Assembly (NCBI GenBank): GCA_951406725.2 | Contig: OX597824.1 | Coordinates: forward strand, 66,650,001 to 66,714,000 | Direction of reading: 5' to 3' | Length of the DNA: 64,000 bases | Source of the DNA: Octopus vulgaris | Lineage: Eukaryota | Part shown: piece by piece, positions 1 through 64,000 of the stretch | Layout of the letters: every line of letters begins with the position of its first letter | Position numbering within the stretch: position 1 is the first letter of the stretch | The notes under the pieces: generated by a model | Database searches by the model: none | Told to the model about the DNA's origin: nothing | What the model saw: only the letters and a program-made list of their open reading frames with translations | Translations under genes and position numbers: made by a program

Positions 1-439
1 TGTTGGGGCCTACTTTGGCTTATATATTGAGTTAACAAAACAGCTATCACAGAGGGGCGAGAGATTTTCAGGAAGGTGAGTCATGTTATTTTCCTGCTGT
101 TATAACGAAGCACATATAACCAATGATGGTCAAAGTTGAATTAACCTAATGGTGGATGAACTATACAACCACCAGAATCTGTGGTGTATTTATTTTGTCT
201 ACTGTATTATTTAGCAGAGGAATAGAGTTTTGCTGTTATTTTTAAAGTTTGTTTCTTGTATAATTTCCATGAGTGAATATGTAACACACGTTGTATAATG
301 GTAGGTGAGATTCCGTAGTAAACCAAGAGAATCTTTATACCTACACAAGCTAAACTGTTAATACTGTTGTTGTTGTTGCTGTTTAGCCACAGATTGTAGT
401 ATCAGACTTTTTTTATGACAGTATAGTATGATTTGAGTG

Positions 440-660
440 AAGGTGCATGGCCGAGTGGTAAGAGTGTTGCACTCATGATTACATGGCTTTGATTTTCAGA
501 CCAGGTAGTTCATTATGTTCTTGAGCAAAACACTTCATTTCATTTTTCTCTAGTCCACTCAGCTGTAAATGAGAAATGTGTTGATCTTGGTCACTTATTG
601 GCCATGGAAACCAGTAACCACTTGTAAGAGTCCTGGGACTCAAGACAGTAACGTCTTGGG
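440..660 (+). mobile_element. tRNA-derived SINE (related copies near 6950-7180, 15205-15530, 27120-27380(-), 58150-58430(-), 59140-59370(-), 63355-63965)
   Basis: A-box-like TGGCCGAGTGG head and shared body gttcttgagcaaaacacttcatttcac...gtccactcagct repeated across the window. Confidence 0.7.
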
Positions 661-689
661 GTAGACATGACAGTTTGCCTTGAAGAATA

Positions 690-868
690 TCAGTCGATCA
701 AACCGACCCTAGTACTTATTTTTTAAAACCTGCTACTTAGTCTATCGGACTCTTTTGCTGAACGACCAAGGTATGGGGATGTAAACACACCAACACTGGT
801 TGTCAAGTGGTGGTGGTGGGGGAAACACAGACACAAAGATACACACACACACACACAAATATAATATA

Positions 869-914
<46 letters not shown>

Positions 915-985
915 GTTTCTTTCATTTTCTGTTTACCAAATCCACTCACAAGGCTTTAGTCAGTCTGAGGCTATAGTAGAAGTTA
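690..985 (-). mobile_element. SINE with internal microsatellite (family also at ~6820-7425, 15725-16050, 20640-20790, 21660-21815, 23820-24025, 46245-46640, 53950-54140, 56915-57070)
   Basis: Recurrent segments ggctgtgtggtaagaagcttgcttc..., aaatccactcacaaggctttggt... and ...ggcaaaagagaccgatagaataagtact. Confidence 0.65.
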
Positions 986-1357
986 GTGTTTGTTTAATAG
1001 TGAAGGGCAAGGGTACAATTCACATGGGTTTGCATGAAAGTACTTTCTGTTTTTAAGAAGGATTGGAAACTATGTATTGTTTCATCATATAAAAGGAAGT
1101 TAATATGATTTTGTCCAGAAATCACATTTTCAAAATTTTAGTTTCCCTCTATACCCACCGCAATGTCTTAATTTGTAACTTTTCTACTTTTTAAAAAATG
1201 TTGTTATCTATGTAGGAAAATACAGAGATTACGAATCTGAGAAATAAATATATATATTTTATAGTTTAATTTTTCTTAAAGAAACACTCAATGCCCTTCC
1301 CCCACCTCACCTGCCCATCCCCTAGCAGCTTTCAAAAAGCTAAAATCTCCCAATTTT

Positions 1358-2613
1358 TCACTTTTGTCTGATGTTTCCCGCATGCGTAGAATTCTACTGA
1401 AATAGTAGACTTAAAAAAATACCAGACCACCACCAGAAAACCTGACATGCTAGAAACAACAGGTAAACAACATTATTTCTGAAGAAACTTCTCTGATTTC
1501 TAAAAAGCTAAAAGTGAAACATTGGGAGTGAGTAGGTTTTTGAAAGTGGTGAGGTGATGGGTAAAATTCTAAAAGATTCATACTCTGTTTTTTATCCATG
1601 GATTACCAAGAATAAAAATTTAGGAAAATATTGAGAACGTGTTTGTGGGTGAAATCCTAATCTCCTGTATTACAAACATAGGAATTGGAAGGAATTTAGG
1701 AAAAAAATAAGTGGTGGCGAGGAATGTCACTTTGGACATGCTAGGAAGAAGAGGTAAAGGACAGGATTTCTGGGAAAACTTTCTTTTAAGTTTATCTCGA
1801 AAATCAGATTTTTAAATACGCTCATCACAAACATAAATTATACAATAGAAAAAAATCATTTCAATTGGGTTTGAACTGTAAATTTGCATATGCACACTGC
1901 AAGAATTAACATAATTCACACAGAAGTTTTACTTAGAGTGTGTGTATTCATGAGTGTGTGTCAAATGAAGTTATATTCTTTCATTTGAAGAAGCATTCTT
2001 TCATTTGAAGAAGCAAAGTTGTCAACTCAACATATACGGGCTCATATGATCTTTTGTTAATTTCCGTAAAATTGGTTTAATTTCTGTATGCTTTGAAGAG
2101 AGCAGAAATTGAAAGAGAGGATAAAGTGAACAGGTGACATTTGCCTTGAAGTGAGAGGAGAAAGTGTAAGATGTAATGGACGTGTGTTTGTGCGTGTGTG
2201 AGAGAGAGAGTGTGAGTGAGTGAAGGTGTGTGTTGTGATGCATGAAATTTTTTGCATGTGGCACTCACTCTCTCTCTCTCACACACACACACACACATTA
2301 GCTTTCATATACATGTACATAAATAAGCAGAGGTAAAGAATACGCACACCACCCGTTTTCGGTGTAACTCTAACCGTAAACACTGGGAGTGCCTATTCTT
2401 GACCTTCTCCCATAAATACATATGCATACATCATTTGTGTGTGTGTGAGAGAGAGAGAGTGGCTTATTTGTTTATAACATATAGAAAAATTGATGTCTTT
2501 TAATACAATGCTTTTGGTTGTGGCTTATTTTAATACAATATTTATGTGTAGATTTTCATAAATGTTTGTCTGAGTAGAATTCTATGAATGTGTGAAACAT
2601 CGGACGAAAGTGA
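1358..2613. mobile_element. Non-autonomous DNA transposon (MITE-like) with 41-bp TIRs
   Basis: 1358-1398 tcacttttgtctgatgtttcccgcatgcgtagaattctact is the reverse complement of 2573-2613 at 35/41 positions. Confidence 0.6.
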
Positions 2614-2969
2614 TACATTAGAAGCAAATCAAAATATTGTCCAAAAATGAAGTCAAAATTGTGCAACCCAACGTAGTTGCCAAGGTTATTTTAGTTGTAA
2701 AAAAGAGTTGTTGAGTCAAAAACAGTTTATTTGGTATATTAATAATAATAAACAGCTCTCTTTATTATAATTCACATGTGACTAATTTGGAGAAACATTA
2801 CTTTCATTATTTATGCATCGTCACTCTCGTAATGCAGCACTTTGTTATTTTGGTTCAAATTGGAAGTGTGAAACTATTTTCATTTTGTAATGAAACCTGG
2901 TCGTTGTAGAGAAGTGTATTTGAAATAACTAGAGCTGGTTATTGAGATAACCTAGAAAATATGTAAATA

Positions 2970-3520
2970 AAAATAAAGTTTATTTAACATGGGTAATTGA
3001 TTTGATTGTTCTGGAAGGTGGCAAGCTGACAGAATCATTAGCATGTCGGGCAAAATGCTTGAGCTGTATTTTGCCTGTCCAAATGCTGCCAGGGTCAACT
3101 TTGCCTTCCATCCTTTTGGGGTCGATAAATTAAGTACCAGTGAGACACTAGGGTCGATATAATTGACTGGTCCCATCCCCTGAAATTTCAGGCCTTGTGC
3201 TTATAGTAGAAAGGATTTGATTGTTCTGGTCTTAACATCAGTTGGTAAGAATAGAAGTCATTTGACGACACCCTTTTGTTTGTAATTGGCTATCCTGTTG
3301 CAGGTTCAATCCGAGGAATATTGAAATGATACTCATCTTGTCCATTCAAGAGGATAAGATTATACTGGAGAGCATGATAAGAGGGATGAGTCTGTGAAAC
3401 ACGTTTAAGTTTGTTATCTTGAACATGAATGAGAATGTCATGATTTTCAATGGGATCACCAACCATAAGGATGGCTACTTCATTAGATGTGGGCTCATTA
3501 AAACAGCGTGAAATGATCTC
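2970..3520 (-). mobile_element. Helitron Rep/helicase relic, interrupted by a SINE (3015-3213)
   Basis: Translation FNEPTSNEVAILMVG...DILI...LKRVSQTHPSYHALQYNLILLNGQDEYHF...KRVSSNDFYSYQLMLR matches the Helitron Rep N-terminal motif; contains a stop. SINE flanked by 16-bp duplication gatttgattgttctgg. Confidence 0.8.
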
Positions 3521-4016
3521 TACTATAGATTACTATAGATGTAATGAATGTAGAAATGCACACACACACTCATAGAATTGATAATACTGAAAATAGTAAA
3601 ACATACACACACAAAGTTCAAGCGAAATGAAGTGTAGGTGCAAAACATACTTTCTGTAGCATAGTTATACTATCAAAAAAAAATGGAAAGTCACCAATTT
3701 AGCAAAAGTTAGTATGTGTCACCAATGTAAGAAAGTACAGAAAGTCAACATTTATGTGGAACATTTACTAAATGTTATAAAATTCATGACTGAATGAATG
3801 TCACAGTGAAGAAAGTGAAAGTCCAGGCCACAAGTAAACTTTCAATATCAGCATGTTTCACTGTTGGGTGGGGGAAGTTACATACATGAAGTAAGAGACA
3901 CACACACACACATTTACATTAATGCATATGTGAAGTCTTTTTCTGTCCTTGTGCGTGTCTATCTCTGTCTTTGGATATGTGTATGTATGTGCATGTGCGT
4001 GTGTGTGTGTGTGTGT

Positions 4017-4095
<79 letters not shown>

Positions 4096-4443
4096 TTAGT
4101 TGTCACAAAAATGTATGTATACTGACAGACAGAAACACGATCACACACATACTTGTCAGTCATTGGCCTAATGTATGTAATGAATACACGAACACATAGA
4201 AAATGTGACATCATTGTCGTTTTGGTGATGGTGATAAAAGATGTCATTTAGACTAGGTGACTAAAAGAAATATGATAATCTTGAACTTTTGTAATGTGAA
4301 TAAGTGAATGAAAATATAGTTTAGTTGGTAGCCAAAAGGTTACTGAATCATTTGATACTTCATACGTCAAAAACTCAAAAACGGCAACTCGGTTTTGGAA
4401 TGCATAAGGAACATACATGCATGCACACACACATACAAACTCT

Positions 4444-4489
<46 letters not shown>

Positions 4490-4755
4490 GTACAAAATAG
4501 TACAAGAACGCAAAACATCTGGACAACTAGGTAATACAAAAGGGGATGACGAGTCATTTGAAGTTTTCTATCCTCAGTCAAGAACTGGATTATCCTCGCA
4601 ATTTCAGCTGATTAATCTTGAGATTGCTCCAATCTGGCCAGCTCCAAGGAAAAACCAAGCTAAGAGCATTAGATTCCTTGGAAGAAAGTATTGAATGTAT
4701 ACAAAAACAAGGACGGAAAAACAGATGATGTTACACGAATATAAATACAAAATAC

Positions 4756-4810
<55 letters not shown>

Positions 4811-5329
4811 GGACATAACAACAGGTGTCTTTCGACTGGGGACGAATATTTATATAAACCAGATTTCAATTATTTTTTCTCAAAATGTAGCTGAAGACTG
4901 GACTGTCATTACTAGAAAAATGCATTCAATTTGGTTGAGAACTGAATTAGAGATGAAGCCTAGAAATGCTCATGAGTAAGTAAAAGTTGACTATAAGAAT
5001 ATATTTATCCAGTACTGTGGATGAATGATAAGAATACTGCATTCAATTTGGTTGAGAACTGAATTAGTGATGCTGCCTAGAAGAGCATGTGGGTGACTAA
5101 AAGTTGACCTTAAGAATAACTTTGAAGGGTTGAGTGAGTTGGTATTTTACATAAAATAAAATAAACTTTGAATGCAGAATAGCCATGAAAACAGCTTAGA
5201 AGATCAGCTAAATACCCTTAGAAAATGGAAAGAAAAAAGTGGTTAGCAAGCTGCTACAGAGAATGATCTTTGTCAAATGAGTATGGAAGCTGCCTTTTCT
5301 GCTTATATGTGTATGTATATCTATATCTA

Positions 5330-6187
5330 CAGGGTGTGAAGGGTAAATTGTCACCTCTTTATATTCTTAATTCCACACATGTGCATTATTTGCTTTTGAT
5401 TTTATCGACTACAAAGTATAGTAGGGTCAGTTGGGCACCGTCTGAGAAAAACAGCACCATGATGCAATTCACTCTCCCAGAAATTTAGAATTGACATGCT
5501 GTACTGCTTGGCATTCACACCAGAAGCTCAAGTATGAACATTTCAGAGTAACTGGGTGTCAGTCTGAGGACATGTACCGAGAGAGATAAAAATCAAACAT
5601 CCAGTCAACATCATGGTGTTTGGAGTGATCACTAGCGATGGTGACCTTATGCCACCATGCATCTTCCCACATAGCCTCAGACTCAACACAGAGGTCTACA
5701 TCATGTACATGAAGGAAGTAGTGCTGCCCTGGGTCAAAAGGGTGGCTGCAGGAAGATCCTATGTCAGGTAACAGGACTCTGCACCATCCCACACAAGCAA
5801 GAGAACTCAGTCATGGATGTCAGACAATTTCTGTGACCACATCACCCCTAACATCTGGCCACCTAACTCCCCAGACTGCAACCACCTTGATTATTATGTG
5901 TGGAAGAGACGAACAGAACTCCTTGTAACACCAAAGCTGAACTGAAGGCAAGGATTATGGCAGCATTCACCAACTTAAACAAGGAGATTGTTAAAAAGAG
6001 TTGCAGGAGGTTTTGAAGTCATTTGGAGGCCGTGGTTGAAGCCAATTGCGATTTTATTGAATAAATTTACTCTTTAGTATTTCAAGATAATTTTATGTAA
6101 CTTTAGTAAATATATCTGTTAAAATGAGATGTCAGTGTTTTCATTTTTGCGTAATTTAGACAACAATATGTTCATTGCATATATTGT
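5330..6187 (+). mobile_element. Tc1/mariner maT-type (DD37D) transposon relic
   Basis: TA|CAGGGTG terminus; KHPVNIMVFGVITSDG...YVR*QDSAPSH...WPPNSPDCNHLDYYVW with 37 residues between the 2nd and 3rd Asp; stops present. Confidence 0.9.
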
Positions 6188-6376
6188 ATAAGGTAGATGG
6201 AAGATGGAAGATACAAGAATTTTTTTTATTAATTACCATAATTGTTTTGACACATCTAGCATTGACCACACATGGGCGGAATACTTAACAACTGGTTCAG
6301 GAGCACCCAACGGTGGTAAATAGGTACAACTCATTAAAATAACAGTTCTGCAATGTATCTTCACATACACACCATA

Positions 6377-6668
6377 GCCAGATGTTCGGGGTGATGTTAG
6401 GGGTGATGTGGTCACAGAAATTGTCTGACATCCATGACTGAGTTCTCTTGCTTGTGTGGCATGGTGCAGAGTCCTGTTACCTGACATAGGATCTTCCTGC
6501 AGCCACCCTTTTGACCCAGGGCAGTACTACTTCCTTCATGTACATGATGTAGACCTCTGTGTTGAGTCTGAGGCTATGTGGGAAGATGCATGGTGGCATA
6601 AGGTCACCATCGCTAGTGATCACTCCAAACACCATGATGTTAACTGGATGTTTGATTTTTATCTCTCT
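6377..6668 (-). mobile_element. Local inverted copy of part of the maT transposase (5580-5859)
   Basis: Near-identical reverse complement, including the same premature TAA. Confidence 0.9.
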
Positions 6669-7624
6669 CTCACACACACACGCACACACACTCACACACA
6701 CACACACCACACACACGCGCATGCACGCATGCACGCACACACACACACACAGACACACACACACATTCAAATAGACACATATGTGTTTATGCATATGGTC
6801 TATACAGATGCAAACATAGGTGCAGGTCTGGCTGTGTAGGAAGAAGCTTTCTTCTCAACCACATGGTTTTCTTCATTCAGTCCCAATACGTGACACCTTA
6901 GGCAAATGTCTTCTACTATAGCCCCAGACTGACCAAAGCTTTATGTGTGTAGGTATGCAGCTTAGTGGCTTGGGTGTTGGACTCATGATTGGGGTTTTGA
7001 TTCCTGGACTGGGCGACGCGGTATGTTCTTGAGCAAAACACCTCATTTCATGTTGCTTCAGTCCATGCAGCTAGTAAAAATGAGTATTCCTGAGATGGAA
7101 TGGCTTCCCATCCAGGGGAGAATATGTACACTATTGAAACCCAGAAATTGGCCCTGAGTCAACATGACTTTGGAAGGAGCTTTAAGCATTTTTTTTAATG
7201 TACATGTATCTATGTGAGTGCATCTTTATGTTTGTCGCCAACCACTGCTTGTCAACTGGCATTGGTTTGTTTATGTCCCTGTCACTTAGTGGTTAGGCAA
7301 AAGAGACCGATAAAAATAAATAGCAAACTTCAAAAAATACAAGTACTGGAGTCGATTCATTTGAATAAAACCCTTCAAGGCAGTACCCCAGTATGGCCAC
7401 AGCCCAATGGTTGAAACAAGTAAAATATAAATGATACACACACACACACACATATACACATATGCACATGCATGTAAACATATATGTTCAATTACAACAC
7501 TTAACAGATGATGATACACATTAAAGAAAAACAATCAATGATGTCAACACAAAAACAGATGAAATACATTAAAACCATATAAGATACATAAAAATGTAAC
7601 TCACAAACAAGAAATGTGTTTTAC

Positions 7625-7791
7625 CTGTAATAAATATATACACCAATGGTAAGTATTTCGTCCTGAATGATAGACCATGATTCTCTAACTAACAGATTTT
7701 GTCTATCAGACAATATAGCACATGTATTGGAGGTGACTTCTTTCTGTTTCTTCTTGGGTTTTTCTGATTTGAAACTTAGTCCACATCCCAT
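7625..7791 (-). CDS. Globin X-like (N-acylated, probably membrane-bound) globin, first coding exon; gene continues toward lower coordinates
   Basis: Manual translation: MGCGLSFKSEKPKKKQKEVTSNTCAILSDRQNLLVRESWSIIQDEILTIGVYIYY + AG|gtaaaa. LS..Q..LVRESW.IIQ.EI...G matches globin A/B helices of globin X type (SWKVIQEDIAKVGIIMFVR pattern). The phase-2 donor falls exactly at the conserved B12.2 intron position. In-frame upstream TGA; pyrimidine-rich acceptor ttttattttctttatcag at 7852-7870 (exon 7851-7625). Confidence 0.85.
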
Positions 7792-8039
7792 CATTGAGAG
7801 TTTTCTTTTTTTATACGAACCGCTGTTAATTTTTCACTTTTTCTTTGTTACCTGATAAAGAAAATAAAAAAAAATTTTATGGAAACACAAATAAACAACT
7901 ACTTAGGTCAAATCAGGGATCTCCAACAATCATGGACTATCCTGATTACTAAGAGTAAGTACCTTTTCCCAGTTGTGGCTTCTAGTTCAACCAACATCAA
8001 CATTTTCAGAGAGGCTGTTTTTCCTTCTCCATCTTCTTC

Positions 8040-8420
8040 TTTCTTTCTAACAGAAATTTGAAGAAGTTGACAAGGGCTTGATCAGAGAGAAAAAGCTTTA
8101 TCCTTAGTCCTCTCAATTTTGTTCACCATACAACCTCCATAGCTGCAGACAAAATGTTTGTCTATCCTTCTGTGCTAAGGAAGTGTGTTGAGATGATTTG
8201 CACAGTGCACTTGATTGACAATTTGAGCCATCCTACATGCAACAACATCCATTTGACGTAACTCCACAATTCAGTGATGTTCCTGTAACTGAATGTATGC
8301 AGAAAGAATGGCTTCATAGCCCTCTGTGCAGATTTGGCTTATGCCATTGCCATACCTGTAGACTTTAGTCCAAACTGACAATGCCCCCAGTGGCAAAAGT
8401 ACATTATGTATTGCAAAATT
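8040..8420 (-). mobile_element. Degraded L1/Tx1-type ORF2 C-terminal fragment
   Basis: AAMEVVW*TKLRGLR..FLSDQALVNFFKFLLERK resembles the C-terminus of Tx1-like ORF2; recognised from memory only. Confidence 0.35.
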
Positions 8421-8611
8421 GTTAACATGTCAGGCAAAACGCCTAGAGACATTTCTTCTGACTTTGTGTTTTGAGCTCAAATGCTGCTGGGGTTGACTTT
8501 GCCTTTCATCCTTTTGGTGTTGATAAATTAAATAACAGTTGAGCACTGGTGTTGATGTAATCAACTTAACCCTCTCCCTAAAATTGGTGACCTTGTGCCA
8601 AAATTTGAAGC

Positions 8612-8651
<40 letters not shown>

Positions 8652-8923
8652 GTTGTTGTTGTTGTTGTTGTTGTTACTATTATTGTTATTATTAAGGTGG
8701 CAATTTGGCAGCAGTGTTAGCATATTGGTCAAAATGCTTAATGGCATTTCTTCTGGTTTCATATTTTCTTTTCAAATGCCACTCAAGTCAGCTTTACCTT
8801 TCATCCTTTTGAGGTTGATAAAATATATACTAATTCAGCAATGGGTTCAATGTAATCAACTAAGCCCTTATCCCTAAAATTGCTAGCCTTGGGGCAAAAT
8901 TAGAATGAATTATTATTATTATT

Positions 8924-9001
<78 letters not shown>

Positions 9002-9462
9002 ATTATTGTTATTTTTATTGTTTTAATAATCTTACTTTTATTGCATACTTCCTATTCTCAGTCAAGTGGAACTCTGTGTACCTTCAGTATATACAGCATT
9101 TTGATTTGATGCTTGTCTATTTTATTGAAATATACTGTACAATAAATATGCCTAGTAGTTTTATTTTTCTGTCACTGTTGGTGATGTTGTTGCTCTTGCT
9201 CTTACTGCTACTACCCTCATAGTTGTCGTTGATGTGTGTGTCTGTGTCTATATATGTATATAAGATTTATTATTATTATACTTTCAATGTTCATGATTTT
9301 TACTTGGATTACTGATAGAAAGCAGTTATTTGTTCCTGTTTTAGTTACAACAAATCTTGAGCTTATTTCACATCCTGAGGTGGAAATAGGTTTTATTTCT
9401 AACATTGCTTTTATTTTGCAAACATCCATTTCCATAATCTATTTGTGTTTCAAAATGTTTAC

Positions 9463-9560
9463 CTGAGTGGTAGTAAGAGTAGATCACTGAGACGAAATAG
9501 AGTAAAAGGAGCACTAAGAGGAGATTACATCCCCCTACTAGTCACATTGGTGGTAACAGT
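9463..9560 (-). other. Candidate non-coding 5' UTR exon of the globin gene
   Basis: Unique 98-nt segment bounded on minus strand by ttttttttctgcattaag acceptor and CAG|gtaaac donor; no other support. Confidence 0.3.
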
Positions 9561-10823
9561 CTTAATGCAGAAAAAAAACAAACAATGTATATGCTCAAAA
9601 CTTTCAAATATAAAAACTTACTTTAAAAAGAAGTCAATGTCACAGTTAAATAAGTGTACAGAATTTTTAGAATGAATATGTATATAATAATTCTGCTTGT
9701 CACTCTGTTACTTAGCCCATCTGTTACACTTTCATGTGATTAGTTGAAGGGAAAGGTGAAGAGGAAAAGAAAAAGGAGTGAGAAAAAGGAGTTAGAAAAA
9801 GAAGGTAAGGTGAAGAGTGAGAGAGAAAGAGGGAGAATGCTGTATATTAAGTCTATAAAATTGTGCATAAAGTATAACAAATGTATATATAAAGGGCATT
9901 AAGTAATCATGGTATTCCAATTTCCTTCACTTTTCAGTGATTAACAGATAAATGACTATCTTTTGATACAAACACAACATAGGCTATGCTTTCAGGTTTT
10001 TTGGATAAAGTTTTCAGAAATAACCCAATAAGTTTACTATTAATTCTGTGAAATATTCACAGGTTCTACTAGTATATAATAATTATATGTAAAAAAAAAA
10101 CCCCACAAAAAAGTTCTTTTTTGGAACGGTGTATCTTGAAGAAAATAAAGCTATAAATAATAGTTTGTAAATATTGGGTCAAAAACTCCTTGGATAGAAA
10201 AAGTTAAATGCTGCCTATGGGATTCAAATCTACATCTGTAAACATGGCATCAATAACACAATTCTTTCTGGTAAGAATAAATTTCCTAAAATGGACAGAG
10301 AAATTCAAAGGATTGTTTTGGTCCAATGGTACAATGCCTGTCGTGTTGACAGGAGAAGTGGGCTTCAGACCCACAAATAGCACCTCAACTTTTTCTATCA
10401 TTTTTTAACCCAGTATTTACATGCTATTATTTATAGACTTCAACACTCATAGTTCCCAAAAGAATTATTTCACATTCTCTCAAAGTTTATAAATTCTTAG
10501 AACATCAATAAAAAAAAAAATTAATGTTAAAATGACAAAAACAATAAAATACTAATGTGAACACTACTATTATAGTTTTGTAAATGTTGCAGGTCATAAG
10601 GGATACCAGATTAAAAAAAAAAAAATAACAATGCACTCAATGCATGTTGCAAAAGACCATCTATCTTGCCTAAATACTTTAGTGAAAAAGGAATGAAAGA
10701 AAGTGAAACATCTGTTTTGCAAAGTTTCTTTATTCATTTACATATTTTGTTTATACTTTTATAAATAAACTGATAAATAGTAATAAATAAATCATTATAT
10801 TAATTGGATTATACTGATAGAAG

Positions 10824-10970
10824 ATGGAGAATATTGAAGTTGATGTGTCACTCAAGGATGTACACATACCATCTAAAAAGGAATTTATTAAAGATTTGAT
10901 TTGTAAAACTAGTGAATTCATCCAAAGGCTCAGGTGGAGTGTGTACCATTATAATAGAAAGGAACTATAA
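10824..10970 (+). mobile_element. Penelope-like element ORF N-terminus fragment (mirrored at ~14100-14250 on minus)
   Basis: MENIEVDVSLKDVHIPSKKEFIKDLICKTSEFIQRLRWSVYHYNRKEL* matches the PLE N-terminal SLKNIPIPS...FIKR.RW motif; truncated by hairpin gtgtaccattata/tataatggtacac. Confidence 0.65.
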
Positions 10971-11304
10971 TGGTACACTGTATCCTTCCTGTTTTTATGT
11001 TTTTATTTTGTTTTAAATATAAATTTCTGAAGATATTCTCACTTGTAGTAATTAACCAAATTAATTTAGCTAAATTAAATTACATTTGGTTAATTTTTGT
11101 GCTGCAAGTGATGAACTTAAACAATTGTAGGTCTGGTCTACAATAATGTTAATAAACTTTTATTAATCTTATATCCATCTTCTCTCTTGTTTTGTATAAT
11201 ATTAATAATACTACATATGTATGTGACTGCTTTGTTAGGCATTCAACCAGTCTAATCTTGGATATTTTTATCCCTCCAAGGTTTATATCCTAATTTGTAC
11301 CTTG

Positions 11305-11343
<39 letters not shown>

Positions 11344-11544
11344 CAGACACACACACACATGAGTAAGCATATAAATGCAAAACAAAGTGGAAAAAATAGT
11401 ACTCAAATACCAAAGGTAGAGTAATATGCTTTTTTTTATTTAAGCTGCCACAATATTATACAACTGTTATTCACAGCTTCGCATTTCCTTTCATCAGACT
11501 GTTGTGAGCAAGTCTCTAAATATACATATCCATATATATACATA

Positions 11545-11585
<41 letters not shown>

Positions 11586-11867
11586 CAGAGATGTACTTGC
11601 ATAGCAAGTGACCTGATCCGAGATCATGTGCTGGAACGAAAACAATTGCAACATGGAAGGTGTTTATAAGCCATTTAAGAAACACACAAAACCATTAGGT
11701 TCACTTCAATATTTAAATTTAATTTGCCAAAATATTTTCACCGATTTGAGATCGCGACCTGTTCACTGACAAAATTATGTGCTGCAGCAAATTAAATTTA
11801 AATGTTGAAGTGAATCTAACGGTTTTTGTGTTTCTTAAATGGCTTATAAACACCTGCCACGCTGCAA

Positions 11868-12877
11868 TCTATATATATAAAACTCAACTTGTGTATCTGT
11901 GTGTGTGTCTGTGTGTTTAACTTCCTGGCACATCTCCTCCTAACCAACAAACCATAGAACCACCAAAAATGGGTCACTTAAAGTTTAGGCGAATGAAAAT
12001 TGAACTGCGCTATTTCTGTTCCAAAATTCATCTCGCAGGTGCAAAAATCGATAATGTGTTTGTTTACTCAGTCAGCTGTTTGACTTGAACTGTGTTCACC
12101 ACGCATGCAAGCATGTGTAAATTGCATGAAAAATAAAAAATCAAGATATAAAAATGAATCGCCTTAAACATTGAGGGTTTTTTTCGCATTAATCGTTTGG
12201 ACTTTGTGAACACATACCAATTGTTTTCATAACATTTTTAACGCTTTGAATTAAATGTGACCATTTTGCATTGAGTCTGCAGTTTGAATCACTTTAACCA
12301 AATTTTAGCAGGCCAGATTTTTGATCATTACGATACATCGCCAGCGACTCCCTGAAACTCTCCCCTGAAATCCCCGTTGAGAAATCTATATATATAAAAC
12401 TCAATTTGTGTGTCTGTGTGTGTATCTGTGTGTTTAACTTTTGGATCTACCAAGTTTCATTATTAAGGATGGAAAGTAGTGTGTAGCAAATCTATAAAGC
12501 AAATCTATAAAGCTGAAGTTGTCTGTGTGTGGCAGGTTTGGTAGCCTTCAACTAACACTATCTCCTCCGAGACCCTGCAGCACAAGTTGACCAAAATTGA
12601 GAGTATGATAGAAGAAGGCTTGCTCTTCATTCTGTAGAAGATAAAATTCAAATCGGACCATGTTAACACCAAAAATTATTTTACATCAAAAAGGTGCTTT
12701 TTTTCTATGAAAATCCCTATTTTTTACGATTTTTGGCTGCTGTGTCACCATTTTTCGGTGTATTTCAACTGGAAAAAGGTTCACTTGAAGAGAATAACAA
12801 GTTGCATAATGCAAAATTTTTACTTTTCAAAAATTCCAATTCAAAAGGGTTGAAACAAACCCAAGCAACACCAGGTA

Positions 12878-12878
<1 letters not shown>
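11868..12878 (+). mobile_element. Non-autonomous Helitron-like elements (two families; second has an inverted copy at 14801-15155)
   Basis: 5' TCTATATATATAAAA starts at 11868 and 12385; the 14801 copy ends on the minus strand in ...gcgtgatactgCTAGt, a Helitron 3' CTAG signature. Confidence 0.6.
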
Positions 12879-12920
<42 letters not shown>

Positions 12921-13247
12921 AGTATATATATATATAAATATATATATATATAAATATAAACAGTTGCAGCATGGAAGGTGTTTATAAGCCATTTAAGAAA
13001 CACAAAAACCGTTAGATTCACTTCAACATTTAAATTTAATTTGCTGCAGCACATAATTTTGTCAGTGAACAGGTTGCGGTCTCAAATCGGTGAAAATATT
13101 TTGGCAAATTAAATTTAAATATTGAAGTGAATCTAATGGTTTTGTGTGTTTCTTAAATGGCTTATAAACATCTTCCACGTTGCAATTGTTTTAGTTCCAG
13201 CACATGATCTCGGATCAGGTCACTTGCTATGCAAGTACATCTCCGTA

Positions 13248-13313
<66 letters not shown>

Positions 13314-13346
13314 ATATATATGGATATGTATATTTAGAGTCTAGCT

Positions 13347-13394
13347 CACAACTGTCTGATGAAAGGAAATGCGAAGCTGTGAGTAACAGTTGTG
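13347..13394 (+). ncRNA. Minimal type I hammerhead ribozyme relic (mirror copy ~11459-11506 on minus)
   Basis: cacaactgt-CTGATGA-aaggaaatgc-GAAG-ctgtgag-TA-acagttgtg: 9-bp stem I, intact CUGAUGA, GAAA mutated to GAAG, stem II decayed. Confidence 0.6.
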
Positions 13395-13620
13395 TGATGT
13401 TGTTGCAGCTTAAATAAAAAAAAAGCATATTACTCTACCTTTGGTATTCGAGTACTATTTTTACCACTTTATTTTGCATTTATGTGCTTACTCGTGTGTG
13501 TGTGAGTGTCTGTGCATACATACATATATACATACATGCATGCATACATGCATGCATGCATACATACATACATACATACATACATACATACATACATACA
13601 TACATACATACATACATACA

Positions 13621-13656
<36 letters not shown>

Positions 13657-14532
13657 TATATATTAAGGTACAGGTGAGGATATAAACCTTGGAGGAATAA
13701 AAATATCCAAGATTAGACTGGTTGAATGCTTAACAAAGCAGTCACATACATATATAGTATTATTAATATTATACAAAACAAGAGAGAAGATGAAGATAAG
13801 ATTTTATAAAAGTTTATTAACATTATTAATATAACTGTTAATAACATTTATTAAAAGTTAATGTTAATAAAAGTTTATTAACATTATTAATCTTATTATA
13901 AAATTAATAAAAGTTTATTAGCATTATTGTAGACCAGACCTACAATTGTTTAAGTTCATCACTTGCAGCACAAAAATTAATTAAATGTAATTTAATTTAG
14001 CTAAATTAATTTGGTTAATTACTATGAGTGAGAATATCTTCAGAAATTTTTTATATTTAAAACTAAATAAAATCATAAAACAGGAAGGATACAGTGTACC
14101 ATTATAGTTCCTTTCTATTATAATGGTACACATTCCACCTGAGCCTTTGGATGAATTCATTAGTTTTACAAATCAAATCGTTTATAAATTCCTTTTTAGA
14201 TGGTATGAGTACATCCTTGAGTGACACGTCAACTTCAATATTCTCCATCTTCTATCAGTATAATCCAATTAATATAATGATTTATTTATTACTATTTATC
14301 AGTTTATTTATAAGAGTATAAACAAATTGTGTAAATGAATAAACAAATCAAATAATTATCGTTATAATGTAGATCGAGGTACAAGTGAGGATATAAACCT
14401 CAGTAAGATAAAAATATCCAAGATTAGACTGGTTATACATATATAGCATTATTAATATTATACAAAACAAATAGAAGATGGAGATAAGATTGATAAAAGT
14501 TTATTGACAAGACCAGACCTACAATTATATAT

Positions 14533-14588
<56 letters not shown>

Positions 14589-15150
14589 TCATCATCATCA
14601 TCGTTTAGCGTCCGCTTTCCATGCTAGCATGGGTTGGACGGGTCAACTGGGGTCTGTAAAGCTGGAAGGCTTCGTCAGGCCCAGTCAGATCTGGCAGTGT
14701 TTCTACGGCTGGATGCCCTTCCTAACGCCAACCACTCCGCGAGTGTAGTGGGTGTTTTTTATACACATATATACATATACATATATATTATTACATATAT
14801 ACTAGCAGTATCACGCGGTATTGCTCAGGTTTGTTTCGGCCCTTTAGAATTGGAATTTTTGAAAAGTAAAAATTTCGTATTATGTAGCTTGTTATTCTCT
14901 TTAAGTGAACATTTTTCTGGTTGAAATACACTGAAAAATAGCGACACAGCAGTCAAAAAATCGTAAAAAATAGGGATTTTCACAGAAAAAAAAGCACCTT
15001 TTTGATGTAAATAATTTTTGGTGTTCTACGGAAGAAAGCGCAAGCCTTCTTCTATCATACTCTCAATTTTGGTCAGCCTGCGCTGCAGGGTCATGGAGGA
15101 GATAGTGTTAGTTGTAGGCTACCAAACCTGCCATACACAGACAACTTCAG

Positions 15151-15192
<42 letters not shown>

Positions 15193-17061
15193 ATATATAT
15201 GTAAGTGAAGGTGCTTTGGTTTAGTGGTTAGGGTAATCAGTTCATGATTGTAAAATCATGAGTTTGATTCCTGGTAGTACAATATATCTGTGAGCAAGAC
15301 ACTTTATTTCACATTGTTCTAGTCCACTCAACTGGCAAAAGTGAGATGTATGTGTAATTCAAAGGGCTAGCCTTGTTACATTCTGTGTCATGCTGAAACT
15401 CCCTGAGAACTACATTAAGGGTGTGTGCATCTGTGGAGTGCTCAGCCACTTGCACATTAATTTCATGAGCAGGCTGTTCTGTTGATCAGATCAACTGAAA
15501 CCCTCATTGCCATAATCTACATTGTGCCAGTATGTATATATATATATATATATATAAGAAAAAAAAAAAGGGATTAAAAAATCCTGACAGATATCAATAA
15601 TGCATTCAGTATTCAAAGAATTTGGTTACAAATGTTTAACATTAGATACCAATAAATGTAAGTAGAAAACGTGTATGTGTGTATGCACATATGTATGTAT
15701 AAATGTATATGTGTGTATGTGGATGTGTCTGTCCACCACCACTGTCTGACAACCAGTGTTGGTTTATTTATGCGCCCAAAACTTTAAAAAAATAGTACTG
15801 GGGTCGATTCATTCAACTAAACTCTTTAAGGCAATACCCCAATATGGGTGCAGTCCAATGACTGAAACAAGTAAAATATGAAAGATATATGATGGGCTTC
15901 ATTCAGTTTCCATTTTCTAATACCACTCACATGGCCTTGGTCAGGAAAGGGCTATTGTTTGAAGGCTCTTGCCCAAAGTGCTATACAGGGACTGAACCTG
16001 AAACCATGTAGTTGGGAAGCAAACTTCTTACCACACAGCTATGCATGCACCTAACAGAACAACCATAATTACAGCTGCTACAATAAGAACAATAATTGCA
16101 ATAACAGTGTCTACTTGCTTGCTTTGCCTGCTAGCAATAGCGGTCAAATCTCCCTCAAATTACATGCTTTTTTATTGAAGCAGAATTCATTGGACAATAG
16201 AGACCTTTACATACGTTCAATAAAATTAGGTGGTCAAGGCTGAAATTACTTTGTTTATAGGTGTGGTTAATGATGGTTGACTCAGGGCTAAAGAAAGATA
16301 ATAACAATAGTATTTGCAACAATAGTATGACAACAAAATGAACAGTAACAACAGAAACAAAACTGACTGCAGTAACAGTCATAATAGCAACAACAACAAT
16401 AAAAACAATGCTTACACATGACAATAACAAGAACAAGAACAAAATCCCTGATGAATACAATAACAACAACAACATCAACAGTAACAACAAAAGCAAAACA
16501 TCACAATAAAAAGACAGGATGGTCATAAGCGAATTCCCTTTCATCACAGATCCACATGATCTTGGCTGACTTCAAGTTAAACAACAATCACAACAATACA
16601 TACACAGTCTCTCTCTCTCTCACACACACACTCACACACACATACAGACACATTCATATCCATTCAAACTCAAACAAATGTACACACATGTACACAAATA
16701 TGTATTTGCTGGATGCATATTTACACCCAGTAACAGCCCATATATATTAAATATATATATATGTGTGTGTATGTATGTATGTATGTATGTATGTATGTAT
16801 GTATGTATGTATGTATGTATGTATGTATGTATGTATGCATGCATGCATGCATGCATGTATGTATGTATGTATGTATGTATGTATGTGGTTATATATATGT
16901 GTGTTTGAGTGTATATGTATATTTGTGTGTGTGAGTGTGTGTGTGTGTATATATATATGTGTATATATATATACATATGTATATATATATCTATATCTAT
17001 ATCTATATCTGTATCTATATATCTATATCTATATCTATATTTATATCTATATCTATATCTA

Positions 17062-17180
<119 letters not shown>

Positions 17181-17187
17181 GAGTGTA

Positions 17188-17252
<65 letters not shown>

Positions 17253-17316
17253 TAAAACGGTAAGATAACAAAAGAAAGAAAGAGACCTTAATATTATGTA
17301 AATAGAGGAAATAGCC

Positions 17317-17379
17317 AGATAACCAAAGAGATGGCGTTGTGGATTTCCACTTCGGCATCTGAAACTCAGAGTTTTATCT
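17317..17379 (+). ncRNA. Minimal type I hammerhead ribozyme relic
   Basis: agataa-CCAAAGA-gatg...catc-t-GAAA-ctcagag-TT-ttatct: stems I, II and III all pair; first core box deviates from CUGANGA. Confidence 0.55.
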
Positions 17380-17403
17380 TGACTATCGAGTAATGTAACA
17401 TAT

Positions 17404-17444
<41 letters not shown>

Positions 17445-17453
17445 TATAGATAA

Positions 17454-17487
<34 letters not shown>

Positions 17488-17824
17488 ATTCATACACTCT
17501 ACTTTATGGATTGAATACTTTATTTTGAATTGTGCCCTTTTTCGGAAACAAAACACAGCTTTGTGTGTGTGTATGTGCATGTATGTAAAGGCTGGGCTCC
17601 ACCATGGTCTTAGCCACGATGGTTTAGACAAGCTAAAGAACATACATACACACAATACATATCTATATACATACATGCGCAGAGATAAATGTATTTGTGC
17701 ATATATGCATTTATACATGCATATATATGTGCCTATGTGTATGTATGTGTGTGCACATGTGTATGAGTGTATGTGGGTATAGCACATGTGTGTATGTGTA
17801 TATACATTTGAATTAACAAGTTAC

Positions 17825-18300
17825 CTATTATTTTCCAAGCGCCATCACATCTGATGTCTTTCAATTCCTACATCCAGTACACCCCTTCAGCTATCTCCTG
17901 CGTTTCCTTGTATCTTGCAACATTAAATTTCACTAGAGTTGCCAATCAGCAAAGACTGTCCTCTAATTGCTTTCATTGTCCTCAAATGTATCTGAAGTTA
18001 TATCCAGTGTTTTGTCCAAGAGTCAACCTCTTAAGACGTTCAGTATTCACCTGTATCTATGTGCGTTTTATGCTGACCAAATGCAATGATATCTGTTGAC
18101 CACAGTTATGTCCCTGTGTCTCTCTCTCACTTTCACTCTCACTGCTGCCTCCAGGTCAAATCCAATATTACTGATGGTAGATAGACGGTATACACTATCT
18201 GCGACTGATGTCTACCAAACTCCTGACAGTCTTGGTTGTTGTTGGAAGAGATATGATGTTATGTAACCTCATCTTCATCTGGCTGTAAAACTCTATATGA
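17825..18300 (-). other. Candidate upstream non-coding exon of the globin gene (5' boundary uncertain)
   Basis: Non-repetitive, higher-GC island among microsatellites ending in a minus-strand donor TAG|gtaact; no ORF. Confidence 0.22.
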
Positions 18301-18636
18301 ACTGTTGAACTCATCAGGTTAAAATTAGAATCATTAGTGATAGATGTTTCATCTGAGCAGTATTAATTTTGCATCTTGTTATGCGTGCATGTGTGTGCAT
18401 ATATATATATATATATATATACACTCAAGTTTTGTGTTCTATTTTTCTGTCTGCTTCTCCAAATGTGTGTGTGTATATATATATATATATGTAAGATGCC
18501 CCAGCATGGCTGCAGTCTAATGACTAAAACAAGTGTAAAAAGTATGTATATATGTATTTATCTATATATATGTATACATACATACATGTATATATCTCTA
18601 TGTATCTATCTATGTATCTATGTATCTATCTATCTA

Positions 18637-18685
<49 letters not shown>

Positions 18686-18894
18686 TGTCTGTCTGTTATT
18701 TGTGTGTGTGTGTGTGTGTGTATGGTAGAAGCTGTTTAGTCTGTGTACTCTTATGTGTTTGGTGTATGTACTATATGCAAAAACATCTGCAAATACTTGG
18801 TTATGTTTGAATGTATGTATATATGTATGCATGCATTTACATATGTATGTATTTTTGTATGTATGTTTCTATGTATGTGGGTATGTATGTATGC

Positions 18895-18938
<44 letters not shown>

Positions 18939-19175
18939 GTGTCAGTGTGTTTGCAGGTAAGTTGCTAATACTTCAGCTTGGGCTCAGTGTTGTGAAGACA
19001 GCACCAAACTGTATGGTTTGGTTTACTACCAGTTTTGATTTGTGGGAAATACATCCTGACAAATATACATGCACATGCACACACATGTTTACATATATAT
19101 ATATATGTATGTATGTATATATGTGTGTGTGTGTGTATGTGTGTGCATATATATTTGTGTTTATATATATGTATA

Positions 19176-19206
<31 letters not shown>

Positions 19207-19372
19207 GTATGTATGTATAAATATATACATACATATATATAGACATATACATATGTACATGTATATATATATATATATATATATTTATGTATGTGTATAT
19301 ATATATATATATATATATACATATATATATACAATATATATACACAAATAGATATATATTGATACATACATT

Positions 19373-19417
<45 letters not shown>

Positions 19418-19458
19418 TTATATATGTATATATATTTATATATCCATATGTATATAGG

Positions 19459-19491
<33 letters not shown>

Positions 19492-19515
19492 TTATACGTA
19501 TATATATATGTGTGT

Positions 19516-19548
<33 letters not shown>

Positions 19549-19682
19549 AGTGTACATATATATACATGCACAAATTAATTAATACACACATGCATATATA
19601 CATACATACTTACATACATACACATACACTCACACATGTAAATATATATATATATATATATAAGAGAACGAAAATGTATTTT

Positions 19683-19730
<48 letters not shown>

Positions 19731-20050
19731 ACTAAGAGTTGGGTGTATACAGTGAATATATGATATGGCTGGTGTAATGGAGGCTAGAATATGATGGCGT
19801 AATTATTCCATAAAAGCCAGGACATGTCATGGTTGAATGATTTCCCCCACTGTTGGTCAAGTAGTTAACTTTACAACCACCATTAGTCCACTTAGATTGT
19901 TGTTATTGTTGTTTTCCAACTGCTGCACATGCTGCTGCTACTACTATTGTTGCTGCTGCTGCTGTTGTGGTTGTTGTTGGTGTTACTGTTGCTATTGTTC
20001 TTACATTTGTTATTGGTTTGGTTTTAGCATTGATATATGCGTGTGTATTC

Positions 20051-20110
<60 letters not shown>

Positions 20111-20381
20111 TCATACATACACACACACACACATATTTATATATATATACATGCATATATACATATATATCTTTATATATATATATGTCTGTGTGTGTGT
20201 ATATATATATATATGTATGTATATATATGTATAGATACACACACATACATATACATATATATGTACATGCGTATATACATACATTTATGTATATTTGATA
20301 TAAGTATATATATATATATACATCTATATATCTATCTATCTATATACATGTGTATATGTATGTGTGTAATGAGAACAAATG

Positions 20382-20412
<31 letters not shown>

Positions 20413-20787
20413 AGTACAATGGATGATAAAATCAGCTGCAAATGAACAGCAACAACAACGTCAATTTAACAAACTGATCAATCCATAAACAATTACACAA
20501 GATATGTCTGTGTGCTCAAGAAGTTTGTTCACATTAACTTGGTTCCTGCCTGAAACACACTACACAGAAACTTGAGCAAGTACCTTTAGGTGGCCAATAC
20601 TTTGTGAGCTAAATTCTGAATGCAAAATCTGTGGAAGCTGCAGGCATGGCTGTGTGGTAAGAAGCTTGCTTCACAACCACATGGCTGAGGGTTTAGTTCC
20701 TCACGGTTTGCATGGTACCTTGGTTAAAGCCTTGGGCCAACCAAAGCCTCATGAGTGAATTTGATAGACAGAAACTGAAAGAAATGC

Positions 20788-20833
<46 letters not shown>

Positions 20834-21584
20834 GTTCACAGATATGATCAAGACATTCTCAGTATAGAAGACACTTAGTAATGCTCAAAAAAGATTCCGA
20901 AGTCTTTATAGGGGATTGATTCCACAGGGTAAAGAGTGGTTATAAAAGTCATTGTGCTGAGTGGATACAGAAGCTATTATGCAGATAAATAGATTAAACA
21001 TCATCATTATTGTTTAACGCCCACTTTTGACTGAGGAGTGGCGAACCAGATGGTTGCACCAGGCTCCAAGCTTGATCTGGCAGAGTTTCTACAGCTGGAT
21101 GCCCTTCCTAACGCCAACCACTCTGAGAGTGTAGTGGGTGCTTTTACGTTCCACCGGCACGAGGGCCAGTTTGGCAGTACTGGCAATGGCAGTTAGTAAT
21201 TCTGAAAACGATTCAAACTTAGACTACAAAGTCTTTATAGAGGATTGGTTCCACAGGGTAAAGAGTGGCTATAAGAGGGATTGTGCCGAGTGGATATAGA
21301 GGCTATTATGCAGATAAACAAATTAGACATATTAAGTATAATATAATAGTTTGGGTGAAAAACACAAAATATGTATATATGTTTACGTGAAAAACGAGAG
21401 AAAGCAAAAGATGGAGATTTTCAAACAATGAATATTTAAGTACAAATATATAGATCCAACTTACAAAAAGTCTCTTGTTTTTCATGCATACATATATACA
21501 TATTTTGTGTTTCATGCCCAAGTTATTGTATTATATTCAATATATCTAATTCGGTTATCTACATAATTGCCTCATATATGTATG

Positions 21585-21618
<34 letters not shown>

Positions 21619-21909
21619 TGTATGTATGTATGTACGTCTGTGTGTGTGTGTTTTTGTGTTTGCGTTTGTCCCCACCACAGCTTGATAACTGGTGTTGGTG
21701 TGTTTACATCCATATAACTTAGTGGTTCAGCAAAAAGAGATTGATAAAATAAGCACCAGGCTTAACAAAAATTAAGAACTGGGGTCAATTTGTTTGATTA
21801 GAAATTCTTAAGGTGGTGAGGTGGAAAAAATGTTAGCACACCAGGCTATTTCGTCTGCCGCTACATTCTGAGTTCAAATTCTGCCAAGGTCGACTTTGCC
21901 TTTCATCCA

Positions 21910-22110
21910 AATGGAATCTTAGATGGGGAGTAAAGCATTACATGGTAAATATCCTACAAGGGCCAGTGATTCTGATGTGACCGATGTGACCCATCAGTGG
22001 CTGTCTGCATCTGGACTAATATCAAAAACAAAATCAATGACTGCTCACTAGAAATTACCAAGCCAACATTCTTAAAAATGGTGCTGATTCTTCCTGTTAC
22101 TTTTGTGCCA
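21910..22110 (+). mobile_element. R4/Dong-type non-LTR retrotransposon fragment
   Basis: KALHGKYPTRASDSDV..THQWLSASGL...TRNYQANILKNGADSSCYFC, typical post-RT region of R4-clade elements; frameshifted. Confidence 0.7.
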
Positions 22111-22522
22111 CAACACTGAATATGTTAGTGTCATTTGTATGGTAGAGTGTAGAGAAAGATAGTCTAATCTTGATTAGACACTTTGACATTTCTGGGTTTG
22201 CTTTGGCATTACTTAACAATTTAATGAAGAGCCGCTATGTAGTCTCTCAACCTACTAGAATCAGTAGCCAAATCTTGTTGATGTCCCAGCCAACCTTTTT
22301 AAAAACAGGGGAAGGAAATATTGTATAAAAAAAGTTTATATCTATCAAGTTATTTTGCGTTAAATTTGACGTATTTCGGTAATTTCAACCAATCAATGAT
22401 GTGTATTCAGCTGAATAAAATTTATACCATTTATTCTTTTGAATAGTATCAGAGGAATTTTCGAAACATGTGTCAAAAGTAAAAATATTTGATTTACACA
22501 TGCGTTAAACTCCATTTATTTA

Positions 22523-22567
<45 letters not shown>

Positions 22568-22568
<1 letters not shown>

Positions 22569-23420
22569 AATCTTTACCTTTTGTTCGGCAGATTTAGAAA
22601 ATACTTTTTTGTAACTGAACACTTTCAAATTTCGTATACTGGTAGAATGTGTCATATAAAACATCTTTTACCCTTAGCGTTTTTGAGAAAAGTTTATATT
22701 TATGAAGTTATTTTGCGTTAAAGTTGACATATTTCGGTAATTTCAACCAATCAATGACGTGTATTCAGCTGAATAAAATTACTACCAGTGTTTAATTTCT
22801 TTATTATAATCAAGTTTGTTTGTCAACAACAACTATCGGCGGTGTATATTTTGTTTGCCACTGTTATTTATGACATCGTTCATACGTTTGTACTGGTTTT
22901 AGCTTTAAGATTTTAGGGTTAGGGTTAGGGTTGGGCTTTTAGGGTTAGAGTAATGGAAAAAATGAAAAATGAAGAAATTGGAGGTGTAGGGGTCGAGGGC
23001 AAAAAAAATCTTTCTGAGAATAGTAGCTAAAAAATAGGAAAAAAATCCCCCTAAAAGCAGTAGAAATGCACGAACGATTATGGTGGTGCCATGAAGTAAA
23101 CATGCTTCAGATACACTTGTTTATTTATTCAAACATAACTGAGATGAAATATGTCATAAATAACAGTGACAAACGAAATATACACTGCTGGAAGTTGTTG
23201 ACAAACAACAGCAGTAATTTTATTCAGCTGAATACACGTCATTGATTAGTTGAAATTACTGAAATACGACAACTTTAACACGAAATAACTTCGTAAATAT
23301 AAACTTTTCTCAAATACACTAAGAGTTAAAGATGTTTTATATGACACATTCTACCAATATACGAAGTTTGAAAGTGTTTAGTTACAAAAATTTATTTTCT
23401 AAATCTGCTGGTAAAGATTC
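22568..23420. mobile_element. Foldback/MITE with ~300-bp TIRs and an internal TTAGGG array; partial copy at 22330-22430
   Basis: gaatctttacc...ggtaaagattc termini in (TA)n; long inverted arms; (TTAGGG)3 TTGGG at 22913-22935. Confidence 0.85.
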
Positions 23421-23547
23421 ATATATATATATATATAGTCAATTCTAATAAATAATCAATTCAAATAAGCAAATAATGAAATTGATCGACAATAAAAGGA
23501 CATGCACAAGGAATGTGTTAGCTTGATGGTTGGTAAAAAGAAAGAGT

Positions 23548-23583
23548 TTTTGACATTTCAAGCATAGCTCTTCATCGGAAAAG
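23548..23583 (-). ncRNA. Minimal hammerhead ribozyme relic
   Basis: Minus strand tttt-CCGATGA-agagc tat gctt-GAAA-tg-TC-aaaa. Confidence 0.45.
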
Positions 23584-24757
23584 AGGAAGGGAAAAGTCCA
23601 AAGAAGGAAAAGATATCATCAACAGCATATGTGTAGTTACATTGTTGAAGTGACTGGAAGTAGAAAAACATAGAGAAAGTGTTTGTTTTAGGATGAAGCA
23701 TTTGAGGATGGCCTCTGTGTGTGTGTGGTGGTAACTGTATGCTTGTGTGTTTGTGTTAGTGCGAGTGATGTACATATGAGGGTACACACACACACACACA
23801 TATCCATGTGTGTCTTGTGTCTATGTTTGTCCACCCTACCACTTGACAGCCAGCGTTGGTGTGTTCATGTCCCTGTAATCAAACGGTTTGGCAAAAGAGA
23901 CCAATAGAGTAAATGCCAAGCTTGCTAAAATAAGTACTGGGGATTTGTTTGACTAAAAAAAAATCCTTCAAGGTGATGCTCCAGCATTGCCTCAATCTAA
24001 TGACTGAAACAAGTAAAAGATAAAGGATAAATGTTTGCTTGATAGTCTCTGTATAATGTTTTGAATTTAATTCAAACTCGACAGTGTATAATTTCAACAG
24101 AAACGTAGTAATAAATAGTTTGTTAGGTTGAGTCATAGTAAGTAGGTACTCTCAATGAGAGTGGTCGCTTGAGAGCAATGGTATTGTACAATCTGATGCC
24201 AAATCCTGCATATAGTATTTCTAAGACCAAAACAGGATGTGGTCAGAGATTGGCACTCAAAAGCTCTTTTGTTGTAATATACTTTGAATAAGAATGAATA
24301 GAAAAGAAAAGGATTGGCAGAAACGGTTGAGCAACAATTCAAGGTTTTTATTGTATTCATTTGTGCCCCACTATGATCTAATCCCAAATCCTGCCAATGT
24401 TGGTTTTTCCTCTTTTTGTCTTTCTGAGATGAATAAAAAAAAGTAGCAGTCAGGTACTGGATTTGATTAAATTGATTACAAACTCCATTAAAGTATGTGG
24501 CTCTGTACCCAAATAAGTATCGAATAAGTATTAAAATAACAGTACTGGAGGAAAAATGTTTTGCTAAAAATAACAGTCAAATCCCATTAAATCACTTTTT
24601 TCATCTTAGGAAAGGACATTTTGTATAATGTGGTTCTGGGTACCTTTAACATTAGAAAAAGAGAAGGGATGGTTTTTGGTGAATTGCTTATGATCTTAGG
24701 TCTGCTTGACTGAGCTGGCTTGAAGCTAAACAGCATCAATAACAACAGCTGCTGTTG

Positions 24758-24843
<86 letters not shown>

Positions 24844-25355
24844 ACTACTACTACTACTACTTCCACTACTACTACTACTACCACCACCACCACTACTACT
24901 ACTACCACCACCACCACTACTACTACTGCTGCTGCTGCTGCTGCTACTGTTACTGCTGCTGTTGTTGTTGTTGCTGCTATATTATCCTCAATATTATTGA
25001 TCAACAACCCAGATCAGCTACATTCATTCCAATTTACTGGTTTAGTCTCATGTTCATTAATAATTAATCGTTAAGTCATATTGTCACTGATGGCAATAAG
25101 ATGTGTGGGTCTGAGGGGGTAACTGGGTGAGGGGAGATGAGGCGAGGTATTTTGTTGCCGATGGTGATGATGATGATTATAATAAGTGGTACAACAAGAA
25201 GTATTTTTATGTTCATGTTACTACATAGCCATATTAGAAAAACATATTAAAGTACACATATCAATACACAATTAACAGATTTTCATATATATATATATAT
25301 ATATATAAATACACTTATGTATGTATACATATCTATGTATGTGTATATCTATCTT

Positions 25356-25393
<38 letters not shown>

Positions 25394-26358
25394 GATCTAT
25401 CTATCTATCTATCTATCTATCTAGTTATCTATCTATCTATCTGTCTGTCTATCTATCTATATGTATGTTGTGCATGTGTGTGTGTGTGTGTATAAAATTC
25501 ATATCTATAATGTATAGTACATATTAGGGAAGTAAGTGATAATGTACTTAATGTGGTAGTTGCGATAACTTTAATTAACTGAGACCATAATTGTGTTCAG
25601 AAGAGGTAAACATTAATGAACAATAATTAACTCAACCAATCAAAATTAAGGGTAACAATCCAGAATCAGAAAAGGAAAGAAAAGTATTTTTGAAATGTGT
25701 TGACACACCTCGGTCTTAATTAATAAAGATTAATTAAGAAATATATGGTAGAGTGTAGAGAAAGATAGTCTAATCTTGATTAGACACTTTGACATTTCTG
25801 GGTTTGTTTTGGCATTACTTAACAATTTAATGAAGAGCTGCTATGTAGTCTCTCAACCTACTAGAATCAGTAGCCAAATCTTGCTGATGTCCCATCCAAC
25901 CCTTTTAAAAACAGGGGAAGGAAATATTGTATAAAATAGTCTAAAATATTTCTAAAAGGATGTGATGGTCAGTAGAATACCTTTGATTAAAGGTCAGTTT
26001 AATCAGTGCTGACCTGGGTCTAAACAACAACAACAATTACAACACACACATACACACACACGCATGTATGTATGTATGTATGTATGTATGTATGTATGTA
26101 TGTATGTATGTATGTATGTATGTATGTATGTATGTTATTATTCAGTTTATTTCAAAATTTCTTGGTAATAGAGAAAGAATCAATTTCTAACCTAGATCCA
26201 AGGCTCCTTCATTGGGATTTCAACATCAGTAACGGGGTATTTTTTATGTATGTATGTATGTATGTATTATGTGTGTGTGTGTGTGTGTGTGTGCGTGTGT
26301 GTATCTTTTATCTTTTACTTATTTCAGTCATTTTTCTGTGGCCATATTGGGGCACCAT

Positions 26359-26447
<89 letters not shown>

Positions 26448-26454
26448 TGAGAGA

Positions 26455-26745
26455 GATTCAAATGAATATGGTACTTAAGTCAGATGCACCAGAATTTTGT
26501 ACGGTGTTATCCATATAAATCCATGGGGTGATTATAATCAAAGTAAGCAACAAGAATATCTTCGGTAATTTGGTATGATCGTTTCACGCTACATCATTTT
26601 ATTAAACATTGTAAGCATTACATCAGTTTTAAAATGTTGAGTAACATGCTCAACATTTTAAAACTGATGTAATGCTTACAATGTTTAATAAAATGATGTA
26701 GCGTGAAACGATTTGTACCAAATTCTTGTTGCTTACTTTGATTAT
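26455..26745. repeat. Fold-back palindromic PLE-type terminal fragment with hammerhead-like module (second family member 33768-34038)
   Basis: ~100-bp arms with a perfect central stem of ~65 bp; arm reads CTGATGT-a-atgcttaca...tgtagcgt-GAAA-cgat(t)tg-TA; both copies sit in microsatellite tracts. Confidence 0.8.
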
Positions 26746-27634
26746 ATATATATATATATTAAATTTCAGTGTATTTCTGCTGTATATGTATGTCTCAGGG
26801 TTGTTAAATGTAATAGTTCTGTGCATCTCAATGATTTATATTAAATCAATTATAGTACAAATTTTGATCCAAGATTGACATTCTTATATTCTTATACAGT
26901 TATTTTCAATGTATTCCACATACAGGTGCATGAAGTGAACTGAACTTTCTTGAGTCAAAGATAAATTTCTCAGTTGTCATCCATTCTTCTTTATGTCTTT
27001 ATAATACACTCTGAATTCTATGTGAAATCCTTTGAAATGAACACAGAATTAACCAATCAAAAGGGATACAGCTATAATTATTTATTCTAAACGATTTTAA
27101 ATGTTTACTAATATTTGATGTGGTTAAAGGTTAGGTTACCTTCTTGAGTCATGGTGACCCACAAGAACTGGTTCCTGGTTTCCATGGCATGTATGATCCC
27201 TACCTGGATTGGATTCCAGTCTGTTGTAGGGTTACTTATTTTTGCCAACTGATTGGACTGGAGCAATGTGAAACGAAGTGTTTTGCTCAAGAATATAGTG
27301 TATTGCTTGATCCAGGAAATGAAGCTACAATCTTACAATCATGAGTCCAATACCTTAACCACTAAGCCACGCACCTCCACTTTGAATGTAGTTAGCCAAA
27401 TCTGGATTTTAACAGAGTGTTAGAAGGCATCTATTTCTTCGTGGTATATATATATTTAGAGTTTGCTTCCCTGAGCAGTTTGATATATTGTACCTCCACC
27501 TTACATTTCCAGAGACTTTAGCTTTGTGTTCATCTTGAACACAGCTAAAACAGCCTTTCCATAGTCAGCAAAAATGATGCATAGAGGCAGCTTGTATTCT
27601 TTTGCTTATTCTCTAAGTTGTGTTAGAGTGAATA

Positions 27635-28157
27635 CTGTAAATCCTAGGGTATAGTCCGCCCTTGATTATAATACACTGGGGAAATTTAGGGGGCTGCACT
27701 TCTGAAAAACCTAAACCTTGTGTATAATATGCACCCCTTCTCTAACTTCAGTCGTGCGTAATTAAACCAACAGCACCTTGTCAAACAAACACTTCCGCAC
27801 ATGAGTAATACAATAATGGTGATGTTCTTAACTGTTATATGGGAATGTAAATATGTTTGCAAATTGTTTTTGTTACATGTTATTCTGTGTTCTGAATACT
27901 TTTATTTTAATAAATGTTGCTTACTGCAAGTTATGTATCATTCTTTTATCACTTCATTGCTTTCAGGCTTAGTTTAAGGTATTTTCGTGCCCGACATCAC
28001 AAAATGCGTCTGAATAAACATTGCTGGACAGCAAATAGAGACTCGGACATAGCTTAGAAAATATTTTTCATTTTTAACCTCGTGTGTCGTATGCATTAGG
28101 GATTTTGACCTTTAAATTTTGGGAAAAAAAGTGCGGATTATACTCAAGGATTTATGG
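27635..28157. mobile_element. Tc1/mariner-superfamily (pogo/Tigger-like) MITE with TA target duplication
   Basis: TA|ctgtaaatcctagggtatagtccgc ... gcggattatactcaaggatttatgg|TA. Confidence 0.85.
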
Positions 28158-28365
28158 TATGCGATCCATGGTACATTAGTTCTTAAGGAAATCAGCTTGC
28201 TCCCGAGGCTACTGGTCATTAAGATGTTTTATAGTCTGATGACGATGGCCTTTGTAAACAGCTTATAAGGGTGACACAAGAGACTTATAGTAGTTTCTTA
28301 GATCTTCTGTATCACTCTTCTTATCACCACCAGTAGGATTTCCAGTTGAGAAGGACATCAAACAA

Positions 28366-28825
28366 GGAAATACCTATTTCTTTACTACCCACAAGGGGCT
28401 AAACACAGAGGGGACAAACAAGGACAGACAAATGGATAAAGTCGATTATATCGACCCCAGTGTTTTACTGGTACTTATTTAATCGACCCCGAAAGGATGA
28501 AAGGCAAAGTGGACCTCGGCGGAATTTGAACTCAGAACGTAGCGGCAGACGAAATACTGCTAAGCATTTCGCCCGGCATGCTAAGGAAATACCTATTTCT
28601 TTACTACCCACAAGAGGCTAAACACAGAGAGGACAAACAAGGACAGACATAGGTATTAAGTCGATTACATCGACCCCAGTGCGTAACTGGTACTTAATTT
28701 ATCGACCCCGAAAGGATGAAAGGCAAAGTCGACCTCGGCGGAATTTGAACTCACAACGTAACGCAGACGAAATACCGCTAAGCATTTCGCCCGTCGTGCT
28801 AACGTTTCTGCCAGCTCGCCGCCTT
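28366..28825 (-). mobile_element. Two tandem young tRNA-SINE copies (family also at 3015, 8430, 8695, 21815, 39525, 39770, 57240)
   Basis: CpG-rich, B-box-like GAGTTCAAATTCC and central gactttgcctttcatcctttcggggtcgataaattaagtaccag domain. Confidence 0.85.
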
Positions 28826-29071
28826 CTCTCTAAAGCTCTTCACTGAATGCTTAGAAATGACCATCAGAGACATTGACTGGATAGTGGCATGAACATCAAT
28901 GGCAAGGGCAAACTACTAACACATCTCTGATTCACAGATGTCATTGTACCCATCACTGAAAGCCACACCCACACACACATGGGCACACACACATATGACT
29001 GAACTTGGAACCATGAAATTGGGAAGTAAATTTCTCAGCCATGCTGCCTTGCCTACACCTACATGTATGTA

Positions 29072-29116
<45 letters not shown>

Positions 29117-29624
29117 GTGTGTGCTTGTGTGTGTGAATTTGTGTGTGTAAGTATATTCACTGTGTGTGTCCTAGTTTTTAGAATAAATGAACACGTGGCA
29201 GCTAAAAGAATTGACATCAGAAATGGCATCCAATTGTAAAAGACATTTCCTGAAAGTCTCCCACTAACCCATCCCCTATGGATGATGATGGTGGTGGTGA
29301 TGGTAGTGGTGGTGGTAGTAGTAGAGGTGGTGGGGATAATGAGGATAATGATAGTGAGGGTGATGACAATGATGATGGTGATGGTGATGGTGATATAGGG
29401 AAGTAAATATTTTTTTATTGTTAAAATATTTTTACAACTCACAATGATAAGATCTTTTGTTCATAATTTACAGTATTAATGCCTACTGCCTACGCTGAGT
29501 ATTTGCACATACTTGGTGTGTATGTGTGTGTGTGTGTGTGTGCATGTGCACATACACACATTATATATGTTATGATACACTATACCAACCACAAAAACGA
29601 CAACAACACACCCAGCACTACATA

Positions 29625-30330
29625 TTATGAATGCAACATTCCGGATACACACAATACGATAGAATCAGAGTGTATAAAGGAGCAAAAAGAAGATTCAAAC
29701 GGATTCTAAGAGATGACGAAAACTGCATATGTCCCCTACATCACAACAAGTTCTAGAATAGGTTGGAGAGGGACACTTGATATGATAACAAGAAGCTTCA
29801 CAGTGTAATGTTTGTTGACGCTACACCTAGGAACGAATTAAGTAGGGTATTTAAGAAAATCTTGTGTACAACTGGTCTTAAGATCAAAGTTATAGAAAAG
29901 ACAGGTAGGACTATCAAATCTGTTTTAAGTAAATCAAACCCATTTGATAGAATCTCGTGTCAGAATAATTGTGCAGTATATTCTACAAACCCACATATGA
30001 ACTGCAAAAAGAAAAACACTGTATACCAGATTAAGTGCCAAGAAGGGACTTGTGTGATTATCCTAGAGTCATGTATTGGAGAGACTTCTAGGAGCATCAA
30101 TGATAGGTTTAAAGAACACCTGGATAATTACATTGAAAAAAAAAAAAAAAACCAAACACCATCTTCTATCAGCATGTTGTAGACTGCCACAATGGTTTCT
30201 TAGGGAGACTTAGGTAAGACATCTTATCTACACATCTCACTGATGCAATGCTGAGACAAGTCACTGAAGCTGTCTGTATACAGGTATACAAATCCACCCA
30301 CAACCATAAATCAGAATGGGGTAACACCCA
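29625..30330 (+). mobile_element. Penelope-like element linker + GIY-YIG endonuclease relic
   Basis: MFVDATP...KVIEKTGRTIKSVLSKSNPF...C..C...VYQIKC...CIGETSRSINDRFKEH...AMLRQVTEAV...KSEWG. Confidence 0.85.
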
Positions 30331-30923
30331 GATTCCACTTGGGAGTACTCAGCTATAATCATCTCTTCCTCTCATTTACATGTAGAAATCCATACATACA
30401 TATTGAGATGCATGATACTGAAATACATATATGTAGTTATATATAACTGTATGAGTGTACATAGATTAATATGTATGTACACATGTGTAGATGTATGTGT
30501 GTGTATGTGTGTGTGTTGTGTGAGAATATGTGTATATGAGTGTGTAGATGCATGCATGTATGAGTATGTGTGTAGATATATGTATATATTAAGTATATAT
30601 TTATATGTATGTATGCACATATATATGTAAATAAAAATTAAAAAATATGTATGTATGTATACAACCTTTGACAGAGTAACAGTACATAAACATACGTTCA
30701 CATATACATACACATATACACACACACATATATATATATATGTGTTGTGTGTGTGTGTGTGTATAGATATATGAAACACACATGTATGTATGTATGTATA
30801 TAGATAAGTCCCAATGCATGAAACTCTTGGCCTGTGGCTTCAACCTATTATTGATAAAAATGTATATATACTCATGTTTTGAGTTTTATTTTCCTGTTTA
30901 CATCACCAAACCTATGTGTGTGT

Positions 30924-30997
<74 letters not shown>

Positions 30998-31000
<3 letters not shown>

Positions 31001-31965
31001 GCATGATCTCGGCATTGTCAGAAAATTTGGAGAATGGCTACACGACTTTCTGAAAGATAGACATCAGGCAGTGGTGGCCAATAGAGCTACCTCAAAGGAA
31101 GTACTAATAGTGAGTGATGTTCCATGGGCACTGTCTTAGGTCCACTACTATTTATAGAGGCCATCTCAGACATGCCCTCAGCTGCTCAGATAGCCACCCT
31201 TGTTAGCTATGCAGATGAATCAAAAGTCTCTCAGACATTACTAAACCCTGGAAATATTGCCTGTCTGCAATGGGAGTTGAACACAATATATATGTAGGCT
31301 GAAGGCAACGACATGCAGTTTAATGCAGGAAAATTCCAAGCCCTGCACTGCTAGCACACAAAGGATACACTGCAATCCCTCAATCAAAATCAATGTGTGA
31401 CCTGGGCATTGGCATGAGCAATGATGCATCTTTGCAGATGCATATTAGTAATTTGGTAATAAAATGCAGATGGCTAGCTGGATGGATCCTCTGAACTTTC
31501 AAAATGAGAGAAAAGGAAACTATGATGGCCCTTTGGAGGACATACATCCTCAGGTGCTTGGACTACTGCTCCCATCTATGGTCAGCACACAGTACAAAAT
31601 AAACGGTGGAACTCAAAGCAATCCAACAAAGCTACACAAAGAAAATCATCTCAATGCAACATATCAGCTCCTGGGAAAAGCTGAAAGAGTTAAAACTTTT
31701 CTCCCTGGAGTGAAGGCAGAAAAGATATGCAGTGATATACATCTGGAAAATCCTGGAAGACCTTGTACCTAACTTTGGCATTGAAAGTTACACAAACAGC
31801 AGACTACCAAAGATCCCAACATTACCATCAAAATATAGGATCATATACTGCAACAGCTTGAGTTTCAAGGGCCCACAGCTCTTCAATATCTTTCCAAAAT
31901 GCCTGAGAGACCTGCATGCTGTGAATGTAGGTGTCTTCAAAACAAAACTGGATCTCCTCCTGTCA
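30998..31965 (+). mobile_element. CR1-clade LINE RT and 3' region relic
   Basis: EWLHDFLKDRHQAVV...SDVP/GTVLGPLLF...VSYADESKV...IYIWKILEDLVPN...GPQLFNIFPKCLRDL; stops and frameshifts. Confidence 0.85.
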
Positions 31966-32097
31966 CGAAACACAGATGATGGCAACAGCATCAAACTTCC
32001 TCATTCAGAGGAGGTTTCAAATAATGGTGTAGCACAGCCAACGGTGGTGCCCTAGCATGACTGCAGCTTTAAATCTGAAGCAACTTAAAGATTTACA

Positions 32098-32191
<94 letters not shown>

Positions 32192-32394
32192 AATTATAAT
32201 TATTTGAGGGAATATTATTCCTAACTTACAAGGAAAAATTCAGTTTAGAAATACTAAATAAAATTTCACAAAATATAATATATATATATATATATATATA
32301 AGTTAGAAAAAATCACCTTTTAACAATTTAAAATGAACAAAATTACATGGTGTAATTTAATCGTTCATTTTGAATTGATAAAGGGTAGTTTTTC

Positions 32395-32456
<62 letters not shown>

Positions 32457-32841
32457 GTATGTATGTATGTATGTATGTATGTATGTATGTATGTATGTAT
32501 GTATGTGTGTGCGCACGTGTGTGTGTGTGTGTAGAAGGTTGAAAAGGAACACATGAGTCGATATGTATAAGGAAGATAAGACAAGGAAGAAAATGCTAAA
32601 ATAATTTAATCATGAGAAACATTTTAGTACCAGTTTCACTCATTGCAACTTTTTCAACCTAGAGTAAAGTATAAAAACAATTAAATTGTTTGAGAACCTA
32701 TGTGCTAAATGATAATGATGATGATGAATCTGCAGAAGTTACAGATTGGCTCACGTGGCAAAAATTCCAAGCATTCAGACTCATATATATAATATTTATT
32801 ACACACATACACACACATACATATATACATATATATGTATA

Positions 32842-32900
<59 letters not shown>

Positions 32901-32984
32901 TTGTATGTATGTATGTATGTATGTATATATTTATATATACATATGTATGTATTTAGCTGGATGGTACCTCTCAAGCACACCCAC

Positions 32985-33355
32985 GAAATCACCAATCATC
33001 TTCATCCTTTGTCATTTCCTCTGTGAGGCTCAACATCTCGGGATCATTTCTCACCATTTTATCCCACGTTTTCCTGAGTCTTCCTCTTCCCCATATTCCC
33101 TCCACATTTAGAGATTGGCACTTCTTTATACAGCTGTTCTTGCTCATACACATCACATGATCATACCAGCACAGCTGTCTCTGTCCCACACTTCACCTGA
33201 TGCCTCTTATATCTAATTTTTCTCTCAAAACATATGCACTCTATTATACATGCATACTGACATTGCATATCCAGTGGTGCATAGTGACTTCATTTTTTCG
33301 CATGTCCTCTGTAGTCACAGCCCATATTTTGCTGCCATATGCAAACCCTACCACA
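32985..33355 (-). mobile_element. RTE LINE 3' fragment
   Basis: [17 protein letters not shown]...WICNV...WYDHVM...GRGRLRKTW; homologous to 48930-49270. Confidence 0.85.
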
Positions 33356-33362
33356 GCTGATA

Positions 33363-33420
<58 letters not shown>

Positions 33421-33689
33421 AACGGGCAACAGGTTGTATGTATGTATATACATATATATGTATATATGTATGTGTGTGTATGTGTGTAATAAATATTATA
33501 TATATGAGTCTGAATGCTTGGAATTTTTGCTACGTGAGCCAATCTGTTGCCTGTCCCTTTTTCTTATATACAATATATATACTGAACTTTACAGAAGTTC
33601 CTGCCGGTAATCGGCTATATTTACATACCGAATTCTACCAGTAAATAATTGTTTTTTTTTAAAAGCCTTTATAGAAATTATTTACTCTT

Positions 33690-33754
<65 letters not shown>

Positions 33755-34037
33755 CAGCAAAATTTTAGATTCAAATGAATATGGTACTTAATTTAGATGC
33801 ACCAGAATTTTGTATGGTGTTATCCATAAAAATTTGTGGGGTGATTATAATCAAAATAACCAACAAAAATGACTCTGGTAATTTGGTACAATCGTTTCGT
33901 ACTACATCATTTTATTAAATGTTGTAAGTATTACAACAGATCTTAAATCTCTTGTAATACTTACAACATTTAATAAAATGATGTAGTACGAAACGATTGT
34001 ACCAAATTACCGGAGTCATTCTTGTAGCTTATTTTGA

Positions 34038-34100
<63 letters not shown>

Positions 34101-34867
34101 CATTTCTGGGTCATTCAACAAACTACTGTCATGGCACTCCACATTCTTCTTCTTCTTCTTCTTCTTCTTCTTCTTCTTCTTCTTCTTCTTCTTCTTCTTC
34201 TTCTTCTTCTTTCTTCTTCTTCTTCTTCTTCTTCTTCTTCTTCTTCTTCTTCTTCTTCTTCTTCTTCTTCTTCTTCTTTTTCTTCTTCCTCTTCCTCCCT
34301 GCCAAGAATTCACAACAACCTCAAACCCACAAGAGTAAACAAGAGAGACAGAGACAGGCAGAAATAAGGAAAATGCCACTTGTATTTGAACACTGAACAA
34401 ATATTCTTTTAAAAAAACGTTTCTTTTAATTTTTCCAAATTTAATTGTTTTCCATACTTACAGTTGAAAAAATCTCAATGACTGAAACCGGTACTGAAAT
34501 GTTTTTTATAAAATTACTCTAGCATTTTCTATTTTGACTTTTTTTTTCATATATATATATATATTAAAAATGGGGAAGGCTGGTTTATGGGATTACCTTA
34601 GGTTTCTCATTCATAAAGGGTTTAGTTGTATGACATATATTACATACTCACACACACACACACACACACACTTATATATGTATATATGCATATGTATGTA
34701 TATTTTACTCACAAGGTATTGGAACCTTATATGTATACCATTCTGCCTAAATAATGGATCTACAAATGCAATATCCCAGCATATTTCACATCTATTTTCA
34801 TTCCTCTACTTCACTCTTATTTCGTATCTTATCTAAATTAAGTATTTCTTAACCATTTTCTCACACC

Positions 34868-34915
34868 GTCTCCAATGAAGGAATATAATAAATATCCTGG
34901 AAACAGCTGTAAGAC
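34868..34915 (+). ncRNA. Minimal type I hammerhead ribozyme relic with palindromic stem III
   Basis: gtct-CCAATGA-aggaatat...atatcct-g-GAAA-cagctg-TA-agac. Confidence 0.6.
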
Positions 34916-35150
34916 CTTCTATTTATGAATGTTCTAAAATCCTCACAGCCTTAGTTTTTTTATCTCATTCTAAAAACATTTTTTTTATATGTACATACAC
35001 TGATATATGACCTACGTTGGACTCCTTATTTGCATAATCACCGAACCTGGAGCTTAACTATGGTCTATCCATAGCACTTGCTCTGCATTACCGGACACCT
35101 TTGAGTCTTACTGACACCATTAACTCTCATAACCTCTACATGTATCTATA

Positions 35151-35245
<95 letters not shown>

Positions 35246-35716
35246 TACATACACACACACATCAATACACACATACATATACACTGTCCAACTACAAACA
35301 CCACATCTGAACATAAAATCATTCCCACCTCACAGCATGCACCTATTCTACTATGCCAATCTCCTCTTGTCTCTAGATTAAAAGCAAACCAGTGGTTGTA
35401 ACCTGATACACATAGGACTATCTGCTACTAAATAGATAGCAAGTCTCATCAATCTGGTGTCCTTTACCAGATTTTGATTTATTGTCTCTTGTCAAGAGAA
35501 AACAAGACAATTATGTAAGAGAGAAAGGGAAAATTGCTCATGGAAAAATAATGGACACAAAGCACGAGAATCTAAAAGACTATACTGAAATATGAGAGAA
35601 GCAAAATGTCAAATTGCTGTTTTGAATAAAATTTGTGTTAGACACTTTAACAATTTTACATTAGTGTAATTATATATATACATTTATGTATAAATACATA
35701 CATATACATACATACA

Positions 35717-35752
<36 letters not shown>

Positions 35753-35796
35753 TATTATATATATGTATGTACATGATGTAAATACATACATACATA

Positions 35797-35832
<36 letters not shown>

Positions 35833-36013
35833 ATTAATAATACAATAATTGTTTCTTGTCAGGAACAAAAAAAGTTTAATAGGACTGCTATAGAAGTGCT
35901 CTATTGGAAGAGACAAAAATATCAAACTAAAATCATTGAACAAGCAAATTCAAGGTCATCCGCATATCATTTCATAATTCGAACATTTTATTATAGAATA
36001 AACATATAACCCG

Positions 36014-36044
36014 CAAGATGGAACAAAATTCATATATATAGCAC

Positions 36045-36077
<33 letters not shown>

Positions 36078-36166
36078 TGGTGCGAGAAAAATTCTTATCA
36101 TTAAAAATTTAGAATTAATATTTTAGCGATTGGAACAAGATGGAACAAAATTCATATATATAGCAC

Positions 36167-36199
<33 letters not shown>

Positions 36200-36253
36200 T
36201 GGTGCGAGAAAAATTCTTATCATTAAAAATTTAGAATTAATATTTTAGCGATT
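36014..36253 (+). repeat. Apparently exact 118-bp tandem duplication (period 122) next to the PLE RT
   Basis: caagatggaacaaaattc...(aat)n...ttttagcgatt twice. Confidence 0.9.
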
Positions 36254-36267
36254 CAAAGAGAATACAT

Positions 36268-36820
36268 TTATAAAAGGACGTAGAAAGTAAAAATCTCTTC
36301 GTTCGCAGATAAATTGGATATTCTAGTTGAAATTGCAGTTATGATACTATCTATTGTGGATTTCGGATGATTGGATGACACATTGATATATGCTATCGAT
36401 TTATTAGACTTATGAAAGGGATAATATAGACCGGTATTAAGACACAAGGTAACGTCCAAGAAGTTTACCACCCTAGAGTTACTGTCGTAGATGATATCAA
36501 GATTTAAAAAATCCTTCAAAAAGCTTCTCAACGACTTCTTTAATCTGTTTAATTCGGTCTTAGAGAGGCCCCGCACGGCAAAGAGGGCATCATCCCTATA
36601 TAATCCACCAGTAAAGTTAGGAAAGCTTTTCCTAACTTCCGAGAGTAGATACAAGCCAACCAAGTCAGTCACCTGCGCGGAATCTGATGACCCCATGGTA
36701 ATATCAAAGAAATTTTCTCAGTCGGCTCTTTGCCATTCACTCTCATTATAGGAGACAAGTGTTTCTCTTGCCGCTAAAATTACCTCTAAATCCGACTTAG
36801 GTATCTCAACAAACCTTCTT
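36268..36820 (-). mobile_element. Penelope-like element reverse transcriptase relic
   Basis: FDITMGSSDSAQVTDLVGLYLL...GLYRDDAL...VNFLDVTLCL...YINVSSNHP...ISTRISNLS. Confidence 0.92.
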
Positions 36821-37099
36821 GATGTGGTTGTTCCATGGTAGATCATCACAGTTTTCTTTACAAATTTTAGTACATTTCAGATTGTGATTCTCAAAGTCAC
36901 TGGTGTGAACAAATATTTTCCAAGCTATGCCTGATACTTTTAAGTTTATGGGGCTTGAAAATTAAGGAAGTGTTATATACATATATGATGCATCATAGAA
37001 TAAATACATAAAACATAACAAATACCACAGTTAATATAATCTAATAATCTTATATTTAAGAAACATGAAAATTACAAAATACTATTTGTTTTCTTTCCT

Positions 37100-38400
37100 T
37101 TGTAGCAACGTATTCCCTTACAGCTTCCTTGCAATATCATTTTATAGAGACAATATGCATAAAGAATTTAAGCACTCTTCAGTCATGGTTGATCAAAATT
37201 TATTCTTTATAAGGGAAAGCTTTGAGAAATTCCTTTATGTTTCACAGCTCGTGATAGGCATTGTCAAGTACAGCTGAAGTGCAGTTGTAATATTAGGAAA
37301 CATTTCAATTAATTATTGCTGAGAAATAAGCTGATGAACTTCTGTGCATTGCATTTTAGATGGTGTATTTTCTTCTGTATTCTGGGATTTCCTAAGGTGT
37401 AAATACTCTTTGAATTAGAACTTCTATCCTAAATTTTTCAACCCCTTTCAAAGAAGCCTTATCACTTGCTCCATCTGCAAATTTCTTTGTAACAATGCGT
37501 TCGGAAACATCAGAATAATTGGAGGTGATATTTTTATTTTCCTGTAGTTTCAGCTCAGAGCTGCGCCCATGCTCATGCACCACCGTTTTTTATTCACATA
37601 AACCTTTTACAACTGATTCATAGTTTACAATCCCGTTGGCTGAATTTTCTTGTAGCTCTTTAACAAATGAAAGCAAAGATGCTAGCAGAAGGTAACCTTC
37701 AAATACATCAGAACCAGGGGTTTGGAGTTTCTTGTTTTGTTAAAATGCTCCTTAACTTCTTCCCAAACGACTGTTGAAACAGCATATTCCAGTTTTACCA
37801 ACTTATGGTATTAATTCTTTGCATCTTGCTTACATTTAGGCTTCTCTTCTGAGTCTTCAAACATATGTTTGAGAGTTTCTAAAATATCCTTATATCAATT
37901 TTTAATTGCTGGGACTGCTTCATAATGTACAAGACCATCTAGTTACACTTAAGCTGTTTCGAGAAAAGGCTAGATTGCCCTGTGTGTTTAAAATACCCCA
38001 TCTTTGAGGAGATTCAGAAAAGAAAACATACTGCTCCTGCAAGATGCCAAAATAGTCAACAACTTCAGGTACAGTAGACACTGCCTTTTACCAAACAAGG
38101 TTGAGTGAATGGCTTGCACATGGTACATTGTCTGCATACCTGTTAATGTTTTTAAGCAGTGCTTGCAGCCCTTTCTCCAGGTCCTTCATGTTGGAAGCAT
38201 TATCATACAACTGACCATGGATATTTTCAAGGCAGTCTGCTTCAATCTGCTGAAAGTGTTCAAAGCTAATCAAGAAATATTGTTTTTCATTTTGATTTGA
38301 TGACAGGGGATAAAACGTGGGTGTAACTTTGTGATATTGAAACAAGGGTTCAGTCCTTGGAATAATGTCACCACTCTTTTTTTAAAGCCTCCTTAACTAT
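37100..38400 (-). mobile_element. hAT transposase relic
   Basis: GQLYDNASNM...VPCASHSLNLV, FFSESPQRW and C-terminal dimerisation motif FPNITTALQLYLTMPITSCE..RNFSKL. Confidence 0.9.
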
Positions 38401-40099
38401 ATGGAGAAATGTGACCCCCGAGCCATATTTGAAGGTGTTGTGAGTCAGAAAAGCTATTTTAGTTATCGCATTGTAGCACAGTGGTGTTATAGCAACTCCA
38501 ACCAATCAGGGCTGGACACGTATTAATACCAAAAGCATTTCTCTACCCAAGAAGAGTTAAGCAGATGTTTTAATGAGTTAACAGAAAGACAGCACCCACT
38601 ACAGAAAGACTGCACCCACTACACTCACGGAAGGGTTGGCATTAGGAAGGGCATCGAGCTGTAGAAACACTGCCAGATCAGACTGGAGCCTGGTGCAGCC
38701 TCCAGGCTTCCAGATGTCCAACCCATGCTAACATGGAAAACAAACATTAAATGATGATGATGATGATGATAACAGCAGTCCAGCAACATCAGTTGTCTAG
38801 TATGGGAACAACCCCTTTGTTTTTCAGCACCAACTTCACACTGCTAGTTCTGAATTATATCAGCCCTCAACTCTGGCCATATCATGAGCAGTATATTTTT
38901 GTTTACACTAGCTCTGTTTCTGTTAGCTTGTAACAACCTCTAACTGAATCTCTTTTGCAAACATAAGTTATAAATCTTTCCCTGATTCAAGCACATACAC
39001 TGGCCACACTCATATTACTTGTTATCTTTAGTTATCCTTTAATAAATTAAGATATTAATAAATTAAGATATAAAATGCCTTCTGATATTTTCATTACACG
39101 CACTTCTCAAAAGCTCACTTACAGGACCTCTCTATGAACACTTTCACTTAAGTGGTGAACCTTTACCAACATTCTCTCTATAAAGGCAACTCATCTAGTA
39201 GAATGATGGAAATTCTAAACAAATCCAACAGAATGTGAAGGAGTTAATAACAAAGGCAACCGCTTTGGACAGCAATAAATCTGAAGAATGTAGACCTTAG
39301 TCTTGTCAGGGACAACCTCTTTAAGTTTGGTAGTACAATAAGATGCACCTAGTTTATATTAAGAATGGTTTATATTAAGAAAGATATCCAGTTGCAAAAG
39401 TCTCACTGCAATGAAAGGTGTGAACAGGGATAACATATGCTGGAGGATATTTTTTTGTTCTTATCAAAGATAACTTCTCTTGTGTCAGTAGAAATATGAA
39501 GAATAATAAGATATTAATAATAAATAAGGTGGGGAGCTGGCAGAATTATTAACACACTGGGGAAAATGCTTAGCTATATTTTGCCCATCACTATGTTGAG
39601 TTCAAATTCCACTGAGGTTGACTTTGCCTTTCATCCTTTCGGGGTCGATAAATTAAGTATCAGTGAAACTCTGGGGTTGATGTAATCAACTTGTCCCCTC
39701 CCCCACAATTTCAGGCCTTGTGCCTATAGTAGAAAGGATTATACTTATTATTACTAAAGTGGAAATTTTGCATAAGTCTTAGCATACCAGTCAAAATACT
39801 AAATACAAAGTACTTAGTAGCATTTCTTCTGGGTTTTGCATCTTCTTTTCAAATGCCACTGGGATCAACTTTGCCTTTCTTCCTTTTGAGGTTAATAAAA
39901 TATGAACCAGTTGAGCACTGGGGTCAATTTAATTGACTTAGCTGCTCCCCTGAAATTGTTGGCCTAATATTTATGTCAGCTGCTTTAGTGCAAGAACTGT
40001 TTATTTACTTAAACTATATCCCTGTGCTGGATGCTCATGTGGTATTATTCCTGAATAAGATCACTCAATGGCAAAAGTCAAGTCAACTTCATGTACTTA

Positions 40100-41234
40100 C
40101 AATCACATGAATTCAAAATTTGGCTTTAGTGTGGTAGAGTTCACACTAGGGTACCACACACAGTGGCATATCACATTACGAATAATGGTGTCTAGTTTCC
40201 TTACATTTCTCTTTTGTTTTACATACTGTGCATCTCTGAAATATTTGTTTTCTTGGTGGTGGGGGAAAACAGTCGTGGAAAATGTCCATGTCTCTTCACC
40301 ATGCAGTGAGGAGAGAATCTGGCATGAGGACATCCATGCATTCTGTACTTTGGTAGGTCTGATACTTCTATCATTTCACAGAACAATAGATTCCTGAATG
40401 TAAATCCATCCCCAACACTGCCAAATCAAAGAAAGGTCTCGATGTGTCTGGATCTTGATTCTGATATGACACCAGGGTTACAATGCCCAACAGTATCAGT
40501 AGGGCAAGCAGAACTTTGATTTTGTCCTCTGTGGTTGGAAGCCAATCACCACCATGCCTGGGTCTGATGTGCAGGGAATGGTTTTGAGTATAGTCATTCA
40601 TTTCATCTGCTATAAATTGGAACATTTCATCCATCAAAAACTTGTGGAAGATTTCCACTGGCAAACTTCCATATTCAAGGTTTGCTTTTATGCCAGGTAA
40701 ACTAGTAGACCCAAGTGATCAGATGATATTGTCTCTTGCTCACCACATGACATTCTGTTGTCCAGGTCTATTCACTGCTGCCTGTCTGTATCTTTGATTC
40801 ACTGGAATATCATCATCGCTATGAGAATCATCTGATTCTGAACTAGGAAAATACTCACCCTCTGAGTCATCATCCAAACCAAAAGAAACAACTGGTGTGG
40901 TGGTGGAGTTTGGTGTAGCTTGGCGTAATGACAATAAATTTGATGAAACAGGATGCAATGATGAAGTTGATGGAGCTGGAGTGGTAGGATGCGACGATCA
41001 TAAATTCGATGAAACAAAACGCAATGATGAAATTGACAGAGCTGGAGTGGCAGGACCAGACTATCAGGTTGTAAATATTTACCTGAAACATCTAATCAGC
41101 CTAATAGGTTGGCAGGTCGACTGATACTAACTCAGGTTACAGGTTCTAAGTCAGGTGGTGTATAATTACGTCAACCGATTTAAAGCATGTACATTGTGTG
41201 TGTAAATTTACATAAACTGTTTTAAAAGGGTTAA
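40100..41234 (-). mobile_element. piggyBac relic with internal deletion
   Basis: TTAA|CCCTTT terminus at 41234-41225; acidic N-terminus; PVEIFHKFL..EMFQFIADEMN.Y...W.PTT..KIKVLLALLILLGIV; Cys-rich C-terminal remnant at ~40120-40240. Confidence 0.85.
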
Positions 41235-41829
41235 AGTCCGAAAGGTGGCCAAAGTTGTTGGAAAGCTGGTAGATAATCATGTAGTCAGCAACTAGATATC
41301 ATGATGTGGACTGTGTTATGAAGGACATTCATCTTTAAAAGCGCACTAAAAGGAAAAGAAATAACAGAAACAATGTAAAGACAATTTCTTTGGTGTCAAT
41401 GATATGACAAAGTGCACCCATTCCAATAATTACATGCACAGCAACAGAATTGGCGGTTATTTTCTCTATTGATGTGTATTCCATATGATGAAGGACCACA
41501 GTGGGTGGCAAAATGCCTTGAGATCTTTCCAACCCATGGCAACATGAGAAAAAACATGTCAAAATGATGGTGATGATGATTGCTGTGGTAAAAGTGATAA
41601 TGACGATAACGATGACGATGATGATGATGATGACGTCAATGATAATAGGAACATAGCATGCGCTCACACACACGCACAATCATATATATATACATATATG
41701 TATGTATGCATATATGTATGCATGTATGTATATATATATATATGTATATATATGTATATATGTATGTATATATATATATGTGTGGATATATACATGTATA
41801 TATGTATATAAATATATACACATATATAC

Positions 41830-41880
<51 letters not shown>

Positions 41881-42183
41881 AATATACACACATGTATATG
41901 CTTGTGTTTTGATTGATACACATAAAGCAAATAATTTATGTCATACACACTACAATGGTCTGATGCTTCAACTGGTCACATGATTGAATGAAATGTTCTT
42001 TTTTTGGTTGATAAAAAGACATTAATGTCCCAGCCAATATGTCTCATGCTTAGCTGGTTTCTTGATTTGGTTATAATCAATTTATATAGACAGGGTCTGT
42101 GCGTATGCATGTATATATATATACATACATATGTATATATCGTATATTTAAATGCAGGTATGTGCTTATTTGTTCCCATGCTC

Positions 42184-42240
<57 letters not shown>

Positions 42241-42248
42241 CATACATA

Positions 42249-42288
<40 letters not shown>

Positions 42289-42889
42289 TGCAAGCATACA
42301 TACTACTTAGACTCATACTACTTATACTTACAGTCATTCATACACATACAATATGGAATATTAATCTGTATGTATATATGCCTATGTATTTTACATGTAC
42401 ATATGTACATATGTATGTATATTTATCTGTGTGTGCATTTGGTGATTGTGCATTTGTTACCAGATCTGTAATTGATACACAATTAAAAATACACAGGTTT
42501 TTCACAGCATGTCAAGGTTTGGGACTCATTATAAATACATCAAAGACAAGCTTTCTTTCCACTTGAACTAGAAAGCAGCAGAAAGAACCCTATATTTCTA
42601 TAAATCAACATTAAAATGTCCGAAAATCTTTTTACTTATTTAGTATAAAAATTGGGAGATTTTATTGTGGTCTATAAAGAAAGCAACATATTAGAGCAGA
42701 AATCAAGAGCCATTTGTATAAATTGAGTTATGTGCTTGAGAGTCTGGAAGCAAATGTAACAAGAGCATAGTGGTCAAAAAATTAAAGCTTACACATTGGT
42801 AGTTGTACCAATACTACTATATTTCTCTGGATCCTGGATTAAAATCTGTTGGTACTATAAACAATTAGACAACATTCTTAGAAGAATTA

Positions 42890-44040
42890 TTTCGAACCTA
42901 GGTTCTCATTCCTAAGGTATTTTTCGATGTCATTATCATCATCAACATCACCATCATCATGATCATTCAGGTCACTGCCTGGAATCGAACTCAGAATCTT
43001 GAGGTTAGTAGCCCGTGTCTTAACCACTATGCTATATGCCCGTGGGCAATTATGTTGTGAATTTTAGGGCTTATAAATCTAATATTTTCCTATCCTTCTT
43101 TAATACCAGTTCCCATATGCTACTCATATCTGCACTAGGTCTGCTTAGGAGGTTATTATGTCCCAGCATGTGTGCTGTTTCTTTTAGTTTTTGTTCTCTG
43201 TCTATTATTTTAACTTCATCCCACAGGGGGAGGTGGTCTCTGTTTTTCCATACATGATCAACTATACCTAATTTATCAATATCTCCTCATGTCACAGCTT
43301 TGTGATGTTCCTCTACCCTTATTTTGAGTGGGTGGCATGTTTCACCTTTGTATAACGTACTACAGCTGCATGTGAAAGAGTACACACAGTCTTGGGTCAT
43401 ATTCTCTTCTATTGGTGGTTTTACTCAAAGGAGATATTTCCGAAGGGTTGTATTACTCTTGAATACTGTCCTGATGTCATATGGGCCGCTTATCTTTTGT
43501 AACTTTTCGGAGAGGCCTTTCACATAGGGTAGACAGACTATGCTCAGTTTATGGGTTTCTCTTCATAATTGGAGTGGATAATATGTTTTTGGGGTAGTTG
43601 TTGCTTCATAGATTGTTACTGAGCTTGATCATTTCTTTGTGGTGTGTATCAGGATTGCTACTTATATTCTTTGCTCAATGTTTTAGGCACTGAGCAATCC
43701 CTCCCTTTACACTTTATGGATGGTGGGAATTGAAGTTGAGGCATCGTCTAGTGAAGGTTGGCTTGTGGTATATAGATGTCCTGGATCCATACTTGGTACG
43801 TGTGATTAATATGTCCAGAAATGCTAGCTGATTGTCTTTTTCCTTTTCCATTGTGGACTGCATGGATGGCTTTATTGAGCTTACATGATCTAACAGTGCT
43901 TGGACATCTTCCTGGTGGAGCCAGAGTATAAAGGTGTCATCAACATATCGCAGCCATAGGGTTGGTTTTAGTGGTGTTGATCCTAAAGCCAAATTCTCAA
44001 AGTATTCCATGTATATATTGACTAATATTGATGATAATGG
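42890..44040 (-). mobile_element. Penelope-like element 3' half: RT + GIY-YIG followed by a tRNA-like terminal repeat
   Basis: PTLWLRYVDDTF...LAFLDILI...YHKPTFT..LNFNSHHP; CVYSFTCSCSTLYKGET...EEH; stop at 43071-43073, then tRNA-like head 43041-42970. Confidence 0.92.
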
Positions 44041-44585
44041 ACATCAGGACAGTATTCAAGAGTAATACAACACTTCGGAAATATCTCCTTCGAGTACATA
44101 CATACATACATACATATATACATACAAATATACCCTGTAGATGTTGAAATTCCAATAAAGGAGTTTTGGATCTAAGTTAGGAACTGGCTCTTTCTCTATT
44201 GGTAAGAAATCTTGAAATAAAATTGAATGACATGCACACACACACACACACACGCCTACACATAAATACACACACATGCACACACACAAATGCACACACA
44301 CGCACACACATATGCATGTATGTATAGCATCATCATCATCATCATCATCATCGTTATCGTAATCCTTGTCATTGTTTTAATATACTTTTTTCTTGATTTG
44401 ATTGAGTAGATGAGATTATGTTGAGACAACTGTTTCCAAGCAATGTAATAATTCCTTAATCTATCAAACAACAGATGTCTCTGATATTGTTGTGCAGAGA
44501 GCTGGAAATGAGTTTTTTATTTACAAAGATTGCACGACATGAAGATAAAGTACATACTCACACACAGCTGTACATACATACATAG

Positions 44586-44632
<47 letters not shown>

Positions 44633-44679
44633 CATACATATTGTTGTGGCAAGATTACGACAATCTCTGATGAGAATAG

Positions 44680-45255
44680 TTGGGATTAGTAGTGGTCTGA
44701 AGTAGCCGGCAGTTCAAGTGTTGCAGAGTCAGAGCTAAGATATGTGTAATGGACCAAGTGGGTATCAATACCACCAGATGGGCTCATGTGGTAGAGTCTC
44801 AGTGTCACAGTAATGCCCCATTAAGGTCTTTGACGAACCACCAGGAGCAAACAGTATCTGAACCTGAGGAGATGTGTATGGCCTTACACCAGCATTTTGC
44901 CAGGCTGTTTCAAGGGAAGGGGGAAGCAATGGGCCAGAATGTAGAGAGGACCTCATGAACTTCTTTGCCAGTCTACCGTGCCTCTTGCAGAGGGAGGCAG
45001 AGTCCTGTGAAGGGCCAATCACAGCTGCAGAAGTGGAGGAGGCATTGTTGGAGTGTGGTGGGGGACAAGTCACTGGGTTGTGATGGTCTCCCCTATGAAT
45101 TATATTATACTATACCAGACTTGTTTGGGCACCTGTTGGCCTATGTCTTCAATAATTGGTAGCAGAATGGGAGTATTCCTGTGTCTGTGAGTCAGGAAGT
45201 GGTGGTACTGATCAGAAAGGACCCAAACAAGGGGGATGTAATCGACAATTTTAGG
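44680..45255 (+). mobile_element. L1/Tx1-clade ORF2 relic
   Basis: EGPITAAEVEEAL...KSLGCDGLPYELY...VVVLIRKDPNKGDVIDNFR. Confidence 0.85.
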
Positions 45256-45397
45256 AAGGGAACATCATCTTTCAAGTAACTCAGAATAGGTAAATGTAAG
45301 CTTGCCAAAGATTAATGCAGTTTAAATATGGAAATTTAGATTGTTTGGTATTGGACATACATTGTATACAGTGTTCCTAATCAATTTAATAACTGTC

Positions 45398-45915
45398 GCA
45401 GGTGGACAGTCGAAATAAATAGAGAAAATCTTTTCACTTTTATAAAAAGATTAAAAAAATACAGAAGATCCTACATACAAAAACTATGTCCATTTATGTC
45501 TGTTTACATGGGAACTCTGGGTCAAATATTTAGTACCTGACCATCTTTGGAACATAAGTAATGTGTGTGTAAAGTTTGGTGAAAATCAGTTGAGAATTGT
45601 GGAAATGTATGTGTTCAGCATCCCTAGTCAGTTTAATCACCGTCACTGGTAGACAGTGGAAATAAATAAATAGAAAAAATCCTTCCACTTTTATAAAAAA
45701 AACAATTAAAAAAGTATGGAAGACCCTACATACAAAAAAAATATGTCCATTTACGTTCATATATGCAGGAACTTTAGGCAAAATGTTATAAGTGCAAGAC
45801 CATCCTTGGGACATAAGTAATGTGTGTGTGTAAAGTTTGGTGAAAATTGATTGAGAATTGTGGAAATGTATGTGTTAGTCATTATACACACACATACTGT
45901 GATTATATAAACTAG
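45398..45915 (+). repeat. Two ~245-bp tandem units of a non-autonomous (possibly Helitron-like) element
   Basis: ggtggacagtcgaaataaatag...gtggaaatgtatgtgtt repeated. Confidence 0.6.
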
Positions 45916-46653
45916 ATATCCAAGAGTTAAGGAATGGAGTAGATAAAGCCTGGGTTACATATATTTCATAGTGAGCAGAACCTTGGAAGTAGTAAATATC
46001 CAAGAAAGATGTATATCATAGGTCACTCTTCAGGCCAAGGTTATCTTGACAGTATGAAGATAAATCTGATTGAATACTCTGTGTGTTAACATGTGCCTCC
46101 TAATGATAAGGTATCTTTGGCCTGATGAGTAGCTAGTGGAGTACCCCTCATTGAGTAATTATTACTTCCAAGATTCTGCTAGCTAGACAACATATGTAGC
46201 CTGGATTTTACCTCAAATTGGATACATATACATATATATATATTCTTTTATTCTTTTACTTGTTTTAATCATTTGACAGCAGCCATGCTGGAGCACTGCC
46301 TTTAGTTGAAGAAATCAACCCCATGACTTATTCCTTGCAAGCCTAGTACTTATCCTATCGGTCTCTTTTGCTGAATCACTAAGTTTCAGGGATGTAAACA
46401 CACTAACATCAGTTGCCAAGTGATGTTGGTGTGGTTGTCAAGTGATGATGGTGGTGGATGGGACAAAAACGGACACATGCAGACATAAACATATGCATGT
46501 ATATATGACTGGCTCATTCCAGTTTTCCCCAACCAATTCCACTCACAAGGCTTTGGTTGGTCCAAGGCTATTGTAGAAGACACTTGCCCAAGGTGTCATG
46601 TAGTGGGACTAAGCCCAGAATCATGTAGTTGGGAAGCAAACTTCATGTATATA

Positions 46654-46690
<37 letters not shown>

Positions 46691-46838
46691 CTTTTCATAT
46701 CACCATGTTCTCTTCCATATCAGCTAACTCTGATGAATGTAAAATCAGATTGTTACCTAATGCTCCATTGTATTCTTTACACGAAACTGATTGTTAAGCT
46801 CAACTGTGATGAAGATTTAATTCTATACATTTTGAATA

Positions 46839-46878
<40 letters not shown>

Positions 46879-46902
46879 ATGATGATGATATATATATATA
46901 CG

Positions 46903-49745
46903 TATGGATGATGCAAATAACCTTTTGATCTGCAATACCAACTTCAGGAAGCCAGCCAGCCACCTGATAAACTATCAATCAGGTGACTCTGCAAGCCAGA
47001 TCGATTTCCTTCTCCCCAGGCAGTGGGATTCATGGCTGCTCTTAAATACAAAGACCTTCCCTGGTGAAGAATGTACTACTCAGCATAGACTAGTGGTTAG
47101 TGACTTTAGACTTCAAGCCAGAAGGACCAATTTGGAAAAAAAGGATTTGGAAGCTTAAGGACCCTTCATATGGTCAGAGATTTAGGTTACATCCTAATTG
47201 AGATATTTGATGAGAGGGAGGAAGAGCTACAAACTTGTGACATAGAGGGCAAGTGGGAATTCCTGTGAGACAGCTTGCTGAGTGCCACAAACCAAATCTG
47301 TGGCTGGTGCAAAATCGCTTCCAGGATAATGTGGTGGTGGAACAATACTGTGGACAGGGCCATTAGAGCAAAGAAACAGGCCTGGAAGAGTGGGGGCAGC
47401 AGGGAACTGTATCAGATAGCCAGAAGGGGAGCCTGGAGACAGGTATATCTAGCAGAAAAGAAGAAGTTGGCCTATGTTCAGCATCACGAGGACCAAAGAA
47501 CTGAAGTATTTCGGATTGCAAGGCATTGTGTGAGAGAAAATTGTGATGCCACAGGAGAGATGATAGTGCACTTCTTTTTGATGAGTCTGCAAAGAAAGAG
47601 GCTTGGAGATGCCATTATGAAAGACTGCTGAATGTGGAGAATGAATGAGAGGAGGAGAGTCTACCAAATGTTGACCCAATTGAGGGACCAGCTACCCTGG
47701 TAGATAAAGCAATTAAGGATATGAAGATAGGGAAAGCCCCTGGCCCATCAAGAATCACTGCTGAAATGCTTAAAATATCTGGTAGTGTGGGTTATGGTCT
47801 AGTCACCCGTATTGTAAATCAGGTGGTTCATGAAGGAGTCATACCCAATGACTCACATAGCAGCACCATAGTCAACTGCTACAAAGGTATAGGTGATGCC
47901 TTAGAAATAATTACAGAGGTATCAAATTGTTGGATCAGGTGATTAAAGTTGTGGATAGTGTCATAGTCCAACTAATTAGGGAGAGAGTTAGTCTAGATAA
48001 GACGCAGTTTTGTTTTGTGACAGGTAGAAGCATTACTGATGTTATATTTCTGGTAAGACAACTGCAGGAGAAATACCTAGCCAAAGATAAACCTCTGTAA
48101 TTGGCTTTTGTTGACTGGAGAAAACTCTTGACAAAGTCCCCTGATCCCTTATCGGATGGGCAATGCAGAAACTAAGGATAGACAAGTGGTTGGTGAGAGC
48201 CATAAAAGCCTTGTACAGGGACGATACCAGTAAGGTGAGAGTGGGCAATGAGTACAGTGAAGAATTCAGGGTACAAGTAAGGGTTCACCAAGGATTGGTG
48301 CTCATCCCCCTCTTGTTCATCATAGTCCTCCAGGTAATAACAGAGGGATTCAAAACAGGCTGCCCCTGGGAGCTCCTCTATGCTGATAACCTGTTCTTAT
48401 AGCTGAATCACTACCAGAACTAGAGAAGTTACAGATGTGGAAGCAAGGTCTAGTATCAAAGGGCCTTACAGTTAACCTATCAAAAACCAAAGTTATAGAA
48501 AGTAGGAAGATAGACAAATCACAAATCTCTTCAGGTAGATGGCCCTGCTCAATCTGTAGAAAAGGTGTTGGTAGAAACTCCATAAAATGCACCCAATGTA
48601 AGCTTTGGATGCATAAAAGGTGCAGCAACATCAGAGGAAGGCTAACAGGGAAACTAACTTTTGTATGTGGAAGGTGCACAGGTACAATAAACACTGAAAA
48701 TGTGCAGAAAATAGACCCCATCAACTGCTAGGGGCACACACTAAAGGTAGTAGATAGCTTCCATTATCTAGGTGACCAAGTTAACAGTGGAGGTGGATGC
48801 ATCAAGAGTGTAGCTGTGGGAATAAGATTAGGCTGGGCAAAGTTCAGAGAGCTCCTATCACTGCTGGCAACAAAGGGCCTTTCCCTCAGAGTGAAAGCAG
48901 ATTGCTTGATGCCTGTGTGCTTACAGCTATGCTGCATGGCAGTGAAACAAGGGCTATGACAGCCGAGGATATGCATAGTCTTGAAAGAAATGAAGATAGT
49001 ATACTTTGCTGGATGTGCAATGTCAGTGTGCATGTTTGACAGTGTGTGAACATCTTGAGAGAAAAGTTAGACACAAGAGAAATCAGATGCAGTGTGCAAG
49101 AGAGTCAACTGCACTGGTATGATCATGTGATGTGTGTGGACGAGGGCAGCTGATCTTTAACTGTGGAAGGAACCTGTGGTAGAGGTAAATTCAAGAAAAC
49201 ATGGGATGGGATGGTGAAGTACAATCTTTGAACTTAGAGCCTCACAGATGCAATAACTGGTGACTGAGACCTTTAGCAATGTGCTGTGCTTGAGAGGACC
49301 TATGAGGCCAAGTGTATCCGTGCTTATGGCATGTAAGGAATATCTTTCGAATGTTGGTACTCACAGAGGCAAAGTGGCTGAGTTCCTTTTGAGCATTGAG
49401 CCTCATGGAGGCAATGATCAAGACATTTGGCATTATGTCGTGCTTGGGAAGAAGATCCATCAAGCTGAGCAAAAGTGCAATCGTAGCAGATACTGATACA
49501 CACAAATTGGCACCCATGCCAGTGACATGTAAACACACACTGGTGTCACACAGATGGCACCCATACTGGTGGCACATAAAAGCACCCATTACACTCTCAG
49601 AGTGGTTGGCATTAGGAAGGGCATCCAGCCGTAGAAATTCATGCCAAATGAGACTGGAGTCTGATGCAGCCTTCCAATGTGCCAACCCAGTCAAACTGTC
49701 CAACCCATGCTAGCGTGGACAATGGACGTTAAATGATGATGATGA
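46903..49745 (+). mobile_element. RTE-clade LINE (APE C-terminus, RT, PHD finger, 3' UTR, (GAT)n tail), decayed
   Basis: SQIDFLL...TQHRLVVSDF; GKAPGPS; VHQGLVLIPLLF; ELLYADNL; C4HC3 finger; many stops/frameshifts. Confidence 0.95.
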
Positions 49746-49891
49746 TGATATGGCAATGGAAACAGGTATAATAGAGCTCAAAATGAGTATATGTATATTT
49801 TTATTAATATTTAGCCAAAGGAACAGAGCGATGCCATTGCATGAAACCCTCAGACCTTGAGTCACCTTGTTACTTCTGCTAAATATTAATA

Positions 49892-49929
<38 letters not shown>

Positions 49930-50735
49930 AAATAATACATATAATGTACATGAGTTAAGAGAAATGACTTAGAGTGGTTGGTGGCATGAATTTGGATAAC
50001 AAAGACAGGAAAACTATAGTAAATATAATTATGGAAACTAAATTTGCTTCAAAAGCGATGAATAAACACCTAAAAGCAATTGCAACCAACTCCAGTTGGA
50101 AAGGGGGTTATTCTCAAAGAGCCAACAATTTTCCTGAACTAATATGCTTTTAAGGAAAAGACAGTCTTTTACTTCAGCTAATTGTGAACTAATTCCAGAT
50201 AGTACAAATGATTTAATTCTTTTTTTAAATTCTGATATTTAATTATAAATGGTTTAAAGCAGGAATCCTTCAGTATTAAACTTGTCTCCAGAGAAAGTCA
50301 ATTGTGAATTTCCTTCCAAACAATATAGATACACCCATAACTTCTTTCAGAGACATAGGGCCCAATATTTGAAATGGTGGACTACAACCTTAATTACCCA
50401 TATATTACGCAACAGATAAATCACTGCTTACAAACAATTAATAATAAATATCAGCTTTATTAAGATTACCAGTCAACCTAACCACCAATAATATCTGTGA
50501 CATCAGATACCCTACTTTGCTTGGCATAGCAGGGTATCTCATGACGCAGTGAATGGATGTAAAAAGTCAAAGAGATAATAATTATTTCTAAAATAGACAC
50601 AAGGCTCCAACTCTCAAGATATGTATTATATATCTTTGTGTGTGTGTGTGAATCATGACAATTGTTTCGACACATCCTCATGGGTGGGACACTCAACAAT
50701 TAGTTCAGGAGCATCCTGTGGTGCAAATGCATACG

Positions 50736-50783
<48 letters not shown>

Positions 50784-50859
50784 CATATATATATGTATAT
50801 ATATGTGTATATGTATATATATATATACATAAATACATATATACATATATATACACAAC

Positions 50860-51685
50860 AGAGTGTAAGTACCTTGAGAGAAAAGTTGGTGAGAATGGAT
50901 GAGGATAGCTGTGTGGAAAAAGTGTCACACCCTAGAGGTTGAGGGAACCTGTGGAAGAGGTAGACCCAGGAAGACCTGGGATGAAGTAGTGAACATTAGA
51001 CCTCACCGAGGCAATGACTAGTGACCGAGATCTTTAGAAATATGCTGTACTTGAGAAGACCCAGCAAGCCAAGTGAAACCATAACCTCATGGCCTATACC
51101 ACTGGTGTAACCAGCCTGCTTATGTGTACCTTTCTTTCATTGGACACTAAACTCTGCTTGAGAAGACCTGTTGAGGCAAGTGAAATCAATATCAAATTCG
51201 CTGACATGGCCGATGACAGCACCGCCTGTCTGGCATTGATGCTTGTGGAACATTAAGAGGACCATCAGAGTGTGATTGTTGCCAGGGCCACTGACTGACT
51301 CCTGTGCTAGTGGCATGTAAAAAGTACCATTTGAGCATGAGCGTCACCAGCATCACGTTACTGGCACTTGTGCCGGTGGCACATGAAAAACAACATTCAA
51401 GTGAGGTCATTGCCAGTGCCGCTGGACTGACACTTGTGCAGGTGGCACTTAAGAAACACCATTTGAGCGTGGCCATTGCCATTACCACCTGACTGGCCCT
51501 CGTGCCGGTGTCATGTAAAAGCACCCACTACACTCTTGAAGTGGTTGGCGTTAGGAAGGGCATCCAGCTGTAGAAACTTTGCCAGATCAGATTGGAGCCT
51601 GGTGCAGCCATCTGGCTTGCCACTCCTCAGTCAGATCATTCAGTTCATGCCAGCATGGAAAGTGGACGTTAAACGATGATGATGA
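50860..51685 (+). mobile_element. 5'-truncated RTE copy (further 3' ends at 53350-53902 (+), 14586-14760 (-), 21003-21190 (-), 38610-38770 (+))
   Basis: Shared 3' end gcacccactacactctcggagtggttggcgttaggaagggcatccagctgtagaaac...gttaaacgatgatgat. Confidence 0.85.
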
Positions 51686-51878
51686 TATATATATATAGTC
51701 AGACTGGGAATGCATTAGTAAAACATTCAAGTGTGCACCAACAGCAAATTAAGGACCCTTATGTTCATCAGATACTTTTAAGCAACCATCTGGCAACATG
51801 TGGTCAGTTTATAATATTCCTATTCTACAAACTACACAACTCATGTAAAACTGAGAGAAAAGTCAGAGAAAAGAACTT

Positions 51879-52706
51879 GGATCTTTTCTATTTGGTTGCC
51901 AGCAGCTCCAAAAATTAAAGTTTACCGAAAATTTTAAAATTTGGCACAGTAATACACTTGCCCAAACTGAATTACGGGAGCTATTTTGTTTTTTCCAGAA
52001 AAATGTTTTTAAAAAGTTATAGAGGTTTAAAGTTTGACCATTTTCACCCAGTCAGGAAACAGGATTTTGTGCTGTCATTTTGTGTCTGAATGCACATTTT
52101 ATCGTCAACATCCTGAAAATAGCATGTGTTGTCAATATTTGGAAATAACACCTGTTATGTCTCTGGTAATTTTCTTTTATGTAAATAAATCTTATTTAGC
52201 TGTTATTTTTAGCATGAAGGTTCTCTGGTAATTTTCTTTCATGTAAATAAATGTTAATTTAAAAGAGAAAAGCAGTTAGTTTTAAATCTCTGAGTGAGAT
52301 GTTGGTAAATAAACTTTAATTTAAAAGATTTATTTAAAATATCTTATTTAGCTGTTATTTTTAGCACACCTCACAACCACCTCAATGCTCAATGTCATAA
52401 AGAAATGAGGAAACAAGACTGCTGTCAACATGTGTTTCTTCACAGACTTTTCAAAGACTGTTACTATGGCAACAGGCAAAAGAGTTCTCAAGTTACTATC
52501 AAAACAGACATGAATGTGTCTGTGGCTTACGATTAGATAAAATTACCAAAATTTTCAAACTTTAATTACTAATAACTCTTTATTTATTGACTTATAGCAA
52601 AAATTACTTTCACTTCCTTAATTAGCGTATAAAAGAGTATCATTACACTGAATAAGAAATCAATTCGAACAGAAAATTACTGCTGGCAACCAAACAGAAA
52701 AGATCC
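51879..52706. mobile_element. Non-autonomous DNA transposon with ~27-bp TIRs
   Basis: ggatcttttctatttggttgccagcag ... ctgctggcaaccaaacagaaaagatcc. Confidence 0.8.
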
Positions 52707-54164
52707 AAGAATTTTATTGATAAATTCGAACCTGTTCTAAATAGACCATTATTGTAATTAATGGTGGTAATAATAATAATAATAATAAATAATACTGCTA
52801 TTATTACTGTACTACTGCTACCACTGCCACCACTAACAACAACAATAAAGATCATAGGAGGATGGTAGTAGTGTTGACCATATGAACATTGACTTAATTG
52901 AAAGGCAAAATTTTCTGGAGTAACAATAGAATTCAATGTAAACAGGAATGTTGTTTACAACATTTCAAAGTATAGCCAAACAATTATTCTTTTAGGTGTA
53001 AAAAATCCTTGACATGCCTACCAAATTGTGACGTCTAAGCCATATATTGTTTGGTCGAAATACAGTTGGAACTTAGCTGGCACACTCACCAACTTGTCAC
53101 ATTTAAGTCACATGCAAATTGGTCAAAATACAGTTCATAAGATTCACCTTGCTGGAACCCATCGGAGGGTATTTAAAGGATAAATCCAACCAATTCACTA
53201 CAGTTGTCAATTGTGGAACATGATTGTCGCTACACAAATTTGGTGACTGCATAATGCATGAAAGTACTAGTTTGTTTCAATATTATAAAATTGTAAAATA
53301 GTAAAAATTGCAAATATTAAAACATGAAAATGAGACTAAGTTGGAATTCATTGATATCAAAATTAAATTTGATGATTGGCATCTGTGAAAGCTGGGTGAA
53401 AAGAGCACCATACGAGCGTGATCGTTGACAGAGCGGCTAACCGGCTTCCGTGCCAGTGGCACATAAAAGGTACCATTCGAGCGTGATCGTTACCAGCGTC
53501 GCCTTACTGGCACTTGTGCCCGTGCTAGTAGGGTGCTAAGAGCACCAACTGAGCGTGATCGTTGCCAGAGCGGCTAACTGGCTACCGGTCCGGTGGCACG
53601 TAAAAGGCACCATTCGAGCATGATCGTTACCATCATCACCTTACTGGCACCTGTGCTGGTGGCATGTGTAAAAAGATTCGAGCAAGGTTATTGCCAGTAC
53701 CGCCTGACTGGCCCCCATGCCAGTGGCATGTAAAAGCACCCACTACACTCTCGGAGTGGTTGGCGTTAGGAAGGGCATCCAGCTGTAGAAACTCTGCCAG
53801 ATCAAGATTGGAGCCTGGGGCAGCCATCTGGTCCGCCAGCCCTCAGTCAAAATCGTTCAACTCATGCTAGCATGGAAAGTGGACTTTAAACGATGATGAT
53901 GATATATATATATATATATATATATTTATGTATGTATACTTTTCTTTTATTCTTTTATTTGTTTCAGTCATGCTAGAGCCATGCTAGAGCATCACCTTTA
54001 GTCAAACAAATTGACCCTAAGACTTATTTGTTGTAAGCCTGGTACTTATTCTATTGATCTCTTTTGCTTTTGGTGTCATTATGGGGACATAAACACACCA
54101 ACATCAGTTGTCAAGCAATGATGATGTGGGGACAAACACACACACACAAACATATACATACATA

Positions 54165-56895
54165 TCATCATCATCATCATCATTTAACATCCGTTTCCAT
54201 GCTAGAATGGGTTGGAAGGTTTGACTGAGGTCTGGGAAACCAGGAGGCTGCACCGGGCTCCAGTCTGATCTGGCAGTGTTTCTACAGCTGGATGCCCTTT
54301 CTAACACCAACCACTCCATGAGTGTAGTGGGTGCTTTTTACGTGCTGGCAACCGCCACGATTGGCTGGTGCTTTTTATGTGCCACTGGCATGGAAGCCAG
54401 TCAGGGTGGCACTGGCATCGGCCACATTCAGATGGTGTTTTTTAAATGCCACTGGCACAGGTATCACAACTACAATTTCCATTTGATCTTCATTTTGATG
54501 TTGATGTACTTGACTCAATAGGTCTCCTCAAGTACAGCAGATCGCCCTACAATCCAAGTTACTTTTGAATGAGTTGGGGCCGGTTATGCGAAACTGGTGT
54601 AGGATACAGCTGTGAACTCACTCTATTTGCCAGGTCTTCGCAGTCATAGCATATCTCCAGATATCTGTGAGGCCCAACGTTCGAAGGTCATGCTTGACCA
54701 CCCCATTCCATGTCTTCCTGGGTCTACCTCTACTCCGGATTCCTTCAACTGTTTGGGAGTGGCACTTCTCCTCACATCTCTCCTCATCCATCTATAGTAT
54801 ATGACCATACCAGTGCAAATGTCCCTCTTGAACGCCATATACTTTGCTTCTTACATGCTTCTTAAGTGTTCTCATGGCACTTACACTCTATCTTGTGTGC
54901 ACACTGAAATTACACATCCAGCGGATCATGCTAGCTTCATTTCTGATGAGCCAACGCATGTCCTCCACAGTCACGGCCCATATTTCACTGCCATGAAGCA
55001 TGGCAGTTCACACACATGCATTATACAATCTACCTTTCACTCTGAGCAAGAGGCCCTTTGTTACCAGTAGGGGTAGAAGCTTTCTAAACTTTGCCCAGGC
55101 TATTATTATTCTAGTGGTAACACTCTATGTATCCACCCCCACTACTAACTTGATCACCTAGGTAGCGAAGCTATCAACTACTTCTAGTTTCTCCTCCTGG
55201 AGTGTGATGGAATCTGTTTTCTGAGCATATGTGGTGTTTATTGCCCCTGTGCATCTGCTGCACATGAAAGCTATCTTCTCGGTTAATCTTTCTTTGATGT
55301 TGCTGCACCTCTTATGTGTCCATAGCTTACACTGGATACATCTTTCATTGGGTGCATTTTATGGAGTTTCTACCTACACCTTTTCTACACATTGAGCAAG
55401 GCCACCTACCTGAAGGGGTGTGTGATGTTTTCGCCTTCTTACTTACTAGAACTTTGCTCTTTGCTACATTGACTCTAAGGCCTTTTGATTCTAAACCTTC
55501 CTTCCACACCTGAAATTTCTTTTCTAGTTCTGGTAGTGATTCTGCTATGAGGGCCAGTTCATCAGCATAGAGGAGCTCCCAGGGGCAACCCATCTTGAAT
55601 TCCTCTGTTATTGCTTGGAGAACTATGATAAATAAAAGGGGACTGAGGGTTGAACTTTGGTGGCCCCTACTCCTACTTGGAATTCTTCACTATACCCATC
55701 GCCAATCCTAACCTTACTAACGGCCTCTCTGTATAGGGCCTATCCCCAGTTTCTGCACCGTCCACCAGATAAGGGATTGGGGGGACCCTGTCAAAGGCTT
55801 TCTCCAAGTCCACAAAAGCTACATATTTCTCCTGCCGTTGTTGAACCAGGAATGTGGCATCAGTGGTTCTTCTACCTGGCACAAAACCGAACTGCATCTC
55901 ATCTAAGTAGACTCTCTCCCTAATGAGATGGGCTATGACCCTCTCTGTGAGCTCTATCACTTGATCCAGCAGTTTGATACCCCTGTAGTTATTTCTATCT
56001 AGAGCATCACCTTTACCTTTGTAGCAGTTGACTATGGTGCTGCTATGCTAGTCATAGGGTATGGCTCCATCATGAACTACCTGGTTTACAATGCAGGTGA
56101 CTAGGCCATAACCTACACCACCAGATGTTTTAAGCATCTCAGCAGTGATTCCTGATGGGCCGGGAGATGCTCCTGACTTCATACCCTTAATTGCTTTATC
56201 TACAAGGGAACTGTCTATTCAGATAGCTGGGTCAACATTTGGCAGGCTCTCCTCCTCCCATTCATTCTCCACATTCAGCAGTCTTTCATAATGGCTTCTT
56301 CAAGCCTCTTTCTTTTCTGAATCATTAAAAGCAAGTGCACTGTCATCCATGCAGACACATTTCTCTCCTATGACGTCACAATTTTCTCTCACACACTGTC
56401 TTGCAATCTGGAATACTTCAGTTCTTTGGTTCTCATGTTGCTGGACATTGGCAAACTTCTTCTTTTCTGCTTCGCCCTTGGCTATGTATATCTGCTGCCC
56501 AGCCTCCCTTTTGACTACCCGGTACAGTTCTCTGCTACCCCCACCCTTACAGGCTTTCCAGGCCTGTTTCTTTGCTCTAATGGTTTTCTCTACTATACTA
56601 TTCCACAGTACATATTCAACTGCCACATAACTCTAGGTCTGGAAGGGACTTTGCACCATCCGCAGACTTAGTCTGTGGTGTCAGCAAGCTGTCCCGTAGG
56701 AATTTACAGCTACCTTCTAGGTCCAATGCCTGTAGCTCCTCCTCTCTTTCATCAAATTTCTTGATGAGGATGTCCCTAAATCTCTGACCATGTGAAGGGT
56801 ACTTTAACTTCCAAATCCTTCATTTTTGGATTGGTCTGCTTCTTGGTATCCTTCTGGCCTTGAGCCTAAAGTCACTAATGACTAGCCTATGCTGG
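54165..56895 (-). mobile_element. Second RTE-PHD LINE copy, opposite orientation
   Basis: MQFGFVPGRRTTDATF, FVDLEKAFDRVP, ELLYADEL, WPCSMCRKGVGRNSIKCTQ; (GAT)n tail near 54165. Confidence 0.95.
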
Positions 56896-58457
56896 GATAT
56901 ATATATATATATATGACGGGCTTCTTTCAGTTTCTATCTATCAAATCCACTCACAAGGATTTGGTCAGCCTGAGGCTATAGTAGAAGACATTTGCCCAAG
57001 GTGCTACACAGTGGGACTGAACCCTGAAGCATGTAGTTGGTAAGCAAGCTACTTACCACACAGCCACTCCTATATAAATATGCATTTATGCATGTATTAA
57101 AATTTAGCAAAAGCAACTGAATGACTCAAAGGCTGAGAGTTTCATGCATCAGCACTTATCAAAGTTTGATAAGTTTTATAAATGCTAACGCCCAAAAATC
57201 TTGAAATTCTGAGTCATTCTGTTGCGTCTGTTAAATATTGGTTTCAAATTTTGGCACAAGGCCAGCAATTTGCGGTAGGGGGTGACGTCAATTATGTTGA
57301 CTCCAGTGCTCAACAGGTACTAATTTTATTAACCCTAAGAGGATGAAAGGCAAAGTCAGCTTTGGCAGAACTTGAACTCTGAATGCAAAGATGGACAAAA
57401 TGCTGCTAAGTATTTTGCCTAGCATGTTAATGGTTCTGCCAGCTCACCACCTTGCTTCTGATAAATATTAATAAAAATATGTATATACTAGTATTATAAC
57501 CCGCTTTCATTCGGATCTACTCAGGCTACATTTTAAAGATGAGGAATTTTACCCTAGAGGTCATACCTTTCAATTGAGCAAGCTCAAAGTTACCATGCAA
57601 GCTCCCTAGCACTTTTAACATAGGTGTGCAAATTTTCAGGTCAATATGACCACATTTACTAACACTTTTGCCTGCACAATTGCTTATGAGACAACGACTG
57701 CCCTTTTCACAAATATATAGTAGATATATATATACTCATGTTTTGAGTTCCATTTTTCCTGTTTGCATCACCAAACGTATGAAGCCTATAGGCAAATAAC
57801 AACATGCTGTATAATTGGACCAAGCAAAACTAGTTCAAAAAATGTATTGACTGAGCTACCTTTAGCTTGGTTCCTATAGCTGGGTTTCCTTCTTAATGTC
57901 AACTACTTTATAGAATGTACTGGGTGCTTTTTCATGGCATTAGTACTAATGAGATCACCATACAGATTTCAAGACTAAGATCTGATTTGACTGAGTGAGA
58001 TTATAGAAGAGAGGTGACTTTATACTTGAAGGAAAGAGCAAGAACAGAACTGGTTTATTGCTGCAGAAGAGTTACACGACTCTCTCTTTCACTCACTCTA
58101 TCTGTCTGTCTGTATGTATGTTGTTTGTTCCTTCTCAAGCCATGCCTGGCTCATAGGGTCGGTTTCCCGATTTCCTTGGCATATAGGTTCCTCACCTGAA
58201 CAGGACGGGATGCCGGTCCATCGCAGGTGAGTTTCAAGATGCAGGAGAAAAGAGTGTGAGAAAGTTGTGGCGAAAGAGTCAGCAGAAGTTTGCCATTACC
58301 TTCCACCAGAGCCATGAGGAGATTAGGTGTTTCGCTCATAAAAACACACATCGCCTGGTCTAAGATTCAAACCCACGATCGCTCGACCACGAGTCCGCTA
58401 CTCTAACCTCTAGGCCAGGTGCCTCCACATGTATGTATGTATGTATGTATGTATGTA

Positions 58458-58679
58458 TATTCAGGGATGCTGAAAAGCTCCTGGTTTTGGGTAAAAGAAA
58501 ATATAAGAGGATCAATTAATTATGATTTTATTCAAAGTATTCCCCTCTCAGATTTACACATTTACTGTAGTGGTCCTTCAGGTTTTCTAAGCCCTGTAAA
58601 AGAACTCATGTGGTTGAACCTCCAACCAGGCCTTTTGCAATTCTCTTAAAGCCAGGAAATTTTCAGTACCCCTTGAATA
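58458..58679. mobile_element. mariner-type MITE
   Basis: tattcagggatgctgaaaagctcctgg ... ccaggaaattttcagtaccccttgaata inverted termini with TA ends. Confidence 0.75.
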
Positions 58680-58744
58680 TATAAATGTTAATATCAAACA
58701 GTGAGAATGAGTGCTGAACATTGTATGTGCATGTATGTATATAT

Positions 58745-58876
<132 letters not shown>

Positions 58877-59688
58877 ACATACCAAAAGAGCTACTAATAA
58901 TTTCCCGCTTTCATGATTCTTCTACTAGGTATATTTATAGAATACAATACTGGATAATTTCTGCTACCTTGGGAATAAATTAGTAGTGGAGGAGGATGTA
59001 CAGAGAGTGTGACAGCTAGAATAAGATTGAAATGGAGATAATTCAAAAAGCTTTTACCCTTGTTGGAAACCACTGGTTTCTCTCACTGAGTGAAAGGAAG
59101 ATTGTATGATGCATGTATAATAATAATAATAATAATAAATGCGCCCTTTTAAAGCCTAGTCAGGCTTATGGGCCCGGTTTCCCGGTTTCTATGGCATATG
59201 TGTTCCCCAGGTGGACGGGACGCCAGTCCATCGCAGCATTACTCATTTTTGCCAGCTGAGTCGACTGGAGCAACGTGAAATGAAGTGTTTTGCTTAAGAA
59301 TACAACAAGTCGCCTGGTCCAGGAATCAAAACCACAATCTTATGATCATGATGCTGACACCCTAACCACTAATCACTAATAGAGAAACACATTAGTTGGC
59401 TTATCAGCTTTAGGATATTAGAATGTTGTCTTATTTAAAATCCTAAAGCTGATAAACCAACTAATGTGTTTCTCCATTTTCTTATTTGTAATATAAATTA
59501 ATGGTGAAATATTTCTTTACCTACACCCATTTAATACAATAAGTGAGTTCATTGCATTGCAATTAAAAACACTTGTGTATTAATAATTTGGGTTGTATAC
59601 CAACAGTATATTGGATAAGTATTATCCCTTAGTGGGTTGGATCCACAACCCCTAACTTATTTGGTTTTATATATATATATAGATATAC

Positions 59689-59734
<46 letters not shown>

Positions 59735-59749
59735 GTATATATATGTATA

Positions 59750-59817
<68 letters not shown>

Positions 59818-59830
59818 TATATACATATAC

Positions 59831-59870
<40 letters not shown>

Positions 59871-59906
59871 ATATATATGTATCTATATATATCTATATAT
59901 ACATAC

Positions 59907-59946
<40 letters not shown>

Positions 59947-60614
59947 ATACATATATATATATATATATATATGTATGTTTTTATGTATGTATGTATGTAT
60001 GTATGTATGTATGTATGTATGTATGTATGTATGTACATATATAGGTATCTGTATCTGTAGATATAAATAGATTTATAGACTTATAAGTGTTTGTGTACAT
60101 ATATATATGAGTGGATGTGTAAGTGTTCATGTATATGTATGTTGCTAATGTCATCTTTTAAGATAAAAACAACTACTAGTTCCCTCCCTATTAGTGTCAC
60201 TAAGTGCAACAAAAGTGCTATCTTCATCGCTCCTGATTAACACTCAACACTTTATTCCATACTTCTCAGGTCTCCACTACAACCACCATAATTGCCAGTC
60301 TTTTTCCAAACATCAAATGTTTATTAGGGTCCAGTAGAGTAAAATAGGAATCAAAGGGGTCTGTCAGCAAAAATGAAATGATTAAGAACCCCTGTCTTAA
60401 ACCTTTTAGAAATAGCAGCCAAATTCCATTGAATTCTTTCTCTGCTATCTTCAAAAAGAAGATATGTTGACCAGTGTAGTCCTAGACAGAATGGACAGGG
60501 TTAGATTCCAGTTTTTTTTTTACTGACAATGTCCGCCAATGTTGTTATTAGGTTAAATAACAAGTAAAAATAAAAGTAAATATGGGAGCATCAACATGTT
60601 GATTTGACATTCAA

Positions 60615-61110
60615 AGAAATAGCATCCAAAACTTTTCCCAAACTACACTCTACCTGTGAAATAAAAGGTCACATTTGAAAATATAATCCAAGGAACATGA
60701 ATGCTGAAAAGAATGTGGTAACAAAACAATGGGTTTGCCTGCTGACAATAGTGGCCAAACCCTTTGTCTATCTACATTCTACCTTCATAATAAAAGGTCA
60801 CATTTGAAAATGTTGTCCAAGGTTCATTAATGCTGAAAAAATTGGAAACAAAAGAATGGCTTAACCTGTTAGAAATAGCAGCCAAAACTTTTGTCCAACT
60901 ACACTTCATCTTCCTAATAAAAGGTCACATTTGAAAATGTAGTCCAGAGTGCATTAAAACTGAAAAAAATGGAAACAAAAGAGTTGTTTGACCTGCTAGG
61001 AATAGCAACCAAAACGTTAGTCTAACTACAATCTATCTTCTTAAAATGTCACATTTGAAAATGTAGTCCAACGCTTTGTAAAAAAATAGGGAAAAAATGG
61101 CATGACTAGC
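60615..61110 (+). repeat. Diverged tandem repeat, ~127-bp unit, ~4 copies
   Basis: aaaaggtcacatttgaaaat at ~60663, 60792, 60919, 61044. Confidence 0.9.
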
Positions 61111-61119
61111 TAAAAATAC

Positions 61120-61266
61120 ATTAGTTATATTATTTACATTTGATGGATATTTGTCCTCATCTTGTTTGTTGTTAACACAATGTTTCAGCTGATATACCCA
61201 CCAGCCTTCATCAGGTGTCTTGCAGAAATTTTGAACCTGGGTCCTCATTCCTAAGGTATTTTTCAA

Positions 61267-61317
<51 letters not shown>

Positions 61318-61488
61318 CATTATTCAAGTCACTGTCTGGAATCAAACTCCTAATCTTGGGCTTAGTAGCCCACGCTCTTAACCACTACGCCATATGCCCA
61401 TGGGCACAGGCATATGGTGTAGTGGTTAAGAGCATGGGTTGCTAATCCCAAGATTCTGAGTTCAATTCCAGACAGTAACCTGAATAAA

Positions 61489-61546
<58 letters not shown>

Positions 61547-61700
61547 GTAATAATAACAACATCGAAAAATACCTTAGGAATGAGAACCCAGGTTTGAAAT
61601 TTCTCCAAGACACCTGATGAAGGCTGGAGGGTATATTAGCCGAAATGTTGTGTTAACAACAAGCAAGATGAGAACAAATATCCGTCAAATGTAAATAATG
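61120..61700. mobile_element. Head-to-head palindrome of PLE terminal repeat (tRNA-like head + (AAT)n + hammerhead on each arm)
   Basis: ~280-bp inverted arms centred on tgcccatgggca; homologous to 42890-43047. Confidence 0.9.
61609..61654 (+). ncRNA. Minimal type I hammerhead ribozyme (mirror copy 61174-61219 on minus)
   Basis: gacac-CTGATGA-a-ggctg gagggtatat tagcc-GAAA-tg-TT-gtgtt; both core boxes intact in both copies. Confidence 0.8.
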
Positions 61701-62362
61701 TACATAATTCCTCATCTCTTAAATATAGAATTGTATTAGCTAAAAATAGTAACCAAAACCATCATCACAAGCCAATGAGAGAGAATCTACATAGTCATTT
61801 GATCTGGTAAAAATAGCAGCAAAATCTTCCTCAAATCAAACACCCATTATCTCAGAAAAGAACTCATAGGATAAAATGTTTTGGGGGTTCTCTAAATATA
61901 GGGGGAAATGGGTTGATTGTCACTGGAATGCTTTTGATTACAGCTCTGGATAGTCAAGGCATGTCTGGGACTAGATAAGAACAGGAACAACACCATCTTC
62001 ACTAAACACAGTCATAAACAAAACTGTGACCACCATTACTACCACAACAATAAACAATACCATCACTCATTGATTATAATGATGATGGTGACTACCAACC
62101 CCCCACCACCCCCACTACAACCACTTCCATCATTAAAAATACCACTGTGACCACAACCACAACAACTTCCTTCACTTCCAGCTTCTCTTTCTTTTCCTTT
62201 GTCACATCCGTGAGTCTTTAGTTAACAAGAAGTCTTTATATATGGACTTTTCCGGAATCACACATTACACACATATATGTGCACATATATACACATGTTG
62301 TTAAACTATCTGTGAATGACTACATAAAATGTGAAAGAGAATTCCGAGAGCTGAGTGTGTAT

Positions 62363-62439
<77 letters not shown>

Positions 62440-63116
62440 GATTATTAGATATAAAAACTCCCACTGCTCTCAAAACTACTGGCACCATCATCTTTCTTCA
62501 ACTTTCCATTCACATACGTCATCATCAACATCATCATCACCATCATCACCATCATCATCATCATCATCATCCACAACCACCACTACCACCTTCATCTTCT
62601 TCATCAGCTGCAGCAGCAGCAGCATGATGACAAAATCTTCATCCCCGTTGTGTATAAATTCAGTAGCCCATCACACAACTTATAAGACTGAACAACACCT
62701 GTGTATATATATATTTATACCTATATACATACATACATACATACATATATACATACATACACATACATACACATATATATATACATACACACACATATAT
62801 TTGTACACATACATATACATACACATATCTATATATATACACACACACATACATGTATGTATGTATGAATTTGCTCATTGAACGCACATAAAGTAACCCT
62901 TGAATTCTCCTTTGATAGGTGTTGTGCCAAAGTTGAGAATAATCTGCCAATATTCTTGGGCACATATTATTTAAGGATTCTCAAGTCTGTCATTGTTTTT
63001 ACCTTATTCCAAAGGGCTGGATTTCTTTTTTTATTTGGTGACAGATGAGATTTGAACTTTGAACAAATACTACAAGGCATTCTACCTGATGCTCTAAAGA
63101 CTACTAATTTGATACA

Positions 63117-63168
<52 letters not shown>

Positions 63169-63458
63169 GCAAGTACACATACACACACACATATATATGC
63201 ACCTGTGATATATACTCAAGCACATCAAAAGTGAAGCGGGAAAATGAAATTAAGAAATTTCAGTAAGATTTTGTTACTATTCTTGAAGAAGTTGTTGAGT
63301 TTGTTGTAATTTGTATTATTGTTGTTGTTATGGTTGTTGTTATAGTTGTTGCCTGTGAAGGTATGTGGCTTAGTGGTTAGGGTATTTGGTTCATGATTGT
63401 AAGGTTGAGAGTTCACTTCCTGGTGGTGTATTGTACCCTTGAGCAAGACACTTTATTT

Positions 63459-63739
63459 TGTGGTGTATGCGGGAGATTTGAAGTAAAGACACCTACCTTC
63501 TCTTCGCTGACGCAGACTTCTCCGGCAACACACCCTTCCATGTGGCCAGACCCGAACGCTAAAAATAGCAGCTGCTTTTCCCTTACCTTGTCGAAGTGCT
63601 CACACATCCAGCCCTGTCGGCTACCCTGATCGGAAAGGCCCAATGCTCTCCTGCCTGCGCGCGTGTCACTCCTGCACCCTTCCTCTTCCGGTCAACCCCA
63701 AGTTCCCGTCAGCTCCCCAGCTGCTGACGTTGTCCCACA
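63459..63739. mobile_element. Solo LTR inserted in a SINE
   Basis: TGTGG...CCACA termini, 5-bp TSD TATTT (63454-58, 63740-44), GC/CpG-rich; removal restores the SINE sequence cactttatttcacattgctcc. Confidence 0.85.
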
Positions 63740-64000
63740 TATTTCACATTGCTCCAGTCCACTCAGCTGGCAAAAGTGAGCAGTACCTGTATTTCAAAGG
63801 GCCAGCCTTGTCACATTCTGTGTCACACTGTATCTCCCTGAGAACTACGTTAAGGGCATGCATGTCTGCGCAGCACTAAGCTGCTTGCACATTACTTTCA
63901 CAAGTAGGCTGTTCCATTGATTCAATAAAGTATAACCTTTGTTGTTGTGACCAACAGAATGCCAATATTAATAGTTGTTGTAGTTATGGTTAATGTCGGC

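Follow-up and report, generated by a model that had tools for sequence, protein, structure and literature searches.

Does a palindromic cassette in which tRNA-like sequences are joined to hammerhead ribozymes represent a mobile element in its own right, or is it a product of a larger one? The question is raised by an insertion located near the right end of the window (the whole 64-kb stretch of octopus DNA analyzed here), which a first-pass annotation had interpreted as a non-autonomous hybrid of a SINE and a retrozyme.

The insert spans positions 61119-61736 and lies between two copies of a target-site duplication, identified by sequence at 61107-61118 and 61737-61748 (+ strand). The annotation had recognized this duplication but had taken it to be 9 bp long, while it actually measures 12 bp; the cassette had also been ended at 61700, short of the terminus of the right arm at about 61736. 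The left copy of the duplication is placed inside a 127-bp satellite, and excision of the insert in silico restored a 127-bp satellite unit. The satellite that received the insertion comprises 3.6 copies (60615-61118), with a weaker continuation at 61749-61830.

The palindromic character of the cassette was confirmed: the inverted repeat is formed by arms at 61120-61324 and 61504-61708, which are 205 nt long and 91% complementary. Each half of the insert is a 5′-truncated Penelope pLTR. The left arm (61119-61406, − strand) runs from head position −7 to a short 3′ end and contains (i) a tRNA-Arg-like head (61326-61399; A box 61392-61382, B box 61347-61338), (ii) an (AAT)n spacer (61269-61324), (iii) codons 1-43 of the RT/EN protein (61120-61248; tblastn and translation) and (iv) a minimal type-I hammerhead (61174-61219), whose stem III palindrome has been broken by CpG decay to AACAUU. 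The right arm (61405-61736, + strand) runs from head position −3 to a long 3′ "tail" extension. It carries the head at 61408-61480 (A box 61415-61425, B box 61460-61469), the spacer at 61483-61556, a start codon at 61580 followed by the first ~52 RT/EN codons, two of which are now stops (61580-61736; tblastn and translation), and a minimal type-I hammerhead (61609-61654) composed of stem I GACAC/GUGUU, CUGAUGA, an extra A, stem II, GAAA and AAUGUU, with the cut predicted after 61649.

The A boxes, B boxes and (AAT)n tracts were thus located on both arms, and CUGAUGA and GAAA are intact in both hammerheads, which differ as GAAA-TG versus GAAA-CA. The ancestral stem III that had been reconstructed from this difference, AACGUU, is indeed the majority form of the family. 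Arm-to-arm identity amounts to 63/75 in the head and 129/143 in the tail, and the differences are mostly transitions. The description of the cassette as "ORF-less" did not hold: translation of the right and left arms gives residues 1-54 and 1-43, respectively, of an RT protein whose reading frame includes the hammerhead (the tblastn match of the right arm covers 54 residues and runs 5 nt into the target duplication). The arms are joined through a 2-nt microhomology at 61405-61406, at the right edge of the native near-palindrome TGCCCATGGGCA (61395-61406, by sequence; head positions −7 to +4 of the left arm). This palindrome had been noticed before, but it belongs wholly to the left arm and its centre is not the fold-back point.

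ARAGORN detected no tRNA in the 64-kb window, and the 7 Rfam matches in 61100-61760 include no tRNA or hammerhead family; the calls of the tRNA head and the hammerhead therefore rest on manual and comparative evidence. The miRNA-family Rfam matches were rejected as hairpin and microsatellite artefacts. Elsewhere in the window, a near-perfect short inverted repeat (59384-59472) gave an Rfam mir-9 score below the gathering cut-off, and is possibly a MITE-like remnant.

In order to identify the source of the arms, the complete unit was rebuilt by walking upstream from longer copies in the host genome. It is organized as [tRNA head – (AAT)n – ATG – hammerhead – tail] – 835-aa ORF – [same repeat], and in the consensus the ORF is open over all 835 aa from the ATG, without splicing, its stop placed 29 nt before the tRNA head; some Penelope/Poseidon members contain a spliceosomal intron. 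The hammerhead overlaps the coding start, and both arms in the window encode the first 43-54 codons. The protein contains an RT domain (RVT_1 match, E 2.5e-10), and 52 longer homologues were found among the matches listed, nearly all sharing one Pfam set. Its C-terminus aligns with that of the Anolis PLE protein P0014 (E 3e-19), which we infer to be Poseidon_Ac. This C-terminus is of the GIY-YIG type, as judged from conserved Y/G/R/H/E and Cys/His columns; the Pfam GIY-YIG match is sub-threshold on the sister protein P0001 (E 0.23) and absent on a genomic fragment. In the tree, the tRNA-headed PLE is sister to P0001 (support 100/99; 55% identity), which conserves even the peptide encoded by the hammerhead itself.

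The head is linked to this ORF in the genome. Among 20 loci selected with a 5′ fragment of the ORF, 12 extend to the end of the ORF, and in 11 of the 12 the head follows, contrary to what was expected of a non-autonomous SINE/retrozyme lineage; a separate linkage of 30/30 was left out as a count, because its query already contained the head. A second copy of the element in the window (42889-44162, − strand; tblastn and sequence) likewise runs from ORF to head: residues 505-835 (44040-43074) are followed by the tRNA head (43044-42965) and by the start of the tail only, cut before the hammerhead, while an inverted ORF piece occupies 44040-44162. Contigs from four sequencing runs of unrecorded type, labelled as four organisms, cover 30/30 bins of the ORF plus repeat.

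The family thus has a single PLE-type RT ORF, a C-terminal endonuclease, pLTRs (in partial tandem with inverted 5′-truncated partners, as in L186-L191 and the head-to-head loci described below) and a minimal hammerhead, which are the features of Penelope/Poseidon elements. The arms of the cassette are almost certainly pLTRs of a Penelope element that belongs to the Poseidon clade and has an 835-aa ORF of the RT plus GIY-YIG type, in agreement with the Penelope origin, and mobilization by a Penelope RT, proposed in the first-pass annotation.

No DNA-bearing relatives of P0001 were found in a metagenome scan, and no other Poseidon family among the 40 of 150 host-genome matches examined, all of which were the tRNA-headed PLE. 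The window also contains fragments of other Penelope-like elements (36268-36717 and 29781-30182), the former from a different PLE clade whose relatives in the host genome include young copies with open frames of up to about 1,090 aa, as well as LINE-type reverse transcriptase fragments, RTE-like by eye (47269-47631 and 55673-56047). A tandem Penelope in a metagenome contig (L362:180-5525) is probably very young, since its units are 100% identical.

The head had been ascribed to tRNA-Ser(GCU) on the basis of its anticodon-like arm. Among the 12 tRNA classes compared (tRNA-Ile(AAT) was not one of them), the best match is the host tRNA-Arg(ACG), with 50/76 identical positions and a z of 8.4. We rejected an origin from tRNA-Ser(GCU): Ser(GCT) reached a z of only 4.6, and the GCT loop is peculiar to the right arm, since 3/121 heads have G in that column and the majority read ACT. 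The head carries canonical A and B boxes, as the tRNA-derived head of a tRNA-SINE does. The cloverleaf is decayed, with stems pairing at only 5/7, 3/4, 3/5 and 3/5 positions (acceptor pairs kept 5/7; T and anticodon stems 3/5 each), and in single-strand folding neither the cloverleaf nor the hammerhead emerged as a significant structure (head versus shuffles, z +1.04 and +0.11).

The head may derive from a tRNA-Arg gene or from a tRNA-SINE with an (AAT)n tail, which would have replaced the ancestral 3′ UTR; the A and B boxes would then have been retained while the cloverleaf decayed. In 1.48 Mb of mostly family-selected DNA we found no potential donor, i.e., no SINE in which this head is attached to a different body, and resident SINE heads score 56-59.5 against the PLE head versus 69 for tRNA-Arg(ACG). 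A pattern search for an A plus B box pair gave 0/12 positives among related ORFs followed by at least 400 nt of sequence. Ohshima and Okada are said to have reported in 1994 that the octopus OR1 and OR2 SINEs are of tRNA-Arg origin. Decayed heads of other, distinct tRNA-derived SINE families are present in the window at about 59322-59375 (−) and 63358-63440 (+), and the host genome contains tandem clusters of about 20 tRNA-Arg(ACG) motif matches (contig C2:211.89-211.91 Mb) and about 18 tRNA-Ser(GCT) motif matches (contig C3:70.85-70.90 Mb).

A likely role for the head is suggested by the 5′ ends of the copies. Of 50 arms reaching +3, 33 stop at −8 to +3; the stop rate per nt is 0.055 there and about 0.001 in the ORF, a difference of about 50 times. 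The pile-up is also found in arms not joined to an inverted head, where 28/43 stop at −10 to +5 versus 6.6% expected (P about 6e-23); in this set one probable duplicate was dropped and 29 tail-selected loci were added, and loci obtained with a head query were left out of the 5′-end statistics because they had been selected for full heads. The commonest single end is position 0, the +1 of the tRNA (11/48 ends in −10 to +5), and many ends extend to −2 to −7. Copy L186, of the full-length type, starts at the head. Among six copies reaching the 5′ repeat, one starts at the head, one enters an upstream ORF and four start in the spacer or tail.

A tRNA-type promoter starts transcription at precisely this head-start position. 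Since most copies begin exactly at the tRNA-derived stretch, the head is likely to be an RNA polymerase III start signal, as the annotation had suggested, and Pol III transcription from it is inferred here from sequence. We therefore favor, as the probable explanation of the locus, a single insertion that left two head-to-head, 5′-truncated pLTRs of a coding Poseidon-clade PLE, whose tRNA-Arg-like head likely serves as an internal Pol III promoter that sets the 5′ end of the RNA.

Such an insertion could proceed as follows. The protein would nick both target strands (by analogy with Anolis Poseidon; PMC11167929), and reverse transcription would be initiated at two internal positions shortly beyond the hammerhead, one producing a long-tailed and the other a short-tailed cDNA. 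Each cDNA would run toward the RNA 5′ end, and both cDNA ends would be joined by microhomology; a start in the 5′ repeat of a head-initiated RNA would yield exactly one arm. The hammerhead probably cleaves a fraction of the templates, without setting the DNA end.

Two further data sets bear on transcription. The usual Pol III stop, TTTT, is absent from the 2,642-nt consensus unit, as is GGGG. The absence of TTTT is borne out by a pile-up of 40 independent copies, in which coverage of the first kilobase is thin. The probability of this absence was 0.028 by codon shuffle, 0.0014 by composition and 0.068 by dinucleotide shuffle. TTTT is present in 16/16 copies of another PLE clade of the host genome and in 26/28 related metagenome ORFs. 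A headless Poseidon relative (L373:2320-4680 / L406), with a T-rich 3′ UTR that begins with (TTA)n, has an ORF that is TTTT-free over about 2 kb. We regard the absence of TTTT as a weak, sequence-based pointer to Pol III. In three unstranded RNA-seq runs from one study, the reads mirror genomic copy depth and 60-65% of the placed reads run on into unrelated sequence, a read-through-like signal; in these fragmented, unstranded data no pile-up of ends was seen at the head or the ribozyme.

The strongest competitor, which we nevertheless consider rather unlikely, is that the arms are an ordinary pLTR pair in which the tRNA-derived sequence rides along as a passenger left in the 3′ UTR by an old SINE or tRNA insertion, that the element is transcribed by Pol II or through read-through, and that the 5′ ends reflect RT stalling or switching at a hairpin, or trimming at ATT. 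The small native hairpin at −7 to +4 and an ATT motif at −9 to −7 could indeed bias ends toward the head start, a second junction hot spot of head-head joints is found at +14 to +18, and the PLE endonuclease has been described as preferring ATT (PMC11167929). The TTTT-free ORF of the headless relative and the RNA-seq signal, which is only read-through-like, point the same way. However, the pile-up persists in the 28/43 arms joined to flanks or inverted tails, ATT motifs and stronger structures elsewhere are not accompanied by a comparable peak, and a stall would be expected 3′ of the structure rather than 5′. Furthermore, the boxes are canonical although the stems are broken.

We judge it quite improbable that the head-start ends are produced when an extended Pol II transcript undergoes tRNA-type processing (RNase P cleavage at +1). 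Position 0 is the commonest end and 5/7 acceptor pairs remain, but the many ends at −2 to −7 lie upstream of such a cut, and the poorly paired T and anticodon stems, together with folding no better than that of shuffles, also speak against it.

With the head read as a probable Pol III start, the part played by the ribozyme can be considered. Its core and stems are conserved, as expected of the minimal, dimer-type hammerhead recognized in the first-pass annotation, and among the core positions N7 alone shows a frequent variant outside a CpG context (T/A 24/10). An in-frame 3-nt deletion, which removes the GUU directly before the cut (equivalent to 61647-61649), was identified in 30/282 arms, whereas other short deletions in the tail reach at most 4 counts at any one position; at matched ORF sites with 2-nt microhomology, deletions average 0.13%, with 7% at the highest single site. 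The deletion was discordant between the arms in 14/14 affected pairs. In contrast, the N7 variant is common to both arms of pairs (p 0.001). An inherited subfamily marker was rejected as the explanation of the deletion, since 0/14 affected pairs were concordant and no column was linked to it.

An RT jump across a cleaved template would yield exactly this GUU deletion, and judging from its position and distribution the deletion may record ribozyme cleavage in vivo; slippage at a structure junction is the alternative. A more far-reaching proposal, possible but tentative, is that a captured tRNA-Arg promoter drives synthesis of the whole 2.6-kb template RNA of this autonomous coding Penelope by RNA polymerase III, in which case the GUU deletion would be a record of in vivo cleavage by PLE minimal hammerheads. 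Uncapped Pol III RNA is translated poorly, and the protein may therefore come from other transcripts.

The abundance of the arms was estimated from a 28-nt hammerhead word, which has 5,771 exact matches in the 2.8-Gb host genome and is carried exactly by 19/85 ORF-selected arms; together these numbers give a rough estimate of some 26,000 arms. An unselected set of 88 contig C1 loci, for which an exact match to the hammerhead word was the sole criterion (two overlapping loci were dropped), contained arms on both strands, head to head, in 55 cases. The ORF was reached in 11/88 loci (two of the 11 may duplicate each other), and the remaining 77 had no ORF body. The 3′ ends group at two distances beyond the predicted cut, 53-59 nt (tail positions 145-151) and 84-90 nt (176-182), and a pair usually has an end of each type. 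The flanks of 20/46 pairs carry duplications of 9-13 bp, versus 0.5% in shuffled sequences, and a survey of the palindrome centres, proposed at the outset, revealed that the joints differ in position from locus to locus.

The count of ORF-less against ORF-linked copies, which had been proposed as a check, was thus 77 versus 11; the two classes have variants and age in common. In comparisons of 70 short with 39 and 67 ORF-linked arms no variant specific to short copies was found (lowest p values 0.024 in 69 tests and 0.018 in 92), and divergence was equal (about 4.5-5% at non-CpG positions, 0.6% in the youngest; the family is mostly old), which argues against a separate non-autonomous lineage. 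In addition, the sequence downstream of the head is the Penelope tail in 209/219 cases, with no recurring alternative body; this set is biased toward the tRNA-headed PLE. The palindromic cassette is an ordinary Penelope by-product, and head-to-head pairs, a known behavior of Penelope elements, are the norm for the tRNA-headed PLE. Other repeats frequently split the (AAT)n spacer (e.g., in L103, L325 and L098), which suggests that the spacer is a target for further insertions.

The ends also differ from those of a retrozyme, which is bounded by ribozyme cut sites: the 3′ ends lie 53-90 nt past the cut and the 5′ ends at the head. In Anolis Poseidon, reverse transcription has been described to start at two internal sites, the ORF start overlaps the hammerhead, and cleavage is dispensable for insertion (PMC11167929); taken together with the 3′ ends past the cut, this indicates that the ribozyme does not define the DNA end, contrary to the original proposal. 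An independent non-autonomous SINE/retrozyme with a ribozyme-set end and a borrowed Penelope RT is thus largely refuted and most improbable, for although 77/88 unselected loci lack an ORF body, and the short repeats hold promoter boxes, ribozyme and RT start region so that some could be re-copied, the head belongs to an ORF-bearing element whose protein N-terminus is encoded in the arms, no diagnostic variant or age gap sets the short copies apart, junctions vary by locus, the ends lie beyond the cut, and in the family-biased set of heads no other body recurs. The cassette is a member of Penelope/Poseidon; it fails as a SINE on independence and as a retrozyme on its ends.

Comparison with known systems defines what is new in this element. 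Anolis Poseidon PAc and the D. virilis Penelope have in common with it a pLTR-ORF-pLTR organization, RT with a C-terminal GIY-YIG-type domain and a hammerhead over the ORF start (PMC11167929, PMC2377424), as well as two 3′ ends that define a tail of 30-40 nt at one end, inverted 5′-truncated partners (PMC8557442) and a promoter expected in the pLTR. Unlike the pLTRs of those elements, as far as they are described in these reports, the octopus pLTR opens with a tRNA-Arg-derived A/B-box head and (AAT)n, and 5′ ends pile up there. The sole dissected Penelope promoter, that of D. virilis, is described as LINE-like, TATA-less and internal, with an intron, and the report leaves open how Penelope elements regenerate their promoter (PMC2377424). 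The minimal hammerheads of metazoan PLEs, described on opposite strands 100-700 bp apart, have the same architecture as those found here; the recurrent 3-nt deletion at the cut site is not mentioned in the available part of that report (PMC4209133).

The TRIMp3 elements (Cassandra, Helenus and Ajax) likewise carry a small-RNA-derived Pol III promoter in the terminal repeat, proposed to have arisen by SINE insertion, but they are short non-coding LTR elements, whereas the octopus repeat belongs to a coding Penelope; their autonomous partners, it is argued, must use Pol II (PMC10886601). In Schistosoma Sm-alpha and Sj-alpha, a tRNA-derived Pol III-type promoter is also placed beside a hammerhead, but these elements are non-coding and are liberated from multimers by the ribozyme, in contrast to the coding octopus unit, in which the ribozyme is not end-setting (PMC2770079, PMC6765202). 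Octopus tRNA-SINEs, among which OR2 is listed as a CORE SINE, share tRNA-derived heads in a probably similar host (PMC4758252). No Penelope with a tRNA-derived pLTR was found in the accessible text of the literature searched (including PMC13282606, PMC8967140, PMC4758252 and PMC5804259); repeat databases, supplements and most subscription papers were outside its scope, so a database entry may exist.

The palindromic pair behavior is already known, and the novelty of the locus is a tRNA-headed pLTR on a coding Penelope. In the passages available, the mobile elements described as having Pol III promoters are short and non-coding, namely SINEs and Cassandra, Helenus and Ajax (PMC10886601); a coding Penelope with a tRNA head at the transcript start would directly test the view that coding partners require Pol II, and the head bears on promoter regeneration in Penelope elements. 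The family also illustrates a route by which one autonomous element gives rise to both LINE-like and SINE-like copies, and the arms, roughly estimated at about 26,000, could for this reason be mis-annotated as SINEs. The cut-site deletion, for its part, would provide a genomic read-out of in vivo cutting by weak ribozymes. If the 2.6-kb RNA is indeed made by Pol III, this would explain why the unit is free of TTTT, how full-length copies keep their own promoter, and how tens of thousands of SINE-like copies could come from the 5′ end of the RNA of a coding Penelope.
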